Positions 1 through 64,000 of a stretch of 64,000 bases of DNA are shown piece after piece. Position 1 is the first letter of the stretch; every line of letters begins with the position of its first letter. The DNA is from Candidatus Poribacteria bacterium. Its GTDB lineage: Bacteria; Poribacteria; WGA-4E; PCPOR2b. Where the stretch lies: positions 2,688,001 to 2,752,000 of the forward strand of contig OZ220744.1 in the NCBI GenBank assembly GCA_965116925.1. The letters run 5' to 3'. The notes beneath the pieces were generated by a model, which worked only from the letters and a program-made list of their open reading frames with translations, had not been told where the DNA came from and did no database searches. Both the position numbers and the translations under genes were made by a program.

Positions 1-1215
1 CGGGACCTGGCTCGTGGTTATTACCAACAGAACGATGCCCGGTTCTGTCAGGGAGTTCTTGCAGTTTGGGCGTTGGAAGACGTAAACGAAGGTGATGGTG
101 GCTTCGTACTGATCCCATCTAGCCACAAGAACTACGTGGAAACGCCGAAAGATGTGCTGACCGGCGCGGACGATATGGGGCTGCCCCTCCAGCCATCTCT
201 TAAAGCGGGGGACCTGCTGCTCTGTGCGGAGACCACACTGCACGGGGTGAGACCGTGGAAGGGGAATGGCCCGCAGCGACTGCTCGCATACGGATATATC
301 GCTAATAACGCGCGCCGATCAATTGATGCTGATGCTGAACCTGAGAAAGAGTCCCCTCCTGAGTGGATGGCGGAGTTGACGCCGGTACAACGGGCGGTGA
401 TGCAGGGACAGAATTTCCAACGTGCCTACCCGCCACCTGTGGTGAAATCGGATGGGAAGACCTGTCGGATTGACAAGTCGTCCGAACTGTATCACCCGTC
501 GATCTATATCCGTGATCCGGAGTCGGAGATTGATGAGAAGGAGCTCTACTTCTGGGATCTGTGCGGACACCTTGTGCTTCGGAACGTGATGGATGCGGCG
601 TGGCTTGAAGCAGCAAACGAAGCAATCGACAAGTTTGCGGATCAGATTGTGGTGGGTGGAGCCCCTGACAAAGGCTCAAAAACGCTCGCAGGAACGGGGA
701 GACCTGATCTCGGAGGTCTATTTGAACTACCAAAGCCGTATTGCAATCCCTTTCGAGAGATGATTGCCCATCCAGCGGTGATACATCGAATAAACTGGAT
801 GGTGGGGAGTGGCTTCCGCTGTGGCAACGCCACAGCGATATGCTCGGTGAAGGGAACTGCTGGGCACGCGCTGCACAGTGGCAGCGATCCTGCGAGGCCG
901 GGAAATAGCTACTTCTTCCAGAACGGACGAACCTACTGCGACTCGGTGAATGTGGCGTGGCAGCTGCGCGATGTGACGGAAGCGGATGGCGGGTTTGTGT
1001 GCCTTCCGGGTAGCCATAAGGCGAGGTATCCTATGCCGCCGGGTGTCCAATCCTGCGATGAGCCTATGGGACTGGTCCGCCATGTGTCAATGAAAGCGGG
1101 GGATGTGCTTATGTTCATGGCGGGCGCACAAACACACGGTGCTTACCCGTGGAGGAGCGATACCCAGCGTCGTACTGTCCTGATGAACTATATGGGCAGA
1201 CATATTGCTTTGTGA
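1..1215 (+). CDS. Phytanoyl-CoA dioxygenase (PhyH)-family Fe(II)/2OG oxygenase with two tandem domains, 5' end outside the window
   Basis: Frame is open from base 1. Duplicated motifs: VWALEDVNEGDGGFVLIPSSHK..LKAGD..LHG and VAWQLRDVTEADGGFVCLPGSHK..MKAGD..THG. Confidence 0.85.
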   Translation, partial: RDLARGYYQQNDARFCQGVLAVWALEDVNEGDGGFVLIPSSHKNYVETPKDVLTGADDMGLPLQPSLKAGDLLLCAETTLHGVRPWKGNGPQRLLAYGYIANNARRSIDADAEPEKESPPEWMAELTPVQRAVMQGQNFQRAYPPPVVKSDGKTCRIDKSSELYHPSIYIRDPESEIDEKELYFWDLCGHLVLRNVMDAAWLEAANEAIDKFADQIVVGGAPDKGSKTLAGTGRPDLGGLFELPKPYCNPFREMIAHPAVIHRINWMVGSGFRCGNATAICSVKGTAGHALHSGSDPARPGNSYFFQNGRTYCDSVNVAWQLRDVTEADGGFVCLPGSHKARYPMPPGVQSCDEPMGLVRHVSMKAGDVLMFMAGAQTHGAYPWRSDTQRRTVLMNYMGRHIAL

Positions 1216-1246
1216 TGCGGTTTTTGAGTTGTGGGAGAATAACATC

Positions 1247-2236
1247 ATGGATCATCGTGCACATGTGTACAAAGGTTCGCCGCCGAATCACTGCGTCTGT
1301 GATCAGGCGTTGCGTCAACTTCCCAATGGCGATTGGGGTATCATCTTCATGACTGGTGGAACACACGAGCCAGAGATAGAGAATCATATAGTGATGTGTC
1401 GATCGACGGATCAGGGAAAGACTTGGAGCCCGCCGGAAACTGTCCTCCGTTTCGATGACCGCGCTTGTCTTCTCTCTGAGGTCATTGTCCACGGCGACAA
1501 GATTCGCATCATAGGTGAGAGTCATCTTGGTCGGTTCGAGGATTGGCAGGTTTTTGTCCTGACTAGTGAGGATAGTGGCGAAACGTGGGGCGAACCAGTA
1601 CCTTCCACGCTACTGCCGAGGAGGACTTTCATACGTAACCTCTATATCTGCAGCTGGGGCGAGTGGTTTCTACCGTTCCAAAGCTACGATACGGTAGCGG
1701 ATCCGGTTATTTCTCCGTTAGCGGATGGATCGTTCAACAGTGCGGTCAACGGTGTGCTGATTAGTGGCGATGGGGGGCAGACATGGGAGAAATCTGCCGA
1801 AACAGGTCCAACCGCCGGGTGGGCAGAGAACAACCTCGTCGAATTGCGCGATGGCCGATTGGTGATGCTCATCCGCGCTGATCGTACCGGCTATCTGAAA
1901 AGGAGCGAATCGACAGATTGGGGACGGACGTGGTCGACACCGGCACCGACCGATATCCCGAACCCCGGCACCAAGTTTCGGCTGCACCGTCTCAGCGGTG
2001 GGCGAATCGTCCTGATCCATAATCCGAATCCGAAGCCGGGTGTCCGAAACCCGTTGGCGTTGTGGGCTTCCGACGATGATATGAACACATGGCCGCACCG
2101 GCGGACGCTAATTGATTTTCCTGGGCAACTTCAGTATCCAGATGGGTTTGTGGATGCGGCGGAGGAGTATGTCCATTTTGCTTTTGACTATAATCGGCAT
2201 GATCTGATTTATGTTGGCGCGAAATTGCCGACTTGA
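1247..2236 (+). CDS. Sialidase-like BNR/Asp-box beta-propeller protein
   Basis: Five Asp-boxes (STDQGKTW, SEDSGETW, SGDGGQTW, STDWGRTW, SDDDMNTW); GGAG before ATG 1247. Confidence 0.8.
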   Translation: MDHRAHVYKGSPPNHCVCDQALRQLPNGDWGIIFMTGGTHEPEIENHIVMCRSTDQGKTWSPPETVLRFDDRACLLSEVIVHGDKIRIIGESHLGRFEDWQVFVLTSEDSGETWGEPVPSTLLPRRTFIRNLYICSWGEWFLPFQSYDTVADPVISPLADGSFNSAVNGVLISGDGGQTWEKSAETGPTAGWAENNLVELRDGRLVMLIRADRTGYLKRSESTDWGRTWSTPAPTDIPNPGTKFRLHRLSGGRIVLIHNPNPKPGVRNPLALWASDDDMNTWPHRRTLIDFPGQLQYPDGFVDAAEEYVHFAFDYNRHDLIYVGAKLPT

Positions 2237-2256
2237 TTTTTGTAATTGGAGGGATT

Positions 2257-2889
2257 ATGAGCAAAATTAAAACAGCGGTAATCACCGGGCAACATGCCTT
2301 TGATGTGCCGGGGTTTCATGGGTTGTTCAGGAGCATTCCCGAAATAGATTTTTATCTACAGGATCTGGAGAACTTTGCAGCCGATGCCGGCAAGGTCCGA
2401 GATCAGTATGATGCGCTTGTGTTCTATAACTTTCACCGGGTGACGCCTGATGAGGGGAGAGTCAGGGAAGCGATTGAAGGGTTAGGCGAAGATGGGACGG
2501 GTATTTTGGTGCTGCACCACGCCATCCTTGCGTTTCCAGAATGGCAGCTGTGGTCGGATCTGTGCGGCATTCAAGATCGGAGTTTCGGTGTCCAGATTGA
2601 CCAGACCGTGCACGTTGACATCGTGGATTCGCAGCACCCAACCACGCAGGGATTAAATGCGTGGGAGATGGTGGATGAGATCTATATTATGGCAGATCCG
2701 GGGGAGGACAGCGAACTGTTGTTGACCACCGATCACCCCGATAGCATGAAAACGTTAGCGTGGGCACGACAGTACAAAAATGCACGTGTGTTCTGCTGTC
2801 AGTCGGGTCACGACGATCAGGTTTTCTCTGACCCAAATTTCCGCACGGTGATTTCGCAGGGCATTCAGTGGTTAGCGGGCAAGATTTAG
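2257..2889 (+). CDS. ThuA-like domain protein
   Basis: ITGQHAFD, LVLHHA, HP..GL..W..VDEIY, LAWAR..RVF..GHD pattern; GGAGG RBS. Confidence 0.8.
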   Translation: MSKIKTAVITGQHAFDVPGFHGLFRSIPEIDFYLQDLENFAADAGKVRDQYDALVFYNFHRVTPDEGRVREAIEGLGEDGTGILVLHHAILAFPEWQLWSDLCGIQDRSFGVQIDQTVHVDIVDSQHPTTQGLNAWEMVDEIYIMADPGEDSELLLTTDHPDSMKTLAWARQYKNARVFCCQSGHDDQVFSDPNFRTVISQGIQWLAGKI

Positions 2890-2901
2890 GGGAGAAAGTT
2901 A

Positions 2902-3852
2902 ATGCGCACATTGAGCATTCAAGGCTTACCCGATAAGAGACGGCAGAAAGTGCTTGTCCACGATTGGCCCGAACCGGAAGGACCAACTGGTAACGAAGTC
3001 AAGACTGAGACGATCTATTCCGGGATAACAAACGGCACGGAACGAAATCAACTGATCGGCGGAAACTACGCTCCCAAAGATGAACAGCTGCCCACCGGCG
3101 GAAACGGTTACCAAAATGTGGGACGGGTAATTGAGGTGGGTCCCGATGTCAGCGAATTGCAGATTGGGGATGTGCTGTATATGAGTGCTATCCATGCGGA
3201 ATACGTGGTGATCGCAGAGGATGACCTGCTCATTAAGCTGCCTGACTCGATTGACCGGACGGAGGCTGCACTTTTCGGGATGACCAGCGTCGCGATGCGT
3301 ACCTGCCGGAACACCGAGCTGAAGATGGGAGAACGGGTGCTGATTGTGGGGGCTGGCATCATCGGTCAGGTCGCTGCACAGATCGCAGCCGTTATGGGTG
3401 CCCGCCCCACGCTTTGCGATATTAACCCCAACCGTTTGGAGCTTGCTAGGGAGATCGGTGCGGTTGAAACCGTTCTGGATGTTTCGGGCGATGGCTGGGA
3501 AAATGGAGTCGCTGACGGGACATTCGACGCAGTGATTGACTTTGCGGGTGTTCCGGGCATGGAGGACCAACTGATCAGTGCGGTGCGCCGCCGTGGCAGG
3601 GTGATATTCATCGCTGGACGAGGCAAAGTGACTTATACCTTTAACCTCGGTCAGGGACAGGAGATTCAACTGAAGCAGAACAGCCACTTTGATCGCGATG
3701 ACCTACAGAATCTATGTCGTCTTGTAGATCGGGGGTTGGTGAAAATTGCGCCGTTAATTCGCGATGTTGTCCCGGTGAGTGAAGCCAAGCGGATCTATGA
3801 CATACTCCGGGATAACCCTAATGAATTATTGGGGACGGTGTTTGTGTGGTAA
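2902..3852 (+). CDS. MDR-superfamily (zinc-ADH-like) dehydrogenase
   Basis: SGITNGTE, GYQNVGRV, GAGIIG Rossmann motif; canonical catalytic Zn Cys/His not evident. Confidence 0.8.
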   Translation: MRTLSIQGLPDKRRQKVLVHDWPEPEGPTGNEVKTETIYSGITNGTERNQLIGGNYAPKDEQLPTGGNGYQNVGRVIEVGPDVSELQIGDVLYMSAIHAEYVVIAEDDLLIKLPDSIDRTEAALFGMTSVAMRTCRNTELKMGERVLIVGAGIIGQVAAQIAAVMGARPTLCDINPNRLELAREIGAVETVLDVSGDGWENGVADGTFDAVIDFAGVPGMEDQLISAVRRRGRVIFIAGRGKVTYTFNLGQGQEIQLKQNSHFDRDDLQNLCRLVDRGLVKIAPLIRDVVPVSEAKRIYDILRDNPNELLGTVFVW

Positions 3853-3861
3853 CGTTTGGGT

Positions 3862-3921
3862 GTCGAGATGTGAATCTCGACCTACAGTTGGGTTTCACGT
3901 TTTCCGTTCAACCCAACCTAC
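3862..3921 (-). repeat. Two GTAG-type REP hairpins between convergent genes
   Basis: GTCGAGATGTGAATCTCGAC-CTAC and GTTGGGTT..AACCCAAC-CTAC; both recur elsewhere (9323, 32561, 54361, 61604; 43397). Confidence 0.8.
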
Positions 3922-5039
3922 AGCAGATGCCGAAAGTTGTGGATCTGATGGAACGTAATTCGATTGGCGTCGTGGTAGTTATGCGCGCCGTCGTAGGCGG
4001 TGCGAACGATGTAGAGAATGTCGTCGCCATCGAACTGCCAATCCACATACTGGAAACCGGTTAACTGAACGGATTGTTCATAAGGCAAGCCCTGATCATC
4101 CTCTAATAGCGTGAGTTTATGCTCCCAACGGAGGAGGTCTGCGGAGGTGTGCAACGACAGCACGGTGCGCCGAGAGGGTTGACTTGGGTTGGGATTGTTG
4201 TTACTGAGGGTCAGGTAGCGTCCGGTCTTCTGGTCAAAACGGATGGTGAACTTTGTCATTCCGCCGGGAAAGTCGATGAACCCTGTCTCTGGATCGAACG
4301 TGATGGTCTTACCGTCGTCGTGAACTTTAACGATTGCCGCCTTGTCCCACAGTGGGAGCGAGTTGAAGCGGAGGATATTCCAGATCTCCCCGTTCTTTGT
4401 TTTTACTATGTTCCCTTCTAACCAGCCCGGACGTTCCAATTTTCCCCATTCCTCTGGGACCCATGCTGGATCGAAGGGGAGTTTGTTGCTCATCGTCCAG
4501 TTGGCAGCGTCGAGGAGATCTGTGTCCGCATCGGCGGAGATTACGAGGGATTGGAAACCGATGCCCCAGACACATGGATTGCAGTCCTCGAATGCTCGAT
4601 ACAGCCTGCCGTCTTTCAGAAGAGTTGGCACGGGGGCACAGTGGTAATTGGGTGGTTCGTGGAACGAACCACCCTTAAACAGCAAGCCGGATTTCTCGTC
4701 TTTGGGATGGGTCCAAGTGTACCCGCCATCACAGCTGCGGCGGATCACAATTGAGCCGTATTGCTGTGATGTGCCGAATAGGTAAACATCGCCGTTGTGG
4801 GTAAATAGCGAACTCCAGAATGCGTTGGCGATGTGGGTGAGGTTAGCCCAAGTGTCTCCGTTGTTATCAGAACAGTAGACGCTGGTTAGGTGTTCCTCGT
4901 TTTCGTGGTTCAGAGGGCAGCCTTTCCCGAAATAGTCGTGCGTTGCGAGCAGCGTTCCATCTGGGAGCCGGACGATGCTCGGACTGCCGAGGTAGGTTTG
5001 TGTTTTGGCGTCCTGAAACTTGATTTCGTTAAAGTCCAT
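3918..5039 (-). CDS. Sialidase-like BNR/Asp-box protein
   Basis: GSPSIVRLPDG, SDNNGDTW, SCDGGYTW, GWLEGN, GFQYVDWQFDG, HNYHDAN. Confidence 0.75.
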   Translation of the reverse strand: MDFNEIKFQDAKTQTYLGSPSIVRLPDGTLLATHDYFGKGCPLNHENEEHLTSVYCSDNNGDTWANLTHIANAFWSSLFTHNGDVYLFGTSQQYGSIVIRRSCDGGYTWTHPKDEKSGLLFKGGSFHEPPNYHCAPVPTLLKDGRLYRAFEDCNPCVWGIGFQSLVISADADTDLLDAANWTMSNKLPFDPAWVPEEWGKLERPGWLEGNIVKTKNGEIWNILRFNSLPLWDKAAIVKVHDDGKTITFDPETGFIDFPGGMTKFTIRFDQKTGRYLTLSNNNPNPSQPSRRTVLSLHTSADLLRWEHKLTLLEDDQGLPYEQSVQLTGFQYVDWQFDGDDILYIVRTAYDGAHNYHDANRITFHQIHNFRHLL

Positions 5040-5138
5040 AGATTACCTTTCATTTAGGGCTGAATTGGTTAAAAGCATACGAAGATCTCTTTCAGTTTAC
5101 CAAAGTTGGGGGATTAGGGCAACGAAAAGGAGTTGGAC

Positions 5139-5987
5139 ATGCAGATTGTGGTCACCGGTGCGAGTGGTCGTATTGGTCGTTATGTTGTGAAGGAATTGGT
5201 GAATGCGGGCCACAATGTCACTGGCATTGATATATTAGCATCCGAAGAGAGAATGTCTCGCTTTTTACGCGTTGATCTGACCGATGCGGGTGAAGTGTAT
5301 CAAGCATTAGCCGCTACGGAAGCTGAGGCAGTTGTCCACTTAGGGGCATGGGCGAATGCGGGTGTTGTTCCTGACACACGGACCTACGGGGATAATGTTC
5401 AAGGGACTTTTAATCTGTTTCAGGCGTGTGTGGATTTGGGGATTCAACGTGTGATTTCAGCGTCTAGCGCACAGGTCTACGGATTTGCTCAAGCACCACC
5501 TGTCTATGTGCCGGCTGACGAAGCCCATCCGTTACGTCCCGCCAACTGTTATGCGCTTTCAAAGGTGGTGGGAGAGCAGGCTGCAGATTACTTCGTCGAG
5601 CGTTTTGGGCTGACGATTCTTTCCTTCCGGTTGATGGGGATTCGGATGCCAAGCCAACTGGACGCGGAAATTGATGAGTTGGTACAGGATCCGAGCAAGG
5701 GGACATCTCTGCTATGGACACGCACGGACGCTCGTGATGCTGCAATTGCGTGTCGGTTGGCGGTTGAGGCAGAATCGGTGGCTTCGGGGGCTTACAATAT
5801 TACTGGGGCGCGGGTTGTGTTGTCGGAACCGACTGCGACGTTGGTGGAACGCTATTTTGGGGATGAGACGGAGATTCAGGATGCGTTGCTAGGTCATATT
5901 TCTCCTATGAGTTGTGATAAGGCGGAAGCGGCTTTCGGCTATCAACCGCGATTTGTATGGTCTGTGTCGGACAGATACAGGGAATGA
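5139..5987 (+). CDS. NAD-dependent epimerase/dehydratase (extended SDR)
   Basis: TGASGRIG, YALSK; AAGGAG RBS. Confidence 0.85.
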   Translation: MQIVVTGASGRIGRYVVKELVNAGHNVTGIDILASEERMSRFLRVDLTDAGEVYQALAATEAEAVVHLGAWANAGVVPDTRTYGDNVQGTFNLFQACVDLGIQRVISASSAQVYGFAQAPPVYVPADEAHPLRPANCYALSKVVGEQAADYFVERFGLTILSFRLMGIRMPSQLDAEIDELVQDPSKGTSLLWTRTDARDAAIACRLAVEAESVASGAYNITGARVVLSEPTATLVERYFGDETEIQDALLGHISPMSCDKAEAAFGYQPRFVWSVSDRYRE

Positions 5988-6041
5988 TGCAAAAAATGGT
6001 AGATACGGTGGTTACGGCACGCGGAGCGTGCCTACTACTTT

Positions 6042-6812
6042 ATGGAGAGAACTGTGCTGATTCATAATCCGAAAGGTCATTATCATTTTCTTAAGGGTAT
6101 CGATCCGTATTCCTGCGGTGTTATCGCTGATTCCGGTTATGAGATCGTCAATGTTACATTGAAACATTCCATCCCATGGCGTGAGGGATTTACGCGCATT
6201 GATGCGTATTTGAGGTCCCAGGGGTGTAAACGGACAGCGTTGTGTGCGATGCAACTCCGTAGTCCGGCACCTTTCACTATGGAGGGGTTCATTGATTTTA
6301 ATCGCGGTTACTGCGAAGTTTTGCAGGAGTGGGGGCTTTATGTAGAAGAACTCAATCCGTTGGCACGCACAAATGTGGCACCGTTGGTAGAGCCACCGGC
6401 AGTCCCGATGCTTTACGGCTTTTCGTATGTGCGTCCTTGCGATAATGCAGCGCAATCGACCTTTATCATTGCTGGTGCCGGTGAACTTTTGGAGGCGGCG
6501 TTGAACTCCGAAGGGATTGTTCGATGGGGGGAAACCGGTAGTGATGCGATACGAGAGAAGGCGACTTATGTTGTCGAAGTGATGGAGGAAAGGCTCTTGG
6601 GGTTGGGCGGAACTTGGGAGGCGGTCAATCGGATCAATATCTATACCGTGCATCCGATCAGCGGTCTCGTCGAAGATATTGTGCTGCCGAAGCTAGTCGC
6701 GGGTAGAGGGCACGGCATCCACTGGTATCCCTCCCGTCCACCGATTGTGGATATAGAATACGAGATGGATATGCGGGGGGTAGTGCAAGAGTTATACGTT
6801 GATTTCAGTTGA
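6042..6812 (+). CDS. CnbZ-like (2-amino-5-chloromuconate deaminase-like) protein
   Basis: YSCGV, ALCAMQLRSPAPFT..GF..FN, NPLARTNVAP, RPPI..IEYEMD match the family as recalled. Confidence 0.65.
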   Translation: MERTVLIHNPKGHYHFLKGIDPYSCGVIADSGYEIVNVTLKHSIPWREGFTRIDAYLRSQGCKRTALCAMQLRSPAPFTMEGFIDFNRGYCEVLQEWGLYVEELNPLARTNVAPLVEPPAVPMLYGFSYVRPCDNAAQSTFIIAGAGELLEAALNSEGIVRWGETGSDAIREKATYVVEVMEERLLGLGGTWEAVNRINIYTVHPISGLVEDIVLPKLVAGRGHGIHWYPSRPPIVDIEYEMDMRGVVQELYVDFS

Positions 6813-6945
6813 ATGCTCCTTTCTACAGATTTCAATAGTGTAGTAATTAAGAGCAATTCATGTAAAGCTTATTTAGGACGGATCAGGTCATTTCTTACCC
6901 ATTACGTTTTACGTATTATTTTCTACCGATTTCAAAGGAGAATCC

Positions 6946-7989
6946 ATGAACCAAAAGGGACAAGATATACTCGTTCAGGCAGAACCACTTCATGAATTTG
7001 CTATCGCACTCTACCAAAAAGCGGGCGTCAGTCAGGAACATGCACAGTTGATGGCGGATCTCCAAGTCGAAACCGATCTGCGGAGCGTCCACTCGCACGG
7101 CACACGCATGATACCTTGGTATGTGCGCAGCATCCTCGACGGGGCGATGAACCCCAGTCCAGACATTCGCGTTGTCCAAGAGGGTCCCGGCTTTGCCGTC
7201 ATTGATGGGGATAACGGTCTGGGACACCCACCGAGTGCGTTGGCGATGCAGATGGCAATCGAAAAAGCAGGCTCGACGGGTATCGCCGCAGCGGGAGTAC
7301 GGAATGCGGGGCATTTTGGCGCTGCCGCTTGTTACACGATGATGGCGGTCGAAGCGAAGATGATCGGCTTCTCAACGACGAACACAGGCGGGCCGTCTGT
7401 CGCTGCGCCGGGGGCGGCGGAACCTGTGGTTACAAATAACCCACTCAGTTATGGCATCCCCGCCGGCGAGGAACGCCCTATTGTGTTGGACATGGCGTGT
7501 GGTTCTTCGGCGTGGGGGAAGGTTCGGACACTGCAAATGTACGGGATTCCAATTCCCCCGGGGTGGCTATTAACCACCGACGGGAAGCCGACACAGGACC
7601 CCATCGAGGGGAAGATACTGACACCGGCAGGCGGACCGAGGGGGTACGGCTTGGCGTTGACTATGGGTATTTTAGCCGGTCCTTTGGTGGGTGGTTTGAT
7701 GGCGACCGCAAAACAGGGCGACGCTACCTCGGAACACTTTTTTATCGCAATCAATGTCGCGAGTTTCACAGACTTTGATGAGTACGCTGCAGCGATAGAT
7801 CAGGGGATCCGCGCGATTCAGGCGGCAAAACCGGTTGAGGGGGTGGATCAGGTGTATCTGCCCGGCGAAATCGAGTGGCGCAAACGCGAAGCGTGGGTTG
7901 ATAGTGCCATTCCGCTTCATGTCGATCATCTACGGGATTTGGCGAGCCTCGCAGAAGAGTTGAAGGTTGACATCTGTTGGGAATGGTAA
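6946..7989 (+). CDS. Ldh_2-family (malate/L-sulfolactate/ureidoglycolate-type) oxidoreductase
   Basis: DLRSVHSHG, DGDNGLG, HFG, NNPLSYGIP, LDMA, GGPRGYGL, YLPGE. Confidence 0.9.
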   Translation: MNQKGQDILVQAEPLHEFAIALYQKAGVSQEHAQLMADLQVETDLRSVHSHGTRMIPWYVRSILDGAMNPSPDIRVVQEGPGFAVIDGDNGLGHPPSALAMQMAIEKAGSTGIAAAGVRNAGHFGAAACYTMMAVEAKMIGFSTTNTGGPSVAAPGAAEPVVTNNPLSYGIPAGEERPIVLDMACGSSAWGKVRTLQMYGIPIPPGWLLTTDGKPTQDPIEGKILTPAGGPRGYGLALTMGILAGPLVGGLMATAKQGDATSEHFFIAINVASFTDFDEYAAAIDQGIRAIQAAKPVEGVDQVYLPGEIEWRKREAWVDSAIPLHVDHLRDLASLAEELKVDICWEW

Positions 7990-8205
7990 GCAAAAGAGCA
8001 GGCGAGGCTGGTAAATCAGAGCCGTGAAACGAATGTCTCTTAATCCAATAGAATGTCCCTAGGAGTGGGGGAGTCCATCTGTTTAGGGGTTCATTCGGTA
8101 CTGCCGGGGGACAGGGTGTAATTACCCCCAAGAACTAGACAGTTGACTAAGGTGGATTTTCGCGACGGCGCAGCGAAGGGCACCTATTACACTTATGCCC
8201 TGCTG

Positions 8206-8976
8206 CTACCACTGCCACTGTTTGGGACGCCACAGATGCGCTTCTTGGACGCCTAACTCTTCCAAGATCGGATCGAGCTCCGACAGTTCTCCGAGCTCTT
8301 CAGCATTATGTGCGTCGCTACCAATAAGCAGCTTCACTTCCCGTTCCAAGCACAACTGGTAAAACTCAATTAAGTGCCGCTGATTGTACCGGATAAACTT
8401 CGGGCTGATCTCAATGGCAATTTCGCGTTGAGAGGCGAGGTCTAACTGGTGAATCAGCCGTTTCTGATCGATATACCGCATCATCTCACTCCCGAATGCT
8501 GAAACCTCCTCGTTCGACAAACGAAAGACATTCGGTATCAAAACAAATGGATGCGCGATAGCATCGGTCAACGGACAAGCGATCGCGGCTTCAAACATGT
8601 AGAGCTCATGGTTTGCAACTCTTCTTGGATTACCGAGATCTGAGGGGAGCGCGACCCCACGCAGATGGTAATGGTTGGGTGCCATCAAAACATAATCAAA
8701 GTATGATGCCAGTTGGATATTGACGGAAGCAACTCGGTATTCTAAGATGTGTGCTTCAACGCCAAAGTGGATAGGAATTGGCGATTCACATTTCTGGATA
8801 ATTTTTCTGACCGCTTCAATGTTCTTGGTTTTATAGCCATACGCATAATCGTGATCGGTGATACCAATTTCCTTTATTCCACGTTCTTGTTGGACTTTAA
8901 TAATTTTCTTTAGATCGAAATCCCTAGCGGCGCAGGGGGAAAGTCTAGTATGTATGTGATAATCACAGTTGAACAT
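8206..8976 (-). CDS. PHP-domain phosphoesterase
   Basis: DYHIHT, GITDH, AHP, GSDAH. Confidence 0.85.
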   Translation of the reverse strand: MFNCDYHIHTRLSPCAARDFDLKKIIKVQQERGIKEIGITDHDYAYGYKTKNIEAVRKIIQKCESPIPIHFGVEAHILEYRVASVNIQLASYFDYVLMAPNHYHLRGVALPSDLGNPRRVANHELYMFEAAIACPLTDAIAHPFVLIPNVFRLSNEEVSAFGSEMMRYIDQKRLIHQLDLASQREIAIEISPKFIRYNQRHLIEFYQLCLEREVKLLIGSDAHNAEELGELSELDPILEELGVQEAHLWRPKQWQW

Positions 8977-9127
8977 GCTTTCGACTCCTTCAGTGAAGAC
9001 AACCCCAATACATCGGAGGAGTAAGGTATGATTGCAAACAGTTATTTATTGGATCTAACGTTGGAATTGCCGTATCATTCCGATATTATGACAGATACTG
9101 AAAATGATTGCAAGCAAAAAAGATAAG

Positions 9128-9285
9128 GGCTCACGTCAAAAGAAGATGCAGAACGCTAAGAACGTGAAACGCGATGCGTGAAACGTAAAAACAAACTCTG
9201 TGTTTACTGGTTCATTAGTACATGGGTTCATTAATAAACGAGTGAACTTAATCGGTTTAGGTTGCGCCATTTCTTTACATGAGCC
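9128..9285. mobile_element. MITE with GGCTCA(C/T)GT..ACATGAGCC ends and a heptamer-repeat interior
   Basis: Same terminal inverted repeats as 46229-46360 and 57928-58058; flanks AAGATAAG/AAGATGTA only partly match. Confidence 0.6.
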
Positions 9286-9290
9286 AAGAT

Positions 9291-9346
9291 GTAGGTCGAT
9301 TTTCCAAAATCGACGTTGGGGTGTCGAGATATGAATCTCGACCTAC
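9291..9346. repeat. Inverted REP doublet
   Basis: GTAG-GTCGATTTTCCAAAATCGAC ... GTCGAGATATGAATCTCGAC-CTAC. Confidence 0.8.
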
Positions 9347-9398
9347 AATAGACTCCCATTCCTGACAGACGCTCCTCCCCTATTTTCACGTTTCTTTT

Positions 9399-10394
9399 CT
9401 AGAGCGGTAGGTCTATTGAACACCCCTGATCGGCGGACATATAAAACGCCTGCATCAGTTCAGTGAGGTTGCGACCGTCCTGAATCGTGATGTGCATCGG
9501 CTCATCGCGCAGAATGCCGTTGATCCACTGCTGCATCGCTGAGGGTGGCGGTTCAGGGCACTGCGCGATGTATTCCCCTTTTTCTTCGTCCGAGAGTTTG
9601 CGCGTTTCAAAGTGCATATCGCCGTGGTCGAGAACAATCGAACCTTCCGTTCCGTAGAGTTCGAGCATATTGGGACCAGAGCGGTGGGCCCACGAAACAT
9701 CAATCACCCCAAGTGCCTTGTTCGCAAACTCGACTACCGAGACGCTGTTGTCGTCAATTGGATAGTTGCCCGTGAAGTTGTTAATCTTGGAGATGGTGCT
9801 CTTCGGTTCGCCCATGAGCCAACGGATGATGTCCACCCGATGACAACCGAGATCAAACAAAGCACCGCCGCCAGCCCGCTTTGCATCCCCAAACCAGAGG
9901 CTGGGACCTGTGAACCATTTATCCAATCCCGCCGAGTGTGCAACACGCCCACGTCCGAAGGTGAGATCACCCAAGAGACCGTCATCAAGGGCTTTCTTCG
10001 CAAATACCAGATCGGGGTTACACCGTGATGGCAGCGAGATCATGAATTTTACCCCTGCCCCCTCTACGGCTTCGATGATTTGGTCGCATTCATCGACGGT
10101 GATGGCGAGGGCTTTTTCGGTGAAGATATGTTTGCCCGCTTCCGCCGCCGCAATCATCACTCTGGGGTGATCTGAGGTTATAGCGTTGACGACAACGGCG
10201 TCGATGTCATCTTGAGCGAGAACTTGGTCGAGATCCGAATAGAATGGGACGTTATATTCTTCAGCAGCCTGCTTGCCGCCGTATTCCTCTTCGTCCCAAA
10301 CGGCGGCCAATTCGGTTTCTGGGTTTTCCAGAATCTGGTTGGCATAGCCTCTCGCGTGAACGTGGGCGAAACTGAGTTTGGCGATTTTAATCAT
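9399..10394 (-). CDS. Gfo/Idh/MocA oxidoreductase
   Basis: GKHIFTEKA, GGGALFDLGCH, ELYGTEG. Confidence 0.9.
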   Translation of the reverse strand: MIKIAKLSFAHVHARGYANQILENPETELAAVWDEEEYGGKQAAEEYNVPFYSDLDQVLAQDDIDAVVVNAITSDHPRVMIAAAEAGKHIFTEKALAITVDECDQIIEAVEGAGVKFMISLPSRCNPDLVFAKKALDDGLLGDLTFGRGRVAHSAGLDKWFTGPSLWFGDAKRAGGGALFDLGCHRVDIIRWLMGEPKSTISKINNFTGNYPIDDNSVSVVEFANKALGVIDVSWAHRSGPNMLELYGTEGSIVLDHGDMHFETRKLSDEEKGEYIAQCPEPPPSAMQQWINGILRDEPMHITIQDGRNLTELMQAFYMSADQGCSIDLPL

Positions 10395-10461
10395 ATTGTG
10401 ACTCCTTAGCGGTGCTCAATTTGGATGTGATTATATATGTTACATATTGACCGCTCGTTTT

Positions 10462-10977
10462 TTATTGGTGTTTTCCAGGGCCGTTACTTCTCTGTGACCT
10501 CGCCTTCTGTGCGTAAACTTTAAAACCGATTATGATGTCGTCTGCCTCCCGCCGTAATGACACTGTTTTCTGGATGACCCTGATTTCGGCTGCGCGGATA
10601 TTCAAATTGATGCGGGTGTTCGTGTCAACAGGTGATTTGAGTTGCTTGACCAATTTCCAGCTATCAGTGTCCGTAAGCCGTGTGTAAACATCCAAATTTT
10701 TCAGGGGAGTGCCGAGTGTATCAAGGTAGAAGTACCGGATAAAGCGAGGTGCGTCTATAGAAAAGCAATAACTGTGTGCAAGTCCGTGATTATACCGAGC
10801 CGCATTTGTGTGGTAGGCGGAGTGTCTGGATGGGACTGCGGAGTATCGGCTTGTTGCTTCGAGTGCGTCGTAGTAAAACTTGCCGGATATAACTTCGGTC
10901 CCGCCGTCATCAAGAGATGACAGGATAGAAGAACACCCTACAAAAACCATCGTGCAAAACAGGAACAGGATTTTCAT
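10462..10977 (-). CDS. Hypothetical lipoprotein
   Basis: MKILFLFCTMVFVGC lipobox-like signal peptide. Confidence 0.55.
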   Translation of the reverse strand: MKILFLFCTMVFVGCSSILSSLDDGGTEVISGKFYYDALEATSRYSAVPSRHSAYHTNAARYNHGLAHSYCFSIDAPRFIRYFYLDTLGTPLKNLDVYTRLTDTDSWKLVKQLKSPVDTNTRINLNIRAAEIRVIQKTVSLRREADDIIIGFKVYAQKARSQRSNGPGKHQ

Positions 10978-11009
10978 CGGTCAATTTCCTATCGTATAAT
11001 GATTATGGG

Positions 11010-11447
11010 TTAGGATTCGTTTAATATGTTTTCTATAAAAAAAAATAAAGGATCCACGAACGAGTAGAACTGGTAGGAATTCTCCGTGCTGAGTATCCTC
11101 TTGAGGTATGGCTGAACTGCAAGTGCGCCGTGATCGCTGCATCCGAAGTCGATAAGGATGGCAAGCGCGGTCTGTGCTGTGCCGGGGCCTGAATTGCCCC
11201 AATCAAAGCTGTCGGCATCGTGCCGCAGTGCTTGACTCGTTTCTATCGGGATTTCAATCTTTGTTTCTTTTGCTTCTGGGCCTATGTCATCTTCCTCTAT
11301 CCGGTAGAGTTTGCCGGTCCCGTCGGGTTGGCGTTCTCCTCGGTAGCCGATGAAGAAGCGTAGCAAGGGTTCTGTGCTTTCAGGGATCCGCTCGTCGTCT
11401 GGAGGTATGTCGCCGGTGATGAGATATGGTTCTTTAAGGCTTGGCAT
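11010..11447 (-). CDS. DUF6166-like protein
   Basis: HDADSFDWGNSGPGTAQTALAILID resembles the HSPxGFEWGYGGSGPAQLALA motif; AGGA before ATG 11447. Confidence 0.55.
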   Translation of the reverse strand: MPSLKEPYLITGDIPPDDERIPESTEPLLRFFIGYRGERQPDGTGKLYRIEEDDIGPEAKETKIEIPIETSQALRHDADSFDWGNSGPGTAQTALAILIDFGCSDHGALAVQPYLKRILSTENSYQFYSFVDPLFFFIENILNES

Positions 11448-11508
11448 AGATAGATTTCCTCTGATTTGCCGCCACGCTGGGTGCGGACAGCGGTTAGCTC
11501 TCGTCAAG

Positions 11509-11574
11509 CATCTTTTTTCCATTATGTAAATGAGCAACTGCCATCTTTTTTCCATTATGTAAATGAGCAACTGC
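11509..11574. repeat. Exact 33-bp tandem duplication
   Basis: CATCTTTTTTCCATTATGTAAATGAGCAACTGC x2 (11509-11541, 11542-11574). Confidence 0.95.
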
Positions 11575-11623
11575 GCCGTTCTGCTATCTCTGGAAGAGGG
11601 GTGCCTACTGGAGGCCGATTGTC

Positions 11624-12418
11624 CTACTGTCGAGTTCGACGAAGTTCATCCTTAATACGGTTGCAGAGACTCAGGTCCCCCGCTTCTTCCGCGTATTGTA
11701 ACGACTGCTCTAAATCCTTGCGTCCCTGCGAGTGATGCCCTAAGTCTCGCTTCGCCAACCCCCGATAGAAGTAGGCCCAAGCATTATCGGGGTCAAGTCG
11801 GAGTGCTTCGTCACAATCGGTAATCGCGGCAAAATGTTCGCCTAATTCGTATTTCAGCCACCCTCGAACTCGATATTTATCGTCATGGTCAGGGTTAAGT
11901 TGAATGCCTTTGTCGGCATCGGCAATTGCCGCAGCGTGCTGTCCTGCACTAAACTTCACCATACCCCGGTTACTGTAAAAAGAACCAACATCGGGATCGA
12001 GGCTAATCGCCTTGTCATAATCAGCAATTGCAGCAGCATGATGGTTTAACCTATGTTTTGACCATCCCCGGTTGGAGTACGCATGGGCATAATTGGGATC
12101 AAGGCTAATTGCTTTGTCATAATCAACAATTGCAGCGGCGTGTTGGTTTAATTGAGCTTTTGCAATGCCCCGATAGTAGTAAGGTCTGGCATTAGTCGAA
12201 TCGTCCTTTATCGCCAGATCATAGTGGCTTATCGCTTCAAAGTATAGACGTTTTCCTGCAGATACTCTTCCCTCGTCAAGATGGGATAGGGTGAAGTTGA
12301 ATTGGCGATCGGTGAATGGGTTTTCACTTGGGGTATGAGAAGTATCGTAAAGCAGTCCAAGAATTATCGTTACTATCATTGCCACAGCGAGGAGAATAGG
12401 AACCATGCGGTCTTTCAT
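11624..12418 (-). CDS. Membrane-anchored TPR-repeat protein
   Basis: N-terminal hydrophobic helix; repeated AAAI.DYDKAI.LDP..A.AY.NRG units. Confidence 0.9.
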   Translation of the reverse strand: MKDRMVPILLAVAMIVTIILGLLYDTSHTPSENPFTDRQFNFTLSHLDEGRVSAGKRLYFEAISHYDLAIKDDSTNARPYYYRGIAKAQLNQHAAAIVDYDKAISLDPNYAHAYSNRGWSKHRLNHHAAAIADYDKAISLDPDVGSFYSNRGMVKFSAGQHAAAIADADKGIQLNPDHDDKYRVRGWLKYELGEHFAAITDCDEALRLDPDNAWAYFYRGLAKRDLGHHSQGRKDLEQSLQYAEEAGDLSLCNRIKDELRRTRQ

Positions 12419-12461
12419 TTCGGTTTTCCCTTCCCGTATTTATACCGTTTGAACAGCTCGA

Positions 12462-12959
12462 CTAATCGTGGGTCCACGTTATCTGTTTTGCTTCGTTGGA
12501 ATCACTGTAGAAACCAATCCCCGCTGCCGATGATTTCTCGTAGACTATTAACTCATTCCGCTCTGGGTAGGCGTGGATCTTAAACGCATCTCGCTTCAGC
12601 GGATCGGTGATGAACATAAGATTCATGATTGGAGCAGAAGTTAGTCCAATCATCGCTTCACCCTTGTGATTGTGAACTAAGATACCATTATAATCGCCAG
12701 CAGAATTCAGCGTGACTGCTTCCTTACCATCTGTATTAAAGAGAACGATTTGATTGTGGCGCGTGAAACGAGTAGCATTCAAAACAATTGCGTCTTTCCC
12801 TGCTGTATCAACGACTGTCAGTTTCCGACAGGTAATCTCATTAAACACTCCATTACTCTGTGCCTCGATGTCTGGTGTGATAAACTGTCCGATAGTAATA
12901 CCGACTGCCATAATCCCTGCACCTAAAAGGATATATCCGAGTTTCTGTTTGTGATTCAT
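12462..12959 (-). CDS. Hypothetical secreted protein
   Basis: Signal/TM segment then EAQ..GVF.EITCRKL.VVD; AAGGA RBS. Confidence 0.65.
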   Translation of the reverse strand: MNHKQKLGYILLGAGIMAVGITIGQFITPDIEAQSNGVFNEITCRKLTVVDTAGKDAIVLNATRFTRHNQIVLFNTDGKEAVTLNSAGDYNGILVHNHKGEAMIGLTSAPIMNLMFITDPLKRDAFKIHAYPERNELIVYEKSSAAGIGFYSDSNEAKQITWTHD

Positions 12960-13045
12960 TATCATTTCCTTTCGCTTGTAAGTGGACTTTACCTTTGATA
13001 ACTGCAATCATCACTTCTTGACAAAACCTGCACCGAATCCTGACC

Positions 13046-13134
13046 GTAGGAACGAGATTTCCTCGCTCGATGGTTTGGGAAACCCAACCCCTAGAAAAGT
13101 TGACCCAGTGTAGGAGCAACCCTTGTGGTTGCCC
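13046..13134. repeat. Cluster of degenerate GTAG REP hairpins
   Basis: GTAGGAACGAGATTTCCTCGCTC, GGTTTGGGAAACCCAACCCCTA, GTAGGAGCAACCCTTGTGGTTGCCC. Confidence 0.7.
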
Positions 13135-13149
13135 AAAATACTTTCCGTA

Positions 13150-13365
13150 TCAGTCTTTCCGGTTGTAGCATTTCTCAAGCCGCTCCATATAGAGTTTATG
13201 GAATTCTTCCTCATTTAGATCTGGAAATCTTTTTCGCAAGCCGTGGATGAACAGTTTCTTGCTAAACTTGGATAGCTCAAATGCTTTCATCAACCGTTGT
13301 TCTGGCGTCATGCGCCGCAGGATCTCAATATATTGTTTATGATTGGGACATTCTTTGATGTTCAT
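13150..13365 (-). CDS. Small hypothetical protein, antitoxin/accessory-like
   Basis: 71 aa, ILRRMTPEQRLMKAFELS..GLRKRFPDL pattern. Confidence 0.6.
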   Translation of the reverse strand: MNIKECPNHKQYIEILRRMTPEQRLMKAFELSKFSKKLFIHGLRKRFPDLNEEEFHKLYMERLEKCYNRKD

Positions 13366-13379
13366 ATTCCGTCACACCG

Positions 13380-14327
13380 TTATTCCTGTGAAGTTCCTCC
13401 GTTAGAAGCCGTAGGACTCGTAACCTCCAGAAATAGATCCGCTAACCCGTATTCAACTCTCTGAAAACGTGAAACCGCAACATCTCCACAGACCAAATCT
13501 TTCAGTAAGTTGGCAGTTTCCGTCTCCGTCATCTGTGATTCAATCTGGATGCGTGCATCCATAATTTGTGTAGATATTACATCCGATCTCGTCTCCAGAA
13601 TCGCTTGGGCTGCCTCCATGCCCGATGCGACTTCAATCTCCAGTCGATGCCGATTACCATACCGCTCAGAAATGTCGCGCATCTCTCCGTAAAATGCCAA
13701 GTGTCCCCCACTCAAAATGCCAACACGGTTGCATGGGGTTATCGCATCGGTCAGGTTGTTTGTCGCTAGAATCACCGTTTTTCCCATCGCTCCTAGTTCT
13801 TGGATTAATGCGCCCATCTCGGCTTGCCCCTGCGGATCTAAGAGCGCGACGGGGGCGTCAATCAACCAGACGGACGGATCGTGCAAGAAGGTTTTGGCTA
13901 AACACAATCGCTGTTTCTGTCCCAGTGATAGGTGTTCGATCTTCTCATCTCGCAACCTCGCCAGATCCATCAGATCCAGAACGTCTTGGATGCCTGTCGT
14001 ACGTTGTCCCTTTTCTATTTTATATGCCGCAGCAAAAAACTCCAGATATTCCTGAATAGAGAGGTTAGGATACCCCTCAAAGGTTTCGGGAATATAGCCG
14101 ATGAGTGGGCGGACAGCACGAATGTCCTTCGTTGCGTCGTATCCAGCAAGCTCTATAGAACCGGAGGTCGGCTTAATCAGCGTTGCTAGAATCTTTATGA
14201 GCAGCGTCTTGCCTGAACCGTTTGGGCCCAACAACGCCATACGATCCCCAGCGTCCAAATGAAAATTCAGATCGGTGAGAATCGGTTTCTGCTGAAAAGA
14301 TTTGCACAACTCTTGGACGTGAATCAC
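13380..14327 (-). CDS. ABC transporter ATP-binding protein with degenerate Walker B/H-loop
   Basis: GPNGSGKT, LSLGQ; DAP in place of DEP; start GTG inferred from GGAG. Confidence 0.8.
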   Translation of the reverse strand: MIHVQELCKSFQQKPILTDLNFHLDAGDRMALLGPNGSGKTLLIKILATLIKPTSGSIELAGYDATKDIRAVRPLIGYIPETFEGYPNLSIQEYLEFFAAAYKIEKGQRTTGIQDVLDLMDLARLRDEKIEHLSLGQKQRLCLAKTFLHDPSVWLIDAPVALLDPQGQAEMGALIQELGAMGKTVILATNNLTDAITPCNRVGILSGGHLAFYGEMRDISERYGNRHRLEIEVASGMEAAQAILETRSDVISTQIMDARIQIESQMTETETANLLKDLVCGDVAVSRFQRVEYGLADLFLEVTSPTASNGGTSQE

Positions 14328-14468
14328 AACGTGAAAATCTCCGAAGTTGGGGCAAGTTTCAAAAGTCCACAAAAGCAACACTCCAATCACATTATAGCAC
14401 GCCAATCTCTATTTGGAAATGGTAATTCTGTGAAGGAGGTAGGTAGAGGAATTGTACCTGTTTATCTG

Positions 14469-14498
14469 TTGACTCAACCTTTCAATCTGTAGTATAAT
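14469..14498 (+). promoter_or_regulatory. Sigma-70-type promoter for the Rpn remnant
   Basis: TTGACT-N18-TATAAT. Confidence 0.55.
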
Positions 14499-14559
14499 TA
14501 GCCAACACACTTTTCAAATGATATTACTTCTAAGTACCTATTTGAAAATCTAAGGAGCT

Positions 14560-14977
14560 ATGGCTGGCGAATCAGAAATACTCAATTTTTTCGACATCCG
14601 AATTGAACACTTTCCTGACCGGAGTGCCCGATGGCTATTCCAAGACAAAGAGAACGTCCGAGGATTGAGAATTGAGCACACTAGTTGACCAACACATTGA
14701 ACAACCATCAGATAGGGAGGAGGTAGAAGTCATGGCGCAGACAATGGCTGAACATCTCATTGAACGTGGCAAAGCACAAGGTTTTGAACAAGGTGAGACA
14801 CGAGGGAAACAGGAGGCACTCCTCAAACTACTGCGGTTCCGATTTGGTTCCATACCTGAATATATAACCAATCAGATTACTCAGATACAGAGTCACTCCC
14901 GTTTGGACTCGCTTTTTGAGCGGGTGTTGACCGCGCAGACACTTGATGAAATTGATTGGCAAAACCGTGATGGCTAA
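14560..14977 (+). pseudogene. Internally deleted Rpn/YhgA-like (PD-(D/E)XK putative transposase) gene; C-terminal DUF4351-like ORF 14732-14977 still intact
   Basis: AAGGAG-ATG 14560 gives MAGESE..HFPDRSARWLFQDKENVRGL then stops at 14688; other frame gives [29 protein letters not shown]. Confidence 0.7.
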
Positions 14978-15045
14978 GTTCTGTTGACATTTGACAGATT
15001 TGGGTGTTGGGTGTTAGGGAGGAGGTAGGAACCATAGCAAAGACA

Positions 15046-15339
15046 ATGGCGGAGCATCTCATTGAACAAGGCATTAAACAAGGCATTGAACAAGGTAAGG
15101 CACACGTTCGCAAACAAGGCAAGGCACAAGTTCTTAAACAAGCTATTGAACAAGGCGAAAGGCGAGGGAAACAGGAGGCACTCCTCAAACTACTGCGGTT
15201 CCGATTTGGTTCCATACCTGAATCTATGACCAATGAGATTACCCTGATACAGAGTCTTTCCCATCTAGATATGCTCTTTGAGAAGGCGATGACTGCTTGG
15301 GCACTTAATGAAATTGATTTACAAAACCGTGATGGCTAA
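15046..15339 (+). CDS. Second Rpn C-terminal (RpnS/DUF4351-like) cassette
   Basis: Paralogue of 14732-14977 (61 bp identical, 14801-14861 vs 15163-15223) with expanded EQG/KQG repeats; GGAGGAGG upstream. Confidence 0.6.
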
Positions 15340-15485
15340 AAACCTGTGAAACACTTCAAATCTGGGATTTTTGGGTCATATCTTATACCTCAAAAATGGC
15401 TTTGTCACCTACTATTGAAACAGGTTCCAAACAACAAACTTTTTATGCCCGATGTTTTATCGGGGGAGGTATTGAGGAATACAAC

Positions 15486-16715
15486 GTGCAGGCAGAATTG
15501 AGCATCGACGAACAGGTGGCACTTATACGCAGGGGAACGGCAGAGATTATCTCTGAGGGAGAACTCGCTCAAAAATTGGAAAACGCCGGAACACAGAAAC
15601 GGCCCCTTCGTATCAAACTTGGATTGGATCCAACAGCACCGGATATCCATCTCGGCATTGCAGTTGTCTTACGCAAACTGCGCCAATTTCAGGATCTCGG
15701 ACATGAGGTTATCCTTATCATCGGTGACTTTACGGCGACAATTGGGGATCCAAGCGGCAAATCGAAAACACGACCACAACTAACGGCGGAAGAGGTCAAA
15801 CATAACGCGAAGACCTATGCAGACCAGTATTGCATGATTCTGGATGAAGACAAAACCCGCGTTGTTTTCAACAGTGAATGGCTTGATGAGATGTCTTTTG
15901 CGGATGTCATTAGACTGAGTGCCCAAACAACGGTGGCGCGAATCCTAGAACGGGATGATTTTACAAATCGGCTTCATGACGGTGCTTCAATCGGGATGCA
16001 TGAACTCCTTTACCCAATATGCCAAGGCTACGATTCAGTCGTCTTGGAAGCAGATGTAGAGATGGGCGGGACGGATCAGAAATTCAATATCCTGATGGGA
16101 CGTGACCTCCAACGCGCTTATGACCAAGAACCTCAAGTGACGCTGCTAATGCCCCTACTCGTCGGTCTTGATGGGGCTGAGAAGATGAGCAAATCGTTGG
16201 GGAACTACGTTGGGATCTACGAACCGCCCTCCGAAATGTATGCCAAGTTAATGTCCATCTCCGATGAGTTGATGTCCACCTACTTTGAGTTGGCAACGGA
16301 TGTGCCGCTCGACGAAATTCGTGCGTATGAGGAGCAATTGGCAAAGGGTAGTATTCACCCCAAGACAGTCAAACAGCGGCTTGCCCGCGAGATTGTGACT
16401 ATCTACCACAACGCAGATGCGGCGCACGCGGCGGAGGCGGAGTTTGACAGGATACACCGCGATCGACAGCTTCCCGATGATCTGCCCGAAGTTGCTATTC
16501 CGGCGTCCTCGCTCACTGACGGCAAGATATGGATCGCCCATCTGATACAGCAAGCCGGTTTTGCCCAGAGTTCCAGCGACGCGAGACGATTGGTGCAGCA
16601 AGGTGGAGTCCGCCTTGATGGTAACAGAATCACGGATCCAAGGTTGGAAGTCGCTTTGCAGGGGGAAGCCATCTTGCAGGTCGGTAAGCGACGGTTTGCG
16701 AAGGTTAAAATATGA
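15486..16715 (+). CDS. tyrS: Tyrosine--tRNA ligase
   Basis: [28 protein letters not shown]-terminal S4 domain. Confidence 0.97.
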
Positions 16716-17485
16716 TTTTTGTAACCAACGACGATGGGATTGATGCGCCGGGCTTAAAGGTTCTCGCCGAGGCACTCGAAACCCTCGATGAGGTTTATGT
16801 TGTGGCACCGGATCGGGAGCGGAGCGCTGTCGGCATGGCAATCACGCTGCATCAGCCGCTGAGAGCCAAACAGGCTTGGAAGCATGCCTACGCAGTTGAT
16901 GGGACACCGGTCGATTGCGTAGACCTTGCACTGGGTACCCTGCTCCCCGAACCCCCAAAATTGCTGGTCTCTGGCATCAATCGGGGACAGAATCTTGGGG
17001 CTGATATTCATTTTTCAGGCACGGTTGGGGCGGCGAAAAAAGGAACGCTCGCAGGGATTCCGTCGATTGCGGTTTCCCTCGCTTTAGAAGGGGTAGGAGA
17101 ACAGCAGTCTAACTTCCACTACAAAACAGCGGGAGCGATTGCGTGTCGCATTGCGAAGCAGGTGATCGAGAAGGGGATGCCGAGCCATATCCTGCTTAAT
17201 GTGAACGTGCCGAATTGTCGGCTTTCCGATGTGAAAGGCATCAAGATAACACGGCAAGACCGAGGGAACTACAGTATAAACGCTGTCACACGGCTGGATC
17301 GGGGCGGCCGCCCCTACTACTGGATTGGTGGAGAGCGCACCCAAATTGACTTTGGAGGAGATACAGACCTCCATGCGGTTCACAATCGACGCGTGTCGAT
17401 TACGCCGGTACAGCTTGACTTCACAGATCACACCCTCATCACGCCACTGAAGGCTTGGCTGGATGATGAGAACATGCAACTCTAA
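16712..17485 (+). CDS. surE: 5'/3'-nucleotidase SurE
   Basis: [32 protein letters not shown]. Confidence 0.97.
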
Positions 17486-17505
17486 CCCGATAACAAGGAG
17501 GACAT

Positions 17506-18534
17506 TTGCGCTATCTAACGCTGGTTCTCAAGGGGTGTTGTATTGGGGTGGCAAATATTATTCCCGGTGTGAGTGGCGGCACTATGGCGGTTATGCTTGG
17601 CATCTATGAACGATTGATTCGCGCCTTGCACCACATCGGCTTTTCGACTGCAAGAAAACTCTTGGCAATTTTCACGCTAAAAAGGGAGGCAGTATCTGAA
17701 GCACAGGCAGAGTTGCATCGTATTGATTTCGGATTTTTAATAGCCATTACCTTCGGTGCACTGCTCGCTGTCGTCGCATCAGCCCGATTAATCATCTATC
17801 TGCTGAATGAGCAACACGATCCGACCTACGGTTTCTTTTCTGGATTGGTGCTGACCTCTGTTATCATTCCACTCAAAATGCTGAAACGTTTTACCGTCAA
17901 AGAGGTTGTCTCCCTTCTCCTCGCTGCAGGGTTGACAGTGGGACTAACACTGAGCATGAGCGGAGAACAGAGACTGGAGAGTGAGAGACGAAAACATAAA
18001 CTGCAAGAAAGTCAACTCAGCGGAAATGCAATCACCGGAGCAAAGGTTCACCCAGCGGTCCCGCAAGAGGTTTCAAAAGACGCAAATCACGCAGTTGGGG
18101 TGCTGCTTTATCTGTTTTTCTGTAGTGCTATTGCGGTTTCTGCGATGATCTTGCCGGGCATCAGTGGCTCTTTCATTTTTCTCCTGTTGGGTGTTTACTT
18201 TGATGTACTGGCAGCGATAAATAATCGGGACTGGATTGTGATCGGGGTTGTTGCTTTAGGCGGTGTTGTCGGACTGTTGGCGTTCACCCGATTGCTGAAT
18301 TATGTCCTTGAACGCCATCGCGATTTGACGGTATCCTTCTTAATTGGATTGATGCTCGCTTCATTATACGGGCTTTGGCCCTTCCGCAGTTATGAAGTGG
18401 TCGGTGAGGCACGTATCGACATCGCTCATATCCTGCCACAAGCTAATATGAATCTGGCTACCACGGTTTTAGCCGCGCTGATCGGTTGCGGGGTGGTGCT
18501 CCTGTTTTATCATCTGGAAGCTAAAAGAAATTAA
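17506..18534 (+). CDS. DUF368 membrane protein
   Basis: IIPGVSGGT and MILPGISGS motifs, multiple TM helices. Confidence 0.9.
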   Translation: MRYLTLVLKGCCIGVANIIPGVSGGTMAVMLGIYERLIRALHHIGFSTARKLLAIFTLKREAVSEAQAELHRIDFGFLIAITFGALLAVVASARLIIYLLNEQHDPTYGFFSGLVLTSVIIPLKMLKRFTVKEVVSLLLAAGLTVGLTLSMSGEQRLESERRKHKLQESQLSGNAITGAKVHPAVPQEVSKDANHAVGVLLYLFFCSAIAVSAMILPGISGSFIFLLLGVYFDVLAAINNRDWIVIGVVALGGVVGLLAFTRLLNYVLERHRDLTVSFLIGLMLASLYGLWPFRSYEVVGEARIDIAHILPQANMNLATTVLAALIGCGVVLLFYHLEAKRN

Positions 18535-18571
18535 TGCTAACTTGGCAGCAGTGGTTGAAGGATGATGTTTT

Positions 18572-18637
18572 ATGGATTATGAGAGACCAGACTTAAGAAG
18601 GGTTACATGGGTTGGGAATTCTAAGACAAAGTTGAAA
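18572..18637 (+). pseudogene. N-terminal fragment of a RelE/HigB (Gp49-like) toxin
   Basis: MDYERPDLRRVTWVGNSKTKLK resembles the ..V.W.G.S...L start of these toxins, then runs into an unrelated ORF. Confidence 0.4.
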
Positions 18638-18649
18638 GGGAGATACATC

Positions 18650-18913
18650 GTGTCAATTACAACAAAGGAATGGGTACTTGATACGGTTGCAAAACTACCA
18701 AACCCTGAGATGGGAGAACTGAAACAGTACTTGGAATATCTGATCTGGAAATCACAAAGGCCGAAAGGAAAGGGGCAACCCACACAGGTCCTAGAAGCTA
18801 TTAATAAATCGCATGACGTGACGATGGAAGATGCTCTGGCTCTGCTTGAGTCAATTAAAGAGGGGAAAACTCCCATACGATTTGATCCCCCCTTTGATGA
18901 GATTGTCCGATAA
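18650..18913 (+). CDS. DUF2281-like antitoxin
   Basis: GGAG-GTG start; KLP..E..EL..YLEYL pattern; directly upstream of a PIN remnant. Confidence 0.5.
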   Translation: MSITTKEWVLDTVAKLPNPEMGELKQYLEYLIWKSQRPKGKGQPTQVLEAINKSHDVTMEDALALLESIKEGKTPIRFDPPFDEIVR

Positions 18914-19028
18914 CGATCTTTGGATAGCTGCCACTGCTATGACACTCAATGCAATTCTTGTGACTTCTGATTTAGACTTTCAGAGAATTACCGGATTCGG
19001 ATTACGACTTGAGGATTGGACAAGGTGA
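18897..19028 (+). pseudogene. C-terminal fragment of a VapC/PIN toxin
   Basis: SDNDLWIAATA..LVTSD.DF.RI..L..EDW; N-terminal catalytic half absent. Confidence 0.75.
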
Positions 19029-19111
19029 TATACTTCCAAAGCTGAAGCATTGGGATTGACCAATGTTAGCTAACAGATAGGGAGCACGTCAACTGGTATT
19101 AAATTGACAAT

Positions 19112-19221
19112 TGATTGAAAGGATTTTTTCTGGAGCAAGTTATTCTTTATGAAAAGAGTTTTAGCCGCGCTGATCGGTTGCGGGGTGGTGCTCCTGTTTT
19201 ATCGTTTGGAAGGTAAAAGAA
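19112..19221 (+). repeat. Copy of the nadK 5' end fused to a copy of the DUF368 3' end
   Basis: 19112-19160 matches 19491-19539 (42/49); 19158-19221 matches 18466-18529 (61/64). Confidence 0.9.
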
Positions 19222-19232
19222 GGTGACCTGTA

Positions 19233-19493
19233 ATGTTTCCTGAGAACACGGAAAAGAATTTAACTGAACTTCAAGCCAATGCGGTTGAAGCCTATCGTCA
19301 ACGGCTAGCTGAAACTGTGCCAGAGGTTGAAATTCTTGACGCTTTTGCGACAGATGGTATTATCGAAGTAAAATTGAACGATGCCTCAGCACGAAAGTCC
19401 GCGACGGGAAAGCGCGTTGTGAAACTCTCAATTGAAGTGGAAGATCAGTTCAACGTGACTTTACTGCCCTATGTCGTTCCGCATGAAAACTGA
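19233..19493 (+). CDS. Small hypothetical protein, possibly a degenerate MNT-like antitoxin
   Basis: 86-aa ORF with AAGG RBS; C-terminus SIEVEDQFNVTLLPYVV. Confidence 0.55.
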   Translation: MFPENTEKNLTELQANAVEAYRQRLAETVPEVEILDAFATDGIIEVKLNDASARKSATGKRVVKLSIEVEDQFNVTLLPYVVPHEN

Positions 19494-19527
19494 TTGAAAG
19501 GATTTTTTCCAAAGCAGATTACTCTTT

Positions 19528-20397
19528 ATGAAAACAGTTGGTTTTTTCGTTAATACATCCAAACCTCACGCGCTGCAGGTTGCCACGGAGGCTTGCGGTT
19601 GGCTCAGAAAGCACGGGGTAAAGCCGCTCGTTCCCGATGCGGAAGCTGCGCTACTCGGTCTGGCAGGTGCGGGCTGTAATCGGCGTGAATTGGCTGCACA
19701 GTGTGATCTGTTATTGGTCCTCGGCGGTGACGGCACCCTTCTTGACGCTGCACATATACCCGACATCGAGAATGTCCCTATCCTCGCTGCGAATCTCGGT
19801 AGCCTCGGTTTCCTCACGGATGTTCCCCGCGACCAACTTTACGCTGCATTGACCAACGTTTTTAATGGCGATTACAAAATTGATCGGCGGATGATGTTAG
19901 AGGTCAGCGTCGATAACCATGAACAGGAGTTTGCCAATTCGTTTGCACTCAACGATGTTGTGATTCGCCACTATACGCAACTCATTGAACTGGAATCCTA
20001 CATTGACGGCGAACCATTCGTTACCTACAATGCTGACGGACTGATTATCGCTACATCAAGTGGCTCAACCGCCTATTCCTTAGCGTGCGGGGGACCCATC
20101 GTTGAACCGCATCTCAACGCAATTCTCTTGACACCGATTTCGCCGCATTCATTAACGATGCGCCCTTTTATTGCACATGGGGATTCAGAGATTACTGTCG
20201 TTATGCAATCCGATTATAGCAGTGTTACCCTGCTTGTCGATGGGGCCCGTGAGACACACACGGTTGCTCCCAATTCCTTAATTCGTGTGCGTAAAGCGGA
20301 TAAGACAATCCAGCTGATTCGTTCTCATCACCATAGCAATTATGAGGTCTTGCAGACGAAATTAATGTTGGGCGAGGGAACGAAGCGAAAAACGTGA
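19528..20397 (+). CDS. nadK: NAD kinase
   Basis: LGGDGTLL, NLGSLGFL, ALND, DGLIIAT.SGSTAYSL..GGP. Confidence 0.95.
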   Translation: MKTVGFFVNTSKPHALQVATEACGWLRKHGVKPLVPDAEAALLGLAGAGCNRRELAAQCDLLLVLGGDGTLLDAAHIPDIENVPILAANLGSLGFLTDVPRDQLYAALTNVFNGDYKIDRRMMLEVSVDNHEQEFANSFALNDVVIRHYTQLIELESYIDGEPFVTYNADGLIIATSSGSTAYSLACGGPIVEPHLNAILLTPISPHSLTMRPFIAHGDSEITVVMQSDYSSVTLLVDGARETHTVAPNSLIRVRKADKTIQLIRSHHHSNYEVLQTKLMLGEGTKRKT

Positions 20398-20430
20398 TTG
20401 GTTCATTATTGGAAAAGGATATTGCTTGCT

Positions 20431-20595
20431 ATGGAACGAAAAACTGAAGCTGAAGATGGAGTGAAAACAGAGCGACGCAAAGCGTGGGAGGTTTTTATCG
20501 CTAACAATCGCGAGAGGGAGATATATGTTGATCGGGAGATCGATATTTCCCGGCTATGCGATGAAATGAACGATATGGAAAAAGGAATAGAGTAG
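20431..20595 (+). CDS. Small hypothetical, antitoxin-like protein
   Basis: 54-aa charged ORF ending DREIDISRLCDEMND. Confidence 0.4.
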   Translation: MERKTEAEDGVKTERRKAWEVFIANNREREIYVDREIDISRLCDEMNDMEKGIE

Positions 20596-20680
20596 TAGGC
20601 ATACTCCGTATGCCGTAACCGTTATGCAAATTACGGCACCCCAGCATCACCTGAAACTTGATTGTAATCATCATTACGAA

Positions 20681-20779
20681 CTGGAATGCGCCAAGCGAGC
20701 GGTGGAAATCGCGATTGAGCAGGACGAACAAACCGCGATTGACTATCTGGAAAGAGAAACGCAGGAGGTAACCGGATGA
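20681..20779 (+). pseudogene. C-terminal remnant resembling a restriction-modification specificity (HsdS-like) subunit
   Basis: LECAKRAVEIAIEQDEQTAIDYLERETQEVTG*; its TGA overlaps the ATG of the next gene (ATGA). Confidence 0.55.
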
Positions 20780-22080
20780 ACATCACCCAATTCACAATGG
20801 AGGAGGTACGCTGCTTTGCGGAACGGCAAGAGTTCAACATTCGCCCCCTGACGTTTTTGGTCGGAGAAAACAGTACCGGCAAGACCACAGCCTTGGGGTG
20901 TTTCCAAATATTAACTAATTATTTGAATGGTTTGGGAATAGATTTTAATTCACCTCCCTATTCAATGGGAACCTTTAGGGATATTGTCAGAAACAGCAAA
21001 AAAAAAGAAAAAGCGTTTACGCTTGGGTTTACCTTTAAAAACAAGAATGAAAATGTCGAATGTACCGTTGAATTTGTCGAAAGGAAGAGAGGGGTTGAAC
21101 CTGTCGCTAAGTTAGTAACGGTCAAATTCGCTGATGGCGAAATTGTTTTAAGTACTAATGATACGAGGGAAGTGGATAAACTTGCCTCTTTTGATAAAGA
21201 ACGGAATCAATATCGTCTGGATGTGGATTTTGCTGCTTTGAATGTCAGGCCTCCACTCTCCCTTTTAAGGCCTTTTAGTCATAAACAGGAGGGACAATCT
21301 GAAAACGAAAGGGCCTTAACGGACTATCTAGCGAAAAAGGATGAAGATACTGGAAGAAGCAGATACCAATTACGGGATATCTGGGACCCCACGTCCGTAT
21401 TTAGTAGTTCGCCTATTCGTTCGGAACCGAAACGGACCTATGATCCGACAAGGTTCTTTTACAACCCGGAAGGGGGCGACGTGCCAATGCTGTTAATGCG
21501 AATACAAGCAACTGACAAGAAGAGGTGGGAAGCCTTGAAAGCGCAGTTGGTCGAATTTGGCAAGCGTTCGGAACTGTTTCAGAACATAGAAATAAAACAA
21601 CTTGGACGGTCTTTGGGGTCCCCATTCCAACTGAAGTTTAAGGTCAGGGGACCAAGTTCCAATATCACCGATGTTGGTTACGGTGTCAGTCAAATTTTGC
21701 CAATTTTGGTGTATATTTTAGATCCCGATATTTCTGGAAATCAGATAGATTTTTACTTATTACAACAGCCTGAAGTCCATCTGCATCCGAGGGCGCAGGC
21801 AGAACTATCTTCTCTACTAGCAACATTGGCAAGCGAGGGTAATCGGACCTTTATCGTTGAAACACACAGCGACTATATGATTGATCGAGCGCGCATCGAA
21901 ATTAGAAAAGGTAATATCCGCCCTGAAGATGTGTCGTTGATATATTTGGAGCCAAAAGGGCGGGTTGTCAAGGCACATAACATCAGTTTTGATAAAATGA
22001 GTAATATGGAGGGGGTACCTCCTCATTACAGAGAATTTTTCATGACAGAATACCGCCATCTTATGGGTTTTGAGGATTGA
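20776..22080 (+). CDS. ABC/AAA_21-type ATPase with DUF3696-like tail
   Basis: GENSTGKT Walker A, VGYGVSQILP signature, LLQQPEVHLHP Walker B region, IVETHS H-loop. Confidence 0.9.
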   Translation: MNITQFTMEEVRCFAERQEFNIRPLTFLVGENSTGKTTALGCFQILTNYLNGLGIDFNSPPYSMGTFRDIVRNSKKKEKAFTLGFTFKNKNENVECTVEFVERKRGVEPVAKLVTVKFADGEIVLSTNDTREVDKLASFDKERNQYRLDVDFAALNVRPPLSLLRPFSHKQEGQSENERALTDYLAKKDEDTGRSRYQLRDIWDPTSVFSSSPIRSEPKRTYDPTRFFYNPEGGDVPMLLMRIQATDKKRWEALKAQLVEFGKRSELFQNIEIKQLGRSLGSPFQLKFKVRGPSSNITDVGYGVSQILPILVYILDPDISGNQIDFYLLQQPEVHLHPRAQAELSSLLATLASEGNRTFIVETHSDYMIDRARIEIRKGNIRPEDVSLIYLEPKGRVVKAHNISFDKMSNMEGVPPHYREFFMTEYRHLMGFED

Positions 22081-22511
22081 TTATGTGTATTATTGTGGAT
22101 GCCAATATGTTTAGTGCGTTTAGGGACCCCACCGATGAGAATATGGAACCTGTGTGGAATTGGTTAAGAAAAAAGAATGGCAAGATAGCTTACTCAAGCA
22201 CAGAGAAATTTGAAGAGGAATGGGAAAGAGGGGGAGTAACCGATTTGATAAAGCTATTAAGACAAGCTGAACAACTGAAAGAGATACCTCCCCCAAAGGT
22301 GGAAGCAAAAGAGAATGAGCTCAACCGAGAAAGAGCAATTAGGTCAAATGACCCGCATATTATCGCATTAGCCATTGTAGCAGATGTGAAAGTATTGATT
22401 TCCAATGACAGAAGATTACACGAAGACTTTAAAAATCGTAATCTGGTCGGCGGCAAGGTATACCAGACAAAAAGCCATTCGCGTCTGCTGCGTAACGATA
22501 CCTGTCTTTAG
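22077..22511 (+). CDS. PIN-domain protein
   Basis: IIVDAN, SNDPHIIALA, LISND..L..DF; overlaps the ATPase stop. Confidence 0.8.
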   Translation: MIMCIIVDANMFSAFRDPTDENMEPVWNWLRKKNGKIAYSSTEKFEEEWERGGVTDLIKLLRQAEQLKEIPPPKVEAKENELNRERAIRSNDPHIIALAIVADVKVLISNDRRLHEDFKNRNLVGGKVYQTKSHSRLLRNDTCL

Positions 22512-22778
22512 TAGGGAACAACGATCGTTATTATCTGCAATCAACAATAAGAATCCCAACGATAAGATAAAACGTAACTGTTTGTAACTGTTTGTAATAC
22601 GATTGAAGGTCTATGACAAAACGTTTCATGCTGAAATAGGGACAATTTTCCCATTTGCGCGGGAAAATTGGGAAAATTTGATTTTCGCACGGAAAACGTA
22701 ACCTTTTTAATCTCATTTATGCTACCTTAACACCTCATCTTTTAACTGCGTAAGTCCTACAAGAAATTAAAAGTTGCC

Positions 22779-24494
22779 ATGATTGAAGAACTGTACATAA
22801 GCAATGTTGCCCTTATTGATGAGCTTCAGTTGGAGTGTTCCTCCGGTCTGAATGTTTTCACGGGGGAGACGGGTGCGGGTAAATCGGTGATCTTAAACGC
22901 TGTGGGGCTTGCGCTCGGTGAACGTAGTAACGCTGGGCTTGTCAGAGATGGGGCGAGGAATGCCAAGATTCAGATCGCGGTTGCACTGCCCCCGGACCAT
23001 CCCGTGTGGGACGGTTTTAACGATTCCGAATTTGCTGACACTTTAGAGGCAGAGGAAACGTTGATTTTATCCCGACAGATTAATGCAAGCGGACGCAGTC
23101 GTTGCCACACCAATGGACAGTTGGTGAGCTTGACATTCTTGAGTGCAATCGGCGATCTGCTCGTCGATATTCACGGGCAGCATGCACACCAATCGCTCTT
23201 CCGGTCTGAAACCCACCTGGATCTCGTTGATACGTTCGGCAGGCATGAATCACTGAAGGCGGCAGTCGGTAAAAAGTACGACGAACTCCACGCCGCCCAA
23301 GCACAACTGGCTGATTATTCTCAAACACTTCGTGAGGCGATGCAGGAGAAGGATCTGTTAGAGTTTCAACTAGAAGAACTAGAGGATGCCCAACTCCAAG
23401 AGGGAGAGGAGGAGGAACTTGTCAACGAACGGCATCTCCTCAGCAATGCAGAAACCCTCTTTGAATCAGCCAATCAACTCTACGAGGAGCTTTATGGCGG
23501 CGACCTATCGGAATCTTCGACGCTAGACGGGCTCAAGATAGCGAGCCGTACGCTTTCTAAACTCTACGAATTAGATGGCAGCCTGTCAGAATTGAACGAG
23601 CGTTTCGAGTCCGCCCTGTACGAGTTGGAGGACATCGTCTATCAGATCCGCGATTATCGTGATAAAATTGAGTTTAATCCGCACCGCCTTTCAGAAGTTG
23701 AGGAACGGCTAGACCTCATCCATCGACTCAAGCGGAAGTACGGTGATTCAATCTCCGAGATTTTAGCCTACCAAGCGCAAGCCTCGCAGAAACTTGAGGA
23801 ACTTCAATTCGGTTCCGAGCGCATTGAAGAGTTGAAGGATCAGATTCACCTTGTGACAGAGCAAGCTCAGGAACTTGCGATTGAACTTTCCGAGAAACGG
23901 AGAGCGACTGCGACCCAACTTGAATCTCTAATCGAGCGTGAACTCCAGACGCTGGGAATGGAAAAAGCGGCTTTCCAGATCCTTGTGTCCCCTATAGAGT
24001 CCACCGAGGGCCCCTTGGAGATAGAGGGGCAACGGTATGAACTACGGACTGACGGGATGGATGAGATTGAATTCCTCATCTCTCCCAACGTTGGATCCGA
24101 ACCGAAGCCGTTGGCGAAAATAGCGTCGGGGGGGGAAATCTCTCGCGTGATGTTGGCATTGAAAACGGTGCTTGCCCAAGTCGATCTGATTCCGACGATG
24201 ATCTTTGACGAAATCGATGCAGGTATTGGTGGACGCACCGCGGATATCGTCGGCCGGAAACTAAAGGAACTGTCACGTTTTCGTCAAGTCTTTTGTATCA
24301 CGCATCTGCCGCAGATTGCGCGTTTCGCAGACCAGCATTTTCGGGTTGAAAAAGATGAGGACGGAAATCGCACAACGATCACGGCAAAACTCCTGACACC
24401 GGAAGAGCGGGTTGAGGAGGTAGCTCGGATGCACGGCGGCGAAGCGACAGTAACGACGCTCGCCCATGCGAGGGAGCTGTTGGAGGGACAATAG
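22779..24494 (+). CDS. recN: DNA repair protein RecN
   Basis: TGETGAGKS, IHGQH, IASGGE.SR, FDEID, CITHLPQIA. Confidence 0.97.
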   Translation: MIEELYISNVALIDELQLECSSGLNVFTGETGAGKSVILNAVGLALGERSNAGLVRDGARNAKIQIAVALPPDHPVWDGFNDSEFADTLEAEETLILSRQINASGRSRCHTNGQLVSLTFLSAIGDLLVDIHGQHAHQSLFRSETHLDLVDTFGRHESLKAAVGKKYDELHAAQAQLADYSQTLREAMQEKDLLEFQLEELEDAQLQEGEEEELVNERHLLSNAETLFESANQLYEELYGGDLSESSTLDGLKIASRTLSKLYELDGSLSELNERFESALYELEDIVYQIRDYRDKIEFNPHRLSEVEERLDLIHRLKRKYGDSISEILAYQAQASQKLEELQFGSERIEELKDQIHLVTEQAQELAIELSEKRRATATQLESLIERELQTLGMEKAAFQILVSPIESTEGPLEIEGQRYELRTDGMDEIEFLISPNVGSEPKPLAKIASGGEISRVMLALKTVLAQVDLIPTMIFDEIDAGIGGRTADIVGRKLKELSRFRQVFCITHLPQIARFADQHFRVEKDEDGNRTTITAKLLTPEERVEEVARMHGGEATVTTLAHARELLEGQ

Positions 24495-24497
24495 CGT

Positions 24498-27400
24498 ATG
24501 GAAGATAGATTTATACAAGAGAGCGGTACAAATGTTTATACCGGTTGCGAATTGCTAGTCAAAGGTGCCCTCGAAGGACAGGTCAATTTGCTTACGGGAT
24601 ACCCCGGCTCACCGTTGGCAGAGGTGTTCGACGTAATGAAAGCCAACGCAGCCCTCCTCAAAGAACACGGTATCCTCGCGCAGATTGGTAACAACGAAGC
24701 CCTCAGCGTCGCAAGGCTCAACGGCTCACAGATGGCGAATTTACGCGCTGCTGCCTTTATGAAGAACGTCGGGATGCATGTGGCATCGGATGCGTTGGCG
24801 ATTAGCAATTTGGCGGGGACAACGGGCGGTGCGGTTGTCGTCGTCGGGGATGACACATGGGGATCAAGCACACAAGTCCCGGCGGATTCACGTTTTCTAG
24901 CCCGTCACCTCTACACGCCGGTCATCGAACCGAGCACATTTCAAGAGATGAAAGATTGGTTAAGTGCTGCCTTTGAAATCTCTGCCAGGTCCAATCTGTA
25001 TGTCACCTATATCGTAACGCTCAATCAGGCGGAGGGCGGCGGCAGTGTGGAATTGCGTCCGAACCGCTATCCTGAGACCTCCACGAAAAATCAGACGGTA
25101 ATCGATACGGCATTGATCAACGGTTCAAACCGGATTATTTTGCCGCCTGACACACCTCGGATTGAGATTGAAACCTTAACGGAACGATTCCCCAATGCGG
25201 TTAAGAGTGCCCGGGAACACAACCTAAATCAGATCTACTACCTGAATGACTCGGAACACGAGATCGGATTTATCGCTTCAGGGCTAGGGTATTCCTATCT
25301 CGAACACGCGCTTTACGAGCTGGAGTTCCAGGAACGGATTCCAATCCTAAAACTTGGGTTGACGCATCCCGTTGATGAAGAGATTGTGCGCGAATTTACA
25401 TCGCGTGTGCGCGAAGTCTACGTCGTTGAGGAGAAGCGACCGTTACTTGAGAAAGACATCAAGGCGATTGTTGGTCGTTTTTATCAAAATGGCGAAATGG
25501 ATCGGCTTGTGCAGGTATGGGGCAAGGAATTTCCAGATGGCTTGGAGGGAATTCCGGATTCGCTCGGACTCAACCCGACAATACTAATCCAACGACTGAT
25601 TCCGCTGCTTCGGCATAAGTTTGGGGGCAAAGATAAATCTATCGCGATTGATCCAGAGGTGTTTGTCCGTGAGGAACAACACCTCGAAGGGGTCAAGGCA
25701 CATCAAGTTGACATTCCCGCACGAACACCCACTTTCTGTCCGGGGTGTCCACATCGCGACTCTGCGAGTGTTTTCAAAGAAATTGCCGATCAATTTATGG
25801 ATACGAAATATATGGAGCGGCACCACGCACGGTCTCCCGTTGACCTCGTCTTTCATGGAGACATCGGCTGTTACTCAATGCTGAAATACGAGCCGTTTCC
25901 GCGCTTGATGCACAACCTCTCGGCAATGGCACTCGGCGGCGGGGCAGGCGCCGGGATCGATCCGTTTATCACGAACAAGCAGATTGTCTTTATGGGGGAT
26001 TCCACGTTCTTCCACGGCGGGATGTCGGCGATTTCCGATTCGATTAAAAATGGGCAGGATCTCACCTACGTCATTTTGGATAATCAGACGACTGGGATGA
26101 CAGGGCATCAACCCACACCATCGACGGAAGACGACATCCTCGGCAATCCAACGTTTGCACAGGACATTGAAAAGGTTGTCGAAGGACTTGCGGGCGATGC
26201 AGATCTTTTTATCATCCGCACCAACCCGGAGAATCGTGTAGAGTACCAGAAACTGGTCGAGGAGACGATTCTCAAGCCGGGTGTCAAAATTCTCATCGCC
26301 GATAAGGAGTGCGGCATCACCTATCACCGTCGGCTGCGACGTGAACACCAGCTAACAATCAAAGAACGCGGCTTTCTATCGGTCGAAAAACATATAAATA
26401 TCACCCCGGAAGTCTGCGAATTCTGCCTTGAGTGTACCAACGCAACAGGTTGTCCCGGCTTGAAGATAACCGAAACGGACTATGGACCGAAGATTGGAAT
26501 CGATCAGTCGAACTGTGTATCCGATGGTGCTTGTGCGCGGATCAAGTGGGCGTGTCCCTCCTTCGAGGAGGTGACAGTCACCCGCAAACGTCCACCACGT
26601 CAACCGGTGGATTTGGATGTCATGTCATCCGATTCTGCGGAGCTTTTACCACCACCGGCACGAACGTTCGACCAGACATGGAGCGTCCATGCCGCAGGCG
26701 TTGGCGGGATGGGGATTGGTACAATCTCCAAGGTTCTGGTACTTGCAGGACGGGCGCAAGGGTATCATGTAAAGTTTTTCGACAAGAAGGGATTGGCAAT
26801 TCGTAATGGGGGGGTTTACACAAACCTTATTTATTCAAAGACAAAAGTAGAGCTCTCCCCGATTATTCCGTATGGGAAAGCAGATCTACTGCTCGGCATG
26901 GATATGCTGGAAGCGGTGCGTGGTCTTGATACGAAAGCTGGATTCTGTGTTGCGTCACCCGATCGAACAGTTGCCATCGTTAATACTGCTAAAACAGATA
27001 CGGTGACGACCCTCATCGGTCAGGACGATTTCAAACTCGCGGATTTAGAGAACTGGTTACAGCACTACACCGACGCAGATGCCTATTTTGGGGCGGATGT
27101 GTTCGAGATTTCCGAAAGGTATCTCGGAAATAAACTCTATGCCAACATGATGCTGCTCGGTGCTGCTTTTCAACGAGGGCATCTGCCACTTGAACTTGAA
27201 GCCATTCAATCGGCGTTAAAATTGGCGGTAAGACCCGCGGACTTAGAAACGAACCAACGCGCTTTTGACATGGGCAGACGCCTCGCTGTGGATCCAGACG
27301 CTTTTGCGACGGTATCGCAGCGGCAAACGTACAAAACTTTACTCCGAGAGAAATACGAAAGTTTAGCCCGTAAGCGGCGCGGTGAAGCACTCGCTCACAA

Positions 27401-28052
27401 ATATGAAGTGCTTGTTCAACAGACGGTGGAAAAGCTGGAATTGGACGACGAAACCAATCGAAGTTTTGCGTTGTATGTGTATGACCTCATCCAATTTGAG
27501 GATTTGGAGTATGCGTGTCTATACGTTGAAAAGATTAAAGGGGTCCATTCCAAAGATTTGGCTGATATGGCCTACCGTGCAACGAAAGCTGCGATCAAAT
27601 ATCTGCATAAGGTTATGCTCATCAAGGACGAAGTGTATGTGGCTCATCTGCTGACCAACGAGACTAAATTAAGGCGTGACAAGGAGTTGTACAACGTTGA
27701 TGAATCGAATGGGGATAAAATTAAGTACGTCCACCTCAACCGGCCCCGTTTCACTATTATGGGTCGAGATCTTCAGTGGGACATGAATACCAAAAACTGG
27801 CAGCTAAGATTAATGAAACGGATGCGGTTCCTCAGACGTTTGCTATCGCAATGGCATAAACTAGAAAAAGTATTCCGAGATTGGTATATCGCTGAAGTGA
27901 TTGATACCTTTGCGCCACACGATAGAGAGAGCTATGAAGATCATGTCAGTGCGATAGAGGTGCCTGAAGAGGTACGTGGATATCGAGAGGTGCGTTATCC
28001 AAAGATGGAAAACGCTAGAAAAAAAGTTGAAGCACTGTTACGGAACGCGTAA
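24498..28052 (+). CDS. Fused indolepyruvate:ferredoxin oxidoreductase (alpha+beta+DUF6537-like)
   Basis: GYPGSP, FCPGCPH, GDIGC, GDSTF, TTGMTGHQ, ferredoxin Cys cluster, GVGGMG. Confidence 0.9.
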   Translation: MEDRFIQESGTNVYTGCELLVKGALEGQVNLLTGYPGSPLAEVFDVMKANAALLKEHGILAQIGNNEALSVARLNGSQMANLRAAAFMKNVGMHVASDALAISNLAGTTGGAVVVVGDDTWGSSTQVPADSRFLARHLYTPVIEPSTFQEMKDWLSAAFEISARSNLYVTYIVTLNQAEGGGSVELRPNRYPETSTKNQTVIDTALINGSNRIILPPDTPRIEIETLTERFPNAVKSAREHNLNQIYYLNDSEHEIGFIASGLGYSYLEHALYELEFQERIPILKLGLTHPVDEEIVREFTSRVREVYVVEEKRPLLEKDIKAIVGRFYQNGEMDRLVQVWGKEFPDGLEGIPDSLGLNPTILIQRLIPLLRHKFGGKDKSIAIDPEVFVREEQHLEGVKAHQVDIPARTPTFCPGCPHRDSASVFKEIADQFMDTKYMERHHARSPVDLVFHGDIGCYSMLKYEPFPRLMHNLSAMALGGGAGAGIDPFITNKQIVFMGDSTFFHGGMSAISDSIKNGQDLTYVILDNQTTGMTGHQPTPSTEDDILGNPTFAQDIEKVVEGLAGDADLFIIRTNPENRVEYQKLVEETILKPGVKILIADKECGITYHRRLRREHQLTIKERGFLSVEKHINITPEVCEFCLECTNATGCPGLKITETDYGPKIGIDQSNCVSDGACARIKWACPSFEEVTVTRKRPPRQPVDLDVMSSDSAELLPPPARTFDQTWSVHAAGVGGMGIGTISKVLVLAGRAQGYHVKFFDKKGLAIRNGGVYTNLIYSKTKVELSPIIPYGKADLLLGMDMLEAVRGLDTKAGFCVASPDRTVAIVNTAKTDTVTTLIGQDDFKLADLENWLQHYTDADAYFGADVFEISERYLGNKLYANMMLLGAAFQRGHLPLELEAIQSALKLAVRPADLETNQRAFDMGRRLAVDPDAFATVSQRQTYKTLLREKYESLARKRRGEALAHKYEVLVQQTVEKLELDDETNRSFALYVYDLIQFEDLEYACLYVEKIKGVHSKDLADMAYRATKAAIKYLHKVMLIKDEVYVAHLLTNETKLRRDKELYNVDESNGDKIKYVHLNRPRFTIMGRDLQWDMNTKNWQLRLMKRMRFLRRLLSQWHKLEKVFRDWYIAEVIDTFAPHDRESYEDHVSAIEVPEEVRGYREVRYPKMENARKKVEALLRNA

Positions 28053-28078
28053 GGTTTTCACGTTCCACTTCATACACC

Positions 28079-28933
28079 ATGCAAATCACAGGTCACACGA
28101 AAATCGTTGGCATTATCGGCGCCCCGATCGAACATAGCCGCTCTCCGCAGATACACAACGCAGCAATTGCCGCCCTCAGCTTGGATTATGTCTATGTACC
28201 CTTTCATGTTCAGCCTGACAATTTAGGCGCAGCGATTGAAGGGTTCAAGGCAGCCAATGTCGTCGGTATTAACGTAACGATTCCACACAAACAGAACGTC
28301 ATCCCGTACCTTGATGAGATATCAAGGGAAGCGACGCTCATCGGTGCTGTTAATACGTTGATTTTCAAAGATGGAGCAATTAGCGGCGAGAATACAGACG
28401 CCCCCGGTTTCTTACAAGCAATGCAGGAAGAGGAGCTTGATGTGCCTCAAGGGGGTTCGGCTGTCATCATTGGAGCGGGTGGGTCATCACGCGCAGTTGT
28501 TGTTGCCCTTGCCCTTGCTGGGGTACGGACGATTTGCATTACCAATCGTACCGTTTCAAGAGCGGTTGCGCTTGCCACGGATCTCTCAGAGAAAACAGAC
28601 GCATCAATCTACGGAATAGGGCTTGACGATCCCAAGCTACCAAACGCTGTGGGAACGAGTCAGTTAATTGTCAATACAGCATCTACGAGTATGGATATTT
28701 CGCATCCGCTGCTGATTGATCCTGAGTGGTTAGCACCACAATCCATCGTTTACGATATTGTCTACACCCCTCCCGAAACGCGCCTTCTACAAGCTGCGGC
28801 GGAGAAGGACTGTCACACAATCGGCGGCTTAGGTATGCTCGTCCATCAAGGAGCGATTGCTTTTGAGAGATGGACCGGCGTTAATCCGCCTGTCGAAACC
28901 ATGCGGCAAGCACTCCAAGGTGCATTCGATTAG
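28079..28933 (+). CDS. aroE: Shikimate dehydrogenase
   Basis: HSRSP.IHN, NVTIPHK, GAVNT, NTD..GF, GAGG, DIVY.P..T, GLGMLV.QG. Confidence 0.95.
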   Translation: MQITGHTKIVGIIGAPIEHSRSPQIHNAAIAALSLDYVYVPFHVQPDNLGAAIEGFKAANVVGINVTIPHKQNVIPYLDEISREATLIGAVNTLIFKDGAISGENTDAPGFLQAMQEEELDVPQGGSAVIIGAGGSSRAVVVALALAGVRTICITNRTVSRAVALATDLSEKTDASIYGIGLDDPKLPNAVGTSQLIVNTASTSMDISHPLLIDPEWLAPQSIVYDIVYTPPETRLLQAAAEKDCHTIGGLGMLVHQGAIAFERWTGVNPPVETMRQALQGAFD

Positions 28934-28949
28934 AAGTGAGAGGTTAATT

Positions 28950-29294
28950 ATGAGTATCGAAAATTCTTTTTCTTCGGGAACCCCGACATCCGCGCCAATT
29001 AAGGTGGATATTTTTCATTCGCAGTATCTTATACAACCGACCGAGCATTTACCAGCGGAAGACATTCGTGAGTTGGCTGCCTACGTGGATGGGCGGCTGC
29101 ACGAAATGAGTCGAAAAACCTCGCGTGATAAGTTCGACATCGCGATCATGGTCGCATTACAAATTGCGGCGCAGATGTGTGAAGATCAGAAACGTTTCCA
29201 ACAATCGATCCATCGCATGATCGAGGAGCTTGAGAAAGCTGTAGAAGGTAAATCTGCCCCTGAATCAGACTCATCTACATCGCTATTCAGTTAG
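28950..29294 (+). CDS. zapA: Cell division protein ZapA
   Basis: V.IF..QY.I, LA.YVD..L.E, IAIMVALQIA, C-terminal coiled coil. Confidence 0.7.
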   Translation: MSIENSFSSGTPTSAPIKVDIFHSQYLIQPTEHLPAEDIRELAAYVDGRLHEMSRKTSRDKFDIAIMVALQIAAQMCEDQKRFQQSIHRMIEELEKAVEGKSAPESDSSTSLFS

Positions 29295-29322
29295 AAATTC
29301 TCACACAGGTTTTTTCGATAAA

Positions 29323-30237
29323 TCACTCAATTTCGTAGATGACATTCACCGTGACCGTGATCTGGAGTTGACCAGATTGGATGGGGGTTTCCGCTGCTGC
29401 GTCGGCTGCGATAGCGAACGCAAGAGGTTGCGGTCCATAAAACCCACCTGATTCGGAGATAGAAATCGGTTTTCCAAGCGTGACCCCACCTTCAGTTGCT
29501 AACGTCTGTGCTTTTGCTTGTGCCTCCTGCATCGCCGCCACACGCGCCTGCATTTGTAATGTTGTAGGATCCTCAATCGTGAACTGAATTGCGTTAATCT
29601 CCACCAAGTCCCCGCCGGCTTCCGCTGCATCGTCAATCACATTCCCAACAGTGCCCAGATCACGGATCTTCGCAGAGACAGTATTTGTAACTCTATATCC
29701 CCGAAACTCGCGCTTACCTTTGCTATAGTCATACTGCTGGTGGATGCTGAAATGCTGGGTCTGAATGTCCGCATCAAGGAGACCGTTGCCTTTTAGCGAT
29801 TCGATTACCCCCGCCATCGCTTCAGCAGCTTCTGTCCGTGCCTGTTTCACGGAGTCCCTTTCCACCGAAACTCCGATACTCAGCACGACCACATCAGGGG
29901 CCCCTGCGACCATACCGGTGCCGGTCACCCGAACCGTCTTTTCTGTTTTCTCTCGGTTGATGACCTCTATGGTACGTTCTTCCGGTTCAACCGAAACCTG
30001 CACATCGTCCCCCAAGCTACCTGCGACTATCACCAAATCAAACAGGTTTATACTCCCATCCTGATTTACATCGCGTGGAGATGCAGCAAAATCAAGTCCC
30101 GCTTGAGTGTTTAGAAGCGGTGTCAATTCAGCAACGGTGAGTTCGGTATCTTCTTCCGGCTTAGTTCCCTCATCTGCAGCGCATCCAATTAACAATATGG
30201 TCAGACAGACGAGAGGATAAATAAATTTAACTTTCAT
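29323..30237 (-). CDS. Lipoprotein with a dockerin-like motif and SIMPL (DUF541) domain
   Basis: LLIGC lipobox; DVNQDGSINLFDL; V.V.G.G.V...PD..; A..KA..LA...G..LG. Confidence 0.8.
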   Translation of the reverse strand: MKVKFIYPLVCLTILLIGCAADEGTKPEEDTELTVAELTPLLNTQAGLDFAASPRDVNQDGSINLFDLVIVAGSLGDDVQVSVEPEERTIEVINREKTEKTVRVTGTGMVAGAPDVVVLSIGVSVERDSVKQARTEAAEAMAGVIESLKGNGLLDADIQTQHFSIHQQYDYSKGKREFRGYRVTNTVSAKIRDLGTVGNVIDDAAEAGGDLVEINAIQFTIEDPTTLQMQARVAAMQEAQAKAQTLATEGGVTLGKPISISESGGFYGPQPLAFAIAADAAAETPIQSGQLQITVTVNVIYEIE

Positions 30238-30500
30238 GGATAAAATCTCCTTACATAGTGAAGCGTGAAACGTGATACGTGATAAAATGAACCGCCGAGA
30301 CGCAGAGTGCGCGGAGAAAACATGAAAATGAAATACCAACACCGTCGCGCGATAGTTCTAGGCTCATTGAGCCAAACACGATAGCGCAGTAGCCCGATAT
30401 TTGTGAAGGGGCGAAAGTAAGTAAATGCTTTTCCCACTTTCTTCTCTTCCTCTGTGTTCTCTGCGCCTCTGCGGTAAAAAATGAATAACAGATTTGGGTT

Positions 30501-32366
30501 TTACAGAAAGTAACGTTCCTTCTGCTTTGCGGTCTCATATTCCTCGTAAGCCTGCTGCACGGTGTCCACCTCAGAAACTTCAGCGATCGGCACATCCCAC
30601 CACGATTCGTAACTGGGGACACGCTTCTCGAAATCAACATCGACCTTGATTACCGTTGTGCGGTCGGATGCTTTCGCCGCTCCGAGTGCTGTTTTCAGGC
30701 TTGTTGCCGAATCCGCCTCAATAACGTGTGCGCCAAGGCTTGCGGCGTTCGCAACCAGATCCACCGGCAACACCCCACCGTCAAGTTGACCTGTGGCATC
30801 GTTACGATACAGGAATTTCGTTCCAAATCCCTGTGCGCCGGTCGCCTCGGAAAGCCCGCCGATGCTGCTGTGACCGTAGTTGTTCACTAACACAATGGTC
30901 AGTTTGTACCCTTCCTGAACCGCGGTCATAATCTCCTGTCCCATCAGCAGGTAAGAGCCGTCGCCGACCAGCACGTAGACCTCGCGGCTTGGGTCTGCCA
31001 TCTTGATCCCCAGGCCTCCTGCGACCTCGTAGCCCATACAGGAGTAGCCGAACTCCACATCATACCCCTTGGGGTCGCGAGTGCGCCACAGCTTCTGGAG
31101 ATCGCCCGGTAGACTGCCCGCCGCACCGATAAGCACATCCTTCGGATCTGAGAACTCGTTTACCACGCCAATCACTTCACCCTGACTAAGAATCTCGCTG
31201 TGATCTGGATGATAGATTCGGTCTACCTCAGCATCCCATTCCTCACGTAGTTTAGCGATTTGGGCGACGTAGTCCAAATTGACACGGTAGCCTTGAACGG
31301 CATCACCGAGTTCGTCAAGTGTTACACGCGCATCTGCGGTCAATGGTAATGCTGCGTGCTTGGCAGCGTCAAACTCTGCGACGTTGATGGTGACGAAGCG
31401 CACTTCTGGATGCTGAAATGCGGTCTTTGAGGCGGTTATGAAATCGCTCAGACGGGAGCCTGCTACAATGATGAGGTCCGCATCACGGGCGATAGTATTT
31501 GCACCGAGCGTGCCGGAGACACCCATCCCGCCCAAACATTGTGGGTGATCATAGCGGAGGGAGCCTTTGCCGGCAAATGTTTCAGCGACAGGGATGCCGG
31601 TCTGTTCAGCAAAGCGAGCGAGCGCGTCGGTTGCCTCGCTGTATTTTACACCGCCGCCTGCGATGATAAGCGGTTGTTTGCTGCTGCGGATCCATTCAGC
31701 AGCTTTTTTCAGCGCATTGATGTCGGCGCGTGGGCGTGGAATCGTCTGAACCCGCTTTTCAAATAGCGCGGACGGATAATCGTAGGCTTCGGCTTGCACA
31801 TCCTGCGGCAATGCCACTGTGACGACACCCGTTTCCGCCGGCGAGGTCAGCACACGCATCGCCTCCGGCAGCGCGGTGATAATCTGTTCCGGACGGTTGA
31901 TTCGATCCCAGTAGCGCGAGATGGGCTTGAAGCAGTCGTTCACCGAAATATCCTGCGAACTGGGTGATTCAAGTTGCTGTAGGACGGGACCGACGAGCCG
32001 TGTTGAGAAGATGTCGCCCGGCAACAGCAGGATAGGTATCCGATTGATGGTCGCACCGGCAGCGGCGGTCACCATGTTGGTCGCGCCAGGTCCAATCGAA
32101 GAGGTACACGCAAAGGTGCGTAGGCGGTTGTTCATCTTCGCATACGCCGCAGCGGTATGCACCATCGCTTGCTCATTGCGGGTCTGATAGAACCGGAATG
32201 AGTCTGCATATTGATGCAGTGCCTGACCCACTCCAGCGACGTTACCGTGTCCAAAGATGCCGAACATACCCCCAAAAAACTGATGTTCGATGCCATCGCG
32301 TTCAACATATTGGTTTTTGAGAAATTCGACGACGGCTTGCCCCATCGTCAATCTTTGAGTTTTCAT
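30501..32366 (-). CDS. iolD: 3D-(3,5/4)-trihydroxycyclohexane-1,2-dione acylhydrolase
   Basis: GIFGHGNVAG, RNEQAM, SIGPGA.N, SRYWDRI.RPEQ, GYSCMGYE, GDGSY, WWDVP. Confidence 0.95.
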   Translation of the reverse strand: MKTQRLTMGQAVVEFLKNQYVERDGIEHQFFGGMFGIFGHGNVAGVGQALHQYADSFRFYQTRNEQAMVHTAAAYAKMNNRLRTFACTSSIGPGATNMVTAAAGATINRIPILLLPGDIFSTRLVGPVLQQLESPSSQDISVNDCFKPISRYWDRINRPEQIITALPEAMRVLTSPAETGVVTVALPQDVQAEAYDYPSALFEKRVQTIPRPRADINALKKAAEWIRSSKQPLIIAGGGVKYSEATDALARFAEQTGIPVAETFAGKGSLRYDHPQCLGGMGVSGTLGANTIARDADLIIVAGSRLSDFITASKTAFQHPEVRFVTINVAEFDAAKHAALPLTADARVTLDELGDAVQGYRVNLDYVAQIAKLREEWDAEVDRIYHPDHSEILSQGEVIGVVNEFSDPKDVLIGAAGSLPGDLQKLWRTRDPKGYDVEFGYSCMGYEVAGGLGIKMADPSREVYVLVGDGSYLLMGQEIMTAVQEGYKLTIVLVNNYGHSSIGGLSEATGAQGFGTKFLYRNDATGQLDGGVLPVDLVANAASLGAHVIEADSATSLKTALGAAKASDRTTVIKVDVDFEKRVPSYESWWDVPIAEVSEVDTVQQAYEEYETAKQKERYFL

Positions 32367-32379
32367 AGTTGTCTCCTTT

Positions 32380-32456
32380 ATTTTACGCTGCAAGGCGGTA
32401 TAATCCTCCGCCCGGAGTTGATACGAATAGATTCCACCTGCCACTGATTTTCCACC
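32380..32456 (-). pseudogene. Remnant of a FlgD-like C-terminal tail
   Basis: GKSVAGGIYSYQLRAEDYTALQR matches GESVASGIYFYQIHAGDYTALRR of the neighbouring WD40 protein. Confidence 0.65.
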
Positions 32457-32649
32457 TTGATAGATTTTATCACACAATTGTTCTGTTGGGTAGAGGATAA
32501 ATTCACACGACAGGAAAAAAGAGGGACATACTGAAGCAATTCACTAATCAACGTTTCGGTGTCGAGATATGAATCTCGACCTACGGGTTCTGTTGACTTT
32601 AGGCAAATTTGGTGAGAAAGCGAAGCATTGGGGGTGAGGTCGAGGGGGC

Positions 32650-35085
32650 CTACTTGAGGATGACCATCCGCCGTAATGCAGTGTAATCACCCGCATGGAT
32701 TTGATAGAAATAGATGCCGCTCGCGACGGATTCTCCACTGTCGTTACGACCGTCCCAATAGGCTGCGTTTGCTCTATTTGTGTAATCCCCTGGGGATTGA
32801 TATCCTAGATCCAATTGACGCACCGGCCCCCCTTTTGTATCATAAATGGTGAGGGTTACATTGGCGGTATGGGCGAGGCGATACGGTATCCATGTTTCGG
32901 GATTGAACGGATTGGGGTAGTTTGGGAGGAGTGCGGTTTCGGCGGGAGTGAGTATAGCTAACAGTGTTTCGAGATTAGCGATACCGCGCCGGAAGGTGAG
33001 CGAGCCGTCATCTGCTATGTGTGCTATATCAATCCATTTCTGAACCGTTTTAGAAGTGATGGGAATACCCATCGGTGTAGAGAAAAACGATTGGTGCCCT
33101 TTAAGGACTACGGGTGCTGCAGGAGTTGCTGTTTCATCAAGGTATGCGCTGACGGCAACCAAATCAAGGATGTTAACGATGCCATCGCCGTTGACATCTC
33201 CCGATAGCTCTTTCCCTGTTTGTCCAAAGCGTTCTGCGACTGTAGCCAAATCAAGTAGATTTACGGCACCGTCTCGGTTGACATCATAGATGGATACCTG
33301 TATCGGTGTCCCTGTTAGAGGTGCGAGGTTCCACAAGAGTACTGTACCATCCTCACTCCCGCTTGCGAGTGTGTAACCGTCCGGACTAAATGTCACACTC
33401 AAGATAGAGTTTGTGTGTCCCGTGAAGGTAGCTTTGTGTTGTCCTGTGGCAACATCCCACAGCCGTACCGTGTTATCTGGTCGACCTGCACCACTTGCGA
33501 GCGTGGTGCCATCGGAACTGAATGCGACACTACTAACCCAACGCGTGTGACCCACGAGGGTGGCTGTGAGCTGTTTTGTTGGAACCTCCCATAGCTGTAT
33601 CGAACCCTCCCTACTCCAATCCCATATCCCACAAGCGAGTATCCTACCATCTGGACTGAACGCGACACTGCCGACGCGGCCCCTCTGCCCCATGAGGGTA
33701 GCTGTGTGCTGTCCTGTAGTAACCTCCCACAAATGCACCGTGTTGTCCTTGCTTCCACTTGCCAATATAGCTCCATCTGGACTGAATGCTACGCTTAAAA
33801 TCGCGTCTCCGTGCCCGGTGAGGGTGGTTTGGAGCTGCCCTGTGGCAGCGTTCCACAATCGCACCGTGTCATCCTCATCCCCGCTGGCGAGTATAGTACC
33901 ATCTGGACTGAATGCTACACTATTGACAACGTCTGTATGTTCCGGGAGAGTGACTGTGAGTTGACCTGTGGCAACATTCCACAGCCGCACCGTGTCGTCA
34001 CGGCCTCCACTTGCGAGTGTGGTGCCGTCCGGATGGAACGCTACACTGTTGACTCCGTCCGCATGGCCTGCGAGGGTGGCTTTATGTCTTCCTGCCTCTA
34101 CCTCCCACAGTCGTATCCTGCCGTCTAGCCAACCTCCCCCAGCCACCAACGTGGCACCATCTGGACTGAACGCGACACTGCTGACACGGTGCGTATGCTC
34201 TCTGAGGATGGTTCTCGGTTTCCACGTATCTACATCACGCAGCCATACCGTGTTGTCTTGACTTGCAGTTGCCAACGTGGTGCCGTCCGGACTGAACAGG
34301 ACAGTGTTGATAAAGTCCGCATGCCCTGCGAGAGTCGTTTTGAGTTGTTTTGTGGCAACATCCCACAGTCGTACTATGCTCTCCGACGCACTTCCCGTGG
34401 TTGCCAGCGTTGTACCATCCGGACGGAATGCTACATTTGAAACTGAACCTATATGACCCGTGGGAATGGCTATGGACTGACCTGTGGCAAGATCCCACAA
34501 CCTCACTGTCTGATCGTAACTCCCACTTGCTAATGTGTTACCATCCGGACTGAACGCAACACTCCTGATAGCGTCTGTATGCCCCGTGAGGGTGGCTATG
34601 GACAGACCTGTGGCAACATCCCACAACCGCACTGTCTTGTCACTAGCTCCACTTGCGAGCATCGTGCCATCCGGACTAAACGCTACGCTATAGATATGGT
34701 CGGTATGCCCCGTGAGGGTGGCTTTGAGCTGCATTGTAGCAACGTCCCAGATTTGCACTGTGCTATCTTTTCCAGCCGAACTCTCTGCTATGCTTGCGAG
34801 TATCGTACCATCTGGACTGAGTGCGACGCTCGAAACTCCTATAAGGAGGTCAAGTGCTGTGCCAGTATCGGTATCGTAGATCCATGTCCCAATAGAGCTT
34901 GCAACCGCCAAACGATTCCCATCGGGGAAATACGCTATCTTTCCAGTGATCCAACCCTGTCCCAAACGCCCTTTGGCACCATCGGGTAAACTCCATGTGG
35001 TGTAGTTTTGAGCATAGGTATTTGGTAGGAATGCAAGTACTCCGAAGGAGAGGAGCATGAGTATAGAAAATTGTGCTGTTTTCAT
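32650..35085 (-). CDS. Secreted WD40-repeat protein with dockerin-like and FlgD-like C-terminal domains (type A)
   Basis: Signal peptide; many GH..V.SVAFSPDG..LAS...D.TVRLWD repeats; DVN.DG.VN.LDL x2; NYPNPFNPETWIPY. Confidence 0.93.
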   Translation of the reverse strand: MKTAQFSILMLLSFGVLAFLPNTYAQNYTTWSLPDGAKGRLGQGWITGKIAYFPDGNRLAVASSIGTWIYDTDTGTALDLLIGVSSVALSPDGTILASIAESSAGKDSTVQIWDVATMQLKATLTGHTDHIYSVAFSPDGTMLASGASDKTVRLWDVATGLSIATLTGHTDAIRSVAFSPDGNTLASGSYDQTVRLWDLATGQSIAIPTGHIGSVSNVAFRPDGTTLATTGSASESIVRLWDVATKQLKTTLAGHADFINTVLFSPDGTTLATASQDNTVWLRDVDTWKPRTILREHTHRVSSVAFSPDGATLVAGGGWLDGRIRLWEVEAGRHKATLAGHADGVNSVAFHPDGTTLASGGRDDTVRLWNVATGQLTVTLPEHTDVVNSVAFSPDGTILASGDEDDTVRLWNAATGQLQTTLTGHGDAILSVAFSPDGAILASGSKDNTVHLWEVTTGQHTATLMGQRGRVGSVAFSPDGRILACGIWDWSREGSIQLWEVPTKQLTATLVGHTRWVSSVAFSSDGTTLASGAGRPDNTVRLWDVATGQHKATFTGHTNSILSVTFSPDGYTLASGSEDGTVLLWNLAPLTGTPIQVSIYDVNRDGAVNLLDLATVAERFGQTGKELSGDVNGDGIVNILDLVAVSAYLDETATPAAPVVLKGHQSFFSTPMGIPITSKTVQKWIDIAHIADDGSLTFRRGIANLETLLAILTPAETALLPNYPNPFNPETWIPYRLAHTANVTLTIYDTKGGPVRQLDLGYQSPGDYTNRANAAYWDGRNDSGESVASGIYFYQIHAGDYTALRRMVILK

Positions 35086-35122
35086 CAGTTAGATTCCTCC
35101 CTATAGATTACGGGTGTCGATC

Positions 35123-37657
35123 CTACTTCAAAATAAGCATCTTACGCGTTGCGGAGTAATTCCCTGCGGACAGACTGTAGAAGTAAACGCCGCTTGCGAC
35201 CGGCTCTCCCGTCTCTGCTCTACCGTCCCAATAGGCTGCCTTTGCGCGATCCGTGTAATACCCCGCGGACTGGTGTCCCAGATCCAACCGACGCACCGGC
35301 ACGCCTTTTGTGTCATAAATCGTGAGGGTTACGTCGGCGGCGTGGGCGAGCTGGTACGGAATCCATGTCTCAGGATTAAATGGATTGGGATAGTTGGACA
35401 ACAAATTGGAGACTCTCGGAACGGAGACAAGCTCTTGCGATGGCAGTGCCGCTAGGAGTTGTTCAAGAACGGGAATGCCGCGCTGATAGATGAGCGAACC
35501 GTCATCTGCTGCGTGAGCCATATTGATCCACCCCTGAATCGTATCTCGGTTGAGATTTAATAGGTTCCGTTTCTTTCCTTTATCAGGGAACAGAAATGCG
35601 GTTGGCGCAGTGGGAATCATCGTTTCGCTAAACACGGCAGCAACCTTGACAAGATCGAGAATATCAACAACACCATCTCCGTTGACATCGGCATCATTCT
35701 GCCCTGTTTGTCCCAGGTTTGATCCCACGAACATCAAATCCAAAATATTCACCATATCATCGTGGTTGACATCTCCGGGTTTCGTTCTAGGGGTGAACTC
35801 CCATAGGAGCACTGTGCCGTCATAACTCCCACTTGCGAGCAAGGTGCCAGCCGGATTAAACACGACACTCCGGACACTGACCGTATGCCCTATAAAGGTG
35901 GCTTGAAGTCGCCCGGTGGCAACGTCCCATAGTCGCACCATTTTATCCCGTCCCCCACTTGCGAGTGTCCGACCATCCGGGCTGAACGCGATACTAGCGA
36001 CATCGTAGGTGTTTCCTGCAAGAGTCGCTTTGAGTTGCCCGGTGGCAACGTCCCACAGTCCCACCGTTTTGTCTTGGCTTCCACTTGCTATCATGGTGCC
36101 ATCTGGACTGAACGCTATATCCCAGATAAAGGGTCTATACCCCATGAGCGTAGTTTTGAGTTGCCCCGTGACAGGATTCCACAACCGGATTGTATTCTCT
36201 GTGCTCCCAGCTGCGAGAATGGTGCCATCTGGGCTAAACGCTACGCTCGTGATAGTCGCTATTCCCCATGTAAAAGTGGCGCGCTGCTGCCCGGTGGGGA
36301 CATCCCAAAGGCGCAACGTCCTATCCCAGTGTCCATTTGCCGTAGCAAGCGTGTTGCCATCGGGACTGAACGCTACACTGTTGATACCATACGTATGCCC
36401 GATGAAGATGGTTTTGAGTTGCCCGGTGGCGACGTCCCACAGCCGTGCTGTGTAGTCTACACTTCCACTCGCAAGTGTGTTTCCATCCGGACTGAACGCT
36501 ATCGTCCGAACAGTGTCTGTATGTCCCTTGAGGATACCTTTGGGGTTCCATGTCGCAGTATCCCATAGCTGCACTACATTGCCGCTCCCACCTGCGAGTG
36601 TAGTACCATCTGGACTAAACACTATATTTGAACTGCTACTCTTATGCTCTGCGAAGATAGCTTTGAATTGCCCTGCGGCAACATCCCACAGTTTTATCAC
36701 CCCGCCACTTCCGGTTGCGAGTGTGCTACCATCCGGACTGAACGCTAGACTTTCAGGCCCACCCATGTGCCCTGTAAGGGTGGCTTTCAATTCCCCCGTG
36801 GTTACATCCCACAGTCGTATCGTATCGTCGCGCCAACCGCCCCCACTCGCCAGCGTGTTTCCATCCGGGCTAAATGCAATACTATCGACACTGCCCACAT
36901 GTCCAGTGAGGGTGGCTTTATGTTGTCCTGTCTGCATATCCCACAGCCGCACTGTCTCGTCAACACTTCCGGTTGCGAGTGTGTTTCCATCTGGACTGAA
37001 CGCGGCACTATAGACGCTTTCCTTATGCCCCGTAAGGGTGGCCTTTAACGCTCCTGTGGTTGCAGTCCACAGCCGCACTGTCTTGTCACTACTTCCAGTT
37101 GCGAGTGTGGTGCCGTCCGGGCTAAATGCGACACCATAGACACCGCGTGTATGCCCAGTGAAGGTGGCTTTGTGTTGTCCTGTCCGCGCATTCCATAGCC
37201 GTACTGTCTTGTCACCACTCCCACTTGCGAGTGTGGTGCTATCCGGACTAAAGGCCATATCTGAGATACCGCTTGTATGTCCTGTGAGAGCGGCTTTGAT
37301 CTCCCATGTTGCAACATCCCATAAGCGTATTGTTCTGTCACTCCATCTGCCCCCACTCGCCAGCGTGTTGCCATCGGGACTGAACGCTAAACTCTCGATC
37401 TGCGTCGTATGCCCCGTGAGCAGCTCCAGTTCTGCCCCGGTGTGTACATCGTATATCCAAACCCCGATAGAAGCCCCCACTGCCAAGACTTTCCCGTCCG
37501 GCGAATACGCTATATCATATATCCCGCCTTTACCGAGGCGCACCTTGGCTCCTGTGGGTAGATGCCATTGAGGCGAATCTTGGGCGTAAATATTCGATAA
37601 GAACACGAACGTTCCCAAAGAGAGAAGCAAGAATATGGAAAATTGTGCTGTTTTCAT
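35123..37657 (-). CDS. Secreted WD40-repeat/dockerin/FlgD-tail protein (type B)
   Basis: Same architecture; QDSPQWHLP start, EFTP..KPGDVNHD linker. Confidence 0.93.
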   Translation of the reverse strand: MKTAQFSIFLLLSLGTFVFLSNIYAQDSPQWHLPTGAKVRLGKGGIYDIAYSPDGKVLAVGASIGVWIYDVHTGAELELLTGHTTQIESLAFSPDGNTLASGGRWSDRTIRLWDVATWEIKAALTGHTSGISDMAFSPDSTTLASGSGDKTVRLWNARTGQHKATFTGHTRGVYGVAFSPDGTTLATGSSDKTVRLWTATTGALKATLTGHKESVYSAAFSPDGNTLATGSVDETVRLWDMQTGQHKATLTGHVGSVDSIAFSPDGNTLASGGGWRDDTIRLWDVTTGELKATLTGHMGGPESLAFSPDGSTLATGSGGVIKLWDVAAGQFKAIFAEHKSSSSNIVFSPDGTTLAGGSGNVVQLWDTATWNPKGILKGHTDTVRTIAFSPDGNTLASGSVDYTARLWDVATGQLKTIFIGHTYGINSVAFSPDGNTLATANGHWDRTLRLWDVPTGQQRATFTWGIATITSVAFSPDGTILAAGSTENTIRLWNPVTGQLKTTLMGYRPFIWDIAFSPDGTMIASGSQDKTVGLWDVATGQLKATLAGNTYDVASIAFSPDGRTLASGGRDKMVRLWDVATGRLQATFIGHTVSVRSVVFNPAGTLLASGSYDGTVLLWEFTPRTKPGDVNHDDMVNILDLMFVGSNLGQTGQNDADVNGDGVVDILDLVKVAAVFSETMIPTAPTAFLFPDKGKKRNLLNLNRDTIQGWINMAHAADDGSLIYQRGIPVLEQLLAALPSQELVSVPRVSNLLSNYPNPFNPETWIPYQLAHAADVTLTIYDTKGVPVRRLDLGHQSAGYYTDRAKAAYWDGRAETGEPVASGVYFYSLSAGNYSATRKMLILK

Positions 37658-37693
37658 TAGTCTAATTCCTCCACATAGATTACGGTGCCAATC

Positions 37694-40312
37694 CTACTTC
37701 AAAATAAGCATCTTGCGCGTTACGGAGTAATTCCCTGCGGACAGGTTGTAGAAGTAAACTCCACTTACTACCGGTTCTCTGCTGTCGTTACGACCGTCCC
37801 AATAGGCTGCCTTTGCGCGATTCGTGTAATAACCCGCGGGTTGGTATCCCAGATCCAACTGCCGCACTAGCACACCCTTTGTATCGTAAATGGTGAGGGT
37901 TACGTCGGCGTCATGGGCAAGATGATATGGTATCCATGTTTCGGGATTGAACGGATTGGGGTAGTTTGGAAGGAGTGCGGTTTCGGCGGGAGTGAGTATA
38001 GCTAACAATGCTTCAAGATTAGTGATACCGCGCCGGAAGGTGAGCGAGCCGTCATCTGCTATGTGTGCTATATCAATCCATTTCTGAACCGTTTTAGAAG
38101 TGATGGGAATACCCATCGGTGTAGAGAAAAACGATTGGTGTCCTTTAAGGACTACGGGTGCTGCAGAAGTTGCTGTTTCATCAAGGTGTGCGCTGACGGC
38201 AACCAAATCAAGGATGTTAACGATGCCATCGCCGTTGACATCTCCCGATAGCTCTTTCCCTGTTTGTCCAAAGCGTTCTGCGACTGTAGTCAAATCAAGT
38301 AGATTTACACCACCGTCTCGGTTGACATCATAGATGGATACCTGTATCGGTGTCCCTGTTAGAGGTGCGAGGTTCCACAAGAGTACTGTACCATCCTCAC
38401 TCCCGCTTGCGAGTGTGTAACCGTCCGGACTGAACGCAACGCTACTGACCTCCTCCGTATGCCCCGTGAAGGTGGTTATGAGTTCCCGTGTGGCAACGTC
38501 CCACAGCTGCACCGTGGCTTCCGTGTCCCAATCTCCATGTCCACTTGCGAGTGTGTTACCATCCGGACTAAACGCGACACTGTTGGCAGAACTTTTATCC
38601 CCCGTAAGAGTGACAATGAGTTTTCTTGTGGCAATATCCCACAGCTGTACTGTGCCATCTGTACCCCAATCCCCATCCCCACTCGCGCTGGCGAGTATGT
38701 TACCATCTGGACTGAACGCGACACTGTTGACAGGATTTTTATTCGCCCTGAGCGTTGCTACGAGTTGCCTTGCGGCAACATCCCACAGTTGTATATTACG
38801 GTCCCGAATCCCAGCTGCGAGTATGGTGCCATCCGGGCTGAACGCAACCGCTCTAACACCGTGCGTGGCACCCATGAGGGTTGCTTTGAGACGACCTGTA
38901 TCTGTGTCCCACAGTCGTATTGCGATGTCTTGCTTCTCACTGCTAGTGGTGTTGCCTCCCCAACCTCCGGCAGTGACAAGTGTGGTGCCGTCCGGGTTGA
39001 AAGCGATACTTAAGATAGAATTCGTGTGTCCTGTAATGGTGCTTTTGAGTTGTCCCGTATCTGTGTCCCACAATCGTATCCTGTTGTATCGTGAATCTCC
39101 ACTTGTGTTGTCGTAACCTGCCGTTGCCAGCGTATTGCCATCTGGACTAAACGCAACGCTGCTGACACCCTCCGAATGCCCGCCGAAGGTCGTTTTGCGA
39201 TGTCCTGTCTTTATGTCCCACAGTAGCACTTTATTGTTTGGCCAACCTCCCCCGCTTGCCAGCATAGTGCCATCTGGACTGAACGCTATACTGGTAATAC
39301 CGTCTGTGTACTCCCTAAGGATGGCTTTCGGTTTCCACGTAGCAACATCCCGCAGCCACACCGTGTTGTCCCAACTCCCACTTGCCAGCGTATTGCCATC
39401 TGGACTGAACGCTACACTGCTGATAAAGTCTGCCTGTCCTGCAAGGGTGGTTCTGTGTTGTCCTGTTTCCGCATCCCAAAGTTGTACCGTTTGATCCCAG
39501 CTCCCACTTGTGAGTGTGTTACCATCCGGACTGAACGCCACACTTAAAACCGGCCTCGTATGCCCCTTGAGAGTCGCTTTGGACTGACCTGTACGTGCAT
39601 ACCACAACCGTACCGTGTTGTCCCAACTCCCACTTGCCAGCGTATTGCCATCCGGACTGAACACTACACTATTGATATGGTCAGTATGCCCCGTGAGGGT
39701 GGCTTTAGACAGACCTGTATCAACATCCCACAACCACACCGTTTTGTTGTCATCTCCACTTGCTAGTATACTGCCATCTGGACTGAATGCGACACTTGTG
39801 ACTGCTCCTGTATGCCCTGTGAGAGTGGTTTTGTGTTGCCCTGTGTCAACATCCCACAGTTGTACTGTTAGGTCATTCCCGATTGCGAGCGTGTTGCCAT
39901 CCGGACTGAACGCCACACCTTCGACATAATCTGTCTGTCCTGTGAAGGTAGCTTTGTGCTGCCCGGTCCGCACATCCCACAGTTTCACCATGTTGTCGTC
40001 CCAATTCCCAGTTGCGAGTGTGTCACCATCCGGACTGAACGCGATATCTGATATATAGACAGGGCTCGTAATGAGGTCAAGTGCTGTGTTAGTAGCGGCA
40101 TCATATATCCAAATTCCAATAGTACTCACAACTGCCAGACGACTGCCATCGGGGGAATACGCCATCGTCCCAATTGTCCGACCTTTACCCAAACGCCCTT
40201 TGGCACCATCAGGTAAACTCCATGTGGTGTAGTCTTGGGCGTAGGTATTTGGCAAGAACATCAGTGTTTCTAAAGAGAAAAGAATGAGCATGGAAAATTG
40301 TACTGTTTTCAT
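37694..40312 (-). CDS. Secreted WD40-repeat/dockerin/FlgD-tail protein (type A)
   Basis: Same architecture; YTTWSLPDGAKGRLG start, NLAPLTGTPIQVSIYDVNRDG linker. Confidence 0.93.
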   Translation of the reverse strand: MKTVQFSMLILFSLETLMFLPNTYAQDYTTWSLPDGAKGRLGKGRTIGTMAYSPDGSRLAVVSTIGIWIYDAATNTALDLITSPVYISDIAFSPDGDTLATGNWDDNMVKLWDVRTGQHKATFTGQTDYVEGVAFSPDGNTLAIGNDLTVQLWDVDTGQHKTTLTGHTGAVTSVAFSPDGSILASGDDNKTVWLWDVDTGLSKATLTGHTDHINSVVFSPDGNTLASGSWDNTVRLWYARTGQSKATLKGHTRPVLSVAFSPDGNTLTSGSWDQTVQLWDAETGQHRTTLAGQADFISSVAFSPDGNTLASGSWDNTVWLRDVATWKPKAILREYTDGITSIAFSPDGTMLASGGGWPNNKVLLWDIKTGHRKTTFGGHSEGVSSVAFSPDGNTLATAGYDNTSGDSRYNRIRLWDTDTGQLKSTITGHTNSILSIAFNPDGTTLVTAGGWGGNTTSSEKQDIAIRLWDTDTGRLKATLMGATHGVRAVAFSPDGTILAAGIRDRNIQLWDVAARQLVATLRANKNPVNSVAFSPDGNILASASGDGDWGTDGTVQLWDIATRKLIVTLTGDKSSANSVAFSPDGNTLASGHGDWDTEATVQLWDVATRELITTFTGHTEEVSSVAFSPDGYTLASGSEDGTVLLWNLAPLTGTPIQVSIYDVNRDGGVNLLDLTTVAERFGQTGKELSGDVNGDGIVNILDLVAVSAHLDETATSAAPVVLKGHQSFFSTPMGIPITSKTVQKWIDIAHIADDGSLTFRRGITNLEALLAILTPAETALLPNYPNPFNPETWIPYHLAHDADVTLTIYDTKGVLVRQLDLGYQPAGYYTNRAKAAYWDGRNDSREPVVSGVYFYNLSAGNYSVTRKMLILK

Positions 40313-40349
40313 CAGTTAGATCCTCCTATACGAATTATCGCCAGTATAC

Positions 40350-42899
40350 TTACTTCAAGATAAGCATCTTGCGCGTTGCGGAGTAATCCCCTGCCGACAG
40401 GCTGTAGAGGTAGATCCCACTCGCCGCTGGTTCTCCCGTCTCTAATCTGCCATCCCAATAAGCTGCCTTTGCCCGATCTGTGTAATCCCCCGCAGGCTGA
40501 TACCCCAGATCGAATTGACGTACCACCGCGCCTTTTGTGTCATAAATGGTGAGCGTCACATCGGCATCCTTGGCAAGGTGATACGGTATCCACGTTTCCG
40601 GATTGAACGGGTTAGGATAGTTGGGCAATAGGTCGGAGACTCTCGGAACGGAGACAGTTTCCTGCGGTGGTAATGCTGCTAGGAGTTGTTCAAGGACAGG
40701 GATGCCGCGCCGATAGACGAGCGAGTTGTCATTTGCTGCATGAGCCATATCAATCCACTCTTGGACTACCTCTCGGTTGAGATTCGACGAACCGTCTCTC
40801 TCCGCGCGTGTAGGGGACAGGAATGCGATTGGTGCGGTGGGAATCGTCGTTTCGCTAAACAGGGCAGCAACCTTGACGAGATCCAGAATATCAACAACGC
40901 CATCCCCATTGACATCGGCGTTATTCTGCCCTGTTTGTCCTAGGTTTGATCCAACGGATGTCAGATCCAAAATGTTCACCGCACCATCGTGATTGACATC
41001 TCCGGGTTTCATTGAGGGAGTGAACTCCCATAGGAGTACCGTACCGTCATAACTTCCACTCGCGAGTGTGGTGCTATCCGGACTGAACGCCACACTTGAG
41101 ACCGCACTCTTGTGCCCTATAAGGGTGGTTTGAAGTTGTCCGGTGGGGACATCCCACAACCTCACCATCTTGTCATCACCTCCGGTTGCCAGCGTCCTGC
41201 CATCTGGACTGAACGCCACACTAAAGGCATTGTACGTATGTCCTATAAGGGTGGCTTTAAGTTGCCCTGAAGGGACATCCCATAGCCACACCGTACTGTC
41301 ACGACTCGCAGTTACATAGTCCTGACTCCCGGCTGCCAATGTTCTGCCATCTGGGCTGAACGCTATCTCTCTGATATAGTCTCTAGGTCCCGTGAGCGTC
41401 GCTTTGTGCTCCCCTGTGATTGGGTCCCACAGTTGGATTGCTTTGTCTAAACCTGCAGCTGCGAGGAAGGTGCCATCTGGGCTAAACGCCACACTGAAGA
41501 TATCCGATCTGTTCCACATGAAGGTGGCGTATTGTTGCCCTGTGGCAACATTCCACAGGCGCAATGTCCTGTCCCAGTATCCGTTTGCAGTGGCAAGCGT
41601 GTTTCCATCTGGACTGAACGCTACGGTATCGACCGTGTATGTATGCCCAATAAGGACGGTTTTGAGTTGCTCGGTAGCAGTGTCCCACAGTCGCACCGTG
41701 TAGTCTGCACTTCCACTCGCCAGTGTATGACCATCGGGACTGAATGCCATACTATAGACGGTTCCCGAATGTCCAGTGAGGGTGGATTTGGGGGTCCATG
41801 TCGCAACATCCCATAGCTGTATCTCGCTTCCACCTGCACTTGCGAACGTAGTGCCATCCGGATTGAATGCTATTCTTGAACCACCGCCTGTATGTTCTGC
41901 GAAAGTTGTTTTGAATTGCCACGTTGTAGCATCCCACAGTTGCACCTGATTACCGGTCGCACTTGCGAGTGTCGTACCGTCGGGACTGAATGCTAGACTG
42001 CCAATACTACCTGTCTGTCTTGTAAGGGTAGCTTTTAGCGCTCCATTTCTGTCCCACAGCCGTATCGTCTCGTCGCCGCTTCCGCTTACTAGGGTCTGCC
42101 CATCGGGACTGAATGCTAGACTACCAACCCCGTCTGTATGTCCTTCGAGGGTGACTATGGCGTTCCCTGTCCGCGCGTCCCATAGCCGTACCGTTTTGTC
42201 CCTACCCCCACTTGCGAGCGTGATTCCATCCGGACTGAATGCCAAACTTGAAACCGTGCTCATATGTCCTTTAAGGACAGCTTTTGTATCTTCCGTGGTC
42301 GTATCCCATAACCGTATTGTGTCGTCACCCCATCCTCCTCCACTTGCTACAGTGGTACTATCCGGACTGAACGCTACACTTTCAATCCAACGACTGTGCC
42401 CTGTCAGGGTGGCTATGGGTTGTCCTGTCCGCGCATCCCACAGTCGTACCGTTTTGTCCGTACTCCCACTTGCCAACGTAGTACCATCCGGACTAAACGC
42501 TACACTTGAAATCGCACTCGTATGCCTTGTCAGGGTGGCTATGGGTTTCCATGTTGCGACATCCCACAGTCGAACTGTCTCATCGTCCCAACTTCCTGAA
42601 CTTGCGAGCGTGGTACCATCCGGGCTGAACGCTACACTCTCGACTTCGGAAGTATGCTCTGTCAGCAGAGCAAGTTCTGCTCCGCTGTGTACATCGTACA
42701 CCCAGATTCCGATAGCGGTTCCAACTGCCAAGAGATTTCCGTCCGGCGAATACGCGATATCGCTTATCCAGCCTTTGCCAAGCCGCGCTTTAGCTTCCTT
42801 GGGTAGATGCCATTGCGGGGAATCTTGGGCGAAGGTGCTTGATACAAACAGAATGGAGATGAACAATAGGTTGAAGCCAAAAAACATTCCCTTTTTCAT
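40350..42899 (-). CDS. Secreted WD40-repeat/dockerin/FlgD-tail protein (type B)
   Basis: Same architecture; AAGGAGG RBS before ATG 42899. Confidence 0.93.
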   Translation of the reverse strand: MKKGMFFGFNLLFISILFVSSTFAQDSPQWHLPKEAKARLGKGWISDIAYSPDGNLLAVGTAIGIWVYDVHSGAELALLTEHTSEVESVAFSPDGTTLASSGSWDDETVRLWDVATWKPIATLTRHTSAISSVAFSPDGTTLASGSTDKTVRLWDARTGQPIATLTGHSRWIESVAFSPDSTTVASGGGWGDDTIRLWDTTTEDTKAVLKGHMSTVSSLAFSPDGITLASGGRDKTVRLWDARTGNAIVTLEGHTDGVGSLAFSPDGQTLVSGSGDETIRLWDRNGALKATLTRQTGSIGSLAFSPDGTTLASATGNQVQLWDATTWQFKTTFAEHTGGGSRIAFNPDGTTFASAGGSEIQLWDVATWTPKSTLTGHSGTVYSMAFSPDGHTLASGSADYTVRLWDTATEQLKTVLIGHTYTVDTVAFSPDGNTLATANGYWDRTLRLWNVATGQQYATFMWNRSDIFSVAFSPDGTFLAAAGLDKAIQLWDPITGEHKATLTGPRDYIREIAFSPDGRTLAAGSQDYVTASRDSTVWLWDVPSGQLKATLIGHTYNAFSVAFSPDGRTLATGGDDKMVRLWDVPTGQLQTTLIGHKSAVSSVAFSPDSTTLASGSYDGTVLLWEFTPSMKPGDVNHDGAVNILDLTSVGSNLGQTGQNNADVNGDGVVDILDLVKVAALFSETTIPTAPIAFLSPTRAERDGSSNLNREVVQEWIDMAHAANDNSLVYRRGIPVLEQLLAALPPQETVSVPRVSDLLPNYPNPFNPETWIPYHLAKDADVTLTIYDTKGAVVRQFDLGYQPAGDYTDRAKAAYWDGRLETGEPAASGIYLYSLSAGDYSATRKMLILK

Positions 42900-42930
42900 G
42901 AGGTTTAACCTCCTTGTTCTGTGACTGTTC

Positions 42931-42947
42931 AGCAATTTTTGTGCCAA
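42931..42947 (-). promoter_or_regulatory. Sigma-54 (-24/-12) promoter of the WD40 array
   Basis: TTGGCAC-AAAAA-TTGCT, GG-N10-GC spacing, just upstream of the RBS. Confidence 0.75.
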
Positions 42948-43396
42948 ACATCTTGCTGAGGGCGAGAACTGGAATTTGATTGATTAAACAGGTGAACTTC
43001 GGCTTTAGATTGGATAGGGGCTGCTATGCGCGAAATACCTATGCAGTTCAGGCTGGGGTTGTGGACTTACATCCGATAGAAGGTGGGGTTAAAACCGTCT
43101 TGAGATAGGGCTGTATTTCGCTTACAGGCAGGGAGGAGATTGCCCAACATCGTGCACACCGGTGCTTACTTTTAGCCTTCAATGTGCAAGGAATCCTTTA
43201 GATAGTTGGCGGATGGAGTCTATGCAATTGGAGCGAGGATTTGCCGATTTGTTCGGGGTTTGGGGCGGTGGGTGGAGGATCAGTTGAGGCTTGGAGGTGT
43301 AATGCAGCTTGGTTGAACTGTTCAAATTTTGAACACCACTGTTTTATGAATAGACACAGTGAAACCAACACGCAATCCACACCTTGGTTATCAAGA

Positions 43397-43494
43397 GTTG
43401 GGTTTCACGGTTTCATTCAACCCAACCTACAACGCTGTGTTGGTTCATTGGTTCGTGTGTAAGAAAGACTGTCGATTTTGGAAAATCGACCTAC
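43397..43494 (-). repeat. Two GTAG REP hairpins plus GTTCATTG repeat
   Basis: GTTGGGTTTC..CAACCCAAC-CTAC; GTCGATTTTGGAAAATCGAC-CTAC. Confidence 0.75.
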
Positions 43495-43524
43495 AGCAGT
43501 CTGTGGGGATCGGGTTTCCTAACT

Positions 43525-44304
43525 TTATAGCTCTGTATCTTCGAGCCAATCACAGAAAGCCATTACGGCCTCCCGAATATCTTCAAACAATGGAATCGCT
43601 TGCTGCGCCAGTGCTACCACCCGTGCTGGTTCTAATTCGTATCCGTAAATGTGGCGCAGCCTATGGCGAAAGCGGCGGTATTCATCTGTGTCCGATAACA
43701 GGTTCTGAGAAAACAGTGGTGGGCGGTTATCCCGTGGTTGCCCCATTTGGTAAAGTAACATCCGATGCCACTGTTCCCCTGTTGGCAGTTCGTCATCCAG
43801 TGTGACAGCAACCCTTTCACAGATGCGCTCAATGCCTGAATAAAAATCGTCCACATAGCTTGCCAACGCCCGGGTGGCGAATTGGTCTGGTTCCTCGCCT
43901 ACTCTCTTCAGAGCTTCAGCAAGCCCTAAAGTGATCGGCTCAATCGCAGCGATTTCAGTCGTTAATCTCGATTTCAGTGCAGCGCGAGGATCTTCAGCCA
44001 TCGGGGACCCTTCCAAAATGTGTTTACGAATTTCTGCGGGAGTTGATTCCAAAAGTACCAGATGGACAGACAGCCACGATGGCACGATCGTTTCCAGAGC
44101 CGCTTCCGCTTCCCAACACGCCTCGTTTGACAGTCCTTCAATAGCCAGATCGAGATCGGAAGCCTCATGCCAAGGGCTATCCCCGACAAGTGAGCCAAAA
44201 GGGATGACCTGCTTCGCGCCGAACTGTTTCTGTAAGACCTCTGCACACTGCTCGGCGATGGAAAGTGCCTCTTGATGACGTTGGGTTAAGCGAGCTGCAT
44301 CCAA
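43525..44304 (-). CDS. Fused MNT (nucleotidyltransferase)-HEPN toxin-antitoxin protein
   Basis: FGSL..SDLDLAIEG (MNT) and FRHRLRHIY (RX4HXY, HEPN) in one frame. Confidence 0.85.
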   Translation of the reverse strand: MDAARLTQRHQEALSIAEQCAEVLQKQFGAKQVIPFGSLVGDSPWHEASDLDLAIEGLSNEACWEAEAALETIVPSWLSVHLVLLESTPAEIRKHILEGSPMAEDPRAALKSRLTTEIAAIEPITLGLAEALKRVGEEPDQFATRALASYVDDFYSGIERICERVAVTLDDELPTGEQWHRMLLYQMGQPRDNRPPLFSQNLLSDTDEYRRFRHRLRHIYGYELEPARVVALAQQAIPLFEDIREAVMAFCDWLEDTEL

Positions 44305-45318
44305 TTACCATCCACCTCTTTCCTCAACAAAATCCTCGACTTCGCGCATTGTCGGCATAAAGTTCGCGCAACCGTGCCGGGTAACAACAATCGCGCCGGT
44401 CGCATTGCCCAAGCGGGCAGATCGTTCCCAGCCCCAGTCTTTCAGGTGTCCATAAATAAAACCGCTGGCGAAGGCGTCCCCCGCACCAAGTGTGTTATAG
44501 ACCTCGACAGGAAATGGGGCGGCGTTGATAACGTCTCCATCGGATAGATGAACGTCGGCACCTTCAACGCCGCGTTTCATCACCAGAGCCTTTGGACCAC
44601 CACTGAGGATTGTCTTAATTGCTGCGTTCACGTCGCCTTCGATATCGGGATTGGAGATTTGGGAGTGGGTAATAGAGAGTTGTGAAGTGTCGGAGAGGCT
44701 TGCTGCTTTGACCTCCTCCTCCGTTCCGAGTGCAATATCGATCACTCGCAGTGCGGATCTGGCGACCACACCGAAAGCGCGGGGGTCATGCCATTGGTCT
44801 GCGCGGAAGTCGAGGTCGAAGAACACGGTCGTTCCAACGGATTGGGCGTATTCAGCGGCAAAGAGGTTCGCGCTTCGACTTGGCTCTTTGCTCAGTCCGG
44901 TGCCAGAAATAAGCAGGGCGCGGCTATCGGCAATTGGCGCAGCGAGGACATCGTCGATGGTGAGTTCGATGTCGGCGCAGTTGTCACGATAGTAGACGAG
45001 CGGAAATCGGTCCGGCGGCTCGATCCCAAGTACAACCGCACTAGTTCGATGTCCCGATTTGTAACAGACAAACTTTGTTTCGACATCTTCATCATTTAGG
45101 AATTTGAGGATGAAGTCCCCCACCGGATCTTCGCCGAGCGCGGTGAGAACAGCGGATCGGAGTCCAAGTCGTCGTGTCCCAACGCTGATATTCGTTGGGC
45201 ATCCACCGACAAACGCGCCAAAGCTGCCGATTTCGGGGAAAGGTGCGCCGATGTCATTGGAGTAGAGATCTATTGAACTGCGTCCGATTGCTAAAATATC
45301 ATAAGTTCGTTCACTCAT
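44305..45318 (-). CDS. iolC: 5-dehydro-2-deoxygluconokinase
   Basis: IGRSSIDLY, VGGCPTNI, PP..FPL.YYR.NCAD, LS.EPSR, D.DFR, GAGDAF. Confidence 0.9.
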   Translation of the reverse strand: MSERTYDILAIGRSSIDLYSNDIGAPFPEIGSFGAFVGGCPTNISVGTRRLGLRSAVLTALGEDPVGDFILKFLNDEDVETKFVCYKSGHRTSAVVLGIEPPDRFPLVYYRDNCADIELTIDDVLAAPIADSRALLISGTGLSKEPSRSANLFAAEYAQSVGTTVFFDLDFRADQWHDPRAFGVVARSALRVIDIALGTEEEVKAASLSDTSQLSITHSQISNPDIEGDVNAAIKTILSGGPKALVMKRGVEGADVHLSDGDVINAAPFPVEVYNTLGAGDAFASGFIYGHLKDWGWERSARLGNATGAIVVTRHGCANFMPTMREVEDFVEERGGW

Positions 45319-45322
45319 CGGT

Positions 45323-46111
45323 TCACCTTGATACGTAATCCTTGAATTTTTCACTTTGTTCTGCGAACCGGCAGGTGATGAGAAAGGCGTCGTTTCCGCA
45401 AGCGATTAACTGAACGCCTGCATCCGCCCACCGTTTGCCACTCTCAAAATCGTTGACGTAGCTGCCGAGGACGATTTGAGATTCCTTCGCCTTGGCGATC
45501 ACCTTTTCGATGCTATCAACAATTAAGGGGTGGTCGAGTTGGCCAGATATGCCGAGTGATGTCGAGAGGTCATACGGTCCGAGGAAGATTGCGTCGAGTC
45601 CATCGGTGGCAAGAATCTCATCGATGTTCTTCACCGATTTTGCGGTCTCGATCTGCCCGATGATAAAAATTTCCTCATTTGCCTGAAGGGTATATTTCAC
45701 ACCGTCTAGTTTCCGAAAATCGCCGTAATCGGTGTGTCCGATTCCGAATGCGACTCCCCTATCTCCGTCAGGCGCGTATTTCGCCCACTTTACAACATTT
45801 TCGATATCTTCGCGGGATTCCACACGCGGAATCATCACGCCGGAAGCACCGGCATCAAGTGCGCGGGAGACAAAATGCCGCTCTTTATCTGGCACCCGTA
45901 CAATACTAGGGAGGTCTGATCCCCTCGCCGCTCTGACGATACGCCCGACTGTTTCCATCGTGAAGGTTGTGTGTTCCATATCTACAATGATGAAATCCGC
46001 CCCGGCACTCGCCAAGATGGTCGCAATCTGCGGCACCGCAAACTCCATCACAAAGGTCCCAACAATGACTTCTCCCCTTCGTAAAGTTGATTTAATCTGC
46101 TTTGCTCTCAT
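45323..46111 (-). CDS. HpcH/HpaI-family class II aldolase
   Basis: DMEH, ALDAGA.GVM.P, QIET, FLGPYDLS. Confidence 0.9.
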   Translation of the reverse strand: MRAKQIKSTLRRGEVIVGTFVMEFAVPQIATILASAGADFIIVDMEHTTFTMETVGRIVRAARGSDLPSIVRVPDKERHFVSRALDAGASGVMIPRVESREDIENVVKWAKYAPDGDRGVAFGIGHTDYGDFRKLDGVKYTLQANEEIFIIGQIETAKSVKNIDEILATDGLDAIFLGPYDLSTSLGISGQLDHPLIVDSIEKVIAKAKESQIVLGSYVNDFESGKRWADAGVQLIACGNDAFLITCRFAEQSEKFKDYVSR

Positions 46112-46228
46112 TTTTTAATTATACCGTCCGCTATTAGAAATCGCATTTTTGGGAGAGGAATCCCCGATGAGTTCTAAACATAATTTGATGTGATGCTCAG
46201 TACAGAAATCTCCTTGACATTAGATATT

Positions 46229-46360
46229 GGCTCATGTAAAAAGAAAGTGCAAAACACGAATCGAAATCGTAGGGGCGGGGTCTCCCCGCCCGCCGTAAGG
46301 GTTGGGGGACCCAACCCCTACGAATATTCGGTTTCTTTGCACTAAATCTTAACATGAGCG
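46229..46360 (+). mobile_element. 132-bp MITE carrying a REP doublet, with 8-bp target-site duplication
   Basis: GGCTCATGT...ACATGAGCG flanked on both sides by TAGATATT; near-identical inverted copy at 57928-58058. Confidence 0.85.
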
Positions 46361-46368
46361 TAGATATT

Positions 46369-48345
46369 TTATCGCCTCGCTGTAAAGAGATTTTCTATTT
46401 CCCGTAATAGTTTTCGCGCACCTGCTTCAGCTTTGGAAGTTCTTTTCATCCTTTTTGAAATCCTTAAAATTCTGTCACAATAGTCGTATGATAGACTCAA
46501 ATCTCCTGCGGCACGGGCATTTTCTGCGACATTAAGATAACAGATTGTTGTGCGTGATAGACTTTGGTTCGCGGCCTCCCATAGGTTGGCATGGGCGTAA
46601 TTGTCCGCTGAAAGGGCGTATAGTCTGCCGGCATCAGCCCAAGTCTGTTCTCTTTCCAAGGCGTCCGCCTGCATAGCATAGTAAGTCCCTGCTTCCTGTG
46701 CACACTGTCGGGCGCGACCATAACGACGGCCGGCTGTGTAGGCAAGTCGTGCTCGCGCGTAACAATCTGCGCCCGATTCCCAATTCTCGGATTCAATAAA
46801 GTTTTGTGCAGATTGTCTATAAAATTCTCCCAGTTTTTTGTACGCCACCCGGCTCCGCCGACTTTTCCCCTCTTGTGCATATTCTTCAGCCAATTGACGC
46901 GTCTGGGCGGCTATCCTCTCATGGGGTGCCTGAACCACCTCATGGAGTTTTCGCAGCACAAATTCTGGGGCAGTCTCCTGTGGGTTGAGCGGTTGAAAGG
47001 TTAGATCGGAACCGGTGCCAATGTCTGTAGGAAGTGGGTCTGAACTTGCGACGGAAGACACATCAGTGGATTCACTAGAAGATAAATGATTGTTAAGCAA
47101 GGTTCTGAGCTGCGCTACCTCGTCAGACGACAATTGGTTAATTAATTCAATCATTTCTCTTGCCGTCGAAGGGGGTTGGAGAGGGATCATTAAGTCCGAT
47201 AAATGTCGAAATATCCAATCCGCTTTTTTGGTTGCTTTGACACTGCTCAAGTAGAGGCGGTGCGCCTGTTGTACCTCTTGCAATGCCTGCTGTGACTGTG
47301 TGCTACCGAGAAGTTGAATGGCTTTATCGTAGTGTAGATTGACTTGTGTTTCGAGTTGAAGCTGATTCTGTTTTTCTACTTTTGCTTTTTGTTCTTCAGC
47401 TATCTCCGATTCAATTTTCTCTGCCGCCTCGGCAGAGACGCGTAAATCCTTTCTGTGTCCAGATAGCATTGCGCCTTGTATCGCTGGATTTGATTGGTTT
47501 ATCATTGTATGCCGCACGGCGTCCGCATACCACGTTTTACGGACATGATTCAAGTCATTGTACAACTCTGAGGCGGTTTGATACCGAGCCTGTGGATCTC
47601 GATGCAATGCCCTCTGCAAAATCTCACGCATATCTTCAGGCAGTTTGTAGTCGAATTCAACCGATTCGCTCTGTTTTCTTACCTGAATTTCAGCTTGCGT
47701 TTTTCCTCGAAATGGGAATTTTCCCATAAACATTTCGTAAAGGATCAGCCCCGTTGAGTAGAGATCCGCCCGATAATCGTAACTTCCTTCGTACTGTTCA
47801 GGTGCCATGTATCTTCGCGTGCCCGTAATTGTTCCTGCATAGTCGGTGCTTGCCTCAAGAATACGCGCGACACCAAAGTCAGAAATTTTCGCTATTTCGT
47901 CAGAAGTCAGCAAAATATTCTGGGGCTTAATGTCTCGATGGATAATGTTCTGCTCATGGGCGGCGATAAGACCGCGGCAAATATCGAGCGCGATATTGAT
48001 TGCTAAATTGCGGCGAAGAGGCGTCGCAGTGATTAACTGACGCAAACTAGGACCGTCAATGTACTCCATAACGATGTAGGCAACGTATTCATCATTGCCG
48101 GGTTCAACGGTATGGATGGAAACAATGTTGGAGTGTCCCCAATTCCGTCCCATCGCGCTCAACTCGGTGAGCAGGTAACGCATTCGTCCCGTGGGATAGA
48201 TCGATTTGGGCAACACTTTAATCGCAACGGTACGGTTCGTAAACTCCTCTTTCGCTCGAAAAACAGAGGCAAAACTACCGTGGTTAATCAGTTTTTCAAT
48301 GCGATATTTCCCTAAGGCCAGTCCGTTTATCTGCATATACACCAT
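46369..48345 (-). CDS. Hanks-type Ser/Thr protein kinase with helical C-terminal region
   Basis: VAIK, HRDIKPQN, DFG, YMAPE, D.YS.G; TPR/SNAP-like tail. Confidence 0.9.
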   Translation of the reverse strand: MVYMQINGLALGKYRIEKLINHGSFASVFRAKEEFTNRTVAIKVLPKSIYPTGRMRYLLTELSAMGRNWGHSNIVSIHTVEPGNDEYVAYIVMEYIDGPSLRQLITATPLRRNLAINIALDICRGLIAAHEQNIIHRDIKPQNILLTSDEIAKISDFGVARILEASTDYAGTITGTRRYMAPEQYEGSYDYRADLYSTGLILYEMFMGKFPFRGKTQAEIQVRKQSESVEFDYKLPEDMREILQRALHRDPQARYQTASELYNDLNHVRKTWYADAVRHTMINQSNPAIQGAMLSGHRKDLRVSAEAAEKIESEIAEEQKAKVEKQNQLQLETQVNLHYDKAIQLLGSTQSQQALQEVQQAHRLYLSSVKATKKADWIFRHLSDLMIPLQPPSTAREMIELINQLSSDEVAQLRTLLNNHLSSSESTDVSSVASSDPLPTDIGTGSDLTFQPLNPQETAPEFVLRKLHEVVQAPHERIAAQTRQLAEEYAQEGKSRRSRVAYKKLGEFYRQSAQNFIESENWESGADCYARARLAYTAGRRYGRARQCAQEAGTYYAMQADALEREQTWADAGRLYALSADNYAHANLWEAANQSLSRTTICYLNVAENARAAGDLSLSYDYCDRILRISKRMKRTSKAEAGARKLLREIENLFTARR

Positions 48346-48447
48346 CCTTATTACTGGGTGGATATGGTAGATTGAAGATTAACACAGACCGAAACAACTG
48401 TCAATATACAAATATACACGCATCTGTGAGGCAGGTGATACCTACAG

Positions 48448-49098
48448 TTATTGATCTGCTTTGGCGATTTGCACGGCTTCTACCAACTTTTTCGCGTTCT
48501 CTGTCAGGAGATCGAACCGCCCATCAGCAATCACCTGATTGTTGACGAGTGCGCTGCCAACACCAAGCGCGGCAGAACCTGCCTTGATGAAGTCTCCGGC
48601 ATTCTCGACACTCACACCTCCAGTGGGAATCATCGGGATATGCGGCAATGGTGCCTTCACATCTTTGATGTAGCTGGGTCCCACGCCACTTGACGGGAAA
48701 ACTTTGACATAGTCCGCCCCGGCTTCCCATGCCGCCAAAATCTCCGTCGGCGTAAATGCCCCCGGCATCACAATTTTACTATATCGGTTGCAGATTTCGA
48801 TAACATCCGGTTTTGTCACAGGGCTGACAACAAACTCCGCACCTGCTAGCATTGCTGCCCGTGCAGTTTCAGCATCGAGTACCGACCCAACGCCTACTAG
48901 CACTTCATCACCGTATTGGGCGGCGACATCACTGATAACGCTTAACGCATTCGGAGTTGTCATCGTCACTTCAATCAGATCGACACCACCCGCTTTGATT
49001 GCTGCTGCAACCTCAATTAATTCAGCGGAGCTATTCGCACGAATGATGGCGACAACCCCACAGGATTCGACCCGTTGCATCTGTTCCAGTTTCGTCAT
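48448..49098 (-). CDS. eda: KDPG/KHG aldolase
   Basis: IEVT.TT, GVGSV, FVVSP, PGAFTPTE, KVFP, PTGGV. Confidence 0.92.
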   Translation of the reverse strand: MTKLEQMQRVESCGVVAIIRANSSAELIEVAAAIKAGGVDLIEVTMTTPNALSVISDVAAQYGDEVLVGVGSVLDAETARAAMLAGAEFVVSPVTKPDVIEICNRYSKIVMPGAFTPTEILAAWEAGADYVKVFPSSGVGPSYIKDVKAPLPHIPMIPTGGVSVENAGDFIKAGSAALGVGSALVNNQVIADGRFDLLTENAKKLVEAVQIAKADQ

Positions 49099-49191
49099 TA
49101 TTTACCTCAATCACGATAGATCGTTCAAAATCATCTAGAATGCTTCAAACCTTGCTTTTCTGTTGTTTGTATGTGTAGCGGATATTTTTCT

Positions 49192-49905
49192 TCATAGAAC
49201 GCCAAGCGGCGGTGTTACAACAATTTCGTCAGTCACCATGCCAGCCGGTTGCATAGCCACAAAGAGAATAGTCTCTGCGACGTGTTCTGGTTTCAACATC
49301 AAATTCAGGTCGGGGTGCCCCTCAATCTCAGTCCAGAATGGCGTGTCGACCGAGCCGGGGGAGACCGCCGTGACGCGGATATTCTCACTCCGCACCTCCT
49401 CCGCCAAAACCTTTGTAAACGCTAGTGCGCCCGCCTTTGCTGCACAATACGCACTTGAGGCTTTAAATGCAACTTTTGCGGCAATGGACAGCACATTGAT
49501 AATTTGACCGGATTGACGTGCCAGCATAGAGGGTAGCACGTATTTGGAGCAGAGATAGGTGCTTTTGAGGTTGGAAGCGACCACCTGCGTCCACACCTCC
49601 GGATCTGAATCAGCGATGGTCTCGAAGACCCCGATTCCTGCATTGTTCACAAGGATGTCTATTTGACCATAAGTCTCTAGCGTTCGGTTGACCAGCGTTT
49701 CTACCGCTTCCGCTTGTATTACATCCGTCGGTACAACGAGAGCTTCCCCCCCCTCTGCGCTTACGAGACTGGCAACTGTTTCGAGGTCATGCTGTGTCCG
49801 TGCTGCGAGGACAACTTTCGTCCCTGCTCGCGCAAACGCCAAAACGGTTGCACGACCGATGCCTCGCGATGCCCCTGTTACGATTGCAACCTTGTCCTTC
49901 AGCAT
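49192..49905 (-). CDS. SDR oxidoreductase, sepiapterin-reductase-like
   Basis: TGASRGIG, NNAG, YCAAK, PGSVDTPFW; adjacent to folE/PTPS. Confidence 0.8.
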   Translation of the reverse strand: MLKDKVAIVTGASRGIGRATVLAFARAGTKVVLAARTQHDLETVASLVSAEGGEALVVPTDVIQAEAVETLVNRTLETYGQIDILVNNAGIGVFETIADSDPEVWTQVVASNLKSTYLCSKYVLPSMLARQSGQIINVLSIAAKVAFKASSAYCAAKAGALAFTKVLAEEVRSENIRVTAVSPGSVDTPFWTEIEGHPDLNLMLKPEHVAETILFVAMQPAGMVTDEIVVTPPLGVL

Positions 49906-50106
49906 CTCCGCCCCCTTTAAGTTGTCCACTATGGTAGATTTTAGAATTAATGAGACACTCCAAATCGGCGCAGTTGCAAACAGCGCCTACCAAACAAGAG
50001 ACCGGTAGGTGCGGTTTGCAACCGCACCGGGCATCGTTCGGAAATTACCCAATTAATAAATTAATCTTCATGAGTGTGCCTGCTACTTTGAATGTCCAAG
50101 CCCTAT

Positions 50107-50700
50107 CTAGATACATCTCATGAACTCCGTCCGTGTCGAGATTTTATCTCGAAACTCGCCGAGCATCACGTTGGTCATGGTTTGTGAATGCTGCTTCTGT
50201 ACGCCGCGAACCATCATGCACAGATGCTGTGCTTCCATGACAACAGCGACCCCAGCGGGATTCAAAACGTCCTGTAACGCTTCCGCAATCTGCTTCGTCA
50301 GTCTCTCTTGTACCTGCAAACGGCGGGCGAACATATCCACAATCCGTGGAATTTTACTAAGCCCAATGATTTTTTTGCGAGGGATATACCCAACATGACA
50401 CTTGCCGAAAAATGGTAGCAGATGGTGTTCACACAGGCTATAACACTCAATGTCTTTGACGATAACCATTTCGTCGTACTCTTCGTTGAAGATAGCATCA
50501 TTCACAACGTCTTCGACATTCTGGTTGTATCCCTGCGTCAAGAACTGGAGGGCTTTCGCTGCGCGTTGCGGTGTTTTGATGATGCCTTCCCTCGTTGGTT
50601 CTTCGCCAATACTCTCCAACATCTGCGTGTAGATGTATTCAAGTTTCGGATCAGCGGCAGCTGTTCCGTTGTCAATTGAATCTGCGTGGTAAATTTTCAT
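50107..50700 (-). CDS. folE: GTP cyclohydrolase I
   Basis: [34 protein letters not shown]. Confidence 0.97.
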
Positions 50701-50703
50701 CAA

Positions 50704-51537
50704 CTAAATTCCGTCTCCGTAGTAATCAAAGTGATTCTTCGGGGTTTCTCTCAATCGAAGCCGATGTAGCTGAATCGGCTTCAGATTCGGTTCAATAACC
50801 TCCCAGAGCACCTTCACAAAGTTTTCTGAAGTTGGATTGAGGTTCTCAAACTCAGGTGTGTCTAGGTTAAGATGCTTATGATCAAATCGGCCGTAGAGCT
50901 GCTTCTGCATTGTTTCATCAAGATCCTCTAAATCTGCAACCATTCCGGTTCTTGGGTCCACCTCACCTTTTATGGTCACTTCAAGTACATAGTTGTGCCC
51001 GTGCCCGTAAAAATTGTTACACTTGCCGAAGATTTCTTCGTTTTCCGCATCGCTAAGTTGTGGGCTGTGCAATCGGTGTGATGCGCTGAATTCGTAAACT
51101 TTCGTGAGATAGACCATTTGCCCTTCTCCATAATAGTCAGCAAATAGGGTTGAATCCTCATACAATCTGACCCGATGTAAGTTTGTCCCTTTTAGATGCG
51201 GTTCAATCGCAGACCAAATCTGAATCGCTAAATTCTCACTTGTCGGTTGCAGGTGTGGGCTATTCGCGAAGGTGGGGTGTTGTACGTTGATATGCTTATG
51301 ATCATAATAGGCAACAACCTCTTCCTTGAGAACCTTGTCCAGATCCGTGATATTGATGACCATCCCGTGTTCGGGATTAAGCCTACCTTTGACTGTCGCC
51401 TCTAGAACATAGTTATGTCCGTGACTATTTGGATTGGCGGTCACTCCAAATAGGGCGTAATTTTCCGCATCGCTGAGGTCAGGAATACGATAGTAGTGTG
51501 AGGCTTCAAAAGCGATTTGGCGTGTAAGGTAGTGCAC
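50704..51537 (-). CDS. Tandem-domain 6-pyruvoyl-tetrahydropterin synthase (PTPS/QueD family)
   Basis: Two F.ASH..HGHNY..DHKH.N..PTSEN domains; the second has CNNFYGHGH (CX5HGH). Confidence 0.9.
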   Translation of the reverse strand: MHYLTRQIAFEASHYYRIPDLSDAENYALFGVTANPNSHGHNYVLEATVKGRLNPEHGMVINITDLDKVLKEEVVAYYDHKHINVQHPTFANSPHLQPTSENLAIQIWSAIEPHLKGTNLHRVRLYEDSTLFADYYGEGQMVYLTKVYEFSASHRLHSPQLSDAENEEIFGKCNNFYGHGHNYVLEVTIKGEVDPRTGMVADLEDLDETMQKQLYGRFDHKHLNLDTPEFENLNPTSENFVKVLWEVIEPNLKPIQLHRLRLRETPKNHFDYYGDGI

Positions 51538-51598
51538 GATGACATTCCTTCTCCATGAAACAAGATGCGTTACTCTGCCATCACATTATTGATCTCAA

Positions 51599-51877
51599 TC
51601 ACAACCTAGCAACCGTATTATCTACCGTTTCGAGCTGCACACGCATGACCCACTCCCCACCGCCACGAAAATGCACATGCCGCTTCTTCAGCCATTCTAC
51701 GAGCGTGTCTCGATCCGGTGCTTCCCATTCGCAGACCATTCGACCAAGGACTGTATCACACTGTACTTTCAAGCTCTTGACGCCGTCGCTTTCATCATCA
51801 ATAAATCGTTTGGCGAGCCTTTCTACGTCTTGTCGTGTCATGCAGGCGATGATATGAGCAGAAACAAATTTGGGCAT
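51599..51877 (-). CDS. DUF4242-like small protein
   Basis: MPKF..H, G..CEWEAPD pattern; GGAG RBS. Confidence 0.6.
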   Translation of the reverse strand: MPKFVSAHIIACMTRQDVERLAKRFIDDESDGVKSLKVQCDTVLGRMVCEWEAPDRDTLVEWLKKRHVHFRGGGEWVMRVQLETVDNTVARL

Positions 51878-52020
51878 ATTTGAACTCCAATTATGAGATA
51901 AGGAATAAGGTTCATGTCAAAAGACAGTGCAAGACGATTAGAACGTGAAACGTGATGCGTGAAACGTGAAAGTAATTTGTTCATTGGTTCATTAATGCTC
52001 TAGTGAATTTATAGTAGATT

Positions 52021-53097
52021 TTAGAATTCACTATAGTCGAGCAATTCCTGACAGTTCCAATCCTGAAAATGAGTGTATCGGAGTTTGAATCGGAACACGC
52101 TTTGCCAGCCGATCGGAGGGAAGAGGGTCGCAATCACCGAGAGCCGGTAGTCGTGGACACAGTCTTCCCAGCTATACCCTAAAACTCCTCCATCGACGAG
52201 ACCATCGTAATAGTAGCGCAACAGATCCTTCTCGATTTCATGCCGTTGCGGTGAGGAATCGCCTCCAACTAAGTAACAGAGATCATAGGGACCCATACCG
52301 CGTTTATAGGTTTCCCAATCACCAAAATACAGTCCATCTGTTTCCGGGTTTTTAGGATAGAAGAGATTCCAATGATGCAGGTCACCGTGTAGAAGTGTCA
52401 AAGCTTTGTTATCTTTGATCCGCTCAGAATACAACCGTTCCCAGCCGTTGACAGCGTGATGTACAAAATCGAATGCTTCCTGTGGCAATTCGTCTTGAGC
52501 TGTGTCTGAAAATTGGGGAAGCAGCTCGTCTCTCCAGTGTTCACAATAGGTTCGTATGATTTCGGGGGTTGCAGCATCTGCCATGCGGAGCGGGCCCCCA
52601 CGCCCTCGCAGAAAATCGGCTTGTGAAATTCGCGGGTGCTCCCACCATTGCGTATGGAACTTCAGCAGTTCATCAATAATCTGCTTGTAGAGCGCGACGC
52701 TGAATCTTCCTTCCACTTTGGGCGGGGATTCGGTGTGCGTCACAGAGGCATCTTCAAAGATAAAATAGCATTGACGGGCGTCTCGGTCATAATCGAAGTC
52801 GTAACATCGGAAGACCGGCGGGTCGGGCATTTGGGCGACAATTTCGTTGAAGAATACCGATTCAGCAACGCCACCCCCAAACCAACCGTCCCGATAATTT
52901 TTGAAGATTAGATCAGTATGTGGACGATGCTCCAATTCAGTGGAATAGGCCACTTTCAACCGTGTGAAAAAGGCGGCGGTTGATTCAAATGTCTCACCGA
53001 TTTGCACGTCAGTTACAGCGTGTTGTGAAAGGTGCCCGTTCTGTTGCAACCGACCCGTCAGCCATTGTGGTGTGATCTGTTCGGCACAGGTAATCAA
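52021..53097 (-). CDS. APH/ecdysteroid-kinase-like phosphotransferase
   Basis: ITPQWLT, LLHGDLH.WN, FGDWE, DL.Y. Confidence 0.8.
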   Translation of the reverse strand: MITCAEQITPQWLTGRLQQNGHLSQHAVTDVQIGETFESTAAFFTRLKVAYSTELEHRPHTDLIFKNYRDGWFGGGVAESVFFNEIVAQMPDPPVFRCYDFDYDRDARQCYFIFEDASVTHTESPPKVEGRFSVALYKQIIDELLKFHTQWWEHPRISQADFLRGRGGPLRMADAATPEIIRTYCEHWRDELLPQFSDTAQDELPQEAFDFVHHAVNGWERLYSERIKDNKALTLLHGDLHHWNLFYPKNPETDGLYFGDWETYKRGMGPYDLCYLVGGDSSPQRHEIEKDLLRYYYDGLVDGGVLGYSWEDCVHDYRLSVIATLFPPIGWQSVFRFKLRYTHFQDWNCQELLDYSEF

Positions 53098-53126
53098 TTG
53101 ATTCTTTACCTCTTTGTGAGTTTGAG

Positions 53127-53158
53127 GAGTAGGGAACGCAGATCTGCGTTCCCTACTC
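53127..53158. repeat. Perfect 32-bp palindrome (REP-type, possible terminator)
   Basis: GAGTAGGGAACGCAGATCTGCGTTCCCTACTC. Confidence 0.85.
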
Positions 53159-53176
53159 GCTTGGTATCACTATCGA

Positions 53177-54025
53177 CTACCCTTTTGCGATAGGTGCACC
53201 GACAAGGTTACCCCATTCTGTCCAGCTACCGTCGTAGTTGCGGACCTTTTCGTAACCTAAGAGGTACTTGAGCGCGAACCATGTGTGCGAGGAACGTTCT
53301 CCAATACGGCAGTAAGCGACCGTCTCTTTATCTGGATCCACGCCTGCGCCTTCGTAGATCTCCTTCAACTCGTCGTAGGATTTGAAGGTGCCGTCGTCCG
53401 CCACTGCGGTTGCCCACGGTATATTCGCTGCGCCCGGAATGCGTCCCGGACGTTGTGCCGTTTCGGGCAACCCTGGGGGCGCGATAATCTCGCCGGTGAA
53501 CTCCGCCGGTGAACGCACATCTACAAGGTTGACCACTCCCTGCTCTAGTGTCGGCAGGACGTGATCTTTTGTTGCCCGCACGTTGTCATCGGGGAATTTC
53601 GCTTTGTAGTCGGTGGCAGCAGGTGAAGACGTATCCGTAACTAAATCGCGCCCCTCGTCGATCCATTTTTGGCGTCCGCCGTCCATCACCTTTAGCTTGC
53701 TTTCGTCATGCCCATAGTAGCGGAATTGCCACAGCGCATAGGTGGCGAACCAATTGTTATTGTCGCCGTAGAAGATAACGGTGGTATCGTTGCTGATGCC
53801 GTTATCTTGGCACAACTCTTCAAACTGCTCTTTTGTTAAGATGTCGCGCCGCACTTGGTCACATAGTTGGGTCTGCCAGTTAAGCCCGACAGCGCCGCTG
53901 ATGTGTCCTTCGTCGTAAGCCGCTGTATCCACATCGACCTCTACCAAACGGATGCCAGCGTCGCTGCCGTGCTGGGCGACCCAGTCGGTGGTTACTAATA
54001 CTTCAGGATGAGCATAATCTGCCAT
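53177..54025 (-). CDS. Two-domain rhodanese/thiosulfate sulfurtransferase
   Basis: GHI.GA, YCRIGERSS, YDGSWTEWG. Confidence 0.95.
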   Translation of the reverse strand: MADYAHPEVLVTTDWVAQHGSDAGIRLVEVDVDTAAYDEGHISGAVGLNWQTQLCDQVRRDILTKEQFEELCQDNGISNDTTVIFYGDNNNWFATYALWQFRYYGHDESKLKVMDGGRQKWIDEGRDLVTDTSSPAATDYKAKFPDDNVRATKDHVLPTLEQGVVNLVDVRSPAEFTGEIIAPPGLPETAQRPGRIPGAANIPWATAVADDGTFKSYDELKEIYEGAGVDPDKETVAYCRIGERSSHTWFALKYLLGYEKVRNYDGSWTEWGNLVGAPIAKG

Positions 54026-54238
54026 AACAAAAAACCTCCTGCTTTAATTTGAAAATTGATATATTCTGCTGTCTGAGTGGGAGATACAGTTGATGCCCCA
54101 CCTATTCTTTACTTAGGAATCGTAGCATATTTTTGTAAGAAATACAAGTTTTTTGATAAGAGGTGCGGTATGAACGGTGACAAGAAGGTGCAAGATCGAG
54201 GAAACAAGGGCTTGACGGCAGGATTTGGTTAGGGCGCA

Positions 54239-54341
54239 TTGACATTTCTGCGAGGTGCCTTCATCATTTGTTGATGAGCACGCCATCGTAGGGGCGAGGT
54301 TTCCTCGCCCAACGGGTTGGGGAACCCAACCCCTACGGATT
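54239..54341 (+). repeat. REP-doublet-containing repeat, direct copy at 55675-55777
   Basis: Core 54281-54341 vs 55717-55777 has 1 mismatch in 61 bp. Confidence 0.85.
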
Positions 54342-54460
54342 CAGGCTTAGTCTATTAGGCGTCGAGATGTGAATCTCGACCTACACAAGCACTTATATAC
54401 CTGTATCAGAATCTTCCGATCCGATGCCCAATGACCACAGATCCGCTTGCATGCTTCATA

Positions 54461-55306
54461 CTAAGGCTTTGGTTTTGTCCGAAACGTCATCCGGAAATCT
54501 GAGGTCCAACAGCAGCGATCCTGAACAACAATGTGAATGATGTATACGGTATCGAATTCCAGTAACGGGGCTCCCTCGGCGGGCATTATCTGTGTCTCTT
54601 TTCCGATGTTCTCGCCCTCAACTAGATCGCGAGGTAACCAACGGAGGGACGCGCCCTTATGATCGTAGAGGTCAATCTCATACTTTATGATATTCCTATC
54701 CCATCCAAAGCGAATTCCGTTTGCGTTGAGCGGTCCAGGGTCGATGTCAGCGGCTCCGTCTTGGACGTCGCCCCATACTAGTGTCGGCGGGTCTATATCA
54801 AGCCGAAAGCGTTCACCTGATGGCACAACGGGTGGTCGTTCTTGCATCACGGGCTCTGGTTCCTCAACCGTAGGTCTCTGCGGTCCTGTCCGAAACTGTA
54901 TCACTGTCTCTACGACATCGCAGTCGGAATTTGGAGTGTATATCGTAATCTCGTAGTCGGTGTCGTATTCCAACGGATCGCGGGAATCCATGCGCTCTAT
55001 AACCACAACTTTTGTTTCCTTGCACCTGTGAGCATAGGGGGAATTCCAAGTCAGGCGCTTACCGTGCTTCTTATCGTAGACAGAAACCGAATGGTCATAG
55101 ACAGGTTCCTTAAATACGAATCGAAATCCGCTGAGATTCAATGGTTCAGGATTAACATTAACCTCTCCGTGTTTTACGGTGCCCTCTGCGATCAATTTCG
55201 GCTGAGGGAGGGCTTCATCTTTCACCACTGGCTCCTCAACCACAGACGTTTCGGTGTCGCAGCCGAGAATCAGAAGTGCGAACATCATTAGAGCGAGTTT
55301 TTTCAT
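54461..55306 (-). CDS. Lipoprotein with two internally repeated Ig-like domains
   Basis: ILGC lipobox; G.V..G...P.PLN..G.RF...LE.DT.Y.I...FRT x2. Confidence 0.7.
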   Translation of the reverse strand: MKKLALMMFALLILGCDTETSVVEEPVVKDEALPQPKLIAEGTVKHGEVNVNPEPLNLSGFRFVFKEPVYDHSVSVYDKKHGKRLTWNSPYAHRCKETKVVVIERMDSRDPLEYDTDYEITIYTPNSDCDVVETVIQFRTGPQRPTVEEPEPVMQERPPVVPSGERFRLDIDPPTLVWGDVQDGAADIDPGPLNANGIRFGWDRNIIKYEIDLYDHKGASLRWLPRDLVEGENIGKETQIMPAEGAPLLEFDTVYIIHIVVQDRCCWTSDFRMTFRTKPKP

Positions 55307-55789
55307 GTGATACCTCATGCAGTATAATGCGTAATACGTGATGCGTAAGAGGAAACGGAACGGAGATCTCCGTTCCCTACGAGGGATCAGGTTAAAGCGG
55401 GGGCGTCTCAAATAGTTAATTGCAACTCACTTGGATTTACTTCAGAAAAAAGCGGGGATGCTTCCCAGAGCGGTGAGGTAGAGGATCTGAGGCGTTGTCG
55501 GGGCAGTCGATTGTAGGAGATGCTGATCGGAGCGACAGGGCCACTGGGGAGTAGAGGATGTTGGGTTTCACTATAAGATGATTATACGGCGGGATTGTTG
55601 AGAAGCAGAATTGCTATTGTCGTTGATAGGGATTTGTTTGTATCCGTTCAACCCAACCTACGTGCTGCGGCGTGTTGACATTTATGTGGGGTGTGTTCGC
55701 TACTCGTCGATGCGTGCGCCATCGTAGGGGCGAGGTTTCCTCGCCCAATGGGTTGGGGAACCCAACCCCTACGGATTTGGCAACTTGAG

Positions 55790-57856
55790 TTATGCTATGC
55801 TGAGAAAAAGATTGCCACCTTCGTCCACACGGACACGAACCCAAGGTTCGATCCAGATGGTTGTGTCCGGCTGTTCGATGACGGCGGGTCCGGAGAACTC
55901 GCTTCCCCACGGGAGCAGTGAGCGGTCATAGATGGGGCATGATACAAACCTATCTTCCACGTAGACGGGTCTGACACCCTTCTGTGCGTCTTGCAGGGTA
56001 GTTTTGGGATTGGGGATAAAGTCTTTCAGGGACAGGTCTGGGCGCATACCAATCACAGCGGTTCGGAGATTTAACAGGCGGATCGGGATGCTCTCCAGCA
56101 GCGTTTCTAATCCGCTAAATGTCTCGTCGACCTGCCCGTACTGCCGGAGATATGCACGACGAAAGCTCTCCGCGATGACGTGGGGAGATACGGGTCCCGC
56201 CGGTAGGGGTGTCCGTATGACATGGGTTTGCCCTTCATAGGAGATCTCTGCTTCCCGCACAACAGTTACCTGTGTCAGGGGAATCTGCTCGCTCTCAATT
56301 AGCTTTTCTCCCTGTGCAAGGTGTTCAGCAAAGATTTTTTCTGCTTCGGTGGGGTCGAGTTCAGAGAGACGGCGGTTGATCATGGTAACAAAATCGTGCT
56401 GGAGATCGGCGATAACACACCCCCAAGCGGAGGCGATGCCGGGATAGTAGGGGACAAGTGCTTGTGACACACCAAGTTCTCGTAGGAGGAAGCTGACCAT
56501 CAATGGTCCGCCGCCGCCGAAGGAGAAGAGGACAAAATCTCGTGGATCATGGCCACGGTCGATGGAGATGCGCCGAATACTACCGGCGATTCGGTTATTT
56601 GCAATGGTGAGGATTGCTAGTGCCGCTTCTTCTAGGGATAGACCGAGCGGTTTGCCAACTTTCTCGGTGAGAACAGACCGGGCTGTATCAAGGTCAAACG
56701 AAAAATCTGCTGCTCTGGCAATGGGGTAGTCCGGGTTGATTCGTCCGAGAATCACGTTTGCATCGGTGACGGTGGGTTCGGTGCCGCCCAGTCCGTAGCA
56801 GACGGGACCGGGATCAGCACCTGCGCTTTCGGGTCCCACTTGGAGCAGACCGCCTTCGTCAATTCGGGCGATGCTGCCGCCGCCTGCGCCGATGGTATGA
56901 ATATCAATCATCGACACCATGATCGGGATGCCGAACTCCGGTTCGATCCCGTTTGACACGACCGGCTTGCCCTCTGTTACTAGGGATACATCGAGACTCG
57001 TGCCACCCATATCGTAACCGATCAGGTTCTGAAAACCGCTTTCTGCGGCGATCTTGGTGGCAGCGATGACCCCAGCTGCGGGACCCGATAGGATGGTGTT
57101 TACTGAGAAGTCCTGAGCAGCTTCCACCGACATCATCCCACCGTTCGACTGCATAATGAGAAGATTCCCGTTGTAACCGCGTTCTTCCAAGCGGCCTTCA
57201 AGGCGATCCAAGTAGCGGCTTACTATCGGCTGAACGTAGGCGTTCACCGTAGCGGTGCTGGTGCGTTCAAATTCACGAAAGAGTGGGAGAATATCTGCGG
57301 AAGCGACAATATAAACATTAGGGAAGTGCCTTTCGAGGAGGGTTTTGGCACTGCGCTCGTTAGTGGGATTGATGTAAGCGTTCAGGAAACTGATGACGAT
57401 GGCTTCGACATGGTCCACAAGCAGTTCTTCAGCAGCCTCGATTACCTCAGCTTCCGCTAGTGGGACAAGAATTTCGCCTTCTGCCGAGACACGTTCGGAG
57501 ACCTCTTTACGTCGATCTCGTGGCACTAGCGGTTCATAAGATCCAGTGAGGCCGTAAAGGTGCGGTCGATCGCGACGCCTCAGCTCCAGAATATCCCGGA
57601 AACCACGCGTTGCGATCAGACCGCAGCGTACACCTTTGCGCTCCAAGATGGCGTTGGTCGCCACAGTGGTGCCGTGAATGACCAGTTCGATGTCAGGATA
57701 GGAAACCTCAAGCGTGTCTAAGCCAGCAATTAAGCCGATAGATGGCTCGTGTGGCGTGGTTGAAGCCTTTCCAATCTGTAGCCGTTTTTGGTTTTCATCT
57801 AAGACAACAATATCGGTGAAAGTACCGCCGATATCCACACCAACAAGTTTTCCCAT
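55790..57856 (-). CDS. Hydantoinase A/5-oxoprolinase subunit
   Basis: DIGGTFTD, HGTTVATN, REFER, SGPAAG, DMGGTS, IGAGGGS, SAGADPGP, PTVTDA. Confidence 0.93.
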   Translation of the reverse strand: MGKLVGVDIGGTFTDIVVLDENQKRLQIGKASTTPHEPSIGLIAGLDTLEVSYPDIELVIHGTTVATNAILERKGVRCGLIATRGFRDILELRRRDRPHLYGLTGSYEPLVPRDRRKEVSERVSAEGEILVPLAEAEVIEAAEELLVDHVEAIVISFLNAYINPTNERSAKTLLERHFPNVYIVASADILPLFREFERTSTATVNAYVQPIVSRYLDRLEGRLEERGYNGNLLIMQSNGGMMSVEAAQDFSVNTILSGPAAGVIAATKIAAESGFQNLIGYDMGGTSLDVSLVTEGKPVVSNGIEPEFGIPIMVSMIDIHTIGAGGGSIARIDEGGLLQVGPESAGADPGPVCYGLGGTEPTVTDANVILGRINPDYPIARAADFSFDLDTARSVLTEKVGKPLGLSLEEAALAILTIANNRIAGSIRRISIDRGHDPRDFVLFSFGGGGPLMVSFLLRELGVSQALVPYYPGIASAWGCVIADLQHDFVTMINRRLSELDPTEAEKIFAEHLAQGEKLIESEQIPLTQVTVVREAEISYEGQTHVIRTPLPAGPVSPHVIAESFRRAYLRQYGQVDETFSGLETLLESIPIRLLNLRTAVIGMRPDLSLKDFIPNPKTTLQDAQKGVRPVYVEDRFVSCPIYDRSLLPWGSEFSGPAVIEQPDTTIWIEPWVRVRVDEGGNLFLSIA

Positions 57857-57927
57857 AAAATTGTCGCAGGTCTCTGTGCAGAGAACACTTCCCTCCTTCT
57901 ATAACGCTGTTTTGCACATAAAGTTTT

Positions 57928-58058
57928 TGCTCATGTTAAGATTTAGTGCAAAAAAACCGAATGTTCGTAGGGGTTGGGTCCCCCAACCCTTACAGCGGGC
58001 GGGAGACCCCGCCCCTACGATTTCGCTTCGTGTTTTGCACTTTCTTTTTACATGAGCC
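57928..58058 (-). mobile_element. 131-bp MITE with REP doublet and 8-bp target-site duplication
   Basis: Inverted copy of 46229-46360, flanked on both sides by AAAGTTTT. Confidence 0.85.
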
Positions 58059-58175
58059 AAAGTTTTTGGTTAGTAGGGAACAACGGTCGTTGTTCCCTAC
58101 AACTTGCGTTATAGTAACATCTGAAATGTCTGCCGTCAAGTATCAAAGAGTCAACTACTCAACCTTGATTTTATT

Positions 58176-59228
58176 TCATTCGTTGTCGTCAACGGCAGGA
58201 TCAGTTTCCGACAATGAAGCGGTGCCAGATGGGGGATGAATACCAAGATTGGCACGAATTTTAGTACTGATCTCGGCGGCGATTTCAGGGTGTTCCACTA
58301 GGAAATCTTTGGCGTTGTTCTTACCCTGTCCGAGTCGTTCATCGTTATAGGAGAACCAAGGACCACTTTTCTGAACAATTCCCGCTTCCACACCGACATC
58401 CAAGATCTCCCCGATTTTACAGATGCCTTCGCCAAAAATAACGTCGAATTCAGCTTGGCGGAATGGCGGAGCGACCTTGTTTTTGGCGACTTTCACACGG
58501 ATGCGGTTTCCAACTATCTCGTCGCCATCTTTCAGACGATCTGCTCTGCGTATCTCCAACCGAACCGAGGCGTGAAATTTGAGTGCTAATCCACCGGGTG
58601 TCGTTTCTGGATTGCCAAACATAACGCCAATCTTCTGCCGGATCTGATTGGTGAAGATGACAGAGGCTTTGGACTTGTTGGTGACGCTGGACAGTTTACG
58701 CAAGGCTTTAGACATTAAACGCGGCAACAGTCCAACGTGGGCGTCCTCCATACTGCCCTCAATCTCTGCATGAGGGGTGAGTGCTGCAACAGAATCGACA
58801 ACCACAACGTCAACAGCCCCGCTACGAATTAAGGTCTCAACAATATCTAGTGCTTGTTCCCCGGTATCAGGTTGGGAGATTAAGACGTTTTCCATATTCA
58901 CGCCAATCTGTTTGGCATACATCGGGTCTAGCGCGTGCTCGACATCGACAAACGCTGCGACACCTCCCTGCTTCTGTGCCTCTGCGATGATGTGAAGTGC
59001 AAGTGTGGTTTTACCACTCGCTTCGTGACCAAAGATTTCAACAATTCGCCCGCGGGGAACACCGCCGACCCCTAGCGCAATATCTAACGCTATTGAGCCT
59101 GTCGGGACGACCGCAACAGGAATTACCTCGTCACTATCTAGCCGCATAATCGAGCCTTTACCGTGCTGCCGCTCAATTTGAGAAACTGCGAGATCTATCG
59201 CTTTCTGCTTATCTGTACTCAGTTCCAT
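58176..59228 (-). CDS. recA: Recombinase RecA
   Basis: [47 protein letters not shown]. Confidence 0.99.
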
Positions 59229-59428
59229 GTTGATAATTCTCCTTGTTATGAATTAGGATTGTTTTGGCAAGTTAATTATAACATAACATTTGTTAAAAAC
59301 CAACAAAAAAAGGGGCTTATGTAAAAAGAAAGTACAGAGAGCGCAGAAACACCGAGTGTTTATCGTATCGGGGGGGTGTAGGGGGGCAAGATGCCCCGCC
59401 TATGATGGGTGTGGAGTGATGTTGTCTC

Positions 59429-61381
59429 TCATTTTCCTACCACGATAACGCCGTTGTGGACTTCGACCTGATCGCCAGTTTTCAGCCGAATCTGGTAGAT
59501 ATAGGGACCGATGTTCACGATTTCTCCCGCCTCATCCCTACCGTCCCATTCGACACTCATTGTGTTAGAACTCATTGCCGTTTGATTCACTAAGGTTCGG
59601 ATAAGTTTATTATGGAGATCAAAAATTTCAACGACCGGCTCCGTCCCCCCGATGTGGGATGTGTTGTGATTGACGATTGTTAAACGGGTTCGATCGGCGA
59701 TCCCATTTCCGTCGGGTGAGAACGGGTTAAAGCTCCACACAGCCTGAATCTGTGATGGAACTGCCTGAAACAGGGCAACTTGAGAGATGAAATTAAGTTC
59801 TATACGGACGATCCCCCGATTCAAGTCAATTTCGCCGCCCACCAACTGCCATTCTTGCGCGGACGCATCCCAAGCAAAGATTTTCAGATCCGCTTCTCGC
59901 GTAATGTTTGCAACTATCAGATCGGAAGGGTGATAGGCTAATTCAAGTAGCGCAGGACGTTCAAGAATAAGATGCTCAAAGGGGTCAAATGACACAATTT
60001 TCGCGCCTGATACATCAAAAAACTCGACTTCGTTGAGTTGGAGATTATTCGCCTGCTTGCTCTCCGCGATTTCGAGGCGAAAGTAACGAGCAGAAGGTCG
60101 GGTTGGTAGTTCAATGGTCGTAACTTGATCGTCGAAGGCCGTGACCTCAAGAATGCTTGTAAAATTTTCGTTGTCGTCTGATGTGAGGAGTGTCGCACGC
60201 TGTGGTCCAAAGGAGGTTTCCCCTTCCACGTTAGCGTGCACAACGATACGGCTGACGGTGCGTTGAACCTCAAGATCAATTGTCAGGCTGACAGGTAGCG
60301 GCACAAGCCCTGCAACCCACGTAGATGGTGGTTCCAAGATACCATCCACGGCGAAAGTTGGGGGTTGATCATGCAGTGCACTTGTCGCTTCAGCAGCAAA
60401 TACACCTTGGCGAAGTGCTTCAAAGCGGTACACAACCACTGGCCCTGTTCCTTTAACAATGCGACTGTTGCCCCGATAGGTGAATGGATTAACCGTTTCA
60501 GGCGGCACCGAAAAAAATTGTAGTTTCGTAATGCGTTCGTCAAAAGCCACCGCCGGAATGACAACGGTTGCTCGGTCACCATCACTCAAGGTGAAAACCC
60601 CGCCTTCAGCTGCATCAGGATTTAGCTCCGGAAGATAAGAGAGGGAAATCATTTCTCGGTCCACAGTGTTCGGTGAATCCGGATCCGATGGTGCTAGTTC
60701 CCTAGCAGTCATCGAAAGTCGGTTCACGCCGGCTTCTAGCATCACCTTTATAGAAAAACTTGCACAGTAGGGTCCAGTCAGATTTGGGGGACAGGCATCT
60801 GCTAGGAGCAGCCGAATTGCGATGGACTGGATCTGCCCCTGTATAACTCGATCGTTCGTGTCTAAGAACTGAATTGACTCAATCGCAATTGGTTTAATCT
60901 GCCATCCTTCTATCATCTCAATTTGGATGAATTGTGCGGAGGCGGCTGATGGAAAGTCAACAACAGTGGTGTCGAAATTGGGATCTATGCCCGATGGAAT
61001 GTTGAAGGGTTGACTGGGGGAGAAATTGGTGCCAGCTTGAGAGAACGCAAGACGTGCCAATCGGGGACCGCGTGGGAGCCCTTGATCAACTACATGTCGA
61101 ATCAGCATTCCCTTGAGCTCCTGTGTGCTTCCAAGATCTACGATGACTCCATAAATGGAGTGTGTCAGTTGCGCGAGATCTGGGATACCGCCGGGCGTGT
61201 TGGTCGAAACGATAACTTCCCCTCCGGCTGAGGACTCAACGATTCCTTTGATTTCCACTGTTTGATTGTTGGTCGTGAAATCGGTAGCCGGGCTGAAAAT
61301 AGAGAGATTCGTCCGAGCTACTAATTCGCCGGCACTTAGGAGGATGAGGATAATTGAGGGAAGGGAGAGGTAAAATCGCAT
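59429..61381 (-). CDS. Secreted protein with discoidin/F5-8-like domains and FlgD/CHU_C-like tail
   Basis: Signal peptide; IDL..; ARYFRL.I..EVEFF; NPFSPDGNG..WDGRD..G..YIY. Confidence 0.7.
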   Translation of the reverse strand: MRFYLSLPSIILILLSAGELVARTNLSIFSPATDFTTNNQTVEIKGIVESSAGGEVIVSTNTPGGIPDLAQLTHSIYGVIVDLGSTQELKGMLIRHVVDQGLPRGPRLARLAFSQAGTNFSPSQPFNIPSGIDPNFDTTVVDFPSAASAQFIQIEMIEGWQIKPIAIESIQFLDTNDRVIQGQIQSIAIRLLLADACPPNLTGPYCASFSIKVMLEAGVNRLSMTARELAPSDPDSPNTVDREMISLSYLPELNPDAAEGGVFTLSDGDRATVVIPAVAFDERITKLQFFSVPPETVNPFTYRGNSRIVKGTGPVVVYRFEALRQGVFAAEATSALHDQPPTFAVDGILEPPSTWVAGLVPLPVSLTIDLEVQRTVSRIVVHANVEGETSFGPQRATLLTSDDNENFTSILEVTAFDDQVTTIELPTRPSARYFRLEIAESKQANNLQLNEVEFFDVSGAKIVSFDPFEHLILERPALLELAYHPSDLIVANITREADLKIFAWDASAQEWQLVGGEIDLNRGIVRIELNFISQVALFQAVPSQIQAVWSFNPFSPDGNGIADRTRLTIVNHNTSHIGGTEPVVEIFDLHNKLIRTLVNQTAMSSNTMSVEWDGRDEAGEIVNIGPYIYQIRLKTGDQVEVHNGVIVVGK

Positions 61382-61460
61382 ATTTTTATCTGTGTAATGC
61401 GTAAAACGTGAAACGTAAAAACATCCGCGAATAAACGTGAAAAAAAGAGTGTTGGTTCAT

Positions 61461-61568
61461 TATAGTGAATTCAAAAAATAAAGAAACACTTGCGCCACCC
61501 CTGTTTGGTAGGCGCTGTTTATAACTGCGCCGATTTGGAGTGTCTCATTAATTCTAAGGTCCACTATA
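61461..61568. mobile_element. 108-bp Correia-like MITE containing a REP hairpin
   Basis: TATAGTGAATT...GTCCACTATA ends; partial inverted copy at 49930-49996. Confidence 0.65.
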
Positions 61569-61603
61569 GTTCATTGGTTCATTAAAACAAGTCGACAACA
61601 CCT

Positions 61604-61768
61604 GTAGGTCGAGATTCATATCTCGACATCTTCATACTGTGATCACAGGTTGGGAAACCTGTGACTACGAAAGACTATTGATTTTGAAAAATCAGTCTCC
61701 AGCAGGGCAACCACAAGGGTTACCCCTACAGGAGTTATCCAATGTAGGGGCAGGTCTTGTGCCTGCCC
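61604..61768. repeat. Cluster of GTAG REP hairpins
   Basis: GTAGGTCGAGATTCATATCTCGAC; GGGCAACCACAAGGGTTACCCCTAC; GTAGGGGCAGGTCTTGTGCCTGCCC. Confidence 0.75.
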
Positions 61769-61820
61769 AAAACCTGACACGCAATTTATCTCACTCGCTG
61801 GTACGCGAACTGCGATGTGA

Positions 61821-62981
61821 TTAGAGTGCTTGTTGATACAGGTTGATCATGTCACCCTCGGTGCAAGGGCGAGGATTGGTCAGGTGGCACTGATCCGCCA
61901 CTGCCTGCTGCGCGAGGCGAGGAATCATTTCTGCCGTCACATTGACCTCTCGCAAATGCGACGGAATGCCGATATCTTTGCACAGCTGCGTGACCTGATC
62001 TATTGCGGCTTGTGCGGCTTCCTCTGGTGGTAGGGGGTGGGTATTCACGCCAAATGCCGCAGCGATGTCCCTTAATTGATCCGTTGCAGCATTTTTGTTA
62101 AACGCCATTGTGTATGGAAGGAGAATCGCGTTTGCAAGCCCGTGGTGTAGGTCGGTGAGGGTCGAAAGCGGGTGTGCTAGTGAATGGGTGACACCTAGTT
62201 CTTTCTGAAACGCGATGGCACCCATCATCGCCGCCATCATCATCGCACCACGCGCTTCAAGGTCACTGCCATTTTCGACAGCACGACGTAGGTTCTGAGC
62301 GACGAGTTTTACACCGGCGAGGGCGATCCCATCGCAAATCGGGTGATAGACGGTGGAGAGGTAGGATTCGAGATTGTGGGTGAGTGCGTCCATCCCTGTC
62401 GCAGCGGTCAAGGACTTGGGCAATCCGACGGTCAATTCTGGATCTACGATAGCGGTTTTGGGAAGTAGGTGGGGACTAAACACCAACGCCTTGCGCTCCA
62501 GCGATTTTATTGTAACAACTGCCCCTCGTCCCACCTCACTCCCGGTCCCCGCAGCGGTTGGAATGGCGAGCATCGACGGTAGGTCGGACGAGATTTTCTC
62601 CAATCCCCCGTTGAGGACTTCGTATTCCGCTAGCGGTAGGGGATGGGTCGCCTTCAAGCAGATGAGCTTGGCGACATCTAGCGGACTTCCACCGCCCATG
62701 CCAATTACAAAATCGCAGCCCTCCTTCTGGAAAATCTCCACACCGTCGAACACATCCGCTTCGACCGGATTGCCGTGGACGCCGTCGTAGATTGCGTAGT
62801 CGATTCGCGCTGCTTCGAGTCGATGCGTTATTTTATCTGCTAGTCCTACTTGGCGAATCCCGTTATCCGTTACCACTAACACTTTCTGGGGCGAGAATGG
62901 CGAGAGTTGTTCGGCAAGTGTGTCAATTGTCCCGACGCCGAAGATGATTCTGTTAGGAAAACTGAAGGTGGAAGGGGACAT
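61821..62981 (-). CDS. Iron-containing alcohol dehydrogenase
   Basis: GGGSPLD.AK, PTAAGTGSE, GMDALTH..E, HSLAH, HHG.AN. Confidence 0.93.
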   Translation of the reverse strand: MSPSTFSFPNRIIFGVGTIDTLAEQLSPFSPQKVLVVTDNGIRQVGLADKITHRLEAARIDYAIYDGVHGNPVEADVFDGVEIFQKEGCDFVIGMGGGSPLDVAKLICLKATHPLPLAEYEVLNGGLEKISSDLPSMLAIPTAAGTGSEVGRGAVVTIKSLERKALVFSPHLLPKTAIVDPELTVGLPKSLTAATGMDALTHNLESYLSTVYHPICDGIALAGVKLVAQNLRRAVENGSDLEARGAMMMAAMMGAIAFQKELGVTHSLAHPLSTLTDLHHGLANAILLPYTMAFNKNAATDQLRDIAAAFGVNTHPLPPEEAAQAAIDQVTQLCKDIGIPSHLREVNVTAEMIPRLAQQAVADQCHLTNPRPCTEGDMINLYQQAL

Positions 62982-63020
62982 GTAGTTATCCTTTTTCTGA
63001 TACGTGATGCGTAAGTTGGC

Positions 63021-63590
63021 TCATTGGTTTGCCAATCGTAGTTCTGCGGTTGTCTTTCCGCCGTGTTCGACAAGCACCTCAATAACGGCTTCATTGCCTT
63101 TCCGAATTGCATCGTCTAACGCGGTTTGGTCACGATCCCCCGTTGCCCGGCGGTTAATATCTACTCCGTGTGTTATAAGCAACAGCGCAGTTCTACGATA
63201 GGCATCTGAGTTTTCCTTGCCGCTGGTTGAGCCGCCTTGCGCTGCGGCGTGGAGTGCTGTTGTCATACCGAACGCATCTCCATTGACGTCTGCTCCATCT
63301 CCGAGTAGCAATTCAACGGCTTCGGCACACCCTGCATCCGCCGCCCAAGCGATCGGGGTTCGCCACCATTGGGCGCGACGTGAGTTGAGGTCTGCCCCTG
63401 ATTGAATGAGTCGCTCACACAGGCCGGTCATATTTCTGTGGGCTGCCCAATGCAGTGGTGTTGCCCCTCGGAGCACACCTTCTCGGAGCGATTCACCGAT
63501 GGCGAGTGCCGGTTGTTGTTCGATAAGTTCTTGTGCAGCTTGTTCATTCCCGTTGTCAATTGCATCGATCAGTTCATCTACAGATGCCAT
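63021..63590 (-). CDS. Ankyrin-repeat protein
   Basis: TPLHWAA, TPIAWAA, TALHAAA, TALDDA. Confidence 0.88.
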   Translation of the reverse strand: MASVDELIDAIDNGNEQAAQELIEQQPALAIGESLREGVLRGATPLHWAAHRNMTGLCERLIQSGADLNSRRAQWWRTPIAWAADAGCAEAVELLLGDGADVNGDAFGMTTALHAAAQGGSTSGKENSDAYRRTALLLITHGVDINRRATGDRDQTALDDAIRKGNEAVIEVLVEHGGKTTAELRLANQ

Positions 63591-63731
63591 ACTTTGCTCC
63601 AATGAAACTCTGGTTTTTATTCGCGTGATTCACGGACGTTTATTTTTTTTCACGAATCGACATGAATCTTTATTGTTGGTGTTGTAAACTTTCGTAACTC
63701 TGAAAGGATTATAATCAAAAGCTACCGGCTA

Positions 63732-63760
63732 AGTATAAGGGGACTGCGCGTAAATGTCAA
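63732..63760 (-). promoter_or_regulatory. Sigma-70 promoter for the ankyrin/ADH genes
   Basis: TTGACA-N17-TATACT. Confidence 0.65.
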
Positions 63761-63795
63761 CTATCTTTCAAAGTAGCGGAGGCACGGAAATTCTA

Positions 63796-63824
63796 TTGAC
63801 ACCAAATTGGGTCAGTGCTATAAT
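63796..63824 (+). promoter_or_regulatory. Consensus sigma-70 promoter, divergent from the previous one
   Basis: TTGACA-N17-TATAAT with extended TG. Confidence 0.75.
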
Positions 63825-63930
63825 GTGCAAACCACAGTTAGATTAGTACGCCGATTAAGCACTTATATCTAAAAAATTAACACTGATCCATGCTCAGAAT
63901 TTTCATCATTAAATTGACGGGAGGCGGACC

Positions 63931-64000
63931 GTGATAACGTCTTTCTTAGAAAAACCTGCTGATTCATCGCTTATGCCAATTCCAGAAACAGCGGTAAATA
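63931..64000 (+). CDS. 5' end of a gene running out of the window
   Basis: GGAGG then GTG, open frame to the window end. Confidence 0.45.
   Translation, partial: MITSFLEKPADSSLMPIPETAVN

Follow-up and report, generated by a model that had tools for sequence, protein, structure and literature searches.

An ABC-ATPase/PIN gene pair with HEC-03 architecture and a probable anti-phage role survives the loss of a restriction–modification island in Poribacteria

Our analysis of 64,000 nucleotides of poribacterial DNA (the whole stretch, referred to here as the window) establishes that an ATPase gene and a PIN nuclease gene are the only intact survivor of a small restriction–modification (RM) island between nadK and recN. 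We suggest, with a probability of roughly 0.6, that this locus is a two-gene ABC-ATPase/PIN module of the DUF3696/NsnB-type clade, built like the system HEC-03 (Hma-embedded candidate 3) and left behind by the RM island, in which sensing by the ATPase would lead to anti-phage action by the PIN protein. The defence role is one that we infer from the architecture of the pair and its distant homology to known systems. A preliminary description of this DNA had named an AT-richer insert, an ATPase, a PIN gene and an hsdS-like tail, all of which were recovered where it had placed them.

The insert and its two intact genes

The genes flanking the insert had been called nadK and recN, and Pfam matched both. 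The pair has a GC content of 0.425 against 0.501 for the window, a value equally low in 0.6% of windows of the same size, in keeping with the description of the insert as AT-richer. Searches at the island edges turned up no Rfam family, tRNA or flanking repeat, and a scan for sigma-70 promoters returned no plus-strand site 5' of the ATPase gene (poribacterial promoters may differ). Open reading frames were recorded at 20776–22080 (434 aa), 22077–22511 (144 aa from TTG) and 20624–20779 (51 aa), and the features of the locus are as follows.

19528–20397: nadK, left flank of the insert (supported by Pfam)
20464–20595, + strand: 3' stub of a nuclease-methyltransferase (RM) gene, inside a 65-codon ORF (20398–20595)
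20596–20680, + strand: remains of the spacer that once separated the RM gene from the S gene, aligned to the spacer 5' of hsdS in two related loci (L002 and L004)
20681–20779, + strand: 3' stub of an HsdS-like specificity gene, 32 codons plus stop, assigned by homology to intact S genes
20776–22080, + strand: ABC ATPase of the DUF3696/NsnB clade, 434 aa, assigned by Pfam, PADLOC and a structure model
22083–22511, + strand: PIN-domain nuclease, 142 aa from ATG 22083 (144 aa from TTG 22077), assigned by a structure model and homology
22512–22778, no strand assigned: AT-rich spacer (GC 0.352) that separates the PIN gene from recN and forms the right edge of the island
22779–24494: recN, right flank of the insert (supported by Pfam)

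The ATPase matches Pfam AAA_15 (1.3e-22) and AAA_21 (1e-16) and carries a Walker A motif (GENSTGKTT), a signature-like motif (GYGVSQ), an H-loop (ETHS) and the Walker B sequence LLQQPE, as had been noted. These motifs are conserved in alignments of 31, 80 and 151 homologues; in the largest of these every ungapped sequence has the Walker A lysine (142 of 142) and the H-loop histidine (147 of 147), and QQPE occurs in 141 of 151. Judged from these alignments, the QQ Walker B is a hallmark of the ATPase family, neither a sign of decay nor peculiar to this locus. The modelled fold is that of an ABC head: the model is of moderate confidence (pLDDT 69.6), and its Foldseek matches are the heads of Rad50, SMC, RecN and PtuA. 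A profile search against solved structures returned OLD and PtuA only, both partially. Pfam DUF3696 was not reported for the protein at E ≤ 0.1; its nearest plasmid relatives (21–25% identity) are annotated DUF3696. Plasmids gave no match at E ≤ 1e-20 and, at E ≤ 1e-5, solely distant DUF3696/AAA proteins, and phage records gave partial matches only (24–30%). NCBIfam yielded nothing useful for the ATPase, the PIN protein or the tail.

The Pfam match of the PIN protein is weak (3.9e-4, below the gathering cutoff), and a profile search against solved structures found no sequence match; the assignment, which agrees with the earlier one, is backed by structure modelling: the model is confident (pLDDT 91.6), and its closest counterparts in the PDB are without exception VapC/PIN proteins (top matches with probability 0.96–1.0 and TM 0.45–0.61). 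Numbered from the TTG at 22077, the acidic residues are held in nearly all of 66 homologous sequences (D8 in 65, E48 in 65, D92 in 64, D111 in 65 and D117 in 66). Since M3 is almost invariant in these homologues and a GAGGA lies at 22072–22076, translation most likely starts at ATG 22083, 2 nt after the ATPase stop. The two genes had been described as overlapping; the tight coupling stands, and the frame from TTG does overlap, but the likely start falls just past the stop. A search for longer, fused forms of the PIN protein found none, in itself weak evidence.

Among 80 related loci (the best 80 of 382 genome hits in the ATPase search, here numbered with the prefix L), 79 have PIN-homologous sequence directly 3' of the ATPase gene, and in 64 it is an intact ORF of 125–190 aa. 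Values of dN/dS were 0.18–0.29 for the ATPase and 0.13–0.32 for the PIN protein (six comparisons each); being averages over lineages, they leave room for constraint to have been relaxed recently in the window. Both genes are thus intact, tightly coupled, under purifying selection and conserved as a pair.

Remnants of the restriction–modification genes

The 51-aa ORF upstream of the ATPase ends in a 32-residue tail that had been recognized as an HsdS-like C-terminus, and this recognition proved right: the tail matches the last 32 codons of ORFs of 465–487 aa that form an S-gene cluster, so that it has the character of a specificity-subunit C-terminus, and the stub aligns with the final 95 nt of the S genes that are still intact in L001 and L002 (87–94% amino-acid identity). 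Pfam Methylase_S was found in the cluster members from L002, L003, L004, L007 and L020, and no match at E ≤ 1e-4 in that from L001, the scan having taken in these six and left out the S gene of L062; PADLOC Specificity_I scored up to 118 bits (scanned member, L020). The stub alone gave weak matches to the C-terminal end of two Specificity_I profiles (E 8e-4 and 2.5e-3), and a tblastn search of plasmids with the 62-residue frame of the tail gave nothing significant (E 0.9 for an S subunit, E 4 for a methylase). The tail had been reported as missing from the ORF track; it was hidden there by the length cut-off, and a minimum of 30 aa brings it out as a short ORF.

The stop codon of the tail overlaps the ATPase start codon as ATGA, and the Shine–Dalgarno sequence of the ATPase gene (AGGAGG, 20763–20768) lies inside the stub, 7 nt 5' of the ATG. 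At other loci the equivalent stub has an in-frame stop (L006) or has diverged (second copy in L004). From this sequence evidence the tail is a decaying pseudogene stub of an HsdS-like gene that carries the ribosome-binding site of the ATPase, and not a hidden functional partner. We suggest that the stub persists because the translation-initiation region of the ATPase gene lies within it, not because it encodes a component.

A second stub lies further upstream. Positions 20464–20680 are 87% identical (blastn) to positions 8346–8560 of L002, a stretch that spans the end of a gene for a 788-aa protein (L002 6111–8477), and in tblastn the 65-codon ORF resembles the C-termini of the full-length proteins of L002 (residues 16–65, 72% identity) and L004 (residues 18–65, 83%). 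The cluster that holds these two genes, annotated from its other members in L062, L001 and L007, combines Pfam HSDR_N_2, N6_Mtase and Eco57I, and matches PADLOC MTase_I with 941 bits (L062). Homology breaks at 20680/20681, the window being without L002 8561–9906 (1346 bp, nearly the whole S gene), and the recN homology to L002 and L004 picks up again at about 22760–22768. Relative to the intact site, the window has thus undergone deletions of 2.2 kb (nuclease-methyltransferase gene) and 1.3 kb (S gene), of which the 65-codon ORF and the 32-codon tail are the stubs. The earlier proposal that RM genes were deleted around a retained pair is borne out by the stubs here set against intact M and S genes in L002.

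The nadK–recN site is common to three Poribacteria genomes besides the window. It holds intact nuclease-methyltransferase (M) and S genes followed by the pair in L002; M, a DUF5677 gene, S, a 209-aa ORF and the pair in L004; and S, two ORFs and the pair, with no full-length RM gene between nadK and S, in L020. The stubs and pair of the window are a fourth state, and the site seen in four states of decay shows directly that an embedded module can outlive the RM system with which it arrived. In the intact arrangement the RM genes between the flanks are M and S alone, and M itself carries HSDR_N_2. No REase_I (HsdR) was detected among the PADLOC-scanned neighbours of L001–L004, L007, L020 and L062, a scan that covered ORFs from about 6.5 kb upstream to 5 kb downstream as cluster representatives, singletons where they were at least 100 aa and near the pair, and four ORFs of at least 600 aa (from L001, L002, L007 and L006). 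As seen in related loci, the lost RM system would have comprised two genes, one encoding a fusion of an HSDR_N_2 nuclease-like domain with an N6 methyltransferase and the other S, and its domain architecture suggests a BcgI-like type IIB system. Judged by these scanned neighbours, none of which is an HsdR, it was not a classical type I locus (HsdM, HsdS and HsdR).

Repeated copies of the hsdS 3' end were also seen. L003 has three copies of an hsdS 3' core (at the end of hsdS, 5' of the ATPase gene and 3' of the PIN gene), which bracket a cassette with a trypsin-like gene and the ATPase–PIN cassette, and a DUF3800 gene follows beyond the third copy; L004 and L020 have two copies each. As a speculation that we hold rather unlikely to be correct, this core of about 75 nt could be a portable recombination junction through which RM loci of sponge symbionts capture, stack and shed defence cassettes in an integron-like manner. 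The pair would then be one such cassette with its own core and ribosome-binding site, with the bolder corollary that it is a guard of the M/S complex against anti-restriction proteins that later gained autonomy.

Distribution, proposed mechanism and alternative explanations

The ATPase search gave several copies per genome, and the wider ATPase branch amounts, at E ≤ 1e-30, to 1209 cluster representatives (clustering at 50% identity). The record titles of the best 80 hits are almost all Poribacteria or Latescibacterota, both sponge-symbiont lineages. If active in defence, the pair would therefore add a large branch to the superfamily of ABC-ATPase/effector defence systems, one that current detection models leave unnamed and for which PADLOC v2 has no dedicated model. 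Neighbours were screened through 205 of 208 neighbour representatives from the 80 loci. The expected association of homologues with RM and defence genes holds for part of the family: about 19 loci have an RM-type neighbour, and 48 are without any PADLOC-recognized neighbour, a tally made without a background rate that says nothing on enrichment. The genes most often found nearby are of non-defence types (a TPP enzyme at 30 loci, a Laminin_G_3 protein at 24 and a VWA protein at 18). We weighed a possible third component, an ORF of about 125 aa found 5' of the ATPase gene at 23 loci, and rejected it: neither Pfam nor PADLOC matches the ORF, its spacing varies, it is hydrophobic by eye and sometimes present in duplicate, and the window lacks it.

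We propose that the ATPase, with Walker A and H-loop intact, would oligomerize and bind ATP; because the canonical acidic pair of Walker B is missing, it probably hydrolyses ATP slowly or not at all and serves as a sensor or scaffold, not as a motor. Its C-terminal region may keep the PIN protein inactive, as predicted for NsnB and NsnC, until a phage-derived trigger frees or activates the nuclease, which would then cut RNA and halt growth or phage replication. The logic of a sensor ATPase and a nuclease effector, put forward from the start, fits the closest known systems, and the near-invariant QQ Walker B makes this clade a natural setting in which to ask whether binding of ATP, with no canonical hydrolysis, suffices to control a nuclease effector.

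The pair could also be a toxin–antitoxin-like addiction module, the PIN protein being a VapC-type toxin and the ATPase a large antitoxin, kept because its loss is lethal and without a dedicated anti-phage role. The order of neutralizer first and PIN second, the tight coupling and the VapC toxins among the best fold matches all resemble such operons, and the survival of the pair beside decaying RM genes, its many copies among ordinary genes and its tandem duplicate in L072 would be expected of an addictive element. A protein of 434 aa whose nucleotide-binding motifs are near-invariant in 151 sequences nevertheless exceeds what a simple antitoxin needs, Pfam detects no DNA-binding antitoxin-like domain, and HEC-03, the architectural homologue, gave phage defence that required both genes, according to the available part of the preprint (bioRxiv 10.1101/2024.01.29.577857). 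We consider addiction by itself to be rather improbable; toxin–antitoxin function and abortive infection can coexist, and to that extent this explanation overlaps with the anti-phage module that we favour. Less probable still is a role as guard of an RM system in the manner of PrrC, in which the ATPase would dock on the methyltransferase/S complex and fire the PIN nuclease upon anti-restriction attack, leaving the pair of the window orphaned and either unregulated or functionless. Such a role is suggested by the RM-type neighbours noted above, by S genes that end in an ATGA overlap with the ATPase start (L001, L002 and L062) or abut it (L007), and by L079, whose pair is flanked by an S gene and an HsdR gene that belong to a classical type I system of unrelated origin. 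Neighbour-joining (a tree without support values) places the window with the clade of most RM-linked loci, L004 falling outside; provisionally, RM linkage is specific to this clade, plus L079 as one independent case, and is not a property of the whole family. Against a guard stand the roughly 61 of 80 loci with no RM-type gene within about 6 kb, and the sulfatase ORF that ends in an equivalent 4-nt overlap with the ATPase in eight Latescibacterota loci, so that the overlap is not specific to hsdS. The window pair, moreover, is intact with all motifs kept despite the loss of the RM genes, an argument that the lineage-averaged nature of dN/dS tempers.

We think it very unlikely that the pair serves housekeeping or symbiosis-related RNA processing in sponge symbionts, with no part in conflict. 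ATPase identity of 58–71% over the 80 loci (best tblastn segment) in four taxonomic groups, the 382 genome hits with multiple copies per genome, and the many copies in syntenic chromosomal positions next to metabolic genes, unusual for defence genes, would agree with such a role. The low GC content of the pair, however, suggests horizontal origin, and the similar identity across records titled Poribacteria, Latescibacterota, Caldilineaceae and Owenweeksia suggests transfer; chromosomal contexts vary among loci, tandem and multiple copies occur, and every recognizable relative is a defence ATPase.

Comparison with known systems

In fold and acidic residues the PIN protein resembles VapC toxins, but VapBC has a small DNA-binding antitoxin upstream where the window has an ABC ATPase of 434 aa. 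With PrrC and PARIS the proposed pair shares the principle of an ABC ATPase controlling an RNA-targeting nuclease. PrrC consists of one polypeptide, and its nuclease domain is of another kind; the effector of PARIS is a Toprim/DUF4435 protein, and AriA models cover part of the window ATPase (90 bits, residues 264–369). PrrC lies inside a type I RM locus, and both systems are triggered by anti-restriction factors, as related in the available part of the preprint (bioRxiv 10.1101/2024.01.29.577857).

The pair had been thought to resemble no named system, which understates its relationships. PADLOC matches the ATPase to Menshen NsnB, its best match (138 bits, 1.5e-40, residues 3–418), to PDC-M55A nearly as well (130 bits, 3.8e-38) and to the HEC-03 ATPase (77.6 bits, 2.4e-22); all 80 family ATPases match these three models, with best E-values of 4.8e-48, 3.7e-45 and 1.5e-32, respectively. 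Because no PADLOC model matches at family level, we regard the pair as a divergent form of a known type of system. At a true PDC-M55 locus (L082, on a Bacillus plasmid) component A scores 267 bits and its partner, PDC-M55B, has 352 aa; the window PIN protein gives no match to the PDC-M55B model, and a literature search found no mention of this PADLOC candidate.

Menshen shares with the pair a PIN-fold partner encoded directly downstream and a frequent association with RM loci, and, by the available part of its description (PMC12065111), NsnB likewise has a degenerate Walker B (EN) and shows GxG where the SGG signature would be. The same source predicts that NsnB binds the PIN-like domain of NsnC through DUF3696, and gives NsnC an inactive PIN domain plus a C-terminal nuclease, whereas the window PIN protein is a single domain with acidic residues in place. 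Menshen also has NsnA (ParB-DUF262 plus ParBDB): no DUF262 or NsnA protein occurs among the window neighbours, and of the 80 related loci L056 alone has an NsnA-like gene, with a sulfatase gene in between.

HEC-03 matches the pair in having two genes, an ABC ATPase followed by a small, coupled PIN gene; the available part of the preprint (bioRxiv 10.1101/2024.01.29.577857) describes it as embedded in other defence loci and reports it as validated, and its naming there is the reverse of that in PADLOC-DB v2 (ATPase HEC-03B, PIN HEC-03A). A family-level match of both proteins to the HEC-03 profiles was not found: the ATPase model gives a true member 445.3 bits against the 77.6 of the window, the PIN model gives no match at E ≤ 0.1, and hhalign of the window PIN protein with a true HEC-03 PIN protein reached E 0.055 over 11 columns, comprising the N-terminal DxN motif only. 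Yet at a true HEC-03 locus on an Aeromonas plasmid the gene order and coupling are those of the window, the two ATPases align from end to end (25% identity), and both have a degenerate Walker B, EQ in HEC-03 (EQPE) and QQ in the window, followed by PE..HLHP.

An ATPase–PIN pair between nadK and recN

The AT-richer insert recognized in the preliminary description between nadK and recN is borne out by its ORFs, by its Pfam-confirmed flanks and by a GC content of 0.425 for the pair versus 0.501 for the window (equally low in just 0.6 % of same-size windows), and it holds two intact, coupled and conserved genes.

Features of the insert (ORFs on the + strand) and its flanks
19528–20397, nadK, Pfam-confirmed, left flank
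20398–20595, 65-codon ORF containing the 3' stub of a nuclease–methyltransferase (M) gene, by blastn to L002 (a relative's locus)
20624–20779, 51-codon ORF ending in the 32-codon tail (20681–20779); the stop codon and the ATPase ATG share an ATGA
20776–22080, ABC ATPase ORF, 434 aa
22077–22511, PIN ORF, 144 aa, conserved start probably ATG 22083
22779–24494, recN, Pfam-confirmed, right flank

The overlap of the two genes described earlier holds for the PIN ORF start at 22077, but not for the conserved ATG at 22083, which lies 2 nt past the ATPase stop, is preceded by GAGGA (22072–22076) and is probably the true start. Upstream of nadK (18572–19028), a 113-aa ORF with a weak DUF2281 match overlaps a 65-aa ORF that matches PIN/VapC profiles only over the profiles' C-terminal end (Pfam PIN 6.4e-6, positions 89–117 of 120); this resembles a VapC-type toxin gene that has been truncated. 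Further along, three adjoining genes on the − strand (32650–40312; 811, 844 and 872 aa) consist nearly entirely of WD40 beta-propeller repeats.

A genome scan with the ATPase alignment gave 382 related stretches, the best 80 of which were retained (by record title 65 Poribacteria, 10 Latescibacterota, two Caldilineaceae, one Owenweeksia and two without a name). In 79 of these 80 loci the ATPase is directly followed by PIN-homologous sequence, and in the remaining one the contig breaks off at the ATPase; the PIN gene is intact as a 125–190-aa ORF in 64, and in several of the rest it is split or truncated. When the window is compared with six relatives, dN/dS is 0.18–0.29 for the ATPase and 0.13–0.32 for PIN. 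Synonymous divergence from L004 and L001 is 0.34 and 0.47 for PIN and 0.75 and 0.71 for the ATPase, and PIN being far the closer of the two hints at recombination inside the module. One locus (L072, 10001–13557) carries the whole pair duplicated in tandem (439 + 143 aa, then 439 + 139 aa), the second PIN being 48 % identical to that of the window; a 903-aa ORF with a weak type III restriction-enzyme-like match comes after the duplicated pairs.

Restriction–modification remnants and the hsdS 3' core

The window's context (nadK ... recN plus a 1184-aa gene) is common to three loci, L002, L004 and L020. In L002, nadK is followed by genes of 788 and 471 aa, the second of which overlaps the ATPase start with its stop codon, and then by ATPase, PIN and recN. 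The 788-aa gene belongs to a cluster (651–788 aa) with HSDR_N_2, N6_Mtase and Eco57I domains in Pfam and 941 bits on the PADLOC MTase_I model, and the 471-aa gene to a cluster (465–487 aa) with Methylase_S in Pfam and up to 118 bits on Specificity_I. By blastn, window positions 20464–20680 correspond to the 3'-terminal stretch of the methyltransferase gene in L002 and a spacer, and 20682–22511 to the final 95 nt of the specificity (S) gene followed by ATPase and PIN, while 2240 bp (L002 6106–8345) and 1346 bp (8561–9906) are missing. The boundary originally placed at 20681 coincides, to within one base, with a deletion junction. Thus the tail is a stub, the 3' remnant of an HsdS-like gene whose body was deleted, the ORF at 20398–20595 holds the corresponding M-gene stub, and both the HsdS-like identity of the tail and the proposal that the pair outlived its restriction–modification (RM) genes are well supported. 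PADLOC gave no REase_I (HsdR) match among the neighbours scanned in L001–L004, L007, L020 and L062, which were selected ORFs from ~6.5 kb upstream to 5 kb downstream and four larger, more distant ones. We therefore take the lost system to have consisted of two genes and infer for it, from domains alone, a BcgI-like type IIB organization.

We argue against the tail being a hidden coupled component, as had been suggested; it is probably a pseudogene stub. An AGGAGG (20763–20768) sits inside it, 7 nt ahead of the ATPase ATG, and its service to the ATPase start may be the plain reason for which the stub was kept. Remnant copies decay elsewhere, with an in-frame stop in L006 and a second, diverged copy in L004 that stops short of the ATPase. 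Moreover, a sulfatase ORF (532–574 aa) makes the same 4-nt stop/start overlap with the ATPase in eight Latescibacterota loci (L042, L043, L045, L056, L064, L065, L070 and L073, at about 8406–10003), and therefore neither the overlap nor coupling to an upstream gene is peculiar to hsdS.

The most interesting loose end is a ~75-nt hsdS 3' core that is present two or three times per locus in three relatives, bracketing cassettes.

Copies of the hsdS 3' core
L003: 8127–8216, 9906–10001, 11809–11886
L004: 9064–9156, 9884–9967
L020: 8573–8662, 9915–10001

Between the copies lie a trypsin-like/LmuA-like ORF, ORFs of 209, 166 and 256 aa without a family match, and the ATPase–PIN pair; L003 also has a PD-T7-4-like gene between its M and S genes and a DUF3800 gene downstream of the third copy, which begins at exactly the same point as the window's stub. 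This arrangement suggests that cassettes may be exchanged via recombination within the core.

Neighbourhoods of the homologous pairs

The 962 neighbour ORFs of the best 80 loci fell into 381 clusters, and 205 of 208 chosen representatives were scanned with PADLOC, cluster members being assumed to carry their representative's annotation. Defence-like genes neighbour the pair in about 32 of the 80 loci and RM-type genes in about 19, both raw counts without a background rate from which no enrichment is claimed. The latter comprise the M + S system (seven loci), MmeI-type (three) and other type IIG enzymes (three), lone methyltransferases (four), a type III-like enzyme (one) and a classical type I system (one, L079). 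The commonest neighbours are non-defence: a TPP enzyme (30 loci), a Laminin_G_3 protein (24) and a VWA protein (18).

In a neighbour-joining tree without support values, the window falls in one clade with L001–L003, L006, L007, L020, L062 and L074, which includes most loci having an hsdS tail or S gene; L004 branches outside. Considering the tree and the neighbour counts, the proposed RM association of the pairs stands for the window's clade and for one independent case outside it, L079, but not for the family. In L079 (5801–16178) the pair is embedded between hsdS and hsdR of an unrelated classical type I locus, in the order split MTase_I, PDC-S11-like gene, 229-aa half-size S gene, ATPase, PIN, 401-aa ORF and 987-aa HsdR-like gene. 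In the Caldilineaceae locus L075 (11894–13928), the pair is directly followed by a PD-T4-4_A-like ABC ATPase (361 bits) and a PDC-M47B-like gene, so that two ABC-ATPase systems adjoin.

Relation to HEC-03 and Menshen

The ATPase matches AAA_15 (1.3e-22) and AAA_21 (1e-16) in Pfam, and its AlphaFold model is moderate (pLDDT 69.6) and resembles the ABC heads of Rad50, SMC, RecN and PtuA. Its family is a large one: of 8000 candidates scored, 6861 reach E ≤ 0.001, the best 120 being 63–99 % identical, and 1209 representatives of 50 %-identity clusters reach E ≤ 1e-30. Nucleotide-binding motifs are present and the canonical Walker B acids absent: the Walker A lysine and H-loop histidine are kept in all ungapped sequences of 151 aligned, 141 of which read QQPE at Walker B and five QE. 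Neither Q330 nor Q331 varies among 31 close homologues; among 80 diverse ones Q330 again never varies, and Q331 is at least 90 % conserved. Judged from these alignments, QQ is a hallmark of the family.

The PIN protein retains its acidic residues (among 66 homologues D8 in 65, E48 in 65, D92 in 64, D111 in 65 and D117 in 66). Its Pfam PIN match is weak (3.9e-4, below the curated cutoff) and its predicted structure confident (pLDDT 91.6, pTM 0.87); the best PDB matches are all VapC/PIN (probability 0.96–1.0, TM 0.45–0.61, E 2e-3 to 5e-2), none reaching E ≤ 1e-3. It also matches the PDC-M11A model (7.9e-6) over the N-terminal 139 of that model's 501 positions, and in the ESM Atlas falls among 'PIN domain-containing' and hypothetical clusters.

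The pair had not been recognized as a named system. The PADLOC check on the ATPase nevertheless returned NsnB of Menshen (1.5e-40, 138 bits), then PDC-M55A (3.8e-38), with weaker matches to AriA and to the ATPase of the ABC ATPase–PIN pair HEC-03 (2.4e-22; bioRxiv 10.1101/2024.01.29.577857), revealing kinship to HEC-03 and the NsnB clade, although none of 80 diverse members gave a family-level match (best E 4.8e-48 for NsnB, 3.7e-45 for PDC-M55A and 1.5e-32 for HEC-03). For calibration, a true HEC-03 locus, carried by an Aeromonas plasmid, gives 445 bits for the ATPase and 84 bits for PIN; with a true PDC-M55 locus, from a Bacillus plasmid, the scores are 267 and 91 bits. In the former (L081, 3941–6569) an RNA ligase family gene follows the pair, with AbiEii and Hok/Gef genes near; the proximity of a ligase to a PIN RNase may point to RNA repair.

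By analogy with the published accounts of HEC-03, Menshen and PARIS, an ATPase oligomer would bind ATP, detect an infection cue and govern PIN through sequestration or release, and PIN would then cut RNA, arresting growth or phage replication. The window PIN gives no match to the PADLOC HEC-03 PIN model and has just an N-terminal motif in common with the true HEC-03 PIN, whereas the two ATPases align end-to-end at 25 % identity, with EQPE in HEC-03 versus QQPE here. NsnB is reported to have EN at this position (PMC12065111), and the PIN-like domain of NsnC is described there as inactive, in contrast to the window PIN with its acidic residues. Given QQ here, EQ in HEC-03 and EN in NsnB, a degenerate Walker B characterizes the DUF3696-type clade as a whole, one member of which is reported to be experimentally active. 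By its sequence, then, the system is a divergent, HEC-03-like variant with an NsnB-clade ATPase, and is not without precedent.
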